60,600 nucleotides of DNA from a virus (IMGVR_UViG_3300016657_000065:1-60600); one strand, 5' to 3'; shown: positions 1-60,600, numbered from the stretch's first letter. The notes: generated by a model not told the origin, from the letters alone. Numbers and translations: made by a program.

Positions 1-1
1 A

Positions 2-346
2 GCGCTGACTGTACCGGGTATCATGGAAAATCTGGAAGACCCGCATACCGTTGCTGCCAATCTTCGTCTGCTGCAAAAAGACCTGACCAAGATCCAAGAA
101 GATCTGAACACCACATACAATCGCCATGCCGGTAAGTCCGGCACCTGCGATCCGCAAGACATCCAAATGCTGATCGACATCCTGGGTCGCTACGAAAGTA
201 TGAGCATGGAATACCAGGCTAACGTTCTGCCGGTTTCTAGTGCCATCCTAGACGCCATCGCTGGCGCTGAGCGTAAGCTCTTGGCCAAGCAGCAGGCTGC
301 TGAACAAGCTACACAAGTTAAAGATCTCGCAGAAGAAGGTGTATAA
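2..346 (+). CDS. Hypothetical coiled-coil protein, probably 5'-truncated by the window edge
   Basis: ORF track 23..346; the frame is open back to position 2; helical composition; overlaps the next start. Confidence 0.6.
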   Translation, partial: ALTVPGIMENLEDPHTVAANLRLLQKDLTKIQEDLNTTYNRHAGKSGTCDPQDIQMLIDILGRYESMSMEYQANVLPVSSAILDAIAGAERKLLAKQQAAEQATQVKDLAEEGV

Positions 347-2000
347 GCAAATGAACCACATTGACAATCAACAAAACGTTCTTCCGGACGCTGAAGCGCA
401 GGATGAACTTGCTGTACCGGCCCACTCCAGTGACTTTCTGGTAGAACCGGCTGACGAGCAAGTCGCGGACGATGTTAATGCACAAGATGCTGAGCAAGCC
501 GTGGCTGAACAAGCAACCAATGAACTGGATTCTGATGAATTCGTGGAATACTCGCTGCCTGAATATCCGCAAAACACTCGACAGCAATACACCACTGTCA
601 AAGAAGAACTGAAAGTCAGCCAAGACGAAATGCCACCTGGCGTCCTGCTGCCTTCGCACCACATCGGCGTCATTGAAGACGTCATTGAAAACAGTTCCAA
701 TGAACAGCTCGATAGCCGTGAAGGTCGTCGTTGGAGCACAGTTCTGCTGGAAGGCCGTAAGCTGCATCCACGTCATGCTGGTGTTAAGACGGATCCGGAA
801 ACTGGTCGTCGTCGTATTCCGGGTGCTTACGAACGCACAGTTGGTCGTCAGAATGCTGAGTTCGTCCAAGTGGTTGAATCGAACAAAGGTCTGTTGGGTG
901 CTGTGAAGCCGTCGTTCGACGACGTTGGACATGTCAAGCTGACTGGTGAGAAAGCGGTTAACCGTATTCTGTCACTGGTGGGTATTGGTGACACCATCAA
1001 GATTCCTCTGTGGCATTCGGGTATCTGGATCACACTGAAAGCGCCAACTGAGCGTGATCTGGTGGAACTGTATCGCCGACTCGACTCAGACAAGATCAGT
1101 CTGGGTCGTATCACTTCCGGTGCAGTACTGTCCAACCTGAATGTGGTACTGGCCGATTACTTGACCGAGTTCATCACTCGCCACATTACCGAGACCTCGT
1201 ACCACGACATGGGCAACGTCATGAATAAAATCATGGCACCTGATCTGGAACATCTGGTGTGGGGTCTGGCTTGCACCATCTACGTGAATGGTTTCGACTA
1301 TACACGTTCGGTGGTCAGCAAAGATGACAATAAGAAGATCACGGTATCTGAGAAGATCAACGTATCCAAGATTCAGTGGATCGATCGCAACTCACTTACC
1401 GAGTCTCAGATTCGCCACATGACCAGTCGTGCCAACGGTTCGATGTCGGAAGCGGCAGTGAATCGTTATCAGGAAGAATTCTTGGTCAATCGTGGTCGTC
1501 AGGTAACTATTAAGTCTAGCCGTGGTCAAGAACTGACCATTGACTTGAAAGTACCGACTCTGTTTGAGTACATCCAAATCGGTAACGAATGGGTGGGTTC
1601 TCTGGTAACCATGGTTGAATCGGCATTAGGTGTTGCTGCTGATCAGAACCTGCGTAATGATGAAATCATGCGTCAAGGCATGGCCACTTACCTGCGGATG
1701 TATTCGCATTGGGTGGAATCCATCACTGCACAAAACGTGACCACCAGTGACCGTGAAGCGCTCGACAAAATTCTGGGCAACATTGGCCAGGATGAACAGA
1801 TCCGTGAGCAGATGGTAAAAGAAATCACTCGATTCATTGACGACGTACAGGTAGCGCTGATTGCGATGCCCGCACTGACCGATACGGAAGCCGCTACCCT
1901 ACCGCGCTTCCCGCATCTGGTACCGTTCAATGTCATCCAGACTTTTTTTATACTTCTCGTACAGCGGATCTCCTCGCTACCCATGGCGGACGTCCTCTAA
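339..2000 (+). CDS. Conserved phiKZ-family protein (gp77-like position); candidate tail-assembly chaperone (G form)
   Basis: 553-aa ORF with acidic N-terminus, next to the SF2 helicase; ends with a slippery T-TTT-TTT near its 3' end. Confidence 0.6.
   Translation: MYKQMNHIDNQQNVLPDAEAQDELAVPAHSSDFLVEPADEQVADDVNAQDAEQAVAEQATNELDSDEFVEYSLPEYPQNTRQQYTTVKEELKVSQDEMPPGVLLPSHHIGVIEDVIENSSNEQLDSREGRRWSTVLLEGRKLHPRHAGVKTDPETGRRRIPGAYERTVGRQNAEFVQVVESNKGLLGAVKPSFDDVGHVKLTGEKAVNRILSLVGIGDTIKIPLWHSGIWITLKAPTERDLVELYRRLDSDKISLGRITSGAVLSNLNVVLADYLTEFITRHITETSYHDMGNVMNKIMAPDLEHLVWGLACTIYVNGFDYTRSVVSKDDNKKITVSEKINVSKIQWIDRNSLTESQIRHMTSRANGSMSEAAVNRYQEEFLVNRGRQVTIKSSRGQELTIDLKVPTLFEYIQIGNEWVGSLVTMVESALGVAADQNLRNDEIMRQGMATYLRMYSHWVESITAQNVTTSDREALDKILGNIGQDEQIREQMVKEITRFIDDVQVALIAMPALTDTEAATLPRFPHLVPFNVIQTFFILLVQRISSLPMADVL
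1943..1949 (+). other. Putative programmed -1 frameshift site (T TTT TTT)
   Basis: ACT TTT TTT ATA in frame; the -1 frame has no stop from here to 2437. Confidence 0.65.
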
Positions 2001-2053
2001 CTAATCATGTATTAGCGGATAGCTTTGGTTATCAGTGGTCCGGTGCTGGCACC

Positions 2054-2437
2054 GTGGAAGAGGGAGTCTTAGGTGATTACTACGACTTCCTCTTCAAAGC
2101 AATAGATGCTAGCGTTGTTAAGCGTAAATTCAGATCGGTGGAGACCCAGCAATGGATGCTCCACCGGTATGAAACCGACTATGGCATTTATAACCACGAT
2201 CAAGCTGATCCGACTAAGTACTATAGTCTAGTCGCATTCCATGAGACTGAAGACTTAAGTATTGGGGACTTGCTGTACGAGCGTTTAGAGCAATACATGG
2301 AAGCTGGGGTTAAGCAGTACACGGGACTTAGCTTTAATGAGTTTATGGATTATCCACGTCACATGGTACTCCGTATTCTTGAACGGTGTCGTCAACGACA
2401 AGCTAAAGCACCAACCCTCGATCTGGATAACCTCTAG
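2054..2437 (+). CDS. Conserved hypothetical protein; likely the C-terminal (GT-like) extension reached by frameshift
   Basis: 127-aa ORF in the -1 frame of 339..2000; GTG start with weak SD; C-terminal GLSFNEFMDYP motif. Confidence 0.6.
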   Translation: MEEGVLGDYYDFLFKAIDASVVKRKFRSVETQQWMLHRYETDYGIYNHDQADPTKYYSLVAFHETEDLSIGDLLYERLEQYMEAGVKQYTGLSFNEFMDYPRHMVLRILERCRQRQAKAPTLDLDNL

Positions 2438-2447
2438 GAGTATTAAC

Positions 2448-2909
2448 ATGGAACGACGCTGGCCCAAGATCATCATGATGCAAACGAAGGATGACATCTT
2501 TCGTAGTCCTGCACAAACACTGGTAGTACCTGTGAATAAGGTAGGGGTGATGGGTAACGGGCTAGCGTTGGCCTTTAAACAACGTGTGCCTGGCTTGTTT
2601 GACGCGTACCGTAAGCAGTGTGGTGAATGGGAAGGCAGGCTTTTTCTATATGAAGGTGTAGAAAAGAACTATCTTTGCTTCGCTACTAAGGACGATTGGC
2701 GCTATCCTAGTCAGTTGGAAATGATCGCTGAGGGCATGGTTGAGTTCAGTACCACCTATAAGGAGCTTGGAATCACCTCTGTTGCGTTTCCAGGCATTGG
2801 ATGTGGTAAGGGTGGTCTAGACTGGTACTACGTTCTAAAGGCGATTATGGGCCATCTAGTGGCTATTGAGGATCCAGAGCTTACTGTGTATCTTTACCCT
2901 CCCTACTGA
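2448..2909 (+). CDS. Macrodomain ADP-ribose hydrolase (DarG/Appr-1''-p processing type)
   Basis: VPVNKVGVMGNGLALAFK and SVAFPGIGCGKGGLDW motifs; AGGAG SD before ATG 2448. Confidence 0.88.
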   Translation: MERRWPKIIMMQTKDDIFRSPAQTLVVPVNKVGVMGNGLALAFKQRVPGLFDAYRKQCGEWEGRLFLYEGVEKNYLCFATKDDWRYPSQLEMIAEGMVEFSTTYKELGITSVAFPGIGCGKGGLDWYYVLKAIMGHLVAIEDPELTVYLYPPY

Positions 2910-2928
2910 GAACAGGAATGTATTTTCT

Positions 2929-3426
2929 ATGGTAACTACCAAATCCCTCGTAAAAGATTATCTCGACGTACTCACAGTTGAGGATGTCAAGATGATTAAT
3001 CGCTGGACTAGTCATGCAGATGTGCCACTCGACAAATTATTGGCTTTACACAAAAAAATTAAAGACATCGAACCGACTGAGTCGCTAACAGTCTACCGTG
3101 GCATTGGACACGGCCTCTCGTATCAGGAAAAGATGGATCTGTTCGAGAAGAAGTTCTTTATGTACTTCTTGATAAAGGGTGTGCAGAAAGGCTATGTTTT
3201 CACTTACAGCACCCCCCGCCCACTTTCGTTCACAGACGACATCCAGACAGCGCGGGCCTTTGGTAAGGTAATCGTGACTACTGATTTACCACGCAGCCTA
3301 CGTTACATTCGTATCACTCAAGCTTTCTGGGAAGCTGTTAACCAGATCGATGCGGCCTCATTATTCCAAGAGATTATTCTGTTAGAAACTCATCGTGAGA
3401 TCAAGTATACCGTACTGGAAACTTAA
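2929..3426 (+). CDS. Putative R-S-E-type ADP-ribosyltransferase
   Basis: LTVYRG, PLSFTDDIQTARAFG and FQEIILL occur in the order of the ART R-S-E motifs; start placed at ATG 2929. Confidence 0.6.
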   Translation: MVTTKSLVKDYLDVLTVEDVKMINRWTSHADVPLDKLLALHKKIKDIEPTESLTVYRGIGHGLSYQEKMDLFEKKFFMYFLIKGVQKGYVFTYSTPRPLSFTDDIQTARAFGKVIVTTDLPRSLRYIRITQAFWEAVNQIDAASLFQEIILLETHREIKYTVLET

Positions 3427-3445
3427 TTCAAGCAAAAAAAAAAGA

Positions 3446-3530
3446 CCGGCATAATTACCCTGTCCCCAACGGGTCAGGGTAATTATGTCGGCATAGTAAA
3501 GCGGCATAAAGAGGCCCCTGACAGAGCCTC
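3446..3530. terminator. Convergent terminator hairpins flanked by CGGCATA/TATGTCG
   Basis: Inverted repeat CCGGCATAATTACCCTG / CAGGGTAATTATGTCGG, an upstream A-run and a second hairpin GAGGC/GCCTC. Confidence 0.75.
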
Positions 3531-3560
3531 CGTATACCGAACATGTTTTATTGACCTAAA

Positions 3561-3821
3561 TCAAGCCACATTACCGGGGAACATACCATGCTGTTGTGCC
3601 CGAGCACAAAAGTAGTTAAACTCCTGACTCGACAGCGTACGATCCTTGCCCCAGTCATAGTACTCGAAGTTGCGTTCGACCCAGTCATACTGAAGCACGT
3701 TCAGACGATTTAGGCCGTGGCTATCTTGACGAATACAATAACCAACACCAGGCTGCGTAAACAGCACCACCAGGTTACGATCTACAATGTGGCGGGCGAT
3801 GTACGGATAGGTGGGTTCCAT
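3561..3821 (-). CDS. Hypothetical protein
   Basis: 86-aa ORF with AAGGAGG SD. Confidence 0.7.
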   Translation of the reverse strand: MEPTYPYIARHIVDRNLVVLFTQPGVGYCIRQDSHGLNRLNVLQYDWVERNFEYYDWGKDRTLSSQEFNYFCARAQQHGMFPGNVA

Positions 3822-3825
3822 GGAA

Positions 3826-4128
3826 TTACCTCCTTATATTGAAAAACAGCTTAAGCGTCCGGCGTGCCTCGCGTTTCATTCCCTTAGACACAGTGGGCGC
3901 AGCAATTAGCTGTTGACAAAATGTTTTCAAAAAACCATACACCAAAATACTGACGGGAAGCCGGCCAATTGTTTCTTTAAGTCTAGAATGGCAGTTCTCC
4001 AGAAACACATCAGTGACAAGTTGTTTGGTCATAGGTCTAACCTCGGCAGAATCACATAGCTGTCCTAAGAATGTGGCTGCTCTGGTTATCTTCTCCTCTT
4101 CTACTCTGGACAAAGTTGTCATAGTCAC
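3826..4128 (-). CDS. Hypothetical protein
   Basis: 100-aa ORF, AAGGA SD, tandem with the previous gene. Confidence 0.6.
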   Translation of the reverse strand: MTMTTLSRVEEEKITRAATFLGQLCDSAEVRPMTKQLVTDVFLENCHSRLKETIGRLPVSILVYGFLKTFCQQLIAAPTVSKGMKREARRTLKLFFNIRR

Positions 4129-4201
4129 TATGTCCTTATAATGAGTGACAAGAGGTATTTTCTTGCCACTTTGTCTTAAGAATCAGTAATTAAGACAGAT
4201 G

Positions 4202-6772
4202 TCAACCTATTGGATTGCCATAATACCGACTGTCATAACTACGTATGCGATCTTGGATCATCTCTCTGCGCTTCTCATGATAGCGCATGTGCTGTGGAAC
4301 ATCCTGACATGCCATCCACACGAATTGAGGATTTTGACCATCCTTCATTTCACGTGTACGACCCAAACCTTGAACATTGGTCACGGTACTACCAATAGCT
4401 ACAGTGAGCAGTGTTGTTTGCAAGTTGGGAATGTCCACTGCAGTACCAGCCGAGCCTAGGGTACTGACTCGAATGTCTGGGTTAATGAGGTTCTCATCCG
4501 GATCACCACCAACGTAACGCTTGACACTAAACTGCGGATACTTCTCAGTCAAGAATGCCGTTAGCTTTGTACAGAACTCAATCGTTGCTCCAAAGACCAG
4601 AAGCTTGTTGCCTTGCTTATAGTTCTTGATATACGACTGATCGATCAGAAACTTAATGAAGTGCATATAGCCATCCATGATCTTAGGATGCTTCATGATC
4701 GATTCTTCAAAAGCGTTATGGCTGTACGTTGTGGAACCTGGATAACTGGTGCGGAGTTTACGAATCTCTCGGAACGTGTAGAACCAAGCCCTTACGTCGA
4801 TGTAACGTACGTAGTTGCTATCCACGTAAATGGTGTCAACAGGGTACGCCACGCCCATCATCTGTCGGACGTGATCATCGTCGGCCATCTTAAATGTACC
4901 GGACAATGACACTGACTTCTGACAATGGGTGTATAGGTCCATCAGGAAGTTGAAGTGGAAGTCTTGGTGAACTTCGTCAATTACCCGATAACCGATACCT
5001 AAGAACTCGAACATGTTGGCAGGGGTACACGCGTATCCCATGTCCTCCACAGCCTTACCAAACTTCAAGTAAAGCTTAAACCAGTTCTGTAGTGTCTTGT
5101 TACTAAAGATAATGAATTTGGCATCCAGCTGTCCCATAGCTTGCAACTGCGTCAACGCAATCAGGCTATCAGAACCCTGTACTACCATGATGTCATCATC
5201 AGTAACTTCAAATGTTTCGCGGATACCGGTAATCCAGCGGTCTAGATACTGCGGTCGAATGACAATGCCAACTCGATAGCCGTAGTATTCCATACCTCTG
5301 AACGCACAGTACGTGTTATGCGTGACGATAAAGCGATCAGTAACATAGAGATGCTCTTCATCAGCTACTGAAATACACTGGGCTTCTTTCTTACCAATGT
5401 ATTCGATTTTCTCAATACGCAATTTCAAATTAGCTGCGTACTGATTGTCATCATTCATTCGCTCCTTTTTACGTGGCAATGTAAACAACTCACTAGGTTT
5501 TGGATAACGGATATTTACCTGTATCGCAGGTTTACCCATTTTCTTCTCGCCTTTATATGTGTAGTATTTGGTTTTAGGTGTAAAGGACGCGATACCTCCA
5601 AGTGACCAAACTAAATACTGCACTGTTTCAGCAAGATTTAGGCTAGTTGTAGTGAAACTAGCCGTCCCACCGATGCCAGCATGTCCATCTGTGTCGAGTA
5701 AACCATTCAACAAGTCCAGCCTTTGCTGGCGAGAACCTAAAAGGTATTCGTCAGGTACGAACTTAGTATGGCTAACAGTGCCCATCAAATTCATACTACG
5801 AAGTTTTTCCAGTAAGGAATTTCTACCTTTACTTGTTGGTTCTGTTTTGACGATATTGTATTCGATTTCAGCATTCAAATTGCCAATCTTAACATCGCCA
5901 TCCAGACGCTCCGCTACCTTCCTTGCTATAAATTCATCCGGATTGCTAATCACAACAGCAGTTTGCTGACTGATGCAACCATCTCCAAGAATCACCCCCA
6001 AAACGTATGGGTCAATAGGCAGAGGCAAAGCAGGACCATCTTCTGCCTCGATGAGTGGGACGTAAACTCGTTTCTCTTTCCACGAATAGGACTGCAAAAT
6101 TTCTTTTACGGTCTTTATTTTCCAGTAACTGGTTTCTTCGTATTTCGAGTGTACTTTCCAGAGGTGATCACCGCAACACTCGGTCTCACGTCCATCAGCA
6201 AAAGTAATGCGGTAAATATCTACCGTACCTTGTGGGTACACGCCAGTGACTTCAGTAGTGGTACCTTTAGGCGTAATTACTTTAGTGCCAATCCGCATAT
6301 CTCCCATCTTAGCCCAGCCGCCAGGTACCTTAATGTTAGCGGTAAGTGGCTGTGCTTTACCACTACCCGGAGGTAGGTCAATAAACTGGGATCTGGCTTC
6401 GCGATTCTTGATAAACGCAATAGCCGGTTTCTGTTTTTCCTTATCTTGCCAATGAGGTAGAATCTTCAACTCTACTTTAACTGGCTCTGGTACTGGAAGT
6501 GTGATGACTTCCCGCATACTTTCCGGAACTCCGTGCGTATCCAAAGAACGACAGAATTCCTTATAGTGGTTAATGTGGAAACGGAAATGGGATCCAGTAT
6601 GATCCCGTAAAGCAAAGGTCTTTTTCGGTTCACGCACCATACGGCCACGTTCCCGCGTCCAACCCCATTGAACTAGAGTGCGGATAAACCCATTTACCGC
6701 ATTGCGAGCCCGCTCGCTTAACTGGCTTACGACAAAGTGATGTGTCGCTAGCTCAATCTTGACTAAGCTCAA
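4202..6772 (-). CDS. SF2 (UvsW/XPB-like) helicase precursor containing an intein (phiKZ gp75-like)
   Basis: Walker A PPGSGK|T split by the intein; Walker B VIDEVH; motif III SLSGT; motif VI QGLGRTR. Confidence 0.9.
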   Translation of the reverse strand: MSLVKIELATHHFVVSQLSERARNAVNGFIRTLVQWGWTRERGRMVREPKKTFALRDHTGSHFRFHINHYKEFCRSLDTHGVPESMREVITLPVPEPVKVELKILPHWQDKEKQKPAIAFIKNREARSQFIDLPPGSGKAQPLTANIKVPGGWAKMGDMRIGTKVITPKGTTTEVTGVYPQGTVDIYRITFADGRETECCGDHLWKVHSKYEETSYWKIKTVKEILQSYSWKEKRVYVPLIEAEDGPALPLPIDPYVLGVILGDGCISQQTAVVISNPDEFIARKVAERLDGDVKIGNLNAEIEYNIVKTEPTSKGRNSLLEKLRSMNLMGTVSHTKFVPDEYLLGSRQQRLDLLNGLLDTDGHAGIGGTASFTTTSLNLAETVQYLVWSLGGIASFTPKTKYYTYKGEKKMGKPAIQVNIRYPKPSELFTLPRKKERMNDDNQYAANLKLRIEKIEYIGKKEAQCISVADEEHLYVTDRFIVTHNTYCAFRGMEYYGYRVGIVIRPQYLDRWITGIRETFEVTDDDIMVVQGSDSLIALTQLQAMGQLDAKFIIFSNKTLQNWFKLYLKFGKAVEDMGYACTPANMFEFLGIGYRVIDEVHQDFHFNFLMDLYTHCQKSVSLSGTFKMADDDHVRQMMGVAYPVDTIYVDSNYVRYIDVRAWFYTFREIRKLRTSYPGSTTYSHNAFEESIMKHPKIMDGYMHFIKFLIDQSYIKNYKQGNKLLVFGATIEFCTKLTAFLTEKYPQFSVKRYVGGDPDENLINPDIRVSTLGSAGTAVDIPNLQTTLLTVAIGSTVTNVQGLGRTREMKDGQNPQFVWMACQDVPQHMRYHEKRREMIQDRIRSYDSRYYGNPIG
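5315..6355 (-). mobile_element. Class-3 intein (347 aa) with LAGLIDADG homing endonuclease
   Basis: Begins AQPL, block B GDHLW, block F AQCISV, ends FIVTHN|T; LAGLIDADG motifs VLGVILGDG and LLNGLLDTDG. Confidence 0.9.
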
Positions 6773-6801
6773 GGGTTTCCCCTTTCCTCTTCTGGTTAAA
6801 C

Positions 6802-6833
6802 AAAAAAAGGAAAGGGGAGTTACCCCCTTTCCT
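6802..6833 (-). terminator. Intrinsic terminator
   Basis: AGGAAAGGGG/CCCCTTTCCT stem followed by a U-run on the minus strand, after the RNAP beta' gene. Confidence 0.75.
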
Positions 6834-6836
6834 CGC

Positions 6837-8882
6837 TTAGCAGATGCTCCACTTCTTACTGGTCGCCTCTTGAACCGAGGGCAACTTCACCAGCTGTGGC
6901 ATCAGAATGTTGTCAAACGGATGAGAAGGGCGGTCACGCTTAGTAAAGCTCCACGGCGACAGAATCACCGAGGCGTGACCTTCGTAGGCCATTGCTGCGC
7001 CCAGACTACGGTTGGCCATCAGCGTCTTCAGAATACCAAAGCCACGACGGGTATGCTCCTTAGGCAGATTATAATCCCAGTCAGATGCCGAGACGATCAT
7101 CAAACCATAGGCAATCACACCCAACACAGCCAGGTTCACTTCCAACTTGCTGTTAACCATGTTGTAGAGTTCTACCAGGAAGGCATCCGGAGATACGTGT
7201 TTGTCACGTTCCTCCATGTCATCCATCGTCGCCTGAATCAGATCAGCAATCTCTTTCGAGTGATCCGACATGTTGTAATGCTTCAGCGGCATGGACAGCA
7301 CGTTCTTATCGAAGTCCCAACCTTCCAAGGGAACCACAACGTTGTTACGGTCGTTGAAGGAGTAACCTACCTTCTCTTTGATGTGGTTCAAGAAGTCATG
7401 CGTCAGACTAGCCAAGCGGCCTTCTTGTTTTACCGACATCGAGATGTCATTGTCGACACCCCCCACGCTAACCACCAGACCGATATCCGGCGTCTCCAGG
7501 ATGTTAGAGACGTTCAAATCCCGCACATCATTCACCAGATAGATATCGGTGATGTTATTGCACAGGTTACCCGGAAGGATGATCGCCTTAACCTTCTTCT
7601 CCATACCACGCTGGAGAATATAGGAGTTGCCATCAGCCGATACCCGGAAGAACGGTTTGGTTTCTTCAGTCAGATGGATTGGTGTTGCACCAGAACCGGA
7701 GTCACTGTGCTTCACCGACAGCACGCCTTGTGTCGACTTCTGAGTCATCGACGTAGCTGCCATGTGACCAATGTTGGTTTCTTTCGGTACCGAGTAGGCC
7801 AGTTCGCCGAAGCAGACTGCACAGATACCGTTAGAATCCTTGTGGTTGCAGTGGATAGATTCACGCATCCGGATGGTCTGACCGATGAGTTCGCGCGAAT
7901 TGCGACGCACTACTTTCAGTTGGCCAGTGTCATCCACATAGTACTTGCCTTGGATACGTGGCAGGTCACGTTCCTTCACCTTCCAGTGCAGGTAGGTCTT
8001 ACTACCGCAATCGGACATATGCAGACGCTGTACGATCATACACATCAGCTGCAATTTACGCGAGAAGTACTCGGTATCCTGCAACTCTTGCTTAGACATG
8101 GACAGCGACTTAGCTGCCGAGCGCGATTCGATCAGCGATTCATACAGCGAACGCAGACCTTCTGCAAAGCCGGACAGCACCGGACGGATAAAGATGGTGG
8201 AGTCTGTTTCTGTTACCGGACCACGTGGACCGATACACTGTACTACCTGTGCGCTCTTTACCAAACCAGCGCGAGTAGCTTTACACAGACGATTCTCCTT
8301 GACCTCATCATTCTTCATGATAAAGTCCAGTACTTTCGCTTGTGCGATGTCACTACTCTCGTAAGTTGGCTCCAGGTTCTCTTTGATCTTGAGAATCTCA
8401 GGATGGAGAATGACTTCCACAAAGTCAAGGATGTCCAGACTAGTTACATCCCCGGCCAAGTGATTGTCGGCAAAGTTGTTCATCTCGTTAACGATACGAT
8501 AAGCCATTTGTGCCAGCTTATCACGAAGTGCTTCTTCAGCCGCCACAACTTGGGCAGCTGGATCGGGAGTACGCAATTGCTCAATGCCCGGAATCTTAAC
8601 TACCAGGGCATCGTACGCATCCCAATGAACAACCGAAATAAGTTTACGGTGAATGCCTACCGTGATCATTCGGTTCTTGTTGACGTGTTTGAGGTGATGC
8701 CGTTTCAACAACGGCAATTCCGGGAACATCACATGGTAGTCCCAGCACATCCTGCTATAGACAGTTTCCTTATAGTCAGTTTCAATCTCCCCGTCATCGA
8801 AGACAAGAGTGAACTTGCCAGACAGACGACGCAGTAGTTCTGCGGCCGAATACTTCAACAGCTTACGTGCAAAAATACGCAT
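6837..8882 (-). CDS. rpoC: Non-virion RNA polymerase beta' subunit, C-terminal part (phiKZ gp74-like)
   Basis: Bridge-helix-like ESRSAAKSL..TEYFSRKLQL; SDCGS; Zn-binding ICAVCFG; trigger-loop-like TQGVLSVKH. Confidence 0.85.
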   Translation of the reverse strand: MRIFARKLLKYSAAELLRRLSGKFTLVFDDGEIETDYKETVYSRMCWDYHVMFPELPLLKRHHLKHVNKNRMITVGIHRKLISVVHWDAYDALVVKIPGIEQLRTPDPAAQVVAAEEALRDKLAQMAYRIVNEMNNFADNHLAGDVTSLDILDFVEVILHPEILKIKENLEPTYESSDIAQAKVLDFIMKNDEVKENRLCKATRAGLVKSAQVVQCIGPRGPVTETDSTIFIRPVLSGFAEGLRSLYESLIESRSAAKSLSMSKQELQDTEYFSRKLQLMCMIVQRLHMSDCGSKTYLHWKVKERDLPRIQGKYYVDDTGQLKVVRRNSRELIGQTIRMRESIHCNHKDSNGICAVCFGELAYSVPKETNIGHMAATSMTQKSTQGVLSVKHSDSGSGATPIHLTEETKPFFRVSADGNSYILQRGMEKKVKAIILPGNLCNNITDIYLVNDVRDLNVSNILETPDIGLVVSVGGVDNDISMSVKQEGRLASLTHDFLNHIKEKVGYSFNDRNNVVVPLEGWDFDKNVLSMPLKHYNMSDHSKEIADLIQATMDDMEERDKHVSPDAFLVELYNMVNSKLEVNLAVLGVIAYGLMIVSASDWDYNLPKEHTRRGFGILKTLMANRSLGAAMAYEGHASVILSPWSFTKRDRPSHPFDNILMPQLVKLPSVQEATSKKWSIC

Positions 8883-8901
8883 ACAGTCCTCACAGAGATT
8901 G

Positions 8902-9093
8902 TTAACCGTTTTCTTTTTCGTTAGCCTTCAGCCGTTGTGTGCGACTGAATGCTTGTTTCAGTGCATCGTTCGGAGGCGGCGGGTTCTTCAGCAGGTTAAT
9001 AAACTGCTTGGCGCCTTCCTCGCTCAGTTTAATGGGTTGATGATCATCCTGATCAGCGTTAGCACTGAACTCATGGTTACGGTTTTGAGACAT
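8902..9093 (-). CDS. Small DUF1778/TacA-like antitoxin-domain protein (63 aa) lacking the RHH domain
   Basis: IKLSEEGAKQFINLLKNPPPPNDALKQAF matches the DUF1778 C-terminal pattern; GAGGGGG SD before ATG 9093. Confidence 0.65.
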   Translation of the reverse strand: MSQNRNHEFSANADQDDHQPIKLSEEGAKQFINLLKNPPPPNDALKQAFSRTQRLKANEKENG

Positions 9094-9148
9094 TACTAAA
9101 ATCCCCCTCATTTTAGATTGCTGGGGACCGAAGCCCCCAGCACCCACA

Positions 9149-11401
9149 TTAGCCTGCTTTCTTCTTGCTGGCAAAGCGCCAGCCACCAATCTCACCGATA
9201 TGGTTAATCAGCTGCCCTGGTTTATCCGCATTCAGTGGGATTGCCGTTCGATCCACAGCGACCTTGATTGCACTCGGATTCTGTGCCTTCACGATGTTGT
9301 AGTAGATGTTGCGGTGCGTGTTCGGATTGTTATTACGGTCCGACAGCTCAGCTACCCACCACGGTTCCGTGTAAGCCACGCCCAAGCGACCCTCAGCCTC
9401 ACCCATGGTGCGAGTAGAGCTTTCACGAGTCGGCGTCGAATACTTATCGACGTTAGTTACCTTGGACAGAATACCGAAGTGCTGCACCTTACCGCTAGAT
9501 ACGGCAGCCCAGTCATCAGCAATCTTTTCCAGGAAGAGGATGTACATACTCGAGATACGTACTTTCTCTTTGGTGGTCACCATTGCACCCGTCGAACTAC
9601 GGAAAGTCACCGGCCCATAGCACTGCGGGAAGTTTTTCTCCAACTGGTCAATCATGGATGGTAGATACACCTGATCTTCCGGAGGGATATAGACATCCAG
9701 CGGTTCGCAGAACTCACGCCCTACTGCCCGCTCCAGCAACATCGTGGCGATGTGTTTCACATAGTCTACTGGCCGAGTTTGGCTAGTGGCCCACTGCCGC
9801 ATACTTTCACTGACGATGGAATAGAACGAAGCCATTTCCATCCAGCATTCCTTGACGATACTGGTGTTTTCGTCCAGGTGGCGAATACGTGCTTCCAGAC
9901 TCTGCGGAATCATTTCGATACCCGACAGTTCCAGTTTACGTTTCACCCGCTTCAGCAGATCACGCGACGAACCGTTAACGTAAGTCTGATACAGACGACC
10001 AGCGTTCATGCGGTTAACAGTCGAGTCACCATCCATGATGATCTCAGCGCGGTTGCCATCTGCATCTACCGGCATTTCTTCCGGTTCAGCAATGCGACAG
10101 ATAACGCCTTTGTCACCAAACTGGCCAGTCAGCTTACAGCCAACGTAAGGCATGACTTCCATTTCGATCACGAACTCGACACGCCAGGAGTCCAGCGGGG
10201 CTTTACGATGTACGATGCGAATCGGTTCAGTACCGCCAATGTTTTCACCCTTCGGATAGTTGGGCGTTGTCTTGGGATCCAGACCAACATACATCGACAG
10301 CGCTTCACGGATACGCTGACGGAACTTCGGTGTCATCTTCAGGCGCTGACCTTGCTCACGCTTCAGGCGACGGTATTCCGCATAGATGTCTTCGAGCATC
10401 TGACGACGGGATTGGAAGTACTGACCAATCTGTTCATCCATGCCATCCGGTGTATTGGACGGCATGCTGCGCGGGCTATGGTGTACACGGATGTCGATCA
10501 CACGACCACGAGCCACACCAGCGGTACTGTTGACATAGGTGCAATCATCAAACAGTGAGTTGATTTCCGACAAGCCACGTTCATCCAGCTCGGTGATGTT
10601 GTGGTAGTCATCCAGTTTCCGAATTGCCATCAGCAAACCGTCTTCCCGTACATACTCACCAATGTCTGGGAAGAACTTGTTGATGATGCTACCGTCTGCG
10701 GCCACTTGCTGATAGGCAGCCACTGGGTACGAGTCAGAACCCCACTGGATCACACGAGTGTGGTAAGTCTTGAACTTGAACTTGTGGAGCGCTGCGCGAC
10801 TGATCACGATACCATCTTCAGCGATACCAGAGTGCGACATGAAAGCCACGTTACATTGTGTGCCATACATGTATTCGCCAGTAACCGGATGTACGGATTT
10901 GGTTTGATAGAAGACCTCCCCTTCTTCTACCATGGCACCAGGATGTAGTTTGCTAATAGCTGGACCCGGAACGTAGTCATAGCCAAAGTACTGATGTTGG
11001 CTACCGAACTTCGGTACTTCGAAAATCCCAATCGCCCCATTGAGATGTGGCTCTTCGCTAATCGTTTCGTACATGACATACGAAATCGGATTCAGCTTAG
11101 CCTGACGAAGTCTCGGATACATATCGAAGATCTTCAGGATTACACCCCTGGCCGGCATCTTGATGGAGAAGGTGGTTTTACCGTACTCCAGTTCCATGCC
11201 GGTTTTGTGGTATGGGGGCATTGCGCCTTCGATGTCCACGTGTTGGCCAATATGGCTCGAGAACATCTGCAGACGCGAGGATGCAATAGTACCGAAGTAC
11301 GAGTTCAGGCCACAAATCCCCAGAAACTCTCGGTAATTCTCATTGCGTGGTATTTCCATTTTATCGTCCTCGTTTATCTTACTACTTAGAGCGTTTCCCA
11401 C
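9149..11401 (-). CDS. rpoB: Non-virion RNA polymerase beta subunit, C-terminal part (phiKZ gp71-73-like), uninterrupted
   Basis: SSRLQMFSSHIGQ, EDGIVIS, KLTGQFGDKGV, STVNRMNAGRL and RTMGEAE motifs. Confidence 0.9.
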   Translation of the reverse strand: MGNALSSKINEDDKMEIPRNENYREFLGICGLNSYFGTIASSRLQMFSSHIGQHVDIEGAMPPYHKTGMELEYGKTTFSIKMPARGVILKIFDMYPRLRQAKLNPISYVMYETISEEPHLNGAIGIFEVPKFGSQHQYFGYDYVPGPAISKLHPGAMVEEGEVFYQTKSVHPVTGEYMYGTQCNVAFMSHSGIAEDGIVISRAALHKFKFKTYHTRVIQWGSDSYPVAAYQQVAADGSIINKFFPDIGEYVREDGLLMAIRKLDDYHNITELDERGLSEINSLFDDCTYVNSTAGVARGRVIDIRVHHSPRSMPSNTPDGMDEQIGQYFQSRRQMLEDIYAEYRRLKREQGQRLKMTPKFRQRIREALSMYVGLDPKTTPNYPKGENIGGTEPIRIVHRKAPLDSWRVEFVIEMEVMPYVGCKLTGQFGDKGVICRIAEPEEMPVDADGNRAEIIMDGDSTVNRMNAGRLYQTYVNGSSRDLLKRVKRKLELSGIEMIPQSLEARIRHLDENTSIVKECWMEMASFYSIVSESMRQWATSQTRPVDYVKHIATMLLERAVGREFCEPLDVYIPPEDQVYLPSMIDQLEKNFPQCYGPVTFRSSTGAMVTTKEKVRISSMYILFLEKIADDWAAVSSGKVQHFGILSKVTNVDKYSTPTRESSTRTMGEAEGRLGVAYTEPWWVAELSDRNNNPNTHRNIYYNIVKAQNPSAIKVAVDRTAIPLNADKPGQLINHIGEIGGWRFASKKKAG

Positions 11402-11413
11402 TGCTCATCTTTA

Positions 11414-11437
11414 TGATATGTGTCTGAGTTATTTTTA
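11414..11437 (-). promoter_or_regulatory. Early-type phage promoter motif, copy 1
   Basis: Minus strand TAAAAATAACTCAGACACATATCA upstream of the nvRNAP beta gene. Confidence 0.7.
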
Positions 11438-11475
11438 GTCTTTAATCAAAAAGATTGTTGCATAAGGGAACAGCT

Positions 11476-11823
11476 ATGCTACAAATGCCGCACCAAAGTT
11501 TCTTACCGTTGCCATCACAACCAATGTATTATGAAGATGATTTCCGTCGTGTACTGGAAGATCATCTCTTTTATATTCGTTCTGCTGCCGACACTAAAGT
11601 GGTTCAAATTGATCCAGGTCTAGCGTGGCGATTTGAGTATGACTTTTATGCCTTCTTACGGTATCAAAGTGTACCGAGCCATTTACATTGGTTGATTATG
11701 CGGTTAACTGGGATGTATTCACCTGACCAGTTTACACGCAATAAGCAAATCTATTTCTATCCGGATGAAACCTTATTGGAACGCATTCGTTCTAATCACA
11801 ATAGTCTGAATCGAATTATCTAA
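11476..11823 (+). CDS. Conserved small protein, possibly T4 gp53/LysM-like baseplate wedge
   Basis: AAGGGA SD; HWLIMRLTGMYSP resembles the gp53-type W-I-x-x-x-N-x-x-x-x-P pattern (weak). Confidence 0.5.
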   Translation: MLQMPHQSFLPLPSQPMYYEDDFRRVLEDHLFYIRSAADTKVVQIDPGLAWRFEYDFYAFLRYQSVPSHLHWLIMRLTGMYSPDQFTRNKQIYFYPDETLLERIRSNHNSLNRII

Positions 11824-11845
11824 AAAAAAATAGCTGCTAGCAAAG

Positions 11846-11876
11846 AGGAGAGGGCCGAAGCCCTCTCCTTATGCCG
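11846..11876. terminator. Terminator hairpin with TATGCCG tail at a convergent junction
   Basis: AGGAGAGGGC-CGAA-GCCCTCTCCT followed by TATGCCG. Confidence 0.75.
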
Positions 11877-11884
11877 TTAGCTAT

Positions 11885-13348
11885 TTAGAAGCCAAAGTTC
11901 GGACCACCAGGTGCCATACCCGGTTGAGCGTAAACTACCTGACCCGGATATACGGCATTCGGGTAAGGAGCGGCTTGTTGCATACCCGGTTGCATGTAAC
12001 CAGGTTGCGGGTAGCCCGGCTGAGGATAGCCAGGTTGCGGATAACCAGGCTGCATTGCCGGCTGACCAACCGGTACCATGGCCATCTGCGGTGCTGCGTA
12101 CGGATCGCTGCTACGAACCATTACCTGTTGAACAGGCATCGGGCCATTCGGCGTCTGTACGTAGGTCACTTGGCCTTGATTACCTTGCTGGGGGCGCTGC
12201 TGTGCTGCTTGCAGACGTTCAGCAAAGGTAGTCGGACGACCAGCGTTCTGTGCCGGAGCAGCAGGTTGTTGCTGGTAGATCGGAGGCAAAGCAGCAGCCG
12301 GTTGATGGGCTACATGTTGATGTGCTGTGTGGGTCTGATGGTGATGCTGTTGCGGAGCAGCGGGCGCTGCTTGAGCCGCAATTGCAGCGGAAACACTCGG
12401 ATGTGCTTTCTTCACCGGTTCTACTGCATCATCTTCAGCAGCATGATGACCAGCATTACCTTCGTTGCCCGGTTGCATCGGCACTTTACGTACCTCAACC
12501 AACAGTGCGTCCAGGTTCTGCATGTCTTCCCACCAGTCAGAGCTGAAGCTGTAGGTGTTTTCGAACAGATCAGGAATCTTGGTACCAGTGAACAGGCGCT
12601 GGATAGCGCTGATCGGCTGGAACACAGCGGACATGGCTTGCATCATGGCATCGAACATCGGTGCGACATGGCTATTGCTACCACGACTGTATTCGTGGGC
12701 CTTGTCCAGATTCGGCAGAACGTATTCGAAAGCTTTCTTCAGGATCTCACGATGCTTGTCAGCCAGCTTCACACCTTCAACCTTCTCATCCTTGCACAGC
12801 GCTTCGTACAGCGGGAAGCTAACCACGCCCAGGCGAGTGTAGGCCTTGTCACCCACCTTACCAGACGGCTTCATGAAGAACTTCACCACACGACGATACA
12901 GCTGATCGGTCGGGATCTTCTCCACGATGTCGCGGAATGCTTCCACCGTCTTGTTGTTGGCCCCTTTCAGGATCGACAGCACTTCAGTCTGGTCAGGATT
13001 CAGTACGTTGTGCTGGGAAGGCGACGCAGTCAGAATCAACAGATCCTGAATCAGGTCGATCACAGCCAGGTTCACACGCAGAACCAGTGCTTTGCGATAT
13101 TCAGCAAACACTTCAGACTCACCACGGTTGAGGTTCTCCAGCAACGGATGGAACACCACGGTCTTCTGAGTCGGGTTCTTCAGATGGGCGGTAGTCGGCA
13201 GTACCAGACGTTTACCTTTCACAGTAAACGGACGGGCTTCTTCACCTTCTACCAACGGCTTCACGCTTACGCAACCGTCAGAGGTTACAGACAGGCCAGC
13301 CGTATCCAGCAGCTGGGTGTACAGTGTAATCAGTTTTTGACTGCTCAT
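11885..13348 (-). CDS. Conserved phage-nucleus-block protein (phiKZ gp70-like) with a Q/P/A/H-rich disordered C-terminus
   Basis: 487-aa ORF between the PicA candidate and RNAP beta; PGYPQ repeats. Confidence 0.7.
   Translation of the reverse strand: MSSQKLITLYTQLLDTAGLSVTSDGCVSVKPLVEGEEARPFTVKGKRLVLPTTAHLKNPTQKTVVFHPLLENLNRGESEVFAEYRKALVLRVNLAVIDLIQDLLILTASPSQHNVLNPDQTEVLSILKGANNKTVEAFRDIVEKIPTDQLYRRVVKFFMKPSGKVGDKAYTRLGVVSFPLYEALCKDEKVEGVKLADKHREILKKAFEYVLPNLDKAHEYSRGSNSHVAPMFDAMMQAMSAVFQPISAIQRLFTGTKIPDLFENTYSFSSDWWEDMQNLDALLVEVRKVPMQPGNEGNAGHHAAEDDAVEPVKKAHPSVSAAIAAQAAPAAPQQHHHQTHTAHQHVAHQPAAALPPIYQQQPAAPAQNAGRPTTFAERLQAAQQRPQQGNQGQVTYVQTPNGPMPVQQVMVRSSDPYAAPQMAMVPVGQPAMQPGYPQPGYPQPGYPQPGYMQPGMQQAAPYPNAVYPGQVVYAQPGMAPGGPNFGF
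11985..12052 (-). repeat. Degenerate 15-nt coding repeat (QPGYP x3 + QPGYM)
   Basis: Seen in the translation and as recurring (g/a)taRccVggYtg units on the plus strand. Confidence 0.85.
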
Positions 13349-13357
13349 GTTTACTCC

Positions 13358-14872
13358 TTAGAACCCAAACTGGGTAGAGGCGTAGCCTTGGGTTTGTGGG
13401 GCTACAGTTTCGTTTACCAGGTATTCCAGATCGCTTGCCAGGTTACGGCTAGTCAAACGGTTCTGCGTAACGATCGGCGACATCAATGCGTCAGTGAAAG
13501 TCGGCTGAACGTACGGGGTAGCGTAATGGTTGCCATCCAGAGCGATCGAGAAGCTACTGGAACCCATCAGGTTGGCGACCACGTTGATCTGGAAGTCACG
13601 CAGGCCATTCATGGAAATGGCTTGCAGGCAGCGAGTGATCAGGTTGATACGGAAAGCATCGAACGGACGCGATACATCTACGCCTTGTACGAAGCCAACG
13701 GGTGCTGCCGTCGGCGTCACGATGATCTCACCGTTTACCGTACGGTTGGTTGCCGTGAAGCCCAGCATGGTGATACCACATTCCACCATCAGCGAAGGAA
13801 CCACAGAGCCCAGAATAGCCGCTACGTGAGTAGTGCCGTCTTGACCATGCCAGTATTCGCTGTTACCGACGTTTGGCAACTCTTGACGGGCTGCCGGGGC
13901 GATCATGGTGTGCAGGGTAACGTTATCTACGTTCGGGTCAATACGACGCAGCTCGTTGAGCGAGAAGCGATCGGCTGCCCCCATGCCATGTAGTTGTGCC
14001 AGTGCAGTGAGGAAGGTTACCTCAGTTGCTACCTGTTCCTGCACGTAACGTTTGGCGATAGAGTACTGATTATCGCCTACTTGGACTTGGGTGCGATTAC
14101 CCATGTCCGTACCCAATTGCACGGAATCCACGATCTGCGCTTTACGCATCCCGTCCAGCACACGAGAAGCGTATACCGACGGTACGTTATTGGCACGAGC
14201 AGCCAATTCCGGTGTGTCGGTCATCAGGCCAGTGGTGTTGATCTCGATATGTTCTTCGACATGGTTGTGTTGCATGAGCGAATAGATATCGGTCGGACGC
14301 ATGTGGTACAGGTTATCCGAGCGGAAGCCCGATTGATCCATACCGCTGTAGTAGGTATTGGACAGCATGTGGTTAGCGCCCACCACAGCCACACCTTGCA
14401 CCTGGCCAGTCGGAGTGTTGTAACGCATGTGCTTCAGCGTCGCTACCGAGTTGATCTTGAATTCCAGATCAGGTGCAATGAAGCCCGATTGGCGAGAGAA
14501 GTCCAGGTGAGTGGACGCACCCTGTACCAGTTCGGTCTTTTTGACGATACCGTCGTCGATTTCCACTTCCATGATGAAACGGAAGCGCGGCTCTTGCCAG
14601 CCATTGGCGATGTGGATTTGGCTAGCTACGCCATTAGCATCCACTTCGGGAGCAACGGATGGGAAGAGCGCACCGCTCATTACACCGGAGATCACTGCCG
14701 GATCAACGCTGTTTTCAGCATCGATCTTGGTCTTCACTGCAGTGATCACATCCGGGGTGATCACAGACTGATAGGGACGCAGGTATTGGGGATTGTAAGT
14801 ACCCGCTTCCACGATCATCAGCTTGACGATGTTGATTTTGCGTTGATTGGACAGAGTCGGAAGAGTAAACAT
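13358..14872 (-). CDS. picA: Phage-nucleus protein import factor PicA/Imp1 (phiKZ gp69-like)
   Basis: 504 aa, directly downstream of the gp68-like gene; GTYNPQYLRPY and IANGWQEPRFRF motifs recalled from the family. Confidence 0.7.
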   Translation of the reverse strand: MFTLPTLSNQRKINIVKLMIVEAGTYNPQYLRPYQSVITPDVITAVKTKIDAENSVDPAVISGVMSGALFPSVAPEVDANGVASQIHIANGWQEPRFRFIMEVEIDDGIVKKTELVQGASTHLDFSRQSGFIAPDLEFKINSVATLKHMRYNTPTGQVQGVAVVGANHMLSNTYYSGMDQSGFRSDNLYHMRPTDIYSLMQHNHVEEHIEINTTGLMTDTPELAARANNVPSVYASRVLDGMRKAQIVDSVQLGTDMGNRTQVQVGDNQYSIAKRYVQEQVATEVTFLTALAQLHGMGAADRFSLNELRRIDPNVDNVTLHTMIAPAARQELPNVGNSEYWHGQDGTTHVAAILGSVVPSLMVECGITMLGFTATNRTVNGEIIVTPTAAPVGFVQGVDVSRPFDAFRINLITRCLQAISMNGLRDFQINVVANLMGSSSFSIALDGNHYATPYVQPTFTDALMSPIVTQNRLTSRNLASDLEYLVNETVAPQTQGYASTQFGF

Positions 14873-14884
14873 GGCATTCCTCGT

Positions 14885-16483
14885 TTATTTAGATACAGAC
14901 TTCAGATGGGTAATCAGGTTCACCAGGCGATTCAGGAGGTTTGGCTGAATCAATACCGTGCGACGATTATACCCAGGGATAACTTCTTCCACCATGGGCT
15001 GCGGAAGAACGTTGTAACGAATATCTTTTACGATATCGTCAACGATACGGTCAAGTGCCACTACAGCTGCGTTGCGATTCTTATCGGTTTTCTTCACCCC
15101 TTTCAACTGGTAACGGTACATCTGTTCCAGGATGGCCAGATTGTCCTTATTGATCTTGTCAACTTCAGGACGGTTATCCTGATATTCACCACGATCAGTG
15201 CTCACCAGCAACAATGCCAGATCTTTGAAGCCATTGACCCAAAGATACGACGCTGTGACAGCAAAGCAGTTAAGTTCAATCGGCTTAGAAAGGATTTCCA
15301 AAGACCGACTTGGCAATTGATCACGCAGCACCCACTCAACGATAGAGCGCTGCCAACGCTTAATCGATGGGATTGAACCTGATACTTGGTCAATCTGGTT
15401 GTAGGTATCCAGAACTTGCATGAAGGTAGGCAACAGCGGACGGATGTTGGAGAACTTCGGATCAAAGTACAGATACTGGTCATTGATCGGGTCTTCGAAG
15501 TATACTTCAATCGCCACGACTTCACCAGCAGCAATACTCTCACGGGCTTTGAACCCTTCCAAACGCGAGATGTTACTCTCGCTATCACCCACATCAGAAT
15601 CCGTTTGTTTGGGGCGTACAGTACCGATAAAGCTGGTATCGTACCGTTTGATCTTACCAGTCACGTACTTATGGATGGCACTCATGAGTACCGGGCTCGT
15701 GGCAGTCCGAGAGCGCGGAATACCACGAATGTCCGTAATCACAATCTTCCGGATCACGGTAATTGCCATCAACCACTCAGGGAAGTCTTCAGTACTAATG
15801 CCTTCCACAATAGCTGAAGCCAGGTTGTCCTGGGTGTCAATGGATGCTTCGATGTACAGCCGGAGCCGCCGCATGGCTGCACAATCGTAATACTCAGTAC
15901 GGCTGATGAGCTTGAAGGCGTTGTATTCCTTCCAGGTCGGGCCGGCCGAGATCTTGGTTGCTTCGATGTAATTCACCCACACCGGCAACATCGACTTCAA
16001 ACCGATAGTCATTGCTGCTAGCTTGATGTAATCACCCTTCAGGTAGGTCTTCTCAGGCGTACCTTGAATGCGACCATCACCTGCAAAGGTTTCGTGCAGG
16101 CTAGCTGGGATCTGGATGTCAGAATGCAGCATCATCCAGTGCTCGATCTGATCGAGTCGATGATACGACAGCAACTCAGATACCAAAGGTCGCAGGGCAT
16201 TGTCCAGACCGTTCGTCGATACAATCGAGTTGATTTGATCATTGATGCGGCGGTAGCAATCAAAGATCCTGGTCTGGATGTCCAGTGGCAGAGACTGCCA
16301 GAAAAGATTGAGATAATGGAAGATCTCGAAATCGTCCACATCAGAATCAGCATCGTCGTCGGCACGGCGGTTTTGTTCACGCATTGCCATGGTCGACCAG
16401 AACAGCGGATCTTCTTTCCCATGCGACATCACAGCTTCCACTGCGTTTGCGCTAAACCCCGTCTTTTTGATTTCTAAGTGCAT
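14885..16483 (-). CDS. Non-virion RNAP promoter-specificity (sigma-like) subunit (phiKZ gp68-like)
   Basis: 532 aa; size and synteny between the ChmC-like and PicA-like genes; ISRLEGFKA motif. Confidence 0.7.
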   Translation of the reverse strand: MHLEIKKTGFSANAVEAVMSHGKEDPLFWSTMAMREQNRRADDDADSDVDDFEIFHYLNLFWQSLPLDIQTRIFDCYRRINDQINSIVSTNGLDNALRPLVSELLSYHRLDQIEHWMMLHSDIQIPASLHETFAGDGRIQGTPEKTYLKGDYIKLAAMTIGLKSMLPVWVNYIEATKISAGPTWKEYNAFKLISRTEYYDCAAMRRLRLYIEASIDTQDNLASAIVEGISTEDFPEWLMAITVIRKIVITDIRGIPRSRTATSPVLMSAIHKYVTGKIKRYDTSFIGTVRPKQTDSDVGDSESNISRLEGFKARESIAAGEVVAIEVYFEDPINDQYLYFDPKFSNIRPLLPTFMQVLDTYNQIDQVSGSIPSIKRWQRSIVEWVLRDQLPSRSLEILSKPIELNCFAVTASYLWVNGFKDLALLLVSTDRGEYQDNRPEVDKINKDNLAILEQMYRYQLKGVKKTDKNRNAAVVALDRIVDDIVKDIRYNVLPQPMVEEVIPGYNRRTVLIQPNLLNRLVNLITHLKSVSK

Positions 16484-16530
16484 TTCAGTACCTCGTTATT
16501 AGTTGGGCATTACTGGTGTGCTCTTCTTGA

Positions 16531-16554
16531 TGATATATGTTTGAAACTTTTTTA
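16531..16554 (-). promoter_or_regulatory. Early-type promoter motif, copy 2
   Basis: Minus strand TAAAAAAGTTTCAAACATATATCA upstream of the gp68-like gene. Confidence 0.7.
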
Positions 16555-16629
16555 GGTATTGAAGTGACAATTGGGGACCCACCCACCTTTTGGTGAGTGA
16601 GGCCCCTAGTCGATGTTACTTAGTGTTTC

Positions 16630-17409
16630 TTAACCCCACGGCAGGTCGTCAACATTTTGATCACTGCCAGAGCTGTTGCCGCCACCGCCCTGTCCACCAC
16701 CGTAACGATTGCCTTGGCCGCCACCATTGCCGCCGCCATAATTACCGCCGCGATTACCGCCGTAATTACCACCGCCACCACCACGATTGCCACCGTAGCC
16801 GCCACCACCCTTACCACCTTGCTTGCCATTATTGTCCGGCTCCTTCCAGGTTTCTTTGCAGATCAACGGTACCAGGTTGGTCAGCAGTTTCACGTAGCCT
16901 TTGGCCAGAGCAACCGAAGTCTCAGCCTTGGAGTAGGATTCACCGCCACGATGGAAGAACTTGTGGTAGTCTTCCGATACGAACGGGAACTGTACCGCAG
17001 CATTGCCATTGCGCGCTACTACCGAAATGAAGATCACGCCTTCTTTGTCGCGACCAACATGCAAATCGGAAGTAATGGTGACCTTGCCGTCACGCGGGAA
17101 GCCCATTTCGATGTAGCCACCAGCCACTTCACCAGCCGGCGCAGCGATGACGTCTTCCAGCATGGAAATGAAACCCATGAACACTTTCAGGTCCATCTTG
17201 GCTTCAGCTTTGCCGCCATCTTTGTCGCCTTCGACGCCAGTCCAGACGGTGATACGCGGGTTGCCGTTGATTACGGCCCATTTCAGGGAAGCACGACCAC
17301 CCGCAGCATTGCGGGAGTACATGGTCAGCTTGCGATCTTCGAGAATAGTCTTTTGCCGTGCGGGCTGTTGGAAGTCACTCATGATTCTTTCCTTGTTTGG
17401 GTTGTCCAC
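16630..17409 (-). CDS. chmC: Nucleus-associated nucleic-acid-binding protein ChmC/Imp6-like (phiKZ gp67-like)
   Basis: Folded N-domain (NGNPRITVWTG) plus G/N/R/Y-rich tail ending DDLPWG; synteny. The true start may be the internal MSDFQQ ATG. Confidence 0.65.
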   Translation of the reverse strand: MDNPNKERIMSDFQQPARQKTILEDRKLTMYSRNAAGGRASLKWAVINGNPRITVWTGVEGDKDGGKAEAKMDLKVFMGFISMLEDVIAAPAGEVAGGYIEMGFPRDGKVTITSDLHVGRDKEGVIFISVVARNGNAAVQFPFVSEDYHKFFHRGGESYSKAETSVALAKGYVKLLTNLVPLICKETWKEPDNNGKQGGKGGGGYGGNRGGGGGNYGGNRGGNYGGGNGGGQGNRYGGGQGGGGNSSGSDQNVDDLPWG

Positions 17410-17437
17410 AAAATGAGAACAGTGTGTATTTACTTGC

Positions 17438-18277
17438 TCATTGATTTAGAGCACGCAAAATGTCTCGAGCGTAATGGTTTTTCAGTTGGCCGATACCGTA
17501 GTTAATCATCGAAGTAGTGGTACTGCTGTTCCACTTATACTTCGTAGCGATCTCTATGATTTCCTTGCGCAGCTTAGGGTCCATCGGTCTAAAGGTCTCC
17601 TTGTCACCAAAGACTTGGAGGAAGAGCCGATTAAATGGAATCATGGGAAGATTCCGGCCATCCAGATACTTCGTATGCCAAAGCGCTTTTGTCTTTACAG
17701 CCCCTGTGTGGGATTCCAGCAGGGTTAACCCGAATGTGGGTGAATTTGCCAAAAGATCGTAGGCATAGTTAGTCAGGATTAGGTTCTTCTGAAATGATTG
17801 GCCTGAGATCAGATCGTTAATGCCCAAGAAGGGCACTTGGTGATCCTTAATCAGCTTAAACAACTTCAGCAGGACTTCCTTCGACAATGCAAAAGAGGCT
17901 TTCTGCTTCGCTGTAGTATACACCCGAATACCAGCACCCGGATGTTTCCGTTCCACTTCAGAATAGTTACTATAGTAACACATTACACGACAACGGCCAT
18001 GACTTGCATCTTGGACCGCATGCGTAATTGTGTCAATTTCAAAGAGCAATGCTTCTGCGTACTGTTGAGCGGGCAAGGTAGGAGAATCCGACGGAATTGC
18101 ACCCAGCAGGTTACGCAAAAGCGTTCTGATGTTTAGCCAAAGACAATCGTAATCCGCTACGTGGTTATACTGCTTACCTTCTTCATTTATCCCACATGCA
18201 GATTCAATTGCCAAGCTAGTTCCGATGGAGATGGGATACTTCCCCACCTCCCGATAACTTAATGGATCATAGAGCAT
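17438..18277 (-). CDS. Conserved phiKZ-family protein, possibly a PIN/FEN-like nuclease fold
   Basis: 279 aa; ISIGTSLAIE, LLESHTG, QVFGD; overlaps the SbcD-like gene. Confidence 0.55.
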   Translation of the reverse strand: MLYDPLSYREVGKYPISIGTSLAIESACGINEEGKQYNHVADYDCLWLNIRTLLRNLLGAIPSDSPTLPAQQYAEALLFEIDTITHAVQDASHGRCRVMCYYSNYSEVERKHPGAGIRVYTTAKQKASFALSKEVLLKLFKLIKDHQVPFLGINDLISGQSFQKNLILTNYAYDLLANSPTFGLTLLESHTGAVKTKALWHTKYLDGRNLPMIPFNRLFLQVFGDKETFRPMDPKLRKEIIEIATKYKWNSSTTTSMINYGIGQLKNHYARDILRALNQ

Positions 18278-19394
18278 CGATTATCTCCGCCGTGAGACGT
18301 CTAACGCTCTCCACTTGGCTATCGCTAATGTGAGGGCGCATCCGTTCCACTAACAAATCCATCACGTTGTCTGGCGTAATCAGAATCGGAATGTATTCAT
18401 CCTGTTCCACATCGTACTGATACTCAAATTCCTCTACCTTCTCCGCATCAACTACTTGCTTTGACCAGACGAATTGAGGGAACGTACGAATCAATACGTC
18501 CATGTTCTGCAAAATGGGATTACTCCCGTCTACAGATACACGTACATAGCTCTGATCAGGCAGCCCCGTGAGGGCGTTATCAATTTCAATAAGCACATCA
18601 TTCAGTGTCATGCCAGTACACTGAACAGTCTTAAAGATCTTAGCCCCTTTGTTTTCAATAAAGCGCCAAGTATATTTCTTGGTGGCTGGATTGAAGGCTA
18701 CGCGAACATGGCCTTTAGGATGTTCTTCACCATGACTTAGGCGATCAAACGATCCTTGCGCAATGATTCGTTCGTAATACGAGTGGTTATGGACGTGACC
18801 AATAAAGATCGGACCAGCTACCAGATTGAGATACTCGCTACTCGAATGCTTTTGGGCGCGAATAAACTCAGGTAATTGGTATTCAAATTGACCATGCATG
18901 AAAGCAATATCAACATGCCGTTCACCTGTTGCTCGAATCAGGTTTTTGACTTGGCTTAGTGTTTTTTCTGTCGTATCGTTCCATTCATCGGGCACATAGA
19001 GGACGGTTATCCCGTATTCCTCTATGTGCTCAATGGATAGTTCTTTCACGTACTTAAGTTTAGCGCCAATACCTGATATCGTGTTCAGGACCTCAAACCG
19101 ATTCGATTGTTTCCAATCGTGACTCGGCGTGCCTTCCAGAACACGGAGCAAGATGTTGTGCTTTGCGCAGACTGATAACAGATCACTGATCCAGAAATCA
19201 ATCTCAGCAAGCTCTTTGTTGTTCAACGACAACAAATCATCGAAGACGTCGCCCGCCAAGCAGATCAGATCCAACTTGGCGGTCTCTTCGTTGTCAGGAA
19301 ACGCATTGCGGAGATTACGAATAATCTCTACTGCTTTGTTTCGCTTATGGCCCAAATGAATATCGCTTACACAAGCTACATTCAATTGTTTCAT
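18267..19394 (-). CDS. sbcD: SbcD/Mre11-like metallophosphoesterase nuclease
   Basis: SDIHLG, AGDVFD, EGTPSHD, MHGQF and IGHVH motifs. Confidence 0.88.
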   Translation of the reverse strand: MKQLNVACVSDIHLGHKRNKAVEIIRNLRNAFPDNEETAKLDLICLAGDVFDDLLSLNNKELAEIDFWISDLLSVCAKHNILLRVLEGTPSHDWKQSNRFEVLNTISGIGAKLKYVKELSIEHIEEYGITVLYVPDEWNDTTEKTLSQVKNLIRATGERHVDIAFMHGQFEYQLPEFIRAQKHSSSEYLNLVAGPIFIGHVHNHSYYERIIAQGSFDRLSHGEEHPKGHVRVAFNPATKKYTWRFIENKGAKIFKTVQCTGMTLNDVLIEIDNALTGLPDQSYVRVSVDGSNPILQNMDVLIRTFPQFVWSKQVVDAEKVEEFEYQYDVEQDEYIPILITPDNVMDLLVERMRPHISDSQVESVRRLTAEIIDAL

Positions 19395-19402
19395 GGGTAT
19401 CC

Positions 19403-19993
19403 TTAAATGATGTCCCAGCTGCCTTCGTCTTCTACCGTAGCGTTTTCCTGTGCAGTCGCGCTATCGGAAGGTTTAGGAATGGCTACTTCAGGACGACCGT
19501 AACGTTTGAAGATTGCATTCCAGCGTTCCAGATAATTGACGACGACTGTATTTTCATACCCACTTTTCAGCAGGTTTGCAAATGCCTGTTTCATGTAGGC
19601 TTCGCCATGCTCAGGGTGGCGAGCCGTATGCAGTTTTGCTGTAGCGATTTCGTCAAACATGCTCTTAGAGCGACGATCGCGCGTGTAGTCAATGGGGGCA
19701 GGCGCAGCCAACGCAGGAACATGGAACAGTTCCTTACCGCCTTGATCGACTACCACCACTTCACGATAGACGTTACCTGCCCAGCTCGCCCAGGCGCCCG
19801 GAGATGCCAAGCGATGTTGGTTTTCATCGCCCGCAAACATTGGCAGGAAGACGTTAACGAAAGTAGCCTCGTCCATACGGGCTACGCTTTCTGTTGCGAT
19901 TTTGTTCAGCTGTTTAAGGATATCACCACCTTCTTGGGCGATCATATCTGTTTCAGTGACAACTGGTTGTTGACTACCAAAACCTGTACTCAT
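19403..19993 (-). CDS. Conserved hypothetical protein
   Basis: 196-aa ORF translationally coupled (ATGA) to the upstream gene. Confidence 0.7.
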   Translation of the reverse strand: MSTGFGSQQPVVTETDMIAQEGGDILKQLNKIATESVARMDEATFVNVFLPMFAGDENQHRLASPGAWASWAGNVYREVVVVDQGGKELFHVPALAAPAPIDYTRDRRSKSMFDEIATAKLHTARHPEHGEAYMKQAFANLLKSGYENTVVVNYLERWNAIFKRYGRPEVAIPKPSDSATAQENATVEDEGSWDII

Positions 19994-20391
19994 GCTGTTC
20001 CCTTTTCACCGTAGTTGTTAATGTCAGTCAGAATCTTAAAGCGTGAATTCACCGACTGCAATACCATGCCGACCGAAATCTCTTGACCTTCGTCGACCAC
20101 CGAACAACGCACTCGCAGATTTACTGCAGAGGATAGTGGGTCGTCATTAGGATCCTGAAAGATCTCCAACTTAACCGAAGTAAAGTATGTCGACAGGTAG
20201 GCATACAGGTTATCACGCAGGGTCTGTACCAATGCCGTGATGTCGTGACCATCTTTCATGATCGCGGTCTGGATATTGGTACTGACTTCTGCTTCCAAAT
20301 AATGGGCAAACAGAAAATCAATCTTCTCTCGGGTATCGCGAACCCAGCCGCGTTCCGATAAGGTAGGTACAACTGGCATCTTTTTCTCCAA
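19990..20391 (-). CDS. Conserved hypothetical protein, possibly gp25/TssE-like
   Basis: 133 aa with an alpha-alpha-beta-beta-beta pattern; true start may be ATG 20379. Confidence 0.5.
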   Translation of the reverse strand: MEKKMPVVPTLSERGWVRDTREKIDFLFAHYLEAEVSTNIQTAIMKDGHDITALVQTLRDNLYAYLSTYFTSVKLEIFQDPNDDPLSSAVNLRVRCSVVDEGQEISVGMVLQSVNSRFKILTDINNYGEKGTA

Positions 20392-20414
20392 CTAAGTAAC
20401 GAACCACAAGATAC

Positions 20415-21032
20415 CTACTCACTGACGGGTTTGTCTACAACATTGAACCCGATTACTTCGCCATCTTTTACAATTTCATCCAGGTAGCTCACTTGAGCTT
20501 GGTGCTTGTCATACAGGTCTTGGTCAAAAGAGAACTCAACCGTCATTTCGACCGAAGGCTCTGATGTAAGCTCACGCCCCGTCTCTTCAGTATCTATCAG
20601 CTGAAGATCCCCTACGATACGGCTATGGCCAATTTTAACCCAACCAGTTTCTGTCCACTGATACACCGCATTGTCATCGGTATTGATGTACAGTTGATTT
20701 GGGTCACCCACAACAGGCCTTACCGAAAGAGAACCACAGGTAAGTCTAGTGGCCTTTTCAGCATTCCGTAATTCATCACGCTTCAATACGTAATGAATGG
20801 TATTTTCACGTTTAACTTGCAGACCACGTGATAGATTTTTAGGTAGCTTTGGTGATGCCACTACGAGACTATCGTACGGACCTTTAATGGACTCGACCCA
20901 TTTCTTAAGGAACTCACCCACTCGAGGCGGGCAATGTTCTATCCAAGTGAGTCTTAAGTTTGGATTAGCATAGCGTTTTTTATGGGAGCGGAACTTGAAA
21001 CCCTGCTTATTGAGTTTACTCGGCGTCTTCAT
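20415..21032 (-). CDS. Hypothetical protein, basic N-terminus and acidic C-terminus
   Basis: ORF track 20415..21080; start placed at MKTPSK. Confidence 0.6.
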   Translation of the reverse strand: MKTPSKLNKQGFKFRSHKKRYANPNLRLTWIEHCPPRVGEFLKKWVESIKGPYDSLVVASPKLPKNLSRGLQVKRENTIHYVLKRDELRNAEKATRLTCGSLSVRPVVGDPNQLYINTDDNAVYQWTETGWVKIGHSRIVGDLQLIDTEETGRELTSEPSVEMTVEFSFDQDLYDKHQAQVSYLDEIVKDGEVIGFNVVDKPVSE

Positions 21033-21112
21033 TTTTAAGCATTCTCGTTCATTTTGAATGAAAAAAAAAATACACACCACGGGTTAGGCGGTGTGTATTC
21101 TTCTTTCGGTAG

Positions 21113-21730
21113 TTAGATCAACTTATCACCGTGGATACTGGTTGGATCGTCTACACCCTTACGCAGGATGTGGCGGATATGATCCCAAGTATTTAGCACA
21201 TCCACGCGTTTATCCAGATCCAGTGGCGAATCGCCTTCAAGCAGCTCATCCATATACAGCGTATAGAACGGCTTGTCGTCGTCATCCGTCTGAATCATGC
21301 CATCCATCACACGACGATAGTCGTAATGCTGATCAGCAATAGCACCCGGTTGGATGTCAATATAACTACCTGCATAGCCAGCACATTCCTGCCGGTTATA
21401 CAGTTCCCTTACTTCAGGACACGCCATGATCCAACGTTGCATCACCGGCATAGCCGATTGCATTGCATCTAGCGTGACCAACGGCCGTACACAATCTTCC
21501 TTAAAGACCCAGCCAATACGACGAGACAGCTCACGCGCTTTGCGGACAGCATCTTCACCGTGGAAACGGTTAAATACTTCATGCGCAGCTTGGAAGCCAA
21601 TCTGACCGAAGTCGGTCAATACAGTTGCAGCCCGAGAGATCTCAGACTGAATGTAATTCACCGTACTGGCGGCGGCCTGCCCAAAGGCCATTAGGTCAAA
21701 GGTAGTCGGGTCGCCAACTACAACTTTCAC
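21113..21730 (-). CDS. Conserved phiKZ-family protein (gp59/Imp3-like by position)
   Basis: 205 aa, AGGAGG SD with GTG start; MQRWIMACPEVR and YDYRRVMDG motifs. Confidence 0.6.
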   Translation of the reverse strand: MKVVVGDPTTFDLMAFGQAAASTVNYIQSEISRAATVLTDFGQIGFQAAHEVFNRFHGEDAVRKARELSRRIGWVFKEDCVRPLVTLDAMQSAMPVMQRWIMACPEVRELYNRQECAGYAGSYIDIQPGAIADQHYDYRRVMDGMIQTDDDDKPFYTLYMDELLEGDSPLDLDKRVDVLNTWDHIRHILRKGVDDPTSIHGDKLI

Positions 21731-21755
21731 TGTAACCTCCTAACTCTAAATGGAT

Positions 21756-22379
21756 TTAATCGTACACAATTACAAAATCTGGTTCGTCACCGACGTAACG
21801 CCAATCCAGATATTTAGGATCATCGCTATTTATGCGGCGAGAGACAGTTTGATCATGTATCCCTAGAGTACGGCTGGCAGCTTTTATGCTTGGGAACTCA
21901 ACGCCCCCAACAGACACCTCCATACGTTTTGGATTACCGTACATGGCATTTCTCTTATGATCGTCTGAATGACGAACACCGAGCCTGGCCAGAGAAGCCC
22001 TTTTTATGACTTCTTCGGATCGTGTCAAACCTTTATTCGATACTTTAGCATCCAAAGCTACATTAAACAGCGTACCCACGGACATTTGCTGTTTAATGAT
22101 GCTTTGTTCTATTTGGAATGCTTCTTCTCGATTATCGGTGGTAACGACCTTGTAGGTGTAGTGTGGATCCGCATCATAGGCTTTTTGCAAAGCCTCATTT
22201 TTGTGAGTTCCCGATTTTAAGCGATGTCTATGTTGTATTTCACGACGATACAAATCGTTAGTGCTACCAACATACATTTTGCCACTACCATGCTCAATCA
22301 CGTAAGCACCAGGTGTCTTTGGGCCATTATGACTTGAACACGGTAGATTCTTTTCTTCAAAGATGAGTAATTGCGACAT
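21756..22379 (-). CDS. Free-standing GIY-YIG homing endonuclease with NUMOD3 and HTH DNA-binding modules
   Basis: GAYVIEHGSGKMYVGST..LYRR..QH; RHSDDHKR; C-terminal FPSIKAASRTLGI..QTVSRRI. Confidence 0.88.
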   Translation of the reverse strand: MSQLLIFEEKNLPCSSHNGPKTPGAYVIEHGSGKMYVGSTNDLYRREIQHRHRLKSGTHKNEALQKAYDADPHYTYKVVTTDNREEAFQIEQSIIKQQMSVGTLFNVALDAKVSNKGLTRSEEVIKRASLARLGVRHSDDHKRNAMYGNPKRMEVSVGGVEFPSIKAASRTLGIHDQTVSRRINSDDPKYLDWRYVGDEPDFVIVYD

Positions 22380-22407
22380 GGCAATTCACATTTATGACTA
22401 CTTTCAT
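22357..22407 (-). other. 16-codon upstream ORF (MKVVINVNCHVAITHL) overlapping the endonuclease start
   Basis: GAGGG SD, ATG at 22407, TGA at 22359-22357; out of frame with ATG 22379. Confidence 0.55.
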
Positions 22408-22433
22408 GTTTACCCTCGTTTAGTGTTAATACG

Positions 22434-23939
22434 TTACTGAAATTCTGCCATGAATGGTGCTACGGCAGGGTCGATCTCCGAAGGTTCGTCGGACATCCAG
22501 TTGTTGAAGGTAGACACGCATGGCTTCGAGAGCGACAGGTTCTTTGACAGTTCCCGTGGTGCTTCAAAGTCAAACGCACTCTTGTGCGGCAGTAGACCCA
22601 TAGCGGCATCAGCAGTGTACTCATCCAACAGCAACATGCCATTCAAGGCATCGCCATCGAAGTCAGCATTGTAGCCACGAACGATCAGGATGGACATGCT
22701 AATGGTCGGATCACTTACATCTGTCTTCACCCGTTTAATGAACAACAGCTGCATCGAAGCGCGTTCCAGTGATGGGTTACGCTGCAATGTAAACGGGAAG
22801 CCATCGTACTTAGTGCTATTAATGACCTCGTTCATGAGTTCATCCAACAGCGGATGGTATCGACGGGAGTGCTCATCGAGCAGACGGCGAGCAGTGATCG
22901 GCGTATAGCCGCGTTTAAACAGTTTGTTCACCAAGAACGGCCGGAAAGCAATCAGACCAACAGACCAGGGGATTTCGCAATCCAAGTAGTTATGCGGGCC
23001 AGTGATTGACGATACAACAGCACGGAAGGTAAAGTGGCAACGGAAACCATAGCGCTGCTTACGGAAGAGACCTTCCTTGGGTGCGAACAGTTCCTTGTAT
23101 TGCTTGATCTGGTATTCAGCCAGAAGTGCCAGCACTCTCGCAATACGCCCTTCCTTCACATGGGTAGCGTAGCCTTTACTCGGTGTGTCAATACCTACCA
23201 CAGTACGAATAGCATCCAAGGCACCAAGGATGGTGTAGTCCACGAATGGGCCCATGTTGCTTTCTTCTACCACGAACAATGTCTTGTTCGGAAGAGGTAG
23301 GTGGTTGCAGAAGATAATGTTGCGGTTTTCATTGATGAACGTAACGAGTTCCTGCACCTCATCACGTTTGTTCTTCTCTTTCATACCGACATGGGTTACC
23401 AGGATATCAAAGAGAGCATCAAAGTTGTTAACGAAGTTGTTATAACCACGTTCCAGGCCAGACTCCCGCATCACTTCTTCTACCTTCAATAGATAGTTCA
23501 GCGGTTTCTTGAATGGATCGTAGCGCGGATTGGTAAGCCATTGCAGGAAACTAAAGTCACTACGGGTAAAGACTTTGTCAAGCAAAGCCCATACTTCCAA
23601 GTTCATCAGCTTCGCTACGCCATGTGGTGCACGCAACCACACGGTAGGTTCGAGGTACTCGTCAATCTGCGACTTCACTTCTGTTTCACAGATTGGACAA
23701 ACAGCACCACGATTGGAAGGACCACTTGTTGCTTTACATTCGCAACTGGGGACGTTGGTTAGAAGATCCCCATTATAGGTGGTGTACAGCATCTGGTTGA
23801 GATAATCGATATCGCGCGCACTAACGATATCGAAATCATTGACAATGAACGGGGCTCGAGACAACCCGCGTACAAAACGGTCATCGTGATCTACCAGTTC
23901 AAGGAAAATACCTGTATTTTCTTCATGATGCGCGCCCAC
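22434..23939 (-). CDS. rpoC: Non-virion RNA polymerase beta' subunit, N-terminal catalytic part (phiKZ gp55-like), uninterrupted
   Basis: YNADFDGD catalytic motif; QRNPSL; N-terminal CxC..CxxC Zn site. Confidence 0.92.
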   Translation of the reverse strand: MGAHHEENTGIFLELVDHDDRFVRGLSRAPFIVNDFDIVSARDIDYLNQMLYTTYNGDLLTNVPSCECKATSGPSNRGAVCPICETEVKSQIDEYLEPTVWLRAPHGVAKLMNLEVWALLDKVFTRSDFSFLQWLTNPRYDPFKKPLNYLLKVEEVMRESGLERGYNNFVNNFDALFDILVTHVGMKEKNKRDEVQELVTFINENRNIIFCNHLPLPNKTLFVVEESNMGPFVDYTILGALDAIRTVVGIDTPSKGYATHVKEGRIARVLALLAEYQIKQYKELFAPKEGLFRKQRYGFRCHFTFRAVVSSITGPHNYLDCEIPWSVGLIAFRPFLVNKLFKRGYTPITARRLLDEHSRRYHPLLDELMNEVINSTKYDGFPFTLQRNPSLERASMQLLFIKRVKTDVSDPTISMSILIVRGYNADFDGDALNGMLLLDEYTADAAMGLLPHKSAFDFEAPRELSKNLSLSKPCVSTFNNWMSDEPSEIDPAVAPFMAEFQ

Positions 23940-23960
23940 TTTTCCCCTCCAGAGTAAAAC

Positions 23961-23993
23961 AAAAAAAAGAGAGACCCCGAAGGGCCTCTCTCC
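23961..23993 (-). terminator. Intrinsic terminator after chimallin
   Basis: GAGAGA..CCC-CGAA-GGG..TCTCTC hairpin with a U-run on the minus strand. Confidence 0.7.
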
Positions 23994-24014
23994 TTGTTAG
24001 TTAACTAGCCGATA

Positions 24015-25898
24015 TTACTGGCCAGCGAAACGGCTGAAACCGTTCATGTTGGTGAAACCACCCTGGGAGCCAACACCAGCCATCTGGCCATACTGCATGC
24101 CATGGGTCGGTGCAACCATACCGAAGTCGTAGAAGTTGGCTACAGCACGAGTCTGCAGGCCCACTTCAGCGTGCGGCAGGCGCAGCTGAGGCATCAGGCC
24201 GCAGTCGATGCAAGCCTGGGTCAGTGCTTCGATGAAGTTGTGCTCGAACATGTTACGCACAGCAAAGCCGGTGTAATGAACGTTCTTCACACGATCCAGG
24301 ATGCGCTTGCGGATTGCCAGGCGCAGATCTTGCGACTTGCCATTGATGTCCAGGAAGGAATCGGACCATTCACGAGCAACCATCGGATCGGTATCACCGA
24401 AGGTGTTCAGGATGGCCAGGTAGTCGAAGTCAGCCACGTCACGGCGATTGCCTTCAGCATCAGTGTAGTAACCCTGATGGATACGGTTGGCCAGGGAACG
24501 AATCACTTCACCAGAACCGTTGCGCTCGCTGTAACGTTTAGCGAAGTTACCGTTGGTCAGCTGGTTAGCTGCTTCCAGGATACGACGCTTAGCGGCTTGA
24601 TCGCCAGCGCCAGCCAGACCGAACTCGTACATCCACCAGGTGGAGGTATCGCATTCCGGAATGTCGATGGAGGTCGACATGTAAGGACGAACGTAAGTCT
24701 GCATCAGCAGATTGAAGTCTTCCTGACGGAACACGTCGGACGAGGTCGGGAAACGACTGCCGAAGCGGGTAGCGTTGCCTTCCAGGTTGGCATCGATACC
24801 GATGGCGCCAATGTCACGCAGGTTAGCCGCAGCATGCGACTGAGTACGCGGATTGAATGCCATGGTCCATGCGTTCTGGTTGCGCAGAACGAAGGTGTTG
24901 GCCAGAGCCAGCAGTACCATGCCCGGAGTCAGCAGCTTGCGGGAATGCAAGCTGGTAATCACCAGGTTCGGCACGTACAGGTAGTTGGCTTGCTGCACTT
25001 GACCGTAGGTCATTTGCTGCTGCACCTGCGGGTACCAGGCCAGGTCAACGTAGCCAGTAGCAGAGGTGATGACGTCTTCGGATGCGAAGCCGAAGGAGTC
25101 GTCCTGCTGCATGCCTTGCTGACGGTTCTGTGCCACCAGGTTCATCACGAAGTCGGAACGTACCGGACGACCGGCAGCGTTTTCGATGTGATGATCCGGC
25201 ATGGTCACGCTGGAGATCAGAACCTGGCTGGAGGTATCCACCTCAGCGATGTTGATGTCGTGGAAGCCCGGTTGATTGGTTTCAACAGCCATGGCGGAAG
25301 CCTGCATGGCGGTAGTAGCCAGTTCACGGACACGCACTTCATCGTCCAGTTTCAGATCAGCCGGTACCACGGAGGCGCGGCCGGAGAACAGACGGTTGGT
25401 GCTGAACAGACGGCTCAGGTGCTGATGTACAGTTTGCTGCATCACACGGTTGTAGGCGTCACCCACAACGCGCTGCACTTGGTAAGTCTGGCCTGCTTCT
25501 TGACGCTGGATCGGAGCGATCGGATCGATCGAACCTTCCATGATCAGGATGTGGTAGCCCACACCAGCAGCTTCTTGGCCCGGTACAGTACCGACCACGG
25601 CCAGCACAGAAACATTCAGCTGCGGGAAGTCAGCGACATCCATCTTCACAGTCTGGTAGGCGAAGCCAGTGTCGCCGTTCTTCAGTACCGGTTTGATGGC
25701 TTCATCGAATGCACCGAGGACGGCGCCAGCCGGGCCACGCGGTACACGCGGGGTGATGGACTGACCGATGGACGACCAGTTGCCGCGATCGCGCTTCGGT
25801 GCGCTGTAGCCGAAGTCGGCTTGTTGTTGCTGGCCAGATGCTTGGCCACGTTGTTGAGCTTGGGTGTTGCCGGTCGGCACTTCACGGTCGATAGACAT
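24015..25898 (-). CDS. chmA: Chimallin, the phage nuclear shell protein
   Basis: 627 aa, strongly biased codons, directly upstream of nvRNAP beta'-N; disordered Q/G-rich termini; RIHQGYY and DFDYLAILN motifs recalled from the family. Confidence 0.85.
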   Translation of the reverse strand: MSIDREVPTGNTQAQQRGQASGQQQQADFGYSAPKRDRGNWSSIGQSITPRVPRGPAGAVLGAFDEAIKPVLKNGDTGFAYQTVKMDVADFPQLNVSVLAVVGTVPGQEAAGVGYHILIMEGSIDPIAPIQRQEAGQTYQVQRVVGDAYNRVMQQTVHQHLSRLFSTNRLFSGRASVVPADLKLDDEVRVRELATTAMQASAMAVETNQPGFHDINIAEVDTSSQVLISSVTMPDHHIENAAGRPVRSDFVMNLVAQNRQQGMQQDDSFGFASEDVITSATGYVDLAWYPQVQQQMTYGQVQQANYLYVPNLVITSLHSRKLLTPGMVLLALANTFVLRNQNAWTMAFNPRTQSHAAANLRDIGAIGIDANLEGNATRFGSRFPTSSDVFRQEDFNLLMQTYVRPYMSTSIDIPECDTSTWWMYEFGLAGAGDQAAKRRILEAANQLTNGNFAKRYSERNGSGEVIRSLANRIHQGYYTDAEGNRRDVADFDYLAILNTFGDTDPMVAREWSDSFLDINGKSQDLRLAIRKRILDRVKNVHYTGFAVRNMFEHNFIEALTQACIDCGLMPQLRLPHAEVGLQTRAVANFYDFGMVAPTHGMQYGQMAGVGSQGGFTNMNGFSRFAGQ

Positions 25899-25979
25899 TT
25901 GCGTTATTCCCTTCAAAAGGTGTGGTTAATCGTCGACGATTGATTCAGTTACTGGATATACCAGGCTGTGATCATGTTA

Positions 25980-26003
25980 GTAATATGTGGCTGAAAAAAT
26001 TTA
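25980..26003 (-). promoter_or_regulatory. Early-type promoter motif, copy 3
   Basis: Minus strand TAAATTTTTTCAGCCACATATTAC upstream of chmA. Confidence 0.72.
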
Positions 26004-26126
26004 GAATGCTGGTTGAGGTATGGTTTTTACCTCATATCCGCTATATCTCCTTGGGGGTGACCCAGAGGATCGAGAGCGATTATGTACTCTTGCATACTAT
26101 AGGGATACAACGTGTAAAAAAATACC

Positions 26127-26555
26127 TTAACTCTTTTCCCTAGTTTGTTGCAGTACTTTAAAAGGTAAGATTCCGATGTGCGTCAGGTGACTAACGCTTC
26201 GTTCCTTCATGTTATTCCACGCAGGTAGTAAATCTTTACATCTTTCCGTCGACTTAGGTAAACCGATGGCTGTGGTAACATGGTGCTTGGTGAAATCAAT
26301 CAGCTGGCAGATAACGTTGACTTTGTCGTAGTTGCCTGCAGCGATGGCTGCTTCAACGGCATCAAGGATGATTGCTGTACAGCGTGTGTGTTTCGCTGTA
26401 GACCAAATGTTGGCTGTATTCAGTAACGACTTGACTTCATCGCACAGCTCACTATGGGAATAGGCGCTATCACATTCGGCTGATACCTTTACATCCATCA
26501 ATGCTGCGGGGATTGGAATATCCACCTGATCCAATAGAAACTTCGTATCCATCAT
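26127..26555 (-). CDS. Hypothetical protein
   Basis: 142-aa ORF with AAGGAG SD. Confidence 0.7.
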   Translation of the reverse strand: MMDTKFLLDQVDIPIPAALMDVKVSAECDSAYSHSELCDEVKSLLNTANIWSTAKHTRCTAIILDAVEAAIAAGNYDKVNVICQLIDFTKHHVTTAIGLPKSTERCKDLLPAWNNMKERSVSHLTHIGILPFKVLQQTREKS

Positions 26556-26598
26556 GTTTACTCCTTAAATGGTATAGTCAATAAATCGGATCACGTCC

Positions 26599-27696
26599 AT
26601 GTTTGATCTTTTCCAACGGCAAGTGGGTGCCAGCTTTGCCCAATACACGCCACCTAACTGGATGAACATTAAAAGCCAGTTAGGCAGTAACATTCAGCGC
26701 ATTAAGCGTTACTATGGCGAAAACCCTACTGCGGTTAAGGCTGATCACATTCTGGCTAGATTGATCACCTCAATTGCTATTCCTAAGAGTCTGGAATTAC
26801 CCCGCTACTACGATAACGTCCAGCGTGTCTCAATGGATGTCGCAATGGCGTTATTTTTCACCTCATCCATTTCGTTTGGACGAGTGAAGGGGAATGACTT
26901 CTATAACTGCCCTGAAATTATCTTAGCTGATTTCTCTGGGTTTGACTACGAGTACGTCGATACCCACTGGCGGGACGTGTCAGCAGTGAAGGTGGATTAC
27001 CATCCTTATACTGACATGAACATGATTCTACCTGAGCCTAGCCACTATCAGCAAGTAAATAACTTGGCAGTGATTCGAATCAATCCTGCAATGTTGATGG
27101 TGCAGTACCGAGCATTCCGTGCCGAAGAAGAAGCTATCTCTTCATTGACTGGTGAAGATCAACGTTCGCTATACCAGTTCATTCGCATGCATGTGCTGCC
27201 TAACATGCTTGATACTCATCTAGACCATGCTGTTCTAAATCGCATGACTAGGCTGATCAATGGCGTGGAGATGATCCCTATGCGGTATCGTCACTCATTC
27301 GCCTTGATTGAAATGCAGAGTAAAGTAGATGAGGCCTTGGCACAACAGATTCGTTATTACAGTTTAGCTAATCGTAGTTTCGAAGTCATGTTGCATTCAG
27401 TTCCATTGATTGCCCATTCACGTATGGTCGATCTACTAGAGAAGCCAGAGATTGCGCCAACTCAGCAAGTGATGTGGGCACTGGAATTGTCAAAGTTACC
27501 AGCGATTCGTATGTTGATGCTATTGTCCCCAGACATTGCAAAGACTGCAAATGCTTCGTTCATTAACAAAACTATTCGCTATCTGGTACAACTAAAAAAC
27601 AACCACATTCTTAGACGTATGTTGCCAGCCAACATCGTAAAAGAGGTTGAACTGGATGTTGACGATATCTTGAATCTGTTGGGTCGTAACTACTAA
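26599..27696 (+). CDS. Conserved phiKZ-family protein (gp52-like position), possibly virion-associated
   Basis: 365-aa ORF in opposite orientation between chmA and the DNA polymerase. Confidence 0.6.
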   Translation: MFDLFQRQVGASFAQYTPPNWMNIKSQLGSNIQRIKRYYGENPTAVKADHILARLITSIAIPKSLELPRYYDNVQRVSMDVAMALFFTSSISFGRVKGNDFYNCPEIILADFSGFDYEYVDTHWRDVSAVKVDYHPYTDMNMILPEPSHYQQVNNLAVIRINPAMLMVQYRAFRAEEEAISSLTGEDQRSLYQFIRMHVLPNMLDTHLDHAVLNRMTRLINGVEMIPMRYRHSFALIEMQSKVDEALAQQIRYYSLANRSFEVMLHSVPLIAHSRMVDLLEKPEIAPTQQVMWALELSKLPAIRMLMLLSPDIAKTANASFINKTIRYLVQLKNNHILRRMLPANIVKEVELDVDDILNLLGRNY

Positions 27697-27742
27697 CGTC
27701 ATAAAAGAGAGGAGAGAGGTCACCCTCTCTCCTCTTATGCCG
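27697..27742. terminator. Bidirectional hairpin flanked by CGTCATAA and TTATGCCG
   Basis: AGAGGAGAGAGG-TCAC-CCTCTCTCCTCT between convergent genes. Confidence 0.8.
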
Positions 27743-27743
27743 C

Positions 27744-29885
27744 TTAATAGTAATCTGACACGAGTACAGGCAGGTTGGCACCTTTCTGTGTAGAATAAAC
27801 ACCCAGTGATTCCAGGATGTGGTAGAACACGGTACACACATTATACATCATGCCGCGAATATCCATGGCATCCATGATTTCTTTTGGAATGCCATTGTTC
27901 ATGCTAATAACTTCGCGACTCAGGATAATGGAACCCAAGTAGTTCTTATTGTGACGGTTCATCCACGCGGCCAAACGTGCGGCCAATTCCTGATCAGCCA
28001 TCCCTTTCAAGTATGCTTGAGTAGCTGCCGGGGTGTCTGTAGTCAGAGAGATACGAATACCGTCGTATGGTGGTGGCGGGCACGGACCATACTTCGGTTC
28101 GAATACTTCTTTCCACAGCGTGTAGTTGGTGTACGGCGATTCGGTTTCCGACTTAGTGTAGGATTCAGGTACGTTGATCTTGGCACGACGGAAGTAAGAA
28201 ATCTCACCCGCTGCAATTTCATCACGCACACTGCGCTCCATATCACCAATAGTCTTTAGGACTTCCGCAATCTTGATCTTCTCGCCTTTCACGATAGTGT
28301 ACATGATCTCTTCCATCATCTGCTTGGCACGCTTATTAATGCGTTCCGGAGCATTAGACGATTTCATGTGCACGCCTTTGATCTCTGTCTTATAGTCTTT
28401 AAAGACGTTACCTTCTTGACAGGAGATAATGGCATAGTAGTGTTTGGTCATCTGGGTAGCTACGAATACGTCGAACTTGAATTCGTTCTTCATCGCTACC
28501 TGATGGATACGCTCAGTCACTACCCCAAAGTTTGCCGACATGATGGCAAGAATGTGGGTAATGGCTTGCGATGCCAGGAAGATCATTACTGCCGCCACTG
28601 CATTATCGTGATCGCTAAACCCCAACTTACCATTAGTCCATACCACCCAACGCTCTACGGTAAAGATGGTGGAGTCAGTATCTGACGTAATGGCTACTTC
28701 ACGCACCATAGTCGGCAGATGTGCCAGCGATGGCGGTAGGTTGGAAGTCACGAAGAAACAGCGAATGAAATCACCGTACTCCATGATAGTGTTAGCGATG
28801 TTATTAGCGGTCGCCACAACACGTTCGTATTTGTCAGTACCCTTGATATCGTTAATGTGCTGCAAGCCACGGGTTTCTTCAGCGCAGACCTGCTTAGCCA
28901 AGTTAACGAAGTCTTCAGGAATACTTTTCATCACAGCATCAAGATCAGTACCTTCCGGCATGGTAGGTACTTTCATTGCCAGCTGTAGAATGAACTTACG
29001 AACCATGTCACCGTTATACAGCGAGATGCTATACAGGTCTCCCGTATAGAGCACCGCTGCACACTGCAAAGGTGTCAGTAGTCGAATAAACGACTTGATG
29101 TGGTTCATGGCCTTAACACTACGCCAGTATTCACGGCTACAGCGCACAACCATTTCAATTACCTGGTCATGGGTCGGCGCTACTAGCTGGAACTTCTCCA
29201 TTACGGCTTGGAGTTGTGCATAGTCTGTATTGTTAACAATGCTCACGATATTGTTCAGCGCAATATCTGGACGATGGTAATGGCGATTACCAGCTACCAT
29301 ACGTTCATTGTTAGCATTGCCGTAACCAGAAGTAATACGGCAAGTCGAGGTCAGGGTAGAATGAGCCGTCTTGTTAAAGAGCGGAGTACCGCCCGAGTTA
29401 TGGGCACCCGACAACGAGTTGTTATTGATCTTCTTGTTAGCCTGGTTGTTCTTCTCAATAACGTAAGTAACTTTGTCACCTGCCATTTCGGCACGGAACA
29501 TGGCTTTTTTGTGTACGCCACGCTTCTTTACGTTATCGTCAATGAAGGTTACATATGGCGATGCTTTACGATACGGATGTGCATAGGTAGTCAGGGTGCC
29601 GGCAATCAACTCACGTTTCTGAATAGACTCACCCAGATAACCCATCAGGGTGCCGACTTTCTTTTCACGATCACCATTAGGACCGCGTTCCAGGTACATT
29701 ACATCCGGATCTTTTTTCTTTTCTTGTACTTTCTTTTCTACGAAAGCGCGAATGGCTTCTTCCGTATGGCCAGTTGCAATCTTGAGATACGCTACCGCAT
29801 CTTCAATGTAGTGTTCAACTGGACGAATATCTCGTTTATAGCTGTCTTTTGGGTTAACAAACACCCCAGTGACTGGATGACTCAT
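27744..29885 (-). CDS. Family-B DNA polymerase, polymerase-domain subunit (phiKZ gp50-like)
   Basis: Motif B KKINNNSLSG, motif C TSDTDST, TKHYYA, EIKGVH. Confidence 0.88.
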   Translation of the reverse strand: MSHPVTGVFVNPKDSYKRDIRPVEHYIEDAVAYLKIATGHTEEAIRAFVEKKVQEKKKDPDVMYLERGPNGDREKKVGTLMGYLGESIQKRELIAGTLTTYAHPYRKASPYVTFIDDNVKKRGVHKKAMFRAEMAGDKVTYVIEKNNQANKKINNNSLSGAHNSGGTPLFNKTAHSTLTSTCRITSGYGNANNERMVAGNRHYHRPDIALNNIVSIVNNTDYAQLQAVMEKFQLVAPTHDQVIEMVVRCSREYWRSVKAMNHIKSFIRLLTPLQCAAVLYTGDLYSISLYNGDMVRKFILQLAMKVPTMPEGTDLDAVMKSIPEDFVNLAKQVCAEETRGLQHINDIKGTDKYERVVATANNIANTIMEYGDFIRCFFVTSNLPPSLAHLPTMVREVAITSDTDSTIFTVERWVVWTNGKLGFSDHDNAVAAVMIFLASQAITHILAIMSANFGVVTERIHQVAMKNEFKFDVFVATQMTKHYYAIISCQEGNVFKDYKTEIKGVHMKSSNAPERINKRAKQMMEEIMYTIVKGEKIKIAEVLKTIGDMERSVRDEIAAGEISYFRRAKINVPESYTKSETESPYTNYTLWKEVFEPKYGPCPPPPYDGIRISLTTDTPAATQAYLKGMADQELAARLAAWMNRHNKNYLGSIILSREVISMNNGIPKEIMDAMDIRGMMYNVCTVFYHILESLGVYSTQKGANLPVLVSDYY

Positions 29886-29939
29886 TTTACACCCCCGTTA
29901 GTCTGCACAGTATACAGCGGATGTGTATTTTTTAAATAG

Positions 29940-30022
29940 CGGCATATAAGCAGGCTTTCGCCTGTGGTCTAAAAGTTAGCAAAAAAAAAAAGAACCAGAG
30001 GAGCTTGGGAGGACTCCTCTGG
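29940..30022 (-). terminator. Tandem minus-strand terminators
   Basis: CCAGAGGAG/CTCCTCTGG stem with long U-run (29981-30022), then CAGGC-GAAA-GCCTG followed by TATGCCG (29940-29964). Confidence 0.75.
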
Positions 30023-30690
30023 CACGAGTTAAATGCACTTCACATGCCCCATAAGCAGTAGTTGGTGCTGGACAACACCCCATTGTACGCTAAGTGCGCA
30101 TCCCGAGTTACCGACAAGGCCACCCTACTTCCGAAGGTTCAGTGTGGACAGTGCCGATTAACCAAGGTCTCAACGTACAACAGGCTGCAGTCTAAACTGG
30201 TCACTGGCTATAAGACGATTTGCGTGCGAATACCGACGCTTCCGACGGCTTATCGCTACGTCAACCGTGGTTTTTTTGGCCGGCTTTCCGCCACCTAACC
30301 ACGACTGCCATTACCCAGTTTATTATACAACTTACGTGTTAGTCTTCACGTCGTACCGTTTATTATCTGTTCACAGGGGACTAGACTGAGACCAGATAAA
30401 AGTAAAACCAGATCGATTAGACGATAACTCTTCGACCGGGGAGTACGTGCTCCTATGACATGTTACCATGTTTCGTCTTTATTTATATACCGATAGACTC
30501 GTCAGATAGTGTCGGTAAAGGTACTAAGCACTCGTCGCCTGCGTGGGCGACAAAGCGACGAGTGCTGTTCCCTTTTGAAGGACGCGGAGACATCATGCGT
30601 ACGGGTAACCAATCCGTTGTGGCCTGAACTGCTAAAACGAGGAAAAGCAATCAATGGCCGGATGTTCTCCAAATGATGGAGATGATTGGT
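30023..30690. ncRNA. Candidate large structured non-coding RNA (~670 nt)
   Basis: No credible ORF; many helices including a perfect 12-bp stem (30527-30566) and a multi-branch junction (30419-30478); bounded by a terminator and a promoter-like motif. Confidence 0.5.
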
Positions 30691-30708
30691 ATTTTTTTAC
30701 GCACTACA

Positions 30709-31116
30709 TTAGACCAGCGAAATTTCCAACTGGTCAAAGCCATTACTGATGAGCGCATTTCGAATAGCTGGAACATCAGATACATTCACGCCAGAGACCA
30801 CTATGTTAACCCTGGCGGCTTGGATCTGGGTGATTGTGTCCGGATTGATCCAACCAGTGGAGAGGATGGTTTCTTGGCCAGAGTCCAGACGCACTTTGAT
30901 ATAAGTGTAATCATCGGGATTCGGACTAGAACCCGCTGGCAGATACGGCATTAGCTGCTGGTGTGCCGCAGTAATGTCTGCAAACAGTTCAGCAGTAGCA
31001 CGATCGAACTCAGCTACGACAGTCAGGTTGTTAAAGCGATTACCCAAGATACCGATTGCTTCCGGCCACGGCTGAAAGCTATACGACTGCAGTACTTGGA
31101 AGTTAGTATTGGACAT
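30709..31116 (-). CDS. Conserved phiKZ-family protein (gp49-like position)
   Basis: 135 aa, GGAG SD, last gene of a tight operon. Confidence 0.7.
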   Translation of the reverse strand: MSNTNFQVLQSYSFQPWPEAIGILGNRFNNLTVVAEFDRATAELFADITAAHQQLMPYLPAGSSPNPDDYTYIKVRLDSGQETILSTGWINPDTITQIQAARVNIVVSGVNVSDVPAIRNALISNGFDQLEISLV

Positions 31117-31127
31117 AATGACTCCGT

Positions 31128-31871
31128 TTAATCTTCTAAGTGAATCAGTATCAAGGTACCATTCACCAAAGAGAAGTTCTTGATTGCAAAGTTGGTGTAG
31201 AACTTACCATCTTCGAAACCACCGATTTTATATTTCTTTAGGGCCAAACAATAGTTTAAGGCCATGTGCTTCATGTGGTAATGTAGCACGTCACTAAACA
31301 TGGTGTAGCCACATGAGAAATCAAGAGACCCCAACAATAGCTTGGTGGTTCTGACTTCTTCTACTCGCACATCGATGGTGGGCTCATTCAGGCAGATCTC
31401 GTCGAACATATTAACAATGCCTTGTTCGATGAGGCTGATGAGTCGCAGTTTATCCTCAGCGGAGAGCTTCGACTCATGGATGAGCTTAACTGGGGTCAGG
31501 AATACTTCTTGGTAATTAGCAAAACCGACCACATCAATCAGCGATACACTCACACAATATCGACTATCTACGGCTTCCATTTCAATTATCCCTTTATTCT
31601 CGTCTATGAACTTAGCAACAAATACTGGACCAAAGTCACTACTTACAATCGTGGTTTCCACGTAAGTTAAGAAGCGCCGCATAGTTTTGCTATGTTGCGT
31701 GATCCAATCCTGATCTTCACCAGGACCCATGATTTCTGCAATGTAGTTTGAAAGCGCTACTGATAAGGCAGTGACATGGCCATTAGCCAACAGATGCAGA
31801 TACTCTAGCAAGGCATGCATGAGGGTATCTGGATCAATTGGCTTCCAGCGACTAGTGTCTATCTGGTGCAT
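31128..31871 (-). CDS. Hypothetical protein
   Basis: 247-aa ORF in a tightly packed operon. Confidence 0.7.
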   Translation of the reverse strand: MHQIDTSRWKPIDPDTLMHALLEYLHLLANGHVTALSVALSNYIAEIMGPGEDQDWITQHSKTMRRFLTYVETTIVSSDFGPVFVAKFIDENKGIIEMEAVDSRYCVSVSLIDVVGFANYQEVFLTPVKLIHESKLSAEDKLRLISLIEQGIVNMFDEICLNEPTIDVRVEEVRTTKLLLGSLDFSCGYTMFSDVLHYHMKHMALNYCLALKKYKIGGFEDGKFYTNFAIKNFSLVNGTLILIHLED

Positions 31872-31874
31872 AGG

Positions 31875-32270
31875 TTAATCCTTGCCTTTAATAGTGCATA
31901 CAAAACTCTCGTTGTTAAGGATACGTAAATTGCTAGCCTCTAAATCTGGGTTAAGCATGTACCGGATTACTACGTCATTTAACGCTTCCTGTGCTGGCAT
32001 GCCTGAGGCATACAACATACCCGAGGAGAATGGTGAGAATCCAAGTGAATCGTCCAATACACCACCGTCAATTAGGTCATCCATTACTGCAGCGATCCCA
32101 CTGATATCTGAAGCATACGGGTCACTCAGATTAAACATCTGAATGGAATTATTGAACATGTGGGAGAGTACTGCCTCGCGACAGAACTCCCCGACATGCT
32201 CGTATGCCGCATTGAAAAAATCGTTTACTTCAGGTGGTAGTGGGAACAATGTGCGAACGCCATTGCTCAT
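31875..32270 (-). CDS. Hypothetical protein
   Basis: 131 aa, ATGA coupling. Confidence 0.7.
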   Translation of the reverse strand: MSNGVRTLFPLPPEVNDFFNAAYEHVGEFCREAVLSHMFNNSIQMFNLSDPYASDISGIAAVMDDLIDGGVLDDSLGFSPFSSGMLYASGMPAQEALNDVVIRYMLNPDLEASNLRILNNESFVCTIKGKD

Positions 32271-32695
32271 ACCTTAATCTCCAGTAGAATGGAATCTCCA
32301 GTTACCCAGCGACAACTCTTTATGGTCAGACCTTCGATCTTCTGTTTGAAGTACCGAAGCAATAACTCATTCAAGTAGTCATCCAAGAGTTCACCGATCA
32401 ATTCCAAACGACAGACGTTCTTGGTGTACTCATACATCATGACACCATAGATAGGCGGGTTACGTTCTACCCAGGAATCGTAAGCATACACCAAATGCTC
32501 GCCAAGACTACTCATGTTAAAGGGTTCTGGTTGACGTTCGATATGTCTCCAGAACTTACCTTCAGAACTGAAGTAATCTCTGATTACACCACGCAACCCA
32601 CCCTCGTAGAACTCCCAAAGATAACGATTAAGTTCAACGTCGTCACGCTTGTCGAATTCTCGTAAGATGGGTTCCATTGTCAATAGAACGTTCAT
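32267..32695 (-). CDS. Hypothetical protein
   Basis: 142 aa, operon packing. Confidence 0.7.
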   Translation of the reverse strand: MNVLLTMEPILREFDKRDDVELNRYLWEFYEGGLRGVIRDYFSSEGKFWRHIERQPEPFNMSSLGEHLVYAYDSWVERNPPIYGVMMYEYTKNVCRLELIGELLDDYLNELLLRYFKQKIEGLTIKSCRWVTGDSILLEIKV

Positions 32696-32696
32696 G

Positions 32697-33092
32697 TTAC
32701 TGTCCCAGACTCAACCATTCTGCGGTTGGTATTGTAATCACCACACCGTTATCGGTGAATGAAAACGCCAGGTATTGACTGATAGAGTGGAACTCTACAG
32801 CGGTGAGGTTACCAAATACAATCCCCATTTTGCTGCTAAGCGCTTGGTTAAACCATGGGTAATAGCTACCCAAGAGAAACTGCAACTTTTGGCTGCGGTA
32901 TTCCACATCGTTAGCCGCTTCCATGAAGATATCCAAGAAGTCCTGCACCACCGATGCTGGCGACAACGAAGGTTCAAACGACATGAACGAATGTTGGCTG
33001 TTAGCTTCGGTGATTCGATTGGGTAGAATACGTTCGATCTGCAAAAAGATATCCGTCAGATCAATGTAGATAGTTTTGGTAATATCAGTCAC
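32697..33092 (-). CDS. Hypothetical protein
   Basis: 131 aa, overlaps the upstream stop. Confidence 0.65.
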   Translation of the reverse strand: MTDITKTIYIDLTDIFLQIERILPNRITEANSQHSFMSFEPSLSPASVVQDFLDIFMEAANDVEYRSQKLQFLLGSYYPWFNQALSSKMGIVFGNLTAVEFHSISQYLAFSFTDNGVVITIPTAEWLSLGQ

Positions 33093-33747
33093 TCCATTCC
33101 CCCGACTTTACCTTTTCATTGTACACATGGATCCGATAGTCGATGGTTTTCTCAATGGAAACCTCTTCGCCATGCAAGACCTGCAAATGTACCTTGTAGT
33201 GATCGTTACCCATGAAGTCGTCAATCATGGACTGTACTGGATGGATGATGCGCATCACTTCATCGTAGATCTTGTCCAGTTCATTATCCTGATGCTCAGT
33301 CATATCGCAAGCAGCTGGAAAACTACCCGGTACCAAGTGATTACGAATGATGTCAATCACACCAGTGTTTTTGATCTTGGTCAACATGAAATGATTCTGC
33401 AGCTGACGTTCGATCAGGTTCTGGATCAACAGGAAAGCCCGGTGCGGCAAATACGGCTTATCTGCCAATAGAGCACGTGCCCGATATGGTAGTACCAGTT
33501 CATCTTTGTCGGTAAAGATGTCACCGATAATGAGATTGCGGTTATCCAGTAATTGTTGTCCAATCACCTTAACCACGCTACCATCCCGTGCGTACTGAAT
33601 GTACTGCTGGTGCGGTAGGATGATCGGCGACGAGTTGATTGGGATATACAGGCCTTTGTCATATGGTCGCATTCTATCGCCAATCAGGTCTTCCAATTGC
33701 TGTGCACACGACAGCAATGGTATCGTCAGTCTGCGTTCAATTTCCAT
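33085..33747 (-). CDS. Conserved phiKZ-family hypothetical protein
   Basis: 220 aa, C-terminal IEKTIDYRI; GAGGAG-like SD. Confidence 0.7.
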   Translation of the reverse strand: MEIERRLTIPLLSCAQQLEDLIGDRMRPYDKGLYIPINSSPIILPHQQYIQYARDGSVVKVIGQQLLDNRNLIIGDIFTDKDELVLPYRARALLADKPYLPHRAFLLIQNLIERQLQNHFMLTKIKNTGVIDIIRNHLVPGSFPAACDMTEHQDNELDKIYDEVMRIIHPVQSMIDDFMGNDHYKVHLQVLHGEEVSIEKTIDYRIHVYNEKVKSGEWSD

Positions 33748-34156
33748 GGGGCTCTTCTCTCTTGTATGACAGCACTAGCGTACCAGCTATGAGATCAACA
33801 GCGACTGGATTGTCGCCATAGATTCGATGTCCATGGTAGCTCAATGCTTTATGTAAGTGCGGGTATCTGTTCAAGATGTGGGCGTAGAACGTACGGTACG
33901 GTTCTCGTGTTGAGATGTGGTCCAGTACGTTGTAGCCAAAATTCTTGGTCAGGTATTCTTTATAGAAGTACAGTACCATTTTAATAGTACTGTAGCTGTT
34001 AAGGATAGCTTCTAGATCAGGCCTTGCTTTAAGTGCATAGTGGTGTAGCTCGCTCCCAACTTCGCCAATCACCACGGCTTGATCCATCACGTCATGCAGG
34101 GAGACTACGCCATTCGCGGGAATAAAAACCCTTCCCATGAAAAGTTTGCCTTCCAT
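33737..34156 (-). CDS. Hypothetical protein
   Basis: AGGAGA SD before ATG 34156 (139 aa). Confidence 0.65.
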   Translation of the reverse strand: MEGKLFMGRVFIPANGVVSLHDVMDQAVVIGEVGSELHHYALKARPDLEAILNSYSTIKMVLYFYKEYLTKNFGYNVLDHISTREPYRTFYAHILNRYPHLHKALSYHGHRIYGDNPVAVDLIAGTLVLSYKREEPHGN

Positions 34157-34532
34157 TACTGTATCTCCTAGGATCCATAGAATCCACAAAGTGTGTATTT
34201 TAAGGCTGTAAAACGGCATAAGAGCGCACGAACCCCGAAGGACCCATGCGCTCTATGTCTGCAGCTTGAAAAACTTTCCTATCGACCTTAAAATGGATTT
34301 AAACGATAGATAGGAAAGGGGTCGGAAACCGACCCTCTTCTTTGTTTGCAGCATCACACTGCACGGCCAAGGTTGAGGTAAGTATAAACCCGATGCGAAT
34401 TCGCTTTTGATTTGAATTGGTCACCAGTTTATCCACATGCCACAATGTAGCCCTATCGACATGTGCCGACAGATTTGTTTGCGGTACGTCCAACTAACTC
34501 ATACGCTCCCTCGAGTTAACGATTTGGCAAAG

Positions 34533-34796
34533 TTAGTTACTTCCAGCAAAGCGAGCATCACAATGGTTTCGTCTCGTTCTGAACTCCCCCTTTAGGAGTT
34601 GATTAAGACTGTTTGCCTTTTGGCAAGAAACCCAGACTGTTTCTATAATCAGTGCTAGGCGGGCCGTCTTTACGGGCTCGTAAGCAATTACCCAGTAAAC
34701 AAAGACTGTATCAAGTGATGCGAACAATGCGATGTAGAGGAAGCATACTATTGCTACAATCCACATAACACTCATCCTGCACGTCTTCAGTTTCAT
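34533..34796 (-). CDS. Small predicted membrane protein
   Basis: Hydrophobic stretch VMWIVAIVCFLYIALF; overlaps the upstream ORF. Confidence 0.4.
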   Translation of the reverse strand: MKLKTCRMSVMWIVAIVCFLYIALFASLDTVFVYWVIAYEPVKTARLALIIETVWVSCQKANSLNQLLKGEFRTRRNHCDARFAGSN

Positions 34797-35013
34797 CTAG
34801 GTACGGGGCTAACCTGACACCCTTATGACAGTGCTTGTCCGTCACCTTGACGCGTAGTTGTATCGGCAAACTGCGTGTCGCCGAGATTGATGGGGCCACA
34901 AGATAGGCCCAAACCAAAGACGCCAGGAAGATCAGCCATTCCAGGTCAAAGAGCACGGTAGCAAATGCGTCTTTAACCACAGATACGGTTTCGATCCATC
35001 CCAGCATCTTCAC
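34711..35013 (-). CDS. Small predicted membrane protein
   Basis: AAGGGAG SD directly after phuZ; hydrophobic segment. Confidence 0.5.
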   Translation of the reverse strand: MKMLGWIETVSVVKDAFATVLFDLEWLIFLASLVWAYLVAPSISATRSLPIQLRVKVTDKHCHKGVRLAPYLDETEDVQDECYVDCSNSMLPLHRIVRIT

Positions 35014-35022
35014 TCCCTTGAA

Positions 35023-36018
35023 TTACAGAACGGTACCGGATTCGGTATCGCTAGTCAGGCCGGAGAATACCGACTTACCACGCACTCGTGCAGCTGCTTG
35101 TTCGTTCAGATCACGCAGGATGCTATCGAGTTCAGATACCACTACTTCAAAGAAGCCATCGGCGATGATGTAGTGAATCGGTGCCATGTCGCGCAGGTAT
35201 TCCGCTTCAGACGGCAGGATGCCAGTGCACTGGTAGTCCACCACTTTATGGAAGTCAGTGGAGTTCTTGTCAATGGCCAGTGTGCAAACACTGATCACAT
35301 GACCCAGCTCTTCGGCGATCTCCGAGAACTTGGCAGTCACCATCGAGAACACAGCCAGCTGCGGCGGAACTGCGCCACCAGTGGTCTTCGGGAAGTCCAG
35401 CCAGTGGGTGATGTCGGAGGTATCCAGACCAGAGGTTTCCACCGCAGTCATGGCAACCAGAGTTACCAGTGCAGAGATGTCGGCACGAATGCGTTCATCA
35501 ACCATGGATTGATTCATGGTCTTGCTGTTCTGGTAGTAACCCATCACTACCGGGAACTGACGGCGCTGGCTGATGTTGGCGTACGACTTGATGGTCTTGA
35601 TGGTGTTTTCGATCTCGATCTTCGAGCTAGTCGAACCCACAGTCAGTACCACTACGTTGTGGCCACGTTCAATCAGTTCGGAAACCAGTTCCGGAGCAAT
35701 CACCGAACCCGAACCACCGGAAGCCGACGACACCACGATGTTGAAATCACCTGGCTTATGCTGCAGCAGGATTTCGCGAATGTGCTGGTTGATGACTTGG
35801 TAGTTCTCACGACGGATTTTACCGGAGCCGTCCAGATCTTTGAACAGGTATACGGTATTGGTTTCTACCGAGCTGGGCAGATTGCTGCGGCTGGTGTCAA
35901 TGTATGCCGGGAAGATCTCGACATTGTTACTGCGGGTCAGGGCGTTCAGATTGGTATTGGCAACGATGTTAGTGCCGGCACCACCGCAGCTATAGATCCG
36001 TACAGTTTTATTGCTCAT
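35023..36018 (-). CDS. phuZ: PhuZ tubulin-like GTPase
   Basis: CGGAGTNI, IDTSRSN, GSGKIR and the tubulin signature SGGSGS. Confidence 0.93.
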   Translation of the reverse strand: MSNKTVRIYSCGGAGTNIVANTNLNALTRSNNVEIFPAYIDTSRSNLPSSVETNTVYLFKDLDGSGKIRRENYQVINQHIREILLQHKPGDFNIVVSSASGGSGSVIAPELVSELIERGHNVVVLTVGSTSSKIEIENTIKTIKSYANISQRRQFPVVMGYYQNSKTMNQSMVDERIRADISALVTLVAMTAVETSGLDTSDITHWLDFPKTTGGAVPPQLAVFSMVTAKFSEIAEELGHVISVCTLAIDKNSTDFHKVVDYQCTGILPSEAEYLRDMAPIHYIIADGFFEVVVSELDSILRDLNEQAAARVRGKSVFSGLTSDTESGTVL

Positions 36019-36131
36019 TTGCTTTATTCCTCGTTTTTAAAAATCACACTAGGTTGAATAGTGCACATGATTGAAGCTAGGAGTGTAAATTTATACCCAC
36101 GACAGGTTATTGTCGTACGACTCCACATTGA

Positions 36132-36154
36132 TGATATGTGTCTAAAAGCTTTTT
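36132..36154 (-). promoter_or_regulatory. Early-type promoter motif, copy 4
   Basis: Minus strand AAAAAGCTTTTAGACACATATCA upstream of phuZ. Confidence 0.65.
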
Positions 36155-36174
36155 CATTTGTATAGGAGACTGCT

Positions 36175-36975
36175 ATGGCTGTCTTGAAAAAAGCCCTCGG
36201 TGACTTGTCATTCAGAATCCCACCACACATTCTTAATGCCGTATTCATCGAGCGGTTCTTTGATTATCGCTCACGTCCTATGTCGCTAGAAGAAGCGATC
36301 ATGGCGCGAGTGATTCGACCGCGAGTCATGATGGACTGTGATATTGTAGGTGGCACAGAAACTGTTATTGACATTTCCAATGTACCATCTGAACAAGTTG
36401 ATATCACGACTTGGGTATTGCGTATCCCTAAGAGTAAGACGCAGAATCGTTCTATCATTTCTGTTTTGGGTGTGACTTTTGTACGTCCTGATAATCGGGC
36501 GTATGTTAACACCCCTATGGCTAATGCTGGCTCTTTGATGATGAGTGCCAATGCCTTGATGCAAGTACAGACCACGCCACCTAATCTTTCTACACATCGC
36601 GTAGACCTGATTGGTGAGAATGTAATCTTGCTATCGGAAACCTCTTACCTGCAGCCTGCAATGCAGTTGCATTGTATACTGGGTAGTGACGACCAATTGT
36701 CACATATCAAGCTGCGGTATTACTTGATGTTTTCGCGCCTGGTTGAGCTGGCAGTGAAGTCGTTCATATACAATGAATACATTGTTGAAATGGACATGGC
36801 TGAATTGCGGGGCGGTGCTAACCTTGGTCGTTTCAAGGACATCATTGAAAACTACAGTGATGCGGAACAGGAGTATCAATTGTTCCTAGCTGAGAAATGG
36901 AAGAAGTGCTCCATGATGAACGATGAACTATCCCATTCACGTTACATCAATGCACTTATTGGCGCTAATCGCTAA
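36175..36975 (+). CDS. Conserved phiKZ-family protein, probably a virion (neck/head-tail) component
   Basis: 266 aa, AGGAGA SD; FRIPPHIL, VIRPRV..DC and AVKSFIYN motifs; function inferred only. Confidence 0.55.
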   Translation: MAVLKKALGDLSFRIPPHILNAVFIERFFDYRSRPMSLEEAIMARVIRPRVMMDCDIVGGTETVIDISNVPSEQVDITTWVLRIPKSKTQNRSIISVLGVTFVRPDNRAYVNTPMANAGSLMMSANALMQVQTTPPNLSTHRVDLIGENVILLSETSYLQPAMQLHCILGSDDQLSHIKLRYYLMFSRLVELAVKSFIYNEYIVEMDMAELRGGANLGRFKDIIENYSDAEQEYQLFLAEKWKKCSMMNDELSHSRYINALIGANR

Positions 36976-36982
36976 TTGAAGC

Positions 36983-37021
36983 AAAAAAAAAAGAGTGGGG
37001 GCAACCCCACTCTTTATGACG
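36983..37021. terminator. Bidirectional terminator
   Basis: A-run, then AAAGAGTGGGG-GCAA-CCCCACTCTTT, then ATGACG, between convergent genes. Confidence 0.8.
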
Positions 37022-37022
37022 G

Positions 37023-37958
37023 TTATTTAATTTTCAACCGATAATCCTTCTCGATCAATCCAACTGTATCGCGATTGGATCGGCAACGCATAAACGGATT
37101 CCACCAGAACAGGCCATTCTTCTTGCGTTTGAAATGACCGCGCACCATGTGGGCACGGTGTTCGTTTCTTAAAGAAGCAGCCTCACGGAAGCCTCGTTCA
37201 ATATCGCTTATGGACGTATATTGCTTTTCTTCTCGATAAATGTCAAGAATGTGGTATTCATACAACGACTGGAAATTCTTCGGCACCATGCCAAGTTCTT
37301 TCTTGGACGGTGTATATTTAACACTAGCCACGTTACTGACATTAAGATACAACAGAATTTCTCTAGCAGCGACCAAGAGAATCGAGGCACGCTCTTCTAG
37401 TTGTTCAAGTGTACCTGCTAGTTCTGGGTGCTTAGTGTAGTCACCGTATATTTTTCGATAGACCATTTCACCACTACTGTCTCCTGTTGTTCCTTTGACG
37501 AATCTGAGTTCGATCAGTGCCGATACCACCATGTTTTTCTTAGGAACATGGTAATTTTTAAGCAGTTTACTGTGGCCGGCGATTAACTTCATGTACTCGT
37601 TACGACTGTCAGAGTACACTACATGCATTATAAATGCATTTTCTTCATGGGGATCCTCTTCCAAAAGAATGCCGCCAGAGCTGTTTTCAATAAACACACT
37701 GCTGAATGGTAATTTAGATGCGTATTCATGCTGCAGTTCCATACGCTTATCCCTAGCTGCGTCTTCCTTTGCAAAGACTTCAATTAACGGCGATATTTCA
37801 CCGATCACTTGAGTACTGAGGTTCATGAAGTTTTCGGGCACTATGATCTTTTTAGCACCCATTATCCTGATCCTGAGTTGATTAAGTTCAGTTTTTGTGA
37901 TCATTGGGACGTGTAGAAAATTGTCCAGACTTTCGGCTACAGCTTGGGATACTAGCAT
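37023..37958 (-). CDS. Accessory protein with C-terminal RxHxxRGH..W motif
   Basis: 311 aa; HRAHMVRGHFKRKKNGLFWWNPF; visibly AT-richer than core genes. Confidence 0.7.
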   Translation of the reverse strand: MLVSQAVAESLDNFLHVPMITKTELNQLRIRIMGAKKIIVPENFMNLSTQVIGEISPLIEVFAKEDAARDKRMELQHEYASKLPFSSVFIENSSGGILLEEDPHEENAFIMHVVYSDSRNEYMKLIAGHSKLLKNYHVPKKNMVVSALIELRFVKGTTGDSSGEMVYRKIYGDYTKHPELAGTLEQLEERASILLVAAREILLYLNVSNVASVKYTPSKKELGMVPKNFQSLYEYHILDIYREEKQYTSISDIERGFREAASLRNEHRAHMVRGHFKRKKNGLFWWNPFMRCRSNRDTVGLIEKDYRLKIK

Positions 37959-37991
37959 GGCGTTAATCCTCTTTATTTAGGGTATTACCCG

Positions 37992-38711
37992 TTAGTACAT
38001 CTCGATGGCCCAGTTGGTGTCCAGCTGGATGTACGTTTTGTGATTGCGATACCAAACATGCATATCCGGGAACTGATCCTGAATATCGTCAAGTAAGGTG
38101 CCGTTTTGTTTGAACCACTCTGCGCCTGGACCACCGACTGGGAGATGGTCTACAACGAGATTCTGATAATCGTGATCAGAGGAACCTTTAGCAATCTCAC
38201 GACGATAGAGTTTGATGTACTCCACCACCTTCTTGGCCGACTCCATCTTCTCGCCAGTCTGGAGGCGTTTGTATTGCCGAATAGCACGGATGTACAGCAC
38301 ACAGTGGAACCCATTCTTGAATAGTTCCATTTCATCCTGAATCACTGGAAGAAGACGCTGTGCTTTTAAGCTAATGCCAAATACCCTGTTATATGCCATT
38401 CGTTGATTAGACTCGTTGCGAGCACGTTCAGTCGTGACGAAGTCACTGGTATATTTCTTTTCAGTGTACTCATTCTTAAATTCCGCTTTCTTGCTACGGA
38501 AGAACTTACCGATTGCGGAATAGATCCCGTACAACTTTACTACGTCATTCGGTAGCCCTTGTAGGGCTTGACCATACATAGAGCGGTTAATGCCATCGCG
38601 GATTCGTTGAGGCAAAGCGCGGATGATTACTTTGAGATTGGGATTCTCTGCGGTCAACTTGATCGATTCGTTTTGGATCGTCACTTTTGCATTGTTGTTT
38701 ACTTCAGCCAT
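37992..38711 (-). CDS. Hypothetical early protein (basic)
   Basis: 239 aa, AAGGAGG SD, preceded by the promoter motif. Confidence 0.7.
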   Translation of the reverse strand: MAEVNNNAKVTIQNESIKLTAENPNLKVIIRALPQRIRDGINRSMYGQALQGLPNDVVKLYGIYSAIGKFFRSKKAEFKNEYTEKKYTSDFVTTERARNESNQRMAYNRVFGISLKAQRLLPVIQDEMELFKNGFHCVLYIRAIRQYKRLQTGEKMESAKKVVEYIKLYRREIAKGSSDHDYQNLVVDHLPVGGPGAEWFKQNGTLLDDIQDQFPDMHVWYRNHKTYIQLDTNWAIEMY

Positions 38712-38767
38712 CTTTCATTCCTCCTTATCGGGCACGCTTCACTAGGTACTTCACCTAGCTCACCATG

Positions 38768-38794
38768 GTAATATGTAGTTGATTATTTTTAAAA
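38768..38794 (-). promoter_or_regulatory. Early-type promoter motif, copy 5
   Basis: Minus strand TTTTAAAAATAATCAACTACATATTAC. Confidence 0.7.
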
Positions 38795-38841
38795 TGCGAC
38801 ATAAAGAGAGTGGGGGTTACCCACTCTCTGCTGTGCAGAAC

Positions 38842-39438
38842 TTACATCTCAGGGGCGATAGAGATTTGTACCGTGAAGTGATCAGCCACTGCCACGATTA
38901 CCAGCATGCCTGCTGCGTTGGTAGTTTTACCATAACGAGTGTAATCAGGCATCAGGTTAAGCAGGCGATCGATATAACCCAGTTGCGAGGATTTCACCCC
39001 GTCAGTCAAATGGGCACTGTCGTATTTCGATACCATCTCTACGGCACCCAGGCCATGGCGGAATGAACCAAACAACAGTTCAAACGAGAACACTTCGTAG
39101 CTACCGCTACTGGAACCATTATCCGGAGCATAGCGCAAGATGGTTTTGTGCTGATGCATTTCCATGAAAAATGGCTGTGGAATCATGTCACCTAGCGTAT
39201 TGTGATAGGCACGGGCATCGCCAGACTCTACGTGGATGTGATGCTTACCATCGGCCGGTACCATGTCTGCTGCGTAGTTACGCAGATCAGCAATCACCTT
39301 ATTCAGGGATTGATCATAGACAGGACCATTGGCATGTTCCTGCAAGAAGGCTTCCGCTACCGTGGTGTGTTTATAGTCATCACACTTCCAGAAGAAGTTC
39401 ACTTCCTTTTCCACGCCGTTTTTATTCATTTCACTCAT
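38842..39438 (-). CDS. Hypothetical protein
   Basis: GGAGAG SD before ATG 39438. Confidence 0.7.
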   Translation of the reverse strand: MSEMNKNGVEKEVNFFWKCDDYKHTTVAEAFLQEHANGPVYDQSLNKVIADLRNYAADMVPADGKHHIHVESGDARAYHNTLGDMIPQPFFMEMHQHKTILRYAPDNGSSSGSYEVFSFELLFGSFRHGLGAVEMVSKYDSAHLTDGVKSSQLGYIDRLLNLMPDYTRYGKTTNAAGMLVIVAVADHFTVQISIAPEM

Positions 39439-39493
39439 GACCAGCTCTCCAGTTAAGCAGTACATGAAATAGCGTCAGCCTGTAAAAAGATAA

Positions 39494-39949
39494 TTACCCC
39501 GCGACGTCGATCTCTTCGATAGCTCGACAATGGCTTTCCAAGAAACCTTCCATCATGGCATGGGTAATGGGATCTTCCTTCTCTAGCGCGTAGCCCTTAC
39601 GGATGTCCGCAATCATGGCTTGTAAGAACTGACGTACTACTTTTGAACACCCATTCAAAGCCTGAATCGTGGGCCTGCCCTTTAGGATGGTGTGGCGTAT
39701 CACGACTTCGTAATTCCCCGTCTCGCCCATCACCCATAGCACCTTACTACGCTGCTTACTCATTTCCCATCGGAACATCGAAATCCGAAACTCTCGACAG
39801 TTCTCCACTCGCTTAATGGCTTTAGGGAAACGACTTAGGTCTTTCTCTAGGCGATCACAGTCCGTCACGTTCCGGATGATCCCTTTCAGATATTGTTTCA
39901 CTGCGCCATAATCAAACGGATCATAGACTTGTTTATCTGCAATTTCCAT
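39494..39949 (-). CDS. Hypothetical protein
   Basis: ORF track 39494..40003; start placed at MEIADK. Confidence 0.65.
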   Translation of the reverse strand: MEIADKQVYDPFDYGAVKQYLKGIIRNVTDCDRLEKDLSRFPKAIKRVENCREFRISMFRWEMSKQRSKVLWVMGETGNYEVVIRHTILKGRPTIQALNGCSKVVRQFLQAMIADIRKGYALEKEDPITHAMMEGFLESHCRAIEEIDVAG

Positions 39950-40036
39950 CTCGTTAATGCCTTTTTGTTGTATTGTGCAAAGTGCATAGGATTTTCGCGG
40001 CATAAAGCCAACCCGAAGGTTGGCTCTTAGTTTAGA

Positions 40037-40366
40037 TCATTTTGCAGCGAAACTATTACCTACATCAATCGCATCGTTAATGGTGGCATCTTCAAACCTG
40101 AACTCACCTGTGCGTTCCCATGACTCATTGGCCATTTGGTAAGGCCAAACTGGTTTACGTTCTTGGTAATACTTACGTTGCAAGATCAACTTACGACCAA
40201 AGAAGGAAGTACGACAACCAAACTCGTCAGCCGGTACCCAACGAGTATTGTAGAGGACTTTCTTAAAGCCATGGTTGTAAGTAGGCTTAGGTTCAACCCC
40301 TCCTTCGTTCACAGTACGCAATGGTGGCGGATCAATAGGTGGTACTGGGGCATGTGTGCTTTTCAT
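40037..40366 (-). CDS. Hypothetical protein
   Basis: AAGGAGGT SD before ATG 40366. Confidence 0.7.
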   Translation of the reverse strand: MKSTHAPVPPIDPPPLRTVNEGGVEPKPTYNHGFKKVLYNTRWVPADEFGCRTSFFGRKLILQRKYYQERKPVWPYQMANESWERTGEFRFEDATINDAIDVGNSFAAK

Positions 40367-40439
40367 GGCTACCTCCTTAAACCACCAACGTAACCAGCTC
40401 TGCAAGAAAACCCTGTTCAAATCGAGTCACGACTAACCC

Positions 40440-40990
40440 TCCAAATCGAAAGGTATATAATAATGAATTTAAAAGAAAGAGTAGGGGGCTCCGCCCCCTA
40501 CGATTGTACTCGACGCTCCCGCTCCAGGGTCGGTTGCTCCGCTTACCCGACCCCTTCGCTCTGCGTCTGGATGTCGTTCGCTCGCTGTATTCTCTTCGCT
40601 CGTGTCGCTCTGCTCACTCGCTTCGAGGCTCGCTCTCTAGTAAAGTATTGCAAACAATAAACACTACGAGTAAAAAATTACTCGTAAGTAAATATCAAAC
40701 TTAACCTAAAGAGAGGGTATAAGTACCCTCTCTAGTTTATTACGTTAGCTTATGGTTTAGTATTTTTCATAATCCCTAAGGGGATAGAAAATACTAAACC
40801 GAATTCACTGGGTAGCTTCGCACTAGGTAAGTAGGATCACTTTAACAAGTGAAAAAAAAAAATAAAAAGAAAAAAGACGAGACTCGGCGAGGCGGCCCGC
40901 AGGCAGCCAGCATCGAGGTTGTCGAGGGGTGGGGTTATGGCAGTCATTTTTATTTGATTCAATATACCTTGCCTCATTCTTATGAGCATA
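40440..40990. repeat. Non-coding divergent region with (TC)GCT(C) repeats, palindromes and an A-tract; candidate replication origin or packaging site
   Basis: About 13 GCT(C) units in 40514-40635; inverted repeats at 40665-40686, 40710-40733 and 40754-40800; A-rich tract 40852-40875. Confidence 0.5.
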
Positions 40991-41017
40991 TCCTTTTTGC
41001 GTTAGGAGGGAATTCCA

Positions 41018-41503
41018 ATGAGTGATGACACTCAACAAGTTGAAAATACTATCACCGTGCGTGGTAGTCTGAGCACAGTGTTCTGTGACGCCATTCATGC
41101 GGCAATGGGTGACGGTGCTACTCAGGAAAACAAAGAAGAGATCGCTTCGATTGTGGCCATGGAGTCGGCTGCGCAAGATGTGAGTATTATGAACGCCATC
41201 GTATCCAAGATCAGCCAAGGCTACAGCATGGTAGGTTCTCCTACCAAACCGTATCCTGGTGTGGGTAAAGTCCTGGTGGATGTGATCGATGCTGCCGATC
41301 CTGACGAAGAGCAGTTGATGGATTCGATCTCGATCCTGGATGATGTGGAATACGACAATGTACCGGCAGAGAACTTTGTTCCGGTGATTGTGCTGGATTC
41401 CGAGATGCGTCCCGACGTGAAAGGCGTAGTGACTGGGTTTGAATCCATGTGCCGTAAGGTAGGGGTCAAAGTCCACTACGTGCTTCGTAAGGTTAAAGCT
41501 TAA
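41018..41503 (+). CDS. Acidic protein, probable processed head protein
   Basis: AGGAGG SD; VAMES matches the A/S/G-x-E prohead protease site. Confidence 0.55.
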   Translation: MSDDTQQVENTITVRGSLSTVFCDAIHAAMGDGATQENKEEIASIVAMESAAQDVSIMNAIVSKISQGYSMVGSPTKPYPGVGKVLVDVIDAADPDEEQLMDSISILDDVEYDNVPAENFVPVIVLDSEMRPDVKGVVTGFESMCRKVGVKVHYVLRKVKA

Positions 41504-41587
41504 TTCATTCTAAATAGGCCTGGAAGCCTCATAAACGGCTTCTAAGCGATTTATTTGGCCGGTTTAGGGGATTGGATAGGATAAGCC

Positions 41588-42826
41588 ATGAAAAGTCTTA
41601 TAAAGGCCGTTTTTGACGAAGGCTGTAGTGGGGTAGAGGCCGACGCTAAACTGGCCCATGACCTGGCTTCTTACGTAGCACGCCTCACGCATAAGAACCA
41701 AGACCACATTAACTTCTTCGGGGGCAACCTCTTTGGTGTCGATGTGGTTCGTTTCCTACCAGTAGATCGAGATCTCTGGTTTGATGACATTATCCAGTGT
41801 GATGAATTCAGTCTGGATGACGACCTGATTAATCAGGGTCAGTCGATTCAAGCGATTCAGAAACAATGGGAAGTGTCTAGTGATATCATGAACCTGTCGG
41901 TTGTTTGGCTACTGCATCGTGTCTACACGAGCACTAAGCTAAAGGACGACCAGAAGCATGAAGCAATGTTGGCGATTTTGCTGGTGTTGCAATTCAAGTT
42001 CTTTACCAGTCGATTGTATCGCTACTTCAAATACCCAGCTGACCGGGCAATTGCTGAAGCAGCTTATGCGAAGCTCACCTTCAAATATGCAATCAAGCAG
42101 CATGGTAACTGGCTGAAATTGTTCAATGCCCGTTCTGAAGAGATTCTCGCAGAACACAGCATCCACAAAGACGTCATTCGTAAGTTTGACAACGATCTTA
42201 AAGTCGTCTACATGCTCAACGATATTCAAGGGCGTATTCGCGACATGTTGAAGAACCTCTACGGGGTATATATCGACGTTCGCAATCAGGGCATCAAGAT
42301 TAGTAGTCACTCCATGTTGATCGAACACGACGGGGAAGAAGTCCTGCGTGATAAGACCAACGGGATGGCTACGTACATCACTTACTTGAATTCCGTGGTA
42401 GGTGATCAAAACTCATTCATCAAGGCTGAGCTGGCAGCCGTGATTGAAAAGATGATGCCCACAATGGCGCCCAAACATTTCCTGACAACTCTGGTGTGGA
42501 TCTCTGCAAATAGCAATGGTAGTTCTGCAGGGTCTATTCGAGAGTTGCTGGAAACTACTCTGATCCATGCATTTGACTATCTGTCGGAAGATCGGGGAAT
42601 CATGAAAAACACTTCCGACTTGTCAGGGCTCCTGGCACGTCTTCGTGGTGTCTACATGAGTAGCCGCTCGACAGATCCGACGTTGCTGAAGATCAGGGAG
42701 CAATGCGAAACCATGGTGGCGAAAGCGACACAGAACAAAAACAGTTCTGTTTTGTCGTCAGTTAGGACTGGCGTACTGTTGTACATTACCCTACGGGCAA
42801 TGACTAAACGGTATTACACGACCTAA
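41588..42826 (+). CDS. Conserved phiKZ-family protein
   Basis: 412 aa; DHINFFGGNLFGV, DIQGRIR and YMSSRS motifs. Confidence 0.7.
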   Translation: MKSLIKAVFDEGCSGVEADAKLAHDLASYVARLTHKNQDHINFFGGNLFGVDVVRFLPVDRDLWFDDIIQCDEFSLDDDLINQGQSIQAIQKQWEVSSDIMNLSVVWLLHRVYTSTKLKDDQKHEAMLAILLVLQFKFFTSRLYRYFKYPADRAIAEAAYAKLTFKYAIKQHGNWLKLFNARSEEILAEHSIHKDVIRKFDNDLKVVYMLNDIQGRIRDMLKNLYGVYIDVRNQGIKISSHSMLIEHDGEEVLRDKTNGMATYITYLNSVVGDQNSFIKAELAAVIEKMMPTMAPKHFLTTLVWISANSNGSSAGSIRELLETTLIHAFDYLSEDRGIMKNTSDLSGLLARLRGVYMSSRSTDPTLLKIREQCETMVAKATQNKNSSVLSSVRTGVLLYITLRAMTKRYYTT

Positions 42827-42860
42827 TAACCTCACCACCCAGCTCAAGTGAGGTAGTGCC

Positions 42861-43265
42861 ATGTTCCGGTCACTGATCAGTAATCTGTTCAGCGCCGTCT
42901 ATCTAGCAGTGGATCGCCTAAAGGGCCATCGTCAGTTTACGGAGAAAGTGGTGTGTCAAAACGGCCTCACCACCATTATCGCTACGTCTACAGAAGGATA
43001 TCGTGCTACCATCATCATCACCAAAGAAGAGTATGTGGAACATTTCACGCATCGCTATTGGGTGCGTAAGTCGAAACATTATCTTTACACAGTGTCCGCT
43101 GAGGTTAGTCACGATGCTCCAGAGTCGCTTAAACATGCGGTGGCCAATGAAGTGCTATTCCCACCCTTACTACCTTGGTTTGTTGGTGAAAAAGCACAAG
43201 TGCAACGAGTGGTGCGGTCGTATATCGACATCATCAAAACACGAGCACGCGCGCATAAGCGATAG
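42861..43265 (+). CDS. Hypothetical protein
   Basis: 134 aa, GAGGT SD. Confidence 0.65.
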   Translation: MFRSLISNLFSAVYLAVDRLKGHRQFTEKVVCQNGLTTIIATSTEGYRATIIITKEEYVEHFTHRYWVRKSKHYLYTVSAEVSHDAPESLKHAVANEVLFPPLLPWFVGEKAQVQRVVRSYIDIIKTRARAHKR

Positions 43266-43266
43266 G

Positions 43267-43313
43267 CAGCATAAGAGCCGGCACGGGTTTCCCCTGTGCC
43301 GGCCTTTATGTCG
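43267..43313. terminator. Bidirectional hairpin flanked by CAGCATAA and TTATGTCG
   Basis: GCCGGCAC/GTGCCGGC stem between convergent genes. Confidence 0.78.
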
Positions 43314-45506
43314 TTAGTAGTGCACCATTGCATCACTACGTCGAGTAGGAACATTACCGCTAAACGAAGCTGGCCGTTCTGGCCGGCTTGTATGCCGCAT
43401 CTTACGCTGCTCCTTCGCCTTACGAATCATGTCGTCCACCGAGAAGATCTCACCTTCCTCCAATGTAATCTTCGTCATGATGTAACGGAGTTCACGCTCG
43501 TAACGGAATAACAGACTTTCATCACGCTCCTGACCCATCAAAGTAGACAACTCTTCGATGCGGGCCCGGAACTTCTGGTCGCGTTCATTGGCAAGGATTT
43601 CACGAGTACTCATGTTCTTCATGCGTTCCGTGTTATCGTTTACCAAACGACGACTATCGATGCCGTAATACTCCAACCCAGTCCCGCAGTAAATCATCCA
43701 TACCGCCAGCAGCCATGCAATCACCATATCGTCATGTTCCCCTACCGGGTGATCGATACGACCATTACGGGTTTCCAATGCCAAGGTCTGATTGATCAAC
43801 TCACGATCGTGGACTTTATTAGCAGCATAGCGAGTAGCAATACGTAGCGCTCTACCATACAGCTCATCGCGACTATAAGTACCAGCCCCTGCCGTTGCAA
43901 AGCCAAACATCTTCTTATACCGAATCAAGAGTTCTTCTCGACGGATAGTAGACGATTTGATTTCACGGAAACGCTCTGGATCATCCTGTTGTTCATTGAC
44001 CACTCGGTTAAAGATACGCCTGAACGGATCAATCCCGTGGTTAGGTAACATCAACAACAGATAGTCACAAATAGTACCGCCAGTTGAACGACGTTCAGGT
44101 ATCAAGGTAGCATTCGGGAAACGTACCATGACATCTGTTACCCAACGAGCAAAGGTAATCAAGTTGGAATTGTTGAACTTACCAGCTGCCACTACATCTA
44201 GCGTGTAGGCATCGAGCATCACAAAGGATGTATCGTCACCACCACTAGCATCACTGGTATCCATACCGATCACAAAGTGCGTCGTCTTCGACCGTATTTC
44301 AATTTCCGATTCTGGGATGTACCAGCGTAGGATGAAGGAACCAATTGGTGAGATTTCAGAGTACTGTACGGAACGTGCACTCAACGAGATCTGTTCGGCC
44401 ATCTTAGCATCAAATGGACTAGAGAGACCACCAGATGTCCAGATGTTGAAATAGTCTCGGTTAGCATCCTCACCTTTTTGTACCGATTCTTCCAACTTAC
44501 GTTTTAGCCATTCATCAGTCTTACCGAGTTGACGATGGTCAAAGGTACCATTGATACGGATCACCCCGTTAGAGGAGTTAGCCGAAATCATTTCATACAA
44601 CTGCTCTTGACTACCCGCATCATAGAAGTGCTCATCCCAAACAGCAGCCTCTTTCATCAGGTTGTACACATAACGGCCATCACGGTCATCTTTCTTACCG
44701 GCAGTGGTCGTCATGATGGTACCATACGGAGAACCGGACTTCATAGCGGCATCGATAGCGGCACCACCAGCTGCCAGAGCAGCAGGTAGGGCGATCTCAA
44801 TGTTAGGTTGGAATGGCGGTTCGTCAATATGGAAGATTGGCGAAGTCAAACCACGACCCATGTTAAGTGCGCGCTTCGGAGAAGATTGCGGTACATGAGT
44901 CTTGTAGACGTTGTTCAGGTTAGTGCAACCCATCTCTTCGCCGTTGTTAGGATCTTCTTTTGATTTGTTGCGCAGATAAGGTGGCAACTCATCAAGAATA
45001 TCTTTCAAGCGTTTAATGTTAGCACGCCGTAGGCTGTCATCCTTAGTCAGCAGGTTGATCTGTGAGTTTTGACAGAGGATGCGCATTAGCAGCGTCATCA
45101 ACATGTCAGTAGAGAATGACTTACCTGTCTGACGTGGTTGAATCAGAATGTAGAACACATGGTTAAAGAAACACCAGAACAAAGAGATGTTTGCACGGTT
45201 AGCTTCAAAGGGACTACCTTCTCCGCCGGCTACCGCTGGTGCTCTAGCTACTTCTCGGAAGAAGTACCATGGATTGATCTTACATTCAGTGGCAATCATT
45301 GCCTGCTGTTCTAGCGTCAGGTTAGGATCATACGGATCCACACCTTGTAATCTAGGATTTACCAACGCCAGCAAGAACATGTGGTTCCGAATACCCATTT
45401 TGCGAAACAGCATGGCGGTTTTCAGGAACGAAATATTTCTTGTTTTAACGTCGGCTATAGCAGTCGGAAAGTACTGCCAGTCCTTTTCGTATAAAATCAT
45501 GCGCAT
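43314..45506 (-). CDS. terL: Terminase large subunit
   Basis: Walker A QPRQTGKS, Walker B FHIDE, motif III TTTAG, nuclease GMDTS and HDDMVIAW. Confidence 0.92.
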   Translation of the reverse strand: MRMILYEKDWQYFPTAIADVKTRNISFLKTAMLFRKMGIRNHMFLLALVNPRLQGVDPYDPNLTLEQQAMIATECKINPWYFFREVARAPAVAGGEGSPFEANRANISLFWCFFNHVFYILIQPRQTGKSFSTDMLMTLLMRILCQNSQINLLTKDDSLRRANIKRLKDILDELPPYLRNKSKEDPNNGEEMGCTNLNNVYKTHVPQSSPKRALNMGRGLTSPIFHIDEPPFQPNIEIALPAALAAGGAAIDAAMKSGSPYGTIMTTTAGKKDDRDGRYVYNLMKEAAVWDEHFYDAGSQEQLYEMISANSSNGVIRINGTFDHRQLGKTDEWLKRKLEESVQKGEDANRDYFNIWTSGGLSSPFDAKMAEQISLSARSVQYSEISPIGSFILRWYIPESEIEIRSKTTHFVIGMDTSDASGGDDTSFVMLDAYTLDVVAAGKFNNSNLITFARWVTDVMVRFPNATLIPERRSTGGTICDYLLLMLPNHGIDPFRRIFNRVVNEQQDDPERFREIKSSTIRREELLIRYKKMFGFATAGAGTYSRDELYGRALRIATRYAANKVHDRELINQTLALETRNGRIDHPVGEHDDMVIAWLLAVWMIYCGTGLEYYGIDSRRLVNDNTERMKNMSTREILANERDQKFRARIEELSTLMGQERDESLLFRYERELRYIMTKITLEEGEIFSVDDMIRKAKEQRKMRHTSRPERPASFSGNVPTRRSDAMVHY

Positions 45507-45574
45507 GCGTGCGCCCTCCTACAAGTAAAGAGAGACCCTCACCCTATATGGGTAAGAATCTCTCTTTGTCTTGT

Positions 45575-47266
45575 TTAAGTGTTGTAGAACACTGGCAAAC
45601 CGGCAATGCTCAGATAGAAATCGGTTTCTGGCGTGCGCTTGAAGAAGAGCACGTAGATTGTCGAACTATCTGCGAGCAGATCGTTGATGACAATTTCGGA
45701 GTTCCATTGCTCGATGGTGTATTCATAGCTTTTGCCATTAGGCAAGATGACCATGAACATGTTCGGCGTTGGTGCCTCTAGCTCAATTGCCGGATTGTAC
45801 AACGGACGGGTTTCTTTGTAAGTACGCTGCAACCAATTCTGAAGTTCTGTCTCACCCATGGTCAGATTCAGACGCTTCAAGTTCTGGTTGATGAAAGTTA
45901 GTGCAACAGCGTTCTCACGACCAAATGGCGGATTCTGTGCCATTTCAAAGCCGATGATCCACTGCGTACCAGTGTGGTCAGCACCCGGACGCATCAGAGC
46001 AATGTCGATAATCTGCGTGTGAATGTAGTTCTTAAACACACCATTCACATCACGCAAGTTGATCGATACCGACAGCCGTTGATTCGAACCGTAAAGGATC
46101 GGGTTAAACGGTGCAGTGTTTTCATTGATGCGCACGTAAGGAGTAACATGGTAGTACTCTTTACGATCCAGGTTCAGCATCCACCAGTCCAGACGGTAGC
46201 CATTAATGGCATCCACCCATACCGGATAACCATACAGCTTCATGCTGTACGTACCTTCGGCTTTCACCGTAATCAGTTCGTACCGCTCACAGATGTAATT
46301 GGTAGCCCCAGTGGTGTTGCCGTACATCACTTCACCCGGCGACAGGTTGTACTTGAGGATTACCGGTAGTTTCTGACCCACTACAGTAGACAGGAACTTT
46401 TCCAGACCGAACACTTGGAACTTGGTACCGTCTACAGGCATCCGCAGTTTGGAGCCATCACTGTAATGCACCACACCAAACAGATTGAGACCATTGGTCG
46501 GTACGTTGAGCGGATACTGAATCAGCTTGTGATCGGAATCCGACAGGAATGGTGTTTCTAGCGAAATGCCAGTTATGTATTTCTGCGAAGTGTCCGTCTG
46601 ACGGATGAACGAGGTTTCCACCGCCATCAGCTGACGCATGCTTACTACCCCACCATCAGCAGCATAGGCTACGACAGTCAGGACCTCACCATTCTTGATG
46701 TCCTGCGAGGTATAGCAAGCAGAAACAATCTTGATCGAATGGTTGGTAAGTTCACGTTCCGCTACCAGTTCCAACGGTACATTAGTACCAAGCAGATTGC
46801 CGGACGGATCGTAGAAGGCACTGACTACTTGAGATGTGCCATCCAGTTTCGAACCACGGAAGATCTGCACATGACTGGTCATCGAACCACCGAAGCGCAG
46901 ACGGGTATCCACGGCCAGAGTATTCGGCACCACACTCTTATCGACGTAGATGCGATACGTGTCAGATACAGCACCACCTTCAGGACCCATCAACAGGTCA
47001 TCGGTAGACAATGCTACTTCCTTTACAGTTTTGATTTTCACTGTGCGGGAGATCAAAGTAGAGGGATCTACTTCAATCACTTTAAAGCGTTCATCGGTAT
47101 CCGTATCGATAATGTAGTCACCTACCTTTGGTACGTACTTATTCAGTGCCGTCGTGCCAGTGTAGATCTCATGCAGCGCCCAAATAGTCCAACGCGCGCT
47201 CGGATCATAAACCGGCACATGACCGTCACTGCCAAAGACCGTGACGATATTTGTAGTATCAACCAT
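45575..47266 (-). CDS. Virion structural protein (phiKZ gp26-like, probably baseplate)
   Basis: 563 aa, beta-rich; synteny between terminase and sheath. Confidence 0.65.
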   Translation of the reverse strand: MVDTTNIVTVFGSDGHVPVYDPSARWTIWALHEIYTGTTALNKYVPKVGDYIIDTDTDERFKVIEVDPSTLISRTVKIKTVKEVALSTDDLLMGPEGGAVSDTYRIYVDKSVVPNTLAVDTRLRFGGSMTSHVQIFRGSKLDGTSQVVSAFYDPSGNLLGTNVPLELVAERELTNHSIKIVSACYTSQDIKNGEVLTVVAYAADGGVVSMRQLMAVETSFIRQTDTSQKYITGISLETPFLSDSDHKLIQYPLNVPTNGLNLFGVVHYSDGSKLRMPVDGTKFQVFGLEKFLSTVVGQKLPVILKYNLSPGEVMYGNTTGATNYICERYELITVKAEGTYSMKLYGYPVWVDAINGYRLDWWMLNLDRKEYYHVTPYVRINENTAPFNPILYGSNQRLSVSINLRDVNGVFKNYIHTQIIDIALMRPGADHTGTQWIIGFEMAQNPPFGRENAVALTFINQNLKRLNLTMGETELQNWLQRTYKETRPLYNPAIELEAPTPNMFMVILPNGKSYEYTIEQWNSEIVINDLLADSSTIYVLFFKRTPETDFYLSIAGLPVFYNT

Positions 47267-47279
47267 TGCTTATCCTTTT

Positions 47280-49856
47280 TTACATACCGTGGATGCGAAC
47301 AAAATTCGACAGATCAATGGATCCACCCAGGTAGTAGTCAACCACCATCTTCAAGAACTTATACTGATAGATTGTTGCGTCTACCACGAATGTCCAAGGA
47401 TGGGGATGCACTTCAACAAAATACGGGTCAGGCTCTTGGCCGTCTTTCTTCGGATCGTACTGAATGAGCCATTCGTACGGTGTGCAGAGTTCTTTCACCA
47501 GGGCAGTGCTGTAGTGCTGCTTGAGACGATCATCCCACAACACACCAGACACTAGGTCAGCCAGAATGCGACTGATGAAAGGACTGACTACCGGATACTT
47601 AGCTGGAATCGCAGAGGGTGAATCGATCTCCATCTCAGGACTCTTCAGCGTCATGTACTGGGAGATAGATTTATCGATCATCCGACTACGCTCCCGCATT
47701 TCCAGCGTCTTACCTAGAGTAAGGTTCCGGAAAGGCACCAGTAGATCCTGCACGATATATGGCGCACCATTGGTCGCATCGATAGGGCGAACTGCTAGAT
47801 CACTTTCTGCAAACAACAATTCACTCTTGTCGTAAATGTAACCATCAACAGAAATGTGTTGAATTCGATCATCCCGCAGATCGTAACGGTTGTTCTTAGA
47901 AAGTACGCCATGTTGAATAAAGCCATAGTCAGTAGGCGGCTCCATTTGGAAGGCACTGTCGCAGAAACCCGTACACCGCACCGCGATGCTTTGTGCTTGT
48001 TTGTCGGCTTTTACCAGATACTTCTTATTGGTAATCACCACCGTCGGAAACTTGATATAGTAATCAAGGTTTTGAATTAGCTTACGGCCATTCAAAAACA
48101 ATTCCAACGTACCCATCGGCACTTGCATCGTTTGCGTAGCAATTTGGTTATTGCGCAATACTTTCTGCGTGAGATCAAACTTAAGCAGACCGTTACTTAC
48201 TGACAGTTGCAACTGATAGGCCAAGTTCATGGCATTGCTGCGGACCATGGTGTACGTTTTAGTCGGATCGACAGCCCAGGTGAGTACGTTGTTAGCGGAG
48301 ATAACATACATCCCACCATTACCCGTCACATCCCGCCATTTGTTATTGGGTACCCCATCAACAATATCGCAAACATACATGCGATAATCGATAGCTGGAT
48401 CCAATACCACTTGCATGGCACCGTAGGTTTCATCGATACGACTGTCAGACAGACCTACAATCTGCTCTACGATATCAGTCAGTTCATTCCGAGTGGTATA
48501 CTTGGCACTGTTGATGTGCGGGTACCATCCCAACAACTTACCAGCCGCATCGTATTCGTACGCCGTAGAGTTCTTGCGCAAAGCATAGGGAACATCAACT
48601 ACATGTAACAAAGACTCTACTCGTGTCTTAGATGGCGTTTTACCGATCAAATAAGCAATGGCATTGTAACCATAGGCATTTTCAACCATCGCTTGTGGCA
48701 ATTGCATCACATCACTACGCATGATTTCAGCGTAAGTGCTTTGCTCCAGTACGTCAGCGCGCCAGTTCGGAACGACCGAGTTGATACCCAGCATGGCATT
48801 ACGGATGTCCTCATCGTCGAGTTTGTACAACTCGTTAATGCGGTTGTTCTCTGGTACCAAAGTACGATTCCAGCCACCCTTACGGATATAAGCAATTATC
48901 TGTAGATTGGTCGAGTTATTCCATCCCTCTTGGTAATTCGCAAATGCCAATAGCGTCTGCACAGACATGGAGTAGTCGCGATGCGTAACCATGCGAATAG
49001 ACGAATCATCATTGCGGTGGAAATAAATCCCCTTATGTCGATTGTTGGTGGTAGGCTTTACCAGATAGAAATCAATGTCATCATGGTAATCAATGTCATC
49101 AGAAGCAACTCCAGCATAGTGGAGTAGGAACTTACGCTTCTTATCTAACAGACTGTCAAAGGTACGTAGATCAGCCACATCGAATACGATAGTGCGCAGA
49201 ACGCTACTATCGTAAATGATTTCTACCACATCTGAAGGTGCCACCGACAGCAAGTCAATCTTGTTAGTGTGATAACCGTTAACATATGCCCAAACAGCAC
49301 CCGGTCGATTCAGATAACTTTCATACTGAACCTGAAGTGCTAGTATTTCGGTGTTGTTACGCGGAATCCCACTTACTACGTCAATTACCATCTCATCTGG
49401 ATTGTAACGCTGTGCATTATAGAACGCATTACTATAAACCCGGATATAAAGATCTTCATCGCGTAGATTGAAGTTGATCTTCTTTTGTTCCTTTACCGCA
49501 ATCACCAGGTTGTTGTCTGGTGTTACCATGTAGTAGGATTGGAACCGTGGCAGTTGAATACCCTTCTCACTGTAAATGTCGACCATCAAGTTATTGGCCT
49601 TACAGGTTTCAGAGAACGGAATCCATTGGCCACTGGTATCCAGTAGTCCCATTAAGCTGGGACGCAGTTGACCAATCTGGTAAACGTAATAGCGTTCCTT
49701 CTGAGTAGGTAGCTTATACGTCGACCACATGATCTTGGCTTTATTCCACACACCATCCCGAGGACAGATGCGAGCAGGTTTAATCCGTGCTTGTTGATCC
49801 ATCCTCGGAGCACACCAAACGTGCTGTAGTGCATGGTTAATCAAAAATGTTGACAT
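47280..49856 (-). CDS. Virion structural protein (phiKZ gp27-like, probably baseplate)
   Basis: 858 aa; N-terminal HVWCAPRMDQQ; synteny. Confidence 0.65.
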   Translation of the reverse strand: MSTFLINHALQHVWCAPRMDQQARIKPARICPRDGVWNKAKIMWSTYKLPTQKERYYVYQIGQLRPSLMGLLDTSGQWIPFSETCKANNLMVDIYSEKGIQLPRFQSYYMVTPDNNLVIAVKEQKKINFNLRDEDLYIRVYSNAFYNAQRYNPDEMVIDVVSGIPRNNTEILALQVQYESYLNRPGAVWAYVNGYHTNKIDLLSVAPSDVVEIIYDSSVLRTIVFDVADLRTFDSLLDKKRKFLLHYAGVASDDIDYHDDIDFYLVKPTTNNRHKGIYFHRNDDSSIRMVTHRDYSMSVQTLLAFANYQEGWNNSTNLQIIAYIRKGGWNRTLVPENNRINELYKLDDEDIRNAMLGINSVVPNWRADVLEQSTYAEIMRSDVMQLPQAMVENAYGYNAIAYLIGKTPSKTRVESLLHVVDVPYALRKNSTAYEYDAAGKLLGWYPHINSAKYTTRNELTDIVEQIVGLSDSRIDETYGAMQVVLDPAIDYRMYVCDIVDGVPNNKWRDVTGNGGMYVISANNVLTWAVDPTKTYTMVRSNAMNLAYQLQLSVSNGLLKFDLTQKVLRNNQIATQTMQVPMGTLELFLNGRKLIQNLDYYIKFPTVVITNKKYLVKADKQAQSIAVRCTGFCDSAFQMEPPTDYGFIQHGVLSKNNRYDLRDDRIQHISVDGYIYDKSELLFAESDLAVRPIDATNGAPYIVQDLLVPFRNLTLGKTLEMRERSRMIDKSISQYMTLKSPEMEIDSPSAIPAKYPVVSPFISRILADLVSGVLWDDRLKQHYSTALVKELCTPYEWLIQYDPKKDGQEPDPYFVEVHPHPWTFVVDATIYQYKFLKMVVDYYLGGSIDLSNFVRIHGM

Positions 49857-49876
49857 GCGCCAACTCCCTTAGTCTG

Positions 49877-50809
49877 TTAGTTATCGTTGGCAATAACGTG
49901 AGACAGAGACGACAGTAGCACTTTGGCTTCTTGTGCATTCAGGCGTTCTGCAATCTTGGCGATACCAGCATTGCGATAGCTCTTTTCAGTCAGAGCCGTA
50001 GACAGGATCGTCAGGAATGCCGGCGGGTATTCCAGCGCCACGGCTGTCATTTCACGAGCGTTAGTACCAAACCAAGTACCACCAACGATAGCGAACATTA
50101 CACCAGGGTTGAAGTCTTTCAGGCGGATGCTACCAGTAACTTCATATGCCAGACCGCAGAAATCGCTAATGCCAGAAATCGGCAGGGACAGTTGCAATCG
50201 GTCTACGAATTCAAATACTTCAGTAGCCTGTACACGAACAGCACGTGCCACAGTAGCAACTAGGCCATTGTATTCGCGTTCAGTCATTTCTTCATTGTCG
50301 CCAGTATCACTGAACAGGCCTTGGTAATACAGCGCAGCCAAAATAGCCAGATCCAGCTGTTCACGCGGGGTAAGCGCAAAACGACGAGAGATGTTTTCAC
50401 TTATCCAGCTAGCAAAAACGGAAGTCGCAGCTGGGGAAATATCGCGCATTTGGCGACGCTTACCACCAACCCAGGCAGAAGTCAAATCGCCGTAACGAAC
50501 CGTGGTCAGATACTCTGTTACATTCTTAACAGAAGTGGCGCCATTACGGGCTTCAAAACGAACAAACGGACGGCAATCGACAATAGCCATCTCCTGGCCA
50601 TTCATTACCTTTTCCATGACCGGATGGATAAATGCAGGGATGGTAACTGATTCGTCAAGAGAATCAATAACCAGAGTACGCTGGTTGTTACCTACTTCTG
50701 GATAGCTGTAGCGCTGATTAATGATAGCACGTTTGATGCCTTCATTGAGCTTGTCCAGAACAAAGCCATTGCAGGCCAGAGTATCGTATGCAGTACGGAA
50801 ACGCGACAT
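49877..50809 (-). CDS. Virion-associated protein (phiKZ gp28-like)
   Basis: 310 aa; FRTAYDT and VALEYPP motifs; synteny. Confidence 0.6.
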   Translation of the reverse strand: MSRFRTAYDTLACNGFVLDKLNEGIKRAIINQRYSYPEVGNNQRTLVIDSLDESVTIPAFIHPVMEKVMNGQEMAIVDCRPFVRFEARNGATSVKNVTEYLTTVRYGDLTSAWVGGKRRQMRDISPAATSVFASWISENISRRFALTPREQLDLAILAALYYQGLFSDTGDNEEMTEREYNGLVATVARAVRVQATEVFEFVDRLQLSLPISGISDFCGLAYEVTGSIRLKDFNPGVMFAIVGGTWFGTNAREMTAVALEYPPAFLTILSTALTEKSYRNAGIAKIAERLNAQEAKVLLSSLSHVIANDN

Positions 50810-51026
50810 TTGTAAAATTCCTTAATTTGATTTTTTCTTACCCGCTCTTTCAATAGTAAATACTATTTAATGAAGCGGTATTTTTAAGTGATAGTTATGA
50901 CTGCCTGCTCACCCCTTATGTGGTAAGTGTGTGCGCAGCCGTAACTCTCTTTTCCTGCAACTGTGGGCCGCTCGAGAAATTACACCTCTCGATCGACCAT
51001 ACCATTCATCATAAGGACGGTGAGCC

Positions 51027-53117
51027 ATGAGTTTTTTTAACGGCGCTCCTATGACGCGGTTCTTGGGTGTGAACGATCAGAGCACCCGCCCGCCGGTCAT
51101 TGATCCCGAAGCCATTCCGACGCACCTGCCGAAGATTTACATCTTCGCGAAGGAAGGCCCCACTACTCCGCAGCTGGCTGTTGGCGACAGTCGCTCGCAG
51201 ATGTACAGTACCGATTCGTTTGATCTGCGTAGCAAATACGCAAACCATGCGACTGTGCTGGCAAACACCATCAATGAAAAAGGCAACTTCGCGATGTATC
51301 AGCGCGTTGTGCCTGACGATGCTGGTCCGCGTGCTAACCTGCGCTTGTCTCTGGATGTACTTGAAACGCAAGTTGATGACTATCAGCGTAATGCCGATGG
51401 TACTATTGCTTACGATAACGTAGGTAATCCGATCAAGCTCGGTACCAAAATCGCTGGCTTTAAAGCTAAGTGGGTAGTTGAACACATTGGCTTTGATCCG
51501 AACACTGGCTCGCTTTTTGGCCAAGGTTCTGAAATGCCGGGCGACCAAGTTGATGCTGCTACTAGCACGCAGTCTCGTCGCTTCCCGATGTTCGACTTCG
51601 AAGTATCTCACGTAGGCGCCTATGGTAACGACGTGGGCCTGCGCATTTGGGCACCGACTACCAAGAGCAACCAGCCGGTTGACTCGCTGTTCGTGCAGCG
51701 TGAAAAGGCTTATCCGTTCCGCATGGCATGTATTCGCCGTGCTGACCCGACTAGCACCGCCACTATCGTGTCCACCAACTATGCCGAACAGTACGTTGAA
51801 GTGTGCCTGAAGCCTGGTTCGCTGAATCGCCAGACTGAAAAAGAAATGTACGTAGGTACCGAATTCATTCCGGCCTACCAGCAACTGAAAGCCACTGATG
51901 GCACTCCGCCGAAGTGGGGTCCGTTCGGCCAGATCCACGTTTACGAAGATAACGTGGAAACCCTGCTGAACCGTTTCTACGCCGCTGAAATGCCGTACAC
52001 TGATGTGACCGGCGACTTCACTGGTGAAGCTGAAGAAGCTTTCCGCTTTAACATCTTCTCCGGTACTCACAGCAACGGCAACCAGTACCATAGCTTCCAA
52101 ATGGTTTACGATTCTGCCAACTCGATCCGTCTTGGCGAAATCACCAACCTGTTTGCTACTGGTGGTTCCGATGGTACCATGAACGACGACGTGTTCGCCG
52201 AACTGGTGGCTCGTGAAGTTAGCGAATACGCTAACCCGAACAGCCCGCTGATGGATGATGCATTCTATCCGGAATCCATCATTTACGACTCCGGCTTCCC
52301 GCTGGAAACCAAGTATGCCATGATCAACTTCATTGCGATCCGTAAGGATACCGCAGTGGTGCTGTCTACCCATACTGTCGGCGGTAAAGTCCTGACTGCC
52401 TCGGAAGAGAGCGCTCTGGCTATCGGTCTGCGTACTCGTGTACAGATGTTCCCGGAATCGTCCTACTACGGCACTTCCACTCTGCGTGGTGTGATCGTTG
52501 GTCGTTCTGGCGTACTGATCAATAGTCAGTACCGCAAACGTCTGCCGCTGACCATCGAACTGGCTTCGAAGGCTGCTGATTACATGGGCGCTGCTAATGG
52601 CTCCTGGAAGTCGGGCTTCTCGTTTGACCGTGCCCCGAACAACCAGATCCGTATGTTCTCGGATGTCAACGTGACTTACACGCCGGCAGCCGTTCGTAAC
52701 AAGGACTGGGACAACGGCCTGGTATGGGTGGAATCGTACGACCGTCGTGCTCTGTACTTCCCTGCACTGCGCAGCGTGTACAACAACGACAGCTCCATCC
52801 TGACCAGCTTCTTCAACATGATGATCTGCGTAGAACTGCAAAAGGTTGGTGCTCGTGCTCACCGTGAATTTACCGGTAGCGACACCCTGACCAATGCTCA
52901 GCTGATCAACGAAGTTGAGAAGTTCATCACCGACAAGACCACTGGTCGTTTCGATGGTCGTGTGGTTGTTGAACCGGATGTCACCATTACTGCAGCCGAT
53001 GCCGCTCGCGGCTTCTCCTGGACTTCGGTAATCCGCATGTACGGTCCGAACATGAAAACTGTTCAGACCCTCACTGTGGAAGCCCGTCGTCTGGATGATC
53101 TGGTGGCTGCTGCTTAA
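51027..53117 (+). CDS. Contractile tail sheath protein
   Basis: 696 aa; IPTHLP..YIFAKEGP, YDSGFPLETK, LRSVYNNDSSIL; high-expression codon bias. Confidence 0.85.
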   Translation: MSFFNGAPMTRFLGVNDQSTRPPVIDPEAIPTHLPKIYIFAKEGPTTPQLAVGDSRSQMYSTDSFDLRSKYANHATVLANTINEKGNFAMYQRVVPDDAGPRANLRLSLDVLETQVDDYQRNADGTIAYDNVGNPIKLGTKIAGFKAKWVVEHIGFDPNTGSLFGQGSEMPGDQVDAATSTQSRRFPMFDFEVSHVGAYGNDVGLRIWAPTTKSNQPVDSLFVQREKAYPFRMACIRRADPTSTATIVSTNYAEQYVEVCLKPGSLNRQTEKEMYVGTEFIPAYQQLKATDGTPPKWGPFGQIHVYEDNVETLLNRFYAAEMPYTDVTGDFTGEAEEAFRFNIFSGTHSNGNQYHSFQMVYDSANSIRLGEITNLFATGGSDGTMNDDVFAELVAREVSEYANPNSPLMDDAFYPESIIYDSGFPLETKYAMINFIAIRKDTAVVLSTHTVGGKVLTASEESALAIGLRTRVQMFPESSYYGTSTLRGVIVGRSGVLINSQYRKRLPLTIELASKAADYMGAANGSWKSGFSFDRAPNNQIRMFSDVNVTYTPAAVRNKDWDNGLVWVESYDRRALYFPALRSVYNNDSSILTSFFNMMICVELQKVGARAHREFTGSDTLTNAQLINEVEKFITDKTTGRFDGRVVVEPDVTITAADAARGFSWTSVIRMYGPNMKTVQTLTVEARRLDDLVAAA

Positions 53118-53178
53118 CGGCCTATTCCTAAACCTTTCAGCTAGTGCTACCTTCGGGTAGCATTAGTAGGAGAACACA

Positions 53179-54045
53179 ATGTCTTCTCGTGTTGCAAATG
53201 CCCTGATGGGCAACGTGGGTCCGCAAGTCGGTCACATGAACGCGACACTCAACCTCCAGTACGGTGGTATGCATGGCTATGCTCCGGTACTTGAGGAATG
53301 GGTGAATAACCAGCAGTACATTCGTCAGAACCTGATTCCGGTTCTGATCGATGCACCGAGTGGTTTCAAAGCACTGCCGAACTCCAGCGCCTGGCTGGGT
53401 ATTCTGAAAGCGCTGGTTGAACTGCATCCGCTGGCCATTACTGGTCTGCAAGGTGGCCTGGAAGTTGAATCGCAATCTACCCCGGTAGGTGGTGGTGGTC
53501 AACAGCAAGAAGATCCGACTGATGTTAAGGAAACTCAATCCAACATCAGCTTCCGTTGGAACGAGAAATACGGCATGCCGGTTAACCGTTTCCTCGACTC
53601 CTGGATCCGTCTGCTGATCAAAGACCCGAACTCCAAGTTCGCTGCGATCAATACCCTGAACGGCGTGAAACTGCCGGACATGCTGGCTGATCGTTACGCC
53701 ATGACCATGATGTTCATCGAACCCGATCCGACCCACACTCAAGTGGTGAAGGCTTGGCTCGTTGCCAACATGTGGCCGAAGTCCTCCGGTGAAGTTACTG
53801 GTCAGCATGACAAGACTGCTGCTGGTGAACCGGTGAACTACGACGTAGGCTTTGCTGGTATTTGCCAGACTGGCCTGGGCGTGAAGCAACTGGCTCAACG
53901 TATCCTCGACGGTATGAAGATTACTGGCGCTGATCCGTACAAGCGTGCAGCCTTCATTCAGGATATCAGTGCTGACGTACTGGCTCAGAGCAAAGGCTAC
54001 CAAAATAATTTGGAGCAAATCGCCGCTACTGGGGTGAGAGTTTAA
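53179..54045 (+). CDS. Tail tube protein
   Basis: 288 aa directly after the sheath; EKYGMPV, FIEPDP and NMWPKS motifs. Confidence 0.8.
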   Translation: MSSRVANALMGNVGPQVGHMNATLNLQYGGMHGYAPVLEEWVNNQQYIRQNLIPVLIDAPSGFKALPNSSAWLGILKALVELHPLAITGLQGGLEVESQSTPVGGGGQQQEDPTDVKETQSNISFRWNEKYGMPVNRFLDSWIRLLIKDPNSKFAAINTLNGVKLPDMLADRYAMTMMFIEPDPTHTQVVKAWLVANMWPKSSGEVTGQHDKTAAGEPVNYDVGFAGICQTGLGVKQLAQRILDGMKITGADPYKRAAFIQDISADVLAQSKGYQNNLEQIAATGVRV

Positions 54046-54051
54046 CTAAGG

Positions 54052-54101
54052 CGTCATAAGGCTAGAGAGAGGTTTCGGCCTCTCTCTAGCTATTTATGCC
54101 G
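54052..54101. terminator. Bidirectional hairpin flanked by CGTCATAA and TTATGCCG
   Basis: GCTAGAGAGAGG/CCTCTCTCTAGC stem. Confidence 0.8.
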
Positions 54102-54185
54102 TTATGGCAGGCATCGCAATATCGAGATTAGCGTTGAGCGGATCTACTGTACGTAGTCCCTTATCCTTCGGACTCATCGTTAACT

Positions 54186-54413
54186 TTAGGTAGTTTTCTC
54201 CACTTTGCTATTTGAATTGTCCAGATTTCGATCATTCCGATTGATAACCCCAACAGCAGAAGGTTTCACCCACATAACGACTCGCACTTTGCAACTGTCT
54301 ACATTGCAGAGTGGACCGTCTACATGTGCACAGCCAATCCGTTTATAGACCTCGCAGTGTTTTACGGGATCTTTGGTAGTGGTTTTAAAAATGGATTTAA
54401 TTCGACTAAACAT
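54186..54413 (-). CDS. Small Cys/His-rich protein
   Basis: HCEVYKRIGCAHVDGPLCNVDSC; start placed at MFSRIK. Confidence 0.55.
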   Translation of the reverse strand: MFSRIKSIFKTTTKDPVKHCEVYKRIGCAHVDGPLCNVDSCKVRVVMWVKPSAVGVINRNDRNLDNSNSKVEKTT

Positions 54414-54417
54414 GGTC

Positions 54418-54762
54418 TCACCAATCAGGGTCGTTTTTGAACGCGTTTCGTTCTCGCAGAATAAGAGCGATCGATAATGCTTCACAGATCACCAGTACCG
54501 CCCAGAAACCTAGCTGATATAGTAAATGGCGGTCAATACCAAGTACCGTATCGACTACCTGACTAATGGTCAACACAACCAACATAGAGGTCATATGCGG
54601 AAAGACGTAGTTAAAGAAACCACCACGCTTAACCTTAGCTGCCCGCTTAACTAGGATTGCTGGAACTCTACGAGGATCAATGAGGGAAACAATTCCTGCG
54701 CTCAACATTGCCGCACAATAAAACAAACACATAATCGCTATTACAAAAGTAAAAGCTTGCAT
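54418..54762 (-). CDS. Small membrane protein (about 3 TM)
   Basis: Three hydrophobic segments. Confidence 0.6.
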   Translation of the reverse strand: MQAFTFVIAIMCLFYCAAMLSAGIVSLIDPRRVPAILVKRAAKVKRGGFFNYVFPHMTSMLVVLTISQVVDTVLGIDRHLLYQLGFWAVLVICEALSIALILRERNAFKNDPDW

Positions 54763-54843
54763 GACCAATTTCCCCCAGAAACGCAAAAAAAAAATAATGT
54801 TGAGATTAAAGTGGGAGACGCCGAAGCGTCTCCCATAGGATTC

Positions 54844-55230
54844 TTAAGCAGCTACGGCTTCAGCAGCCGGAGCAGTTTTGTCAGACTTGGCTTCACTTGC
54901 TTTCATGGCCGCTTCGATGCGGTTAGCGATCATGCAGAAGTTGATGCACAGAGAAACCACCACGAAGATGGTGAAGAAGGTGATCGGAACGAAGAACAGT
55001 TTGGCAGCGAACAGGGTTGCGAAGATGATGCCGATGCTTTCAGATTGTTCTTTGGTAACGAGGAGTTCGGTGGTTTCGGAGTCGGTTGCAACATCAATCA
55101 GTTTCGATACGATTACAGCCGGTGCAGTGGCGATGAAAACCAGCACCATTTTGATGGCGGCGAGTACGACCAGCAGGCTGGCGATCGACAGGCCAAAGAC
55201 CGAAGTCAGGAAGTTGTTCATGTTGACCAT
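54844..55230 (-). CDS. Membrane protein, early
   Basis: 128 aa, hydrophobic, AGAGG SD, promoter motif upstream. Confidence 0.7.
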   Translation of the reverse strand: MVNMNNFLTSVFGLSIASLLVVLAAIKMVLVFIATAPAVIVSKLIDVATDSETTELLVTKEQSESIGIIFATLFAAKLFFVPITFFTIFVVVSLCINFCMIANRIEAAMKASEAKSDKTAPAAEAVAA

Positions 55231-55350
55231 GATAAATACCTCTTTATTGAGTTGGTTAGTTTGGTTATTAGGGACAGGTTAAAGGTTGATCGGATTAATG
55301 ATTGAACAACGCACCAGCCTAATAGCTGATACTCCTTTCTATTCACCCTA

Positions 55351-55374
55351 GTAATATGGGTTTGAAAATATTTA
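55351..55374 (-). promoter_or_regulatory. Early-type promoter motif, copy 6
   Basis: Minus strand TAAATATTTTCAAACCCATATTAC. Confidence 0.7.
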
Positions 55375-55438
55375 GAATCAATGTTTCGGACATACAGGAG
55401 AGGGGCGAACCCCTCTCCAGCACGACCCTGGAAGTTAC

Positions 55439-55903
55439 TTAGCTACCCAGCAGGCTGGTAGCGCGTTCGCGCAGCGCAGTCTTCACCAGCTTCAGCTGAC
55501 CGCGATTGCCGTCGGCGTAGACGTCGAACTGAGCTTGTACGGAGCCGTAGGTCACAACGCCTTCTTGACCCGGCAGCGGCTTGGTACGTTCCATGGAGAT
55601 CTTTACGGCATCCTTGCCAACGGTCGGCAGCGTGGCGTTCACACGGGTCAGGTCTTTGTTTGCTACGAAGGCATCGATGCCGGCATTGCCGACAGCATGA
55701 GTACCAGCGGCCACGAACAGTGCGTTGTAGTCGTTGATCTGGGCAACGGTCTCAGCAGTGATACCTTCCGGCAGGTTCTGCACGTACACGTTGTCTTTAC
55801 CTTCTTCGACCTTGTAGTCGACTTTGCCGGCTTCCTTGTCAACAGTTACGGAAGCAGCGATTTGCGCGGACAGAGACAGAACCTTGTCGTTGATTTCAGC
55901 CAT
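55439..55903 (-). CDS. Hypothetical protein, probably highly expressed
   Basis: 154 aa, strong codon bias, followed by a hairpin terminator. Confidence 0.75.
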   Translation of the reverse strand: MAEINDKVLSLSAQIAASVTVDKEAGKVDYKVEEGKDNVYVQNLPEGITAETVAQINDYNALFVAAGTHAVGNAGIDAFVANKDLTRVNATLPTVGKDAVKISMERTKPLPGQEGVVTYGSVQAQFDVYADGNRGQLKLVKTALRERATSLLGS

Positions 55904-55969
55904 GATATATTTCCCTTTTGAAACAGTTTGATGAAAAGTGTGGTGTGGTACTACTTCAGAAAAACTGGA

Positions 55970-56389
55970 TTACTTGAGCAAACTGAAGTCTTTGCGACGC
56001 TTGGCTTTCGGGTAGTTGGTGTGACGCACATTGAAGTGGTTCACCAACTTCTGGCCAGCATCGTGAACTTCATCAGCAGTCAAATGACGTTCAATGCGAG
56101 ACTTCTTCAGCATCACGCTAGAGATAATCTTCACATGTAGCGGCTTACCTTCAATGCCGATACCTTGCTGCATCAGACGGGTCAGATTCCTACGGCCATT
56201 CAGCGGCACGTACTTGTCGCCACGCTTGATGACCGCTACGTATACAGCATCGAGTTCAGGAACCGTTTCTTCGGTGCAAACGAACTCGGCCAATTCACTG
56301 GCCATGATACTGATGGTCTTGGCATTCTTGATCGTAGAGATCAGAACTTCGACACGATGGTCTTCGCCGTTAATCTTCACCTTATCCAT
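55970..56389 (-). CDS. Hypothetical protein, possible degenerate ParB/Srx-like fold
   Basis: VAVIKRGDKYVPLNGRRNL resembles the ParB/Srx V..Y.(I/L).DG.RR motif. Confidence 0.5.
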   Translation of the reverse strand: MDKVKINGEDHRVEVLISTIKNAKTISIMASELAEFVCTEETVPELDAVYVAVIKRGDKYVPLNGRRNLTRLMQQGIGIEGKPLHVKIISSVMLKKSRIERHLTADEVHDAGQKLVNHFNVRHTNYPKAKRRKDFSLLK

Positions 56390-56491
56390 TCGATTCCCTC
56401 TATTTGAAAGTTGGCACTACTGCATAGCCTAGTCTTCGCGATGTAAAAAAATACAAGCAAAGGAGCTAGTACTCTCAGAGTCTCCACATTA

Positions 56492-56516
56492 GTGATATGT
56501 ATCTGAAAGTTTTTTA
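56492..56516 (-). promoter_or_regulatory. Early-type promoter motif, copy 7
   Basis: Minus strand TAAAAAACTTTCAGATACATATCAC. Confidence 0.7.
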
Positions 56517-56524
56517 AATACAAC

Positions 56525-56815
56525 TTAACAGAAGCCTTCAGCGCACTTCTTGTAGCGATAGAGGCGTTGTGCCTTATCTTTGAGTGCATTAAAGCGGTAG
56601 TCGTTAGAAACCATCTGATACGGCTCTACCAAGTTGATGAGTTCATCAGTAGACTCTATCAGTTGTGCTACTTCTTCTTTACTGATGTTGTTACCCAGGC
56701 CTTGGCTGTAATCGATCAGTAATTGTTCTGCTTGCGATTCAAGCAAGTATAGCTCGCGATACACATTGCGATTATTGATAAGGATAGCCATGTTATTCAC
56801 CGTAATTGGACCCAT
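56525..56815 (-). CDS. Hypothetical protein
   Basis: 96-aa helical ORF downstream of the promoter motif. Confidence 0.55.
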   Translation of the reverse strand: MGPITVNNMAILINNRNVYRELYLLESQAEQLLIDYSQGLGNNISKEEVAQLIESTDELINLVEPYQMVSNDYRFNALKDKAQRLYRYKKCAEGFC

Positions 56816-56877
56816 TTAATTTTTTTACCTAATTAAAATAATACAGCATTATGTTTTTTTTGGTACTACTCATCATG

Positions 56878-56904
56878 GTAATATGTGTGTGAGATATTTT
56901 AAAA
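56878..56904 (-). promoter_or_regulatory. Early-type promoter motif, copy 8
   Basis: Minus strand TTTTAAAATATCTCACACACATATTAC. Confidence 0.7.
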
Positions 56905-56943
56905 CTTAACGGCATAAGGGGGGACCCGTAGGTCCCCCATATG

Positions 56944-57705
56944 TTACCAGCGCGTAAACGCAGGTTTAACGCCTTCTGGACGCTGATCCCAACCCAGAGT
57001 ATGGATCAGTTCCTTAGCACGTGCGTTGCTGGATTCCTGGCCAACACCGGGCAGCGTAGGAGCCTTAGCAATGCTATCCAACATGCGGCGAGTAATCTCC
57101 ATATCACCAAACGACTCCAGCGCCGGAGAATTGAACTTCTTGGCAATGTGGATACCAGGCTCGGTAACCCAGTCGAAGGTAATGATTTCACGCAGGATAC
57201 GCATACACTTACCGCGCTGCATGTAGTCCTCAGTGAACGAACGAATACTGAAGCAAACGTTCTCACCCGGACGTTCCAGTGCTTCGCGCAAAGCCGCGCC
57301 ATGTGGACCAGACGGTGCAATCTTACCGATGATGGCAACCATCGGCAGACCAGTCTTATCAAAGTAGTTGTCGAAGTCGAGTTCGATCTCTTTGATGAAG
57401 GCACAGGTGTTGGGTTCACGAATGGTCAGAATGCGACGAATGAAGTCTTGTTCGGACATACCCGGTTCTTTGAACGGATGACCGACTTCACACTTCAGGA
57501 GACCTTCACGCATACGGCGCATGAAATGGCTATTACGGTCAAAGAGCATCTTCGCCTGTTCATAGACGTAGTACTCACCAACCGAGTTATGGACGTTCAT
57601 GCCACCCAACACTACCGTATAGTAGCCGTCAGCATCGGGACGCAGAACGCCTTCTTTGCCAGTTCCTTGCAGCATCGTGCCGCTAAAACGAACGACATTA
57701 CTCAT
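56944..57705 (-). CDS. Prohead (head maturation) serine protease (phiKZ gp175-like)
   Basis: EVGHP (His), CFSIRS (Ser), TFDWVTEPG (Asp); C-terminal ALES candidate autocleavage site. Confidence 0.85.
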   Translation of the reverse strand: MSNVVRFSGTMLQGTGKEGVLRPDADGYYTVVLGGMNVHNSVGEYYVYEQAKMLFDRNSHFMRRMREGLLKCEVGHPFKEPGMSEQDFIRRILTIREPNTCAFIKEIELDFDNYFDKTGLPMVAIIGKIAPSGPHGAALREALERPGENVCFSIRSFTEDYMQRGKCMRILREIITFDWVTEPGIHIAKKFNSPALESFGDMEITRRMLDSIAKAPTLPGVGQESSNARAKELIHTLGWDQRPEGVKPAFTRW

Positions 57706-57727
57706 GATGTTACCTTTACGCCTCTGC

Positions 57728-58453
57728 TTACGAACGCAAAATAGCTTCAATACGTTCAGTACGATCAGCAGGCGATACCATTGCCGATACCACACCATCA
57801 CTAAAGTAGGAACCAGCCAACTTGTTAGTGGTGTTAGTAGCGGCGTATTGTACGCTCCTCAAGGTAATGAAGGCTGGCGGCTTTGCACGTATATCAGTCA
57901 GTGACTTCACCGTATTCCGATAGTACTTGGTGCGATCCTTGCTATCCCGCGCAATCAGCGACACAATCAGTTCGGTCACCTCTTGGTTGGTACCCACGTT
58001 AGCATCAGCATGATACTTAGCCGTGTTAAAGATCTTACCTAAGTCCATGTAGTCGATATACCAAGGCACTCGACCTTTCGAAAGGATCTCATCGTAAACA
58101 CGATAAGTCAGTGTATCCACTTTCACCAGTTGCAAACTAGGTGTAATGGTGCTACCTTTCTCGAAGAAGAACTCCAAATAGGTATCACCTTCCACATCGA
58201 TGCGGTTGGTTTCAGTGGGCGTCAACTGGATCATGGCATTGACTAGGGAGATTGCATAAAACTTATCCTCGACGATGTAGGCAATATGACCTACTACACG
58301 AGTATCTGCACCCAGCTGTGCCAAGCCACGTTCTGCAAAGCGCTCAGGACATTGAATCTTGAGGTCCTGTAAGGCTACCAGGCGGCCATCCGGTAGCTCT
58401 TTAAGGCAAGCGCGTACTCGGGCCGCATCGCGCACCATAGCTTCAGGTTTCAT
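57728..58453 (-). CDS. Conserved virion-associated protein (phiKZ gp176-like)
   Basis: 241 aa; GRVPWYIDY and NKLAGSYF motifs; synteny. Confidence 0.65.
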   Translation of the reverse strand: MKPEAMVRDAARVRACLKELPDGRLVALQDLKIQCPERFAERGLAQLGADTRVVGHIAYIVEDKFYAISLVNAMIQLTPTETNRIDVEGDTYLEFFFEKGSTITPSLQLVKVDTLTYRVYDEILSKGRVPWYIDYMDLGKIFNTAKYHADANVGTNQEVTELIVSLIARDSKDRTKYYRNTVKSLTDIRAKPPAFITLRSVQYAATNTTNKLAGSYFSDGVVSAMVSPADRTERIEAILRS

Positions 58454-58471
58454 TCCTTGCCTTCCTTACGG

Positions 58472-59929
58472 TTAACCGATTACGTTGAATTGCTGTGCCA
58501 CCCAACGTGCAACCATGCGGATCACCACAATGGTAGCCAGCTCACGTGGATCGGTATTCGGATTCTGCTGGGCAGCTTCTTCCATACCTACCAGAATCTC
58601 TTCAGCACTGCTAGCCGGGTAAGCGGCGCGGCAGACAGCCTTAGTAGCAGCAACCCATACACCACGCAGTTCATCAGAAGTGAACTTGTTCAGTTCAATT
58701 TCGAAGTCACGGATGGACTTGTGTACGGCTTGTGCAAATTCCGGATGATCAACCAGTTGCGATTTGAAATGCTCAGTAAAGTAGCCGAGCAGCAAACGCT
58801 TGATCTGGGTGTGTTCTTCTGCCAGTTCAGATGCTTTCACCAGGCGTACATGACGTTCCCAGTTATCACACAGAACATCACGCTTGGATTCCAGATCGGT
58901 CAGGAACAGGATCGGAGTATCTTGCAGCAAAGTACCCAACACCATTTCAGTGCAGTTACCTTCCTGATTCAACCAGTCCATGTACATGTGTTCGTTAACC
59001 GATACCACAGTACCGCTACGGCCACGGATCATCATACCAGTTTTCTTCTGGTTGTCGATCTCTTCCAAGGATACCGCAATGTAGTTAGCGGCAATCTCAC
59101 GGTAGGCAGCCAGGGCCGTATTGAGGTTAGCCAGGCCCATATTGGAGCCTTCGATCGGGTTATTGATCAGCTTGTTGGCCAGCAGGAAAATGGCAACGGC
59201 CATATCTTGCGTGTTAGGACCATCCTGCACCAAAGCGTTACGACCCAGATGACCATTGATGGTGGTGGAGATATCTTCCATCGATTTCTCGTTGGAGAAG
59301 AATTTACGCCACACCATCGAAGCAAAGCCATTACCAGTTACGGCTAGCCAGGTGTCAATGCTGCTGTCAACGTTACGAGCACCGGTCTTCATCAGCTCAA
59401 TGACTTCTTCTTCACTGAGCATCGGGAACGACACATTGTTCGGCGACACGAACGATTGGTTGCTACCTTTAAGGTTGTCAACCATGTTAACGAACGGTGC
59501 ATTGAACAGCAGTTCCGGATAACGGTAGAGTTCAACGCGATAGTTGGCCAGCGCAGACGCAGCACCAGAACTCAGAGCGATCTTAGTCTTTTCAACGATC
59601 GACTGAATTACCGGAGATACCACGGTACGGGCAAAGTTCACTTGACCTTTAACCGCATCGGCAGCAACAGCTACCACTTCGTCCATTACCACATTGTGCT
59701 TAATGTAGTCGGTACCAGGGAAAGCATTGTTGGTACGCTGCGAAATGGTGTTCAGGTTGATTACATGTGAACCATCTTCACCGCGCTCAATTTCGCTCTG
59801 TTCCAGAATGCCAGAGGCGTTGAACAGTTCGGCTAGCGGAGTGTTCGGTACCGGGTTGAACACCAGACCTTTTTTGTCAGCCAGTTGGCTAAGCGGAAGC
59901 GAGGCTTCCAATGCTTCAATGCTCAGCAT
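58472..59929 (-). CDS. Conserved virion-associated protein (phiKZ gp177-like)
   Basis: 485 aa; synteny between the vRNAP and protease genes. Confidence 0.6.
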   Translation of the reverse strand: MLSIEALEASLPLSQLADKKGLVFNPVPNTPLAELFNASGILEQSEIERGEDGSHVINLNTISQRTNNAFPGTDYIKHNVVMDEVVAVAADAVKGQVNFARTVVSPVIQSIVEKTKIALSSGAASALANYRVELYRYPELLFNAPFVNMVDNLKGSNQSFVSPNNVSFPMLSEEEVIELMKTGARNVDSSIDTWLAVTGNGFASMVWRKFFSNEKSMEDISTTINGHLGRNALVQDGPNTQDMAVAIFLLANKLINNPIEGSNMGLANLNTALAAYREIAANYIAVSLEEIDNQKKTGMMIRGRSGTVVSVNEHMYMDWLNQEGNCTEMVLGTLLQDTPILFLTDLESKRDVLCDNWERHVRLVKASELAEEHTQIKRLLLGYFTEHFKSQLVDHPEFAQAVHKSIRDFEIELNKFTSDELRGVWVAATKAVCRAAYPASSAEEILVGMEEAAQQNPNTDPRELATIVVIRMVARWVAQQFNVIG

Positions 59930-59931
59930 GT

Positions 59932-60126
59932 TCAGTTCCCCAGTTTAGCGCTAAGTTCATTAGCGAAGATGTTCTGCGCGTAGTTGTAAACCACTTTGCG
60001 GGTCAGTTGCTGATTCTGAATGGAATCAGACACTTCGCCTCCTACCACTTCGCTGACGATAGCGCTTACCAGCTCAAGGCCGTTGGCTACAGTCACAATG
60101 GTGTTGGCGGTATTGATGTTTTTCAT
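59932..60126 (-). CDS. Small hypothetical protein
   Basis: 64 aa, AAAGG SD, abuts the next gene. Confidence 0.55.
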   Translation of the reverse strand: MKNINTANTIVTVANGLELVSAIVSEVVGGEVSDSIQNQQLTRKVVYNYAQNIFANELSAKLGN

Positions 60127-60192
60127 CGCTATACCTTTGTCCTATCAAGAAAACATGAAAAGGACGTGGGGCGTTGCCACCCCACTAGTCCG

Positions 60193-60600
60193 TTACTTAA
60201 AATAGATGTCAGCTGCTTTCTTCCCGATCAACTCGAGAAGCACAGTTGTCGTGCCGATCAGCTCTGGTGAATTCACGATACGATCGTCGATACTCTTCTG
60301 ACCGAAGATAGCACCAATCTTCATACCCGTTTCAGTTTTCACATCCATAGGCAGCACTTCACCGAATACCGTCTTCATCTGATTCGCAAACACGCCTTTG
60401 TCACCCACACCGGCAGGTACATCGGCAGTGATATAGAACTTGATGCAGGCCGTATCCAGCAGCAGTGGGTTACCATCTGCACGGAAGCCTTCGTCGACAC
60501 TACCACTAAACCGTTTCTTCCCTGAAGAAGTCAGGCGTTTCCCCAACTGGCGATCCGAGTAATCAGCCAATTGACGCAGGCTGGCACTCATGTCTTCTTT
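60193..60600 (-). CDS. rpoB: Virion RNA polymerase beta subunit, 3' end (phiKZ gp178-like); truncated by the window
   Basis: GVGDKGVFANQMKT and SIDDRIV motifs; frame open to the window edge. Confidence 0.75.
   Translation of the reverse strand, partial: KEDMSASLRQLADYSDRQLGKRLTSSGKKRFSGSVDEGFRADGNPLLLDTACIKFYITADVPAGVGDKGVFANQMKTVFGEVLPMDVKTETGMKIGAIFGQKSIDDRIVNSPELIGTTTVLLELIGKKAADIYFK

Follow-up and report, generated by a model that had tools for sequence, protein, structure and literature searches.

Nucleus-forming jumbo phages keep transcription apart from translation, and little of their RNA biology has been charted; the non-coding RNAs published for them are short and lack an assigned function (PMC10914365). 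In one such phage, an 823-nt gap separates the DNA polymerase gene from the gene upstream of it. What does this gap hold, if it does not hold a protein? The locus lies within a stretch of 60,600 nt (IMGVR_UViG_3300016657_000065:1-60600, referred to throughout as the window), which is part of a viral contig with a completeness estimate of 22%. A first-pass annotation, made from the bare sequence, had proposed that an ORF-poor and helix-dense segment at this place is a candidate large non-coding RNA.

Gene content of the locus

The phage is a nucleus-forming (Chimalliviridae-like) jumbo phage. The genes of interest and the gap are as follows.

22434-23939, minus strand: RNA polymerase beta-like subunit (annotation of window genes)
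24015-25916, minus strand: nuclear-shell protein gene (annotation of window genes)
27744-29885, minus strand: DNA polymerase gene, 713 aa (phrog_2927, E 2.6e-237)
29886-30708: the gap, 823 nt
30709-31116, minus strand: SH3DP protein, 135 aa, upstream of the gap (Pfam PF20287, E 1.4e-23, 83.3 bits; phrog_3235)

SH3DP, the name of the Pfam family, denotes an SH3 fold domain associated with phage DNA polymerases. The gap is bounded by the start codon of the polymerase (29883-29885, minus strand) and by the stop of the SH3DP open reading frame, and both flanking genes lie on the minus strand. The closest database relative of the polymerase is that of Burkholderia phage FLC9, at 50.6% amino-acid identity. 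Linkage of the SH3DP and polymerase genes was noted in 2021, and RNA between the two genes goes unmentioned in the excerpts of that description (PMC7824862).

The 823-nt gap tops the greedy ORF map of the window for truly ORF-free stretches and is thus its largest coding gap, as had been claimed; a rival nominal gap of 670 nt in the same map is occupied by an open reading frame at 57728-58453. The GC content of the gap is 0.47, equal to that of the genome, which agrees with the earlier remark that the segment is not AT-rich. The longest open reading frames are 78 aa on the plus strand and 56 aa on the minus strand, so the description as ORF-poor holds. Ten small open reading frames of the gap gave nothing at E below 0.1 against PHROGs and Pfam, and the weak Pfam rows seen for them (E 0.19-0.35) were judged to be chance. 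A six-frame comparison of the gap with 44 related loci by tblastx gave no significant match. The stretch 29886-30708 does not code for protein and most likely gives rise to a structured RNA.

Three DNA contigs cover parts of the locus: X2 is identical to the window over 29996-30796, X4 has 0 differences over 30623-30774, and X3 differs over 29936-30152 by 7 letters and one missing base. X3 and X4 stem from two drinking-water runs with 95-99% fragments, and such variation is too small for covariation. Among the listed sequencing runs that contain the stretch, none is recorded as RNA. A search for a second copy of the gap returned the self-match alone in the 60.6-kb record, and with it the reading of the gap as a mobile, MITE-like repeat was discarded.

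Transcription signals framing the gap

Both ends of the gap carry signals on the minus strand.

30688-30700, minus strand: promoter-like motif GTAAAAAAATACC at the 5' edge of the gap (likeness to the phiKZ middle-promoter motif)
29981-30023, minus strand: terminator T1, an 11-bp GC-rich hairpin (30023-29994) followed by a T run (sequence, fold)
29940-29964, minus strand: terminator T2, a hairpin CAGGC-GAAA-GCCUG (29964-29951) followed by CUUAUAUGCCG (near the phiKZ terminator signature)
29924-29933, minus strand: second AAAAAATAC promoter-like copy, 40-50 nt before the polymerase start codon (motif scan)

The window has 7 copies of the motif AAAAAWTAC where 0.99 are expected, a count reached by none of 100 shuffles and amounting to a 7-fold enrichment of the AAAAAATAC motif; the copies at 26117, 30689, 40673 and 56446 have similar extended contexts. 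The middle motif of phiKZ is 5'-AAanTTACc-3', centered at about -24 (PMC4666361). If the phiKZ spacing applies, the transcript would start near 30669; the promoter is assigned by likeness to motifs of phiKZ, which is only a distant relative of this phage. The second copy lies downstream of both terminators, and the polymerase gene thus apparently has a promoter of its own.

At the other end, the hairpin of T2 is placed thirty bases past T1. The intrinsic terminator of phiKZ consists of a hairpin and the signature YTTATKYYGT (PMC10914365), and the spacers of related phages end likewise, with a hairpin and TTATGCCG(T). In one relative contig, the T run of T1 is one base shorter. The heptamer TATGCCG, present 15 times in the window against 6.4 expected, had been considered as a late promoter and was dropped, as it is a piece of the phiKZ-type terminator signature (PMC10914365).

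Thus the tandem minus-strand terminators (29940-30023) and the motif at 30688-30700 noted in the first pass are present. By their sequence, these signals suggest a minus-strand unit of roughly 0.7 kb, and the earlier proposal of a minus-strand transcript framed by them is the better reading of the locus.

Folding and strand

The segment of 734 nt folds on the minus strand with a minimum free energy (MFE) of -255.7 kcal/mol, compared with -212.2 +/- 7.1 kcal/mol for 20 shuffles (z -6.1), none of which is as good. The plus strand attains -216.9 kcal/mol against -205.5 +/- 8.3 kcal/mol for its shuffles (z -1.4). The gain over shuffles is 43.5 kcal/mol for the minus strand of the gap, as against 1.6-27.3 kcal/mol in all 14 control values, which come from both strands of seven coding segments of 734 nt and, at 12 shuffles each, are noisy. 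The strand asymmetry of the fold and this gain settle the minus strand. The first-pass annotation had left the strand unresolved and had read the G-U pairs as favoring the plus strand; folding contradicts the latter, and the asymmetry, the promoter-like motif and the two terminators together favor the minus strand. In 200-nt windows, the gap ranges from z +2.4 to -4.2 and the flanking coding sequence from z +1.4 to -4.4, and the sole gap window that stands out is 30500-30699 on the minus strand (z -4.2). The epithet helix-dense therefore fits the minus strand of the 734 nt taken whole, while at the 200-nt scale the gap is within the coding background. The comparison with shuffled sequences came out in favor of the minus strand, better than 20 of 20, and not of the plus strand.

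All six helices named in the first pass exist, including a perfect 12-bp stem (30527-30538/30555-30566). Two of them, at 30419-30478 and 30488-30517, are explained as parts of the hammerhead region described below. The other structural elements on this strand are these.

30666-30682, minus strand: small hairpin TCTCCA/TGGAGA, in the MFE and centroid structures alike
30621-30659, minus strand: hairpin whose apical loop UUUCCUCGUUUU (30634-30645) is pyrimidine-rich (fold)
30527-30566, minus strand: 12-bp perfect stem (14 or more pairs on the minus strand), with GTCGC/GCGAC as an alternative pairing (sequence, fold, repeat scan)
30363-30403, minus strand: hairpin TTATCTG.../...CAGATAA (fold, inverted repeat I5)
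30266-30303, minus strand: hairpin CGTGGTT/AACCACG around a small GC hairpin (sequence, fold)
30071-30192, minus strand: long imperfect hairpin domain (MFE and centroid, inverted repeat I1)

We conclude that the gap is most likely transcribed from the minus strand into a folded non-coding RNA, as predicted from its signals and fold.

A candidate hammerhead ribozyme

In hammerhead ribozymes, the core strand between stems I and II reads CUGANGA. A match to this core lies within the predicted unit, with a short complementarity overlapping it.

30450-30512, minus strand: type I hammerhead candidate (Rfam RF00163 below threshold, model R2, motif descriptor)
30488-30517, minus strand: 6-bp complementarity UACCGA (30512-30517)/UCGGUA (30488-30493) (fold, hammerhead energy comparison)

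The layout comprises stem I of 4 bp, the core CUGACGA, stem II of 4 bp with a 16-nt loop, GAAA, and stem III of 5 bp with a GUAA loop. The three helices are contiguous over their 4, 4 and 5 bp; stems II and III are closed by loops and stem I is open, its 4 pairs being mostly A-U. The CUGACGA at 30505-30499 (minus strand) is identical in its letters to the RF00163 consensus. The strand GACGAAAC stands after stem II, an A-U pair opens stem III, GUC is followed by A, and a base other than G (C, 30457) precedes the cut, which is predicted after that C, between 30457 and 30456.

Rfam finds nothing in the locus at its gathering score. Hammerhead_1 (RF00163) is retrieved below threshold at 30511-30451 (minus strand) with 20.5 bits, under the cut-off of 34 (E 0.0098 when 201 nt are searched, 0.059 for 1.2 kb), and the site is absent from the window-wide Rfam scan at E<=5. 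In the alignment, none of the consensus core letters is missing (CUGACGAGUC, GACGAAAC and GUC ahead of the cut), and points are lost solely to the long loops and the short stem I. Among 29 pattern matches from 20 viral loci, a single one passes this cut-off, just 1 of the 6 in an obvious array; the cut-off is thus insensitive for viral hammerheads of this class.

A covariance model, R2 (alignment A5), was made from 75 viral hammerheads. It gives the site 38.2 bits (E 2.9e-10 over 337 kb), a value that partly restates the pattern match, as the training set was fetched with a pattern that the site fits too, and whose E is rough, as it is for both of our home-made models (R1, below, and R2). On 29 held-out viral loci, R2 gives 46 hits of 28.6-71.2 bits, 12 of them at 39.2 or less. 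The best hit outside hammerheads in the 337 kb has 21.9 bits (locus L059, 751-809) and was rejected as spurious, since it lies inside an open reading frame and has no stem III. With filters off, R2 finds no second hammerhead in 29000-32000; the site is the single hit there.

A motif descriptor that asks for the core, for three stems of 3 bp or more, for the A-U pair and for a non-G before the cut has one match in the window's 121 kb, which is the site itself; related loci, 1.27 Mb in all, hold two distinct weak hits. Markov-random sequence of 46 Mb gives 13 loose hits and 0 strict ones; the strict form demands 4 bp or more in the stems and a G-C pair at the opening of stem II, and the window's site passes it. 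IMG/VR has this core pattern in at least 117 stretches, in some as arrays of 3-6. Of 126 viral matches, 121 have a stem I of 4 bp or more and 6 have a stem II of 4 bp; loop II is of 10 nt or less in 123 and of 20 nt or more in 3, compared with 16 nt in the window. Intergenic viral hammerheads are co-directional with both neighbors in 28 of 41 cases.

By nearest-neighbor energies, the hammerhead fold has -17.6 kcal/mol, and the local MFE of -26.1 kcal/mol, with a competing hairpin, is 8.5 kcal/mol better. The complementarity involved, UACCGA/UCGGUA, joins the six bases directly 5' of stem I to another six in loop II; from this analysis, it may be either the competing hairpin or a pseudoknot between an extension of stem I and loop II. 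A Watson-Crick pseudoknot joins stems I and II in about 40% of natural hammerheads (PMC3088659).

Compared with type I hammerheads (RF00163; PMC3088659), the window is alike in the core letters, the three helices, the A-U pair, the C before the cut, the possible stem I/loop II pseudoknot and the place between co-directional phage genes. It differs in its score under the Rfam gathering threshold, its loop II of 16 nt and its short, A-U-rich stem I. Hammerheads are known from phage and prophage intergenic regions (Perreault et al. 2011, PMC3088659), and the role proposed for those of phages is the processing of long transcripts (PMC3088659). The window has a single copy in a 0.7-kb non-coding unit, and not copies that flank genes in arrays. 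We regard the site as a candidate member of a well-known class, with self-cleavage predicted from its sequence. The earlier statement that no tRNA, tmRNA, RNase P or intron hallmarks are to be seen was right in so far as no tRNA gene and no tmRNA were found in the window, and overlooked the hammerhead core.

Spacers of related phages

No close relative of the locus came to light: blastn of the gap against phages, the SH3DP query and a search with the exact hammerhead and stem III pattern each found none. The polymerase retrieved 304 records by tblastn, all under 60% identity, and its relatives in IMG/VR (42 loci) and metagenomes (37 loci) are each at 51% or less. Even the nearest polymerase, at 51% identity, is too distant for a covariation analysis of the window's own helices. 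Synteny reaches further. In 20 of 21 representative loci, the SH3DP gene directly precedes the long spacer, and the long spacers of relatives measure 235-804 nt, the 823 nt of the window being the longest. Among SH3DP-polymerase pairs, the spacing varies from 3 to 804 nt, with 3 nt in locus L021 and about 90-100 nt in phiKZ-like loci.

A subclade around FLC9 (FLC9 and 12 IMG/VR relatives, 13 loci in all, 10 of them in the alignment) allows a closer look. Its spacer, of 529-567 nt, aligns end to end. With a consensus structure derived from the same alignment on which it was scored, 28 of 93 pairs have changed on both sides and 98.3% of cells are paired; slid-partner controls give 2-6 such pairs and 38-46% paired cells, and 0 of 500 shuffles reach the observed values. 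The RNA has many G-U pairs on the polymerase-sense strand, and its terminator stands about 85-95 nt ahead of the start of the polymerase. Structural selection clearly acts on this syntenic RNA of the FLC9 clade; the first-pass annotation had proposed a test of covariation in syntenic intergenic regions.

The spacer of this clade has 62-64% nucleotide identity, as against 79-80% for the polymerase (85-86% at the amino-acid level). It evolves faster than its flanks, and therefore nothing aligns with the window: blastn and nhmmer (A1) found no similarity between the window and the relatives' spacers. For the same reason, the window is missed by R1, a model of the 5' domain common to the FLC9-like, L019 and L026 lineages, whose hits are its 4 training lineages and one at E 1.4; at 50% polymerase identity, such misses of nhmmer and R1 are expected to be uninformative. 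The relatives' spacers matched no family of Rfam, and neither the descriptor nor R2 finds a hammerhead in them. The FLC9-clade RNA shares with the window its locus, the polymerase-sense strand, the terminator before the polymerase and perhaps a U-rich CCU-loop hairpin, and differs from it in being shorter, in having no hammerhead, in being unalignable to it and in its model R1, which misses the window. What is common to the window and its relatives is only the position, the strand, the terminator type and, perhaps, one pyrimidine-loop hairpin.

The pyrimidine-loop hairpin

In the hairpin at 30621-30659, two of the seven inner pairs are G-U on the minus strand. By a pattern set after the data were seen, U-rich CCU-loop hairpins occur at 1.94 per kb in the relatives' spacers and at 0.114 per kb in their flanks, and 14 of 21 representatives have at least one. 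The background of the window is 14 such hairpins in 121 kb, which gives a p of about 0.1 for the hairpin at 30621-30659.

Such a loop might pair with ribosome-binding sites (RBS). The window's loop forms 8 pairs with the RBS of the polymerase (-9.9 kcal/mol), the best of its row. Over 16 lineages, among which some start codons are uncertain, loop-RBS matching has a permutation p of 0.087 and is not significant, and pairing of the loop with the polymerase RBS is thus not supported statistically. Duplexes between the body of the RNA and the leader are no better than those of shuffles in the window (z +0.72) and likewise in most lineages. In the FLC9 clade, an invariant box of 13-15 nt just before the terminator is complementary to a box abutting the Shine-Dalgarno sequence of the polymerase.

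Discussion

How does the gap compare with known RNAs? ROOL and GOLLD are of the same size class and occur in phage-related DNA. The likeness to them that had been suggested goes no further than size, as the gap has no Rfam match at gathering score or at E<=5-10. Closer at hand are the non-coding RNAs of phiKZ and 201phi2-1 (PMC10914365, PMC11512511, PMC8244752), which belong to the same family of phages and have the same grammar of promoter, RNA, TTAT-type terminator and gene. These are of about 90-210 nt; the unit in the window is about 0.7 kb, and those of its relatives are 0.25-0.8 kb. Many of the former are "5'UTR-derived" RNAs made by premature termination (17 candidates in phiKZ and 8 of 11 in 201phi2-1; PMC10914365, PMC11512511), and the literature on Chimalliviridae non-coding RNAs describes, in its main texts, short phiKZ-type RNAs only.

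Our preferred reading, to which we give a probability of roughly 0.6, is a minus-strand non-coding unit that is transcribed from a middle-phase promoter or by read-in from SH3DP, cut by the hammerhead at 30457/30456 and stopped at T1 and T2. We infer transcription of the stretch, cleavage by the ribozyme and a function of the products at the RNA level. Transcription would start at the phiKZ-middle-type motif (30688-30700) or run in from the SH3DP operon, and the transcript would be about 0.7 kb of well-folded RNA ending at the tandem terminators (30023-29940). Cutting by the hammerhead (30512-30450) would detach the upstream mRNA, or else a 5' fragment of about 210-250 nt on which the pyrimidine loop is exposed and resembles an anti-Shine-Dalgarno sequence. 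The 3' piece would be of about 475 nt, near the size of the FLC9-clade RNA, and highly structured from its 5'-OH to the terminator hairpin, with both ends presumably protective. The likeliest actions would be to uncouple the upstream mRNA from a stable non-coding RNA and to pair with purine-rich ribosome-binding sites. We entertain, as a tentative extension that is rather less probable than the unit itself, that the SH3DP-polymerase spacers (at least 20 sampled lineages and the window) form a fast-evolving and so far undescribed family of large structured RNAs of 0.25-0.8 kb with a constant anti-Shine-Dalgarno-like loop hairpin, into which the window would have recruited a hammerhead for maturation and which might act in trans on translation or on the timing of replication.

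Other readings need to be weighed against this one. The RNA might be a cis-acting leader or attenuator of the polymerase gene, in which it and the terminators set read-through, or in which the RNA pairs with the polymerase RBS, with no separate function in trans. The order of promoter, RNA, terminator and gene is indeed the "5'UTR-derived" layout of phiKZ and 201phi2-1 (PMC10914365, PMC11512511); the FLC9 clade has its invariant box complementary to the one at the Shine-Dalgarno sequence, and the loop of the window has its 8 pairs with the RBS. However, the polymerase has a promoter-like copy of its own past both terminators, the loop-RBS matching stays at p 0.087 across 16 lineages, the body-leader duplexes are like those of shuffles, and the pairing of the FLC9 box never varies, so that covariation says nothing about it. 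On balance, we consider a leader unlikely. A largely functionless spacer, be it a decayed gene or a selfish insert that brought the hammerhead along and is copied into RNA solely as a 3' tail to the SH3DP operon, seems to us improbable. It would suit the low nucleotide identity of the spacer in relatives (62-64% against 79-80% for the polymerase), the range of lengths from 3 to 804 nt among SH3DP-polymerase pairs, the fact that the window's spacer is the longest and the sole one with a hammerhead, and the frequency of hammerheads in selfish elements (PMC3088659). Against it stand the minus-strand fold, which is far past shuffles and coding controls, a GC content equal to the genome's, the lack of any protein remnant and of a second copy in the 60.6-kb record, and the structural selection on the syntenic RNA of the FLC9 clade.

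The remaining reading, a replication origin or structured single-stranded DNA element, perhaps with a primer RNA from the promoter-like motif, had been raised in the first pass and is in our judgment very improbable. The gap does sit between two replication-associated genes, its promoter-like motif is followed by an A/T run, and the texts searched describe no origin for this phage family ("origin of replication" appears 0 times in a 2026 review). Yet the gap has no iterons, no tandem repeats and no AT-rich unwinding element, and neither GC skew nor gene orientation turns there. The strongly strand-asymmetric folding and the abundant G-U pairs agree with an RNA and not with the symmetry of duplex or single-stranded DNA, and a hammerhead makes sense in RNA only.

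If the preferred reading of a cleaved minus-strand unit is true, the hammerhead would be the first noted in the family of nucleus-forming jumbo phages, as far as a full-text literature search shows, since that search found no report of one; its site lies inside a 0.7-kb non-coding unit beside core replication genes. The spacer of the FLC9 clade adjoins the SH3DP-polymerase pair, whose 2021 description leaves RNA unmentioned in its excerpts (PMC7824862), and is a covariation-supported candidate for a new family of large phage RNAs, in phages that can be cultured.

Conservation and arrangement of the spacer in related phages

Three lineages of the spacer between the SH3DP and polymerase genes, which cannot otherwise be aligned, share a 5' motif. 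In the alignment of this 5' domain (L001, from the FLC9 clade, with L008, L019 and L026) the motif includes UAAUGUUCUGAAGA, and after it comes a small hairpin of 4 bp closed by a GGCA loop. Compensatory changes are seen in this hairpin, its stem occurring as GGGC/GCCC, AGGC/GCCU, GGGA/UCCC and GGGU/ACCC.

Within the FLC9 clade (L001 and its relatives), an invariant box lies directly upstream of the spacer terminator and is complementary over 13–15 nt to a box abutting the Shine-Dalgarno sequence of the polymerase gene (columns 466–480 and 568–580 of the clade alignment compared). This putative pairing is beyond the reach of covariation because it never varies. A counterpart of the complementary box pair was looked for in the window and was not found.

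The locus of the Ralstonia phages RP31 and RP12 (L002 and L041) is arranged differently, as Pfam does not identify the adjoining 148-aa ORF beside the polymerase gene as SH3DP, and an ORF-free stretch (437 nt, 3010–3446) is found one gene further upstream.

Hammerhead ribozymes in viral contigs

Six IMG/VR contigs (L151, L158, L176, L184, L186 and L193) each carry 3–7 hammerhead ribozymes arrayed within a few kb. Among the 20 loci scanned, only one of 29 hammerhead pattern matches passed the Rfam gathering score; the viral hammerhead class is therefore under-called by the curated model.

Other signals in the window

3447–3508 (-), three copies of TATGCCG within 62 nt, part of the phiKZ-type terminator signature
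34585–34657 (-), sub-threshold RAGATH-12 match, 24.8 bits (cut-off 75)
36981–37130 (-), weak match to the L20 leader at 27.7 bits (cut-off 58.7)
26117–26125, 40673–40681 and 56446–56454 (all +), three more copies of the promoter-like motif GTAAAAAAATAC / AAAAATTAC

TATGCCG occurs 15 times in the whole window, against 6.4 expected. RAGATH-12 takes its name from a link to genes that occur near twister and hammerhead ribozymes. The match to this RNA class falls within a 217-nt gap flanked by minus-strand ORFs, and it shares several of the conserved single-stranded blocks, with an E value of 0.0035 for the 241 nt searched and 0.89 window-wide. The L20-leader match (E = 0.25 window-wide) is probably due to chance.

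The plus-strand promoter-like copies sit in a mostly minus-strand region. Downstream of two of the three, the sole ORF over about 480 nt is unassigned and runs on the opposite strand (for example 26127–26555, which has no PHROG), and the stretches behind these copies might represent additional non-coding or antisense units.
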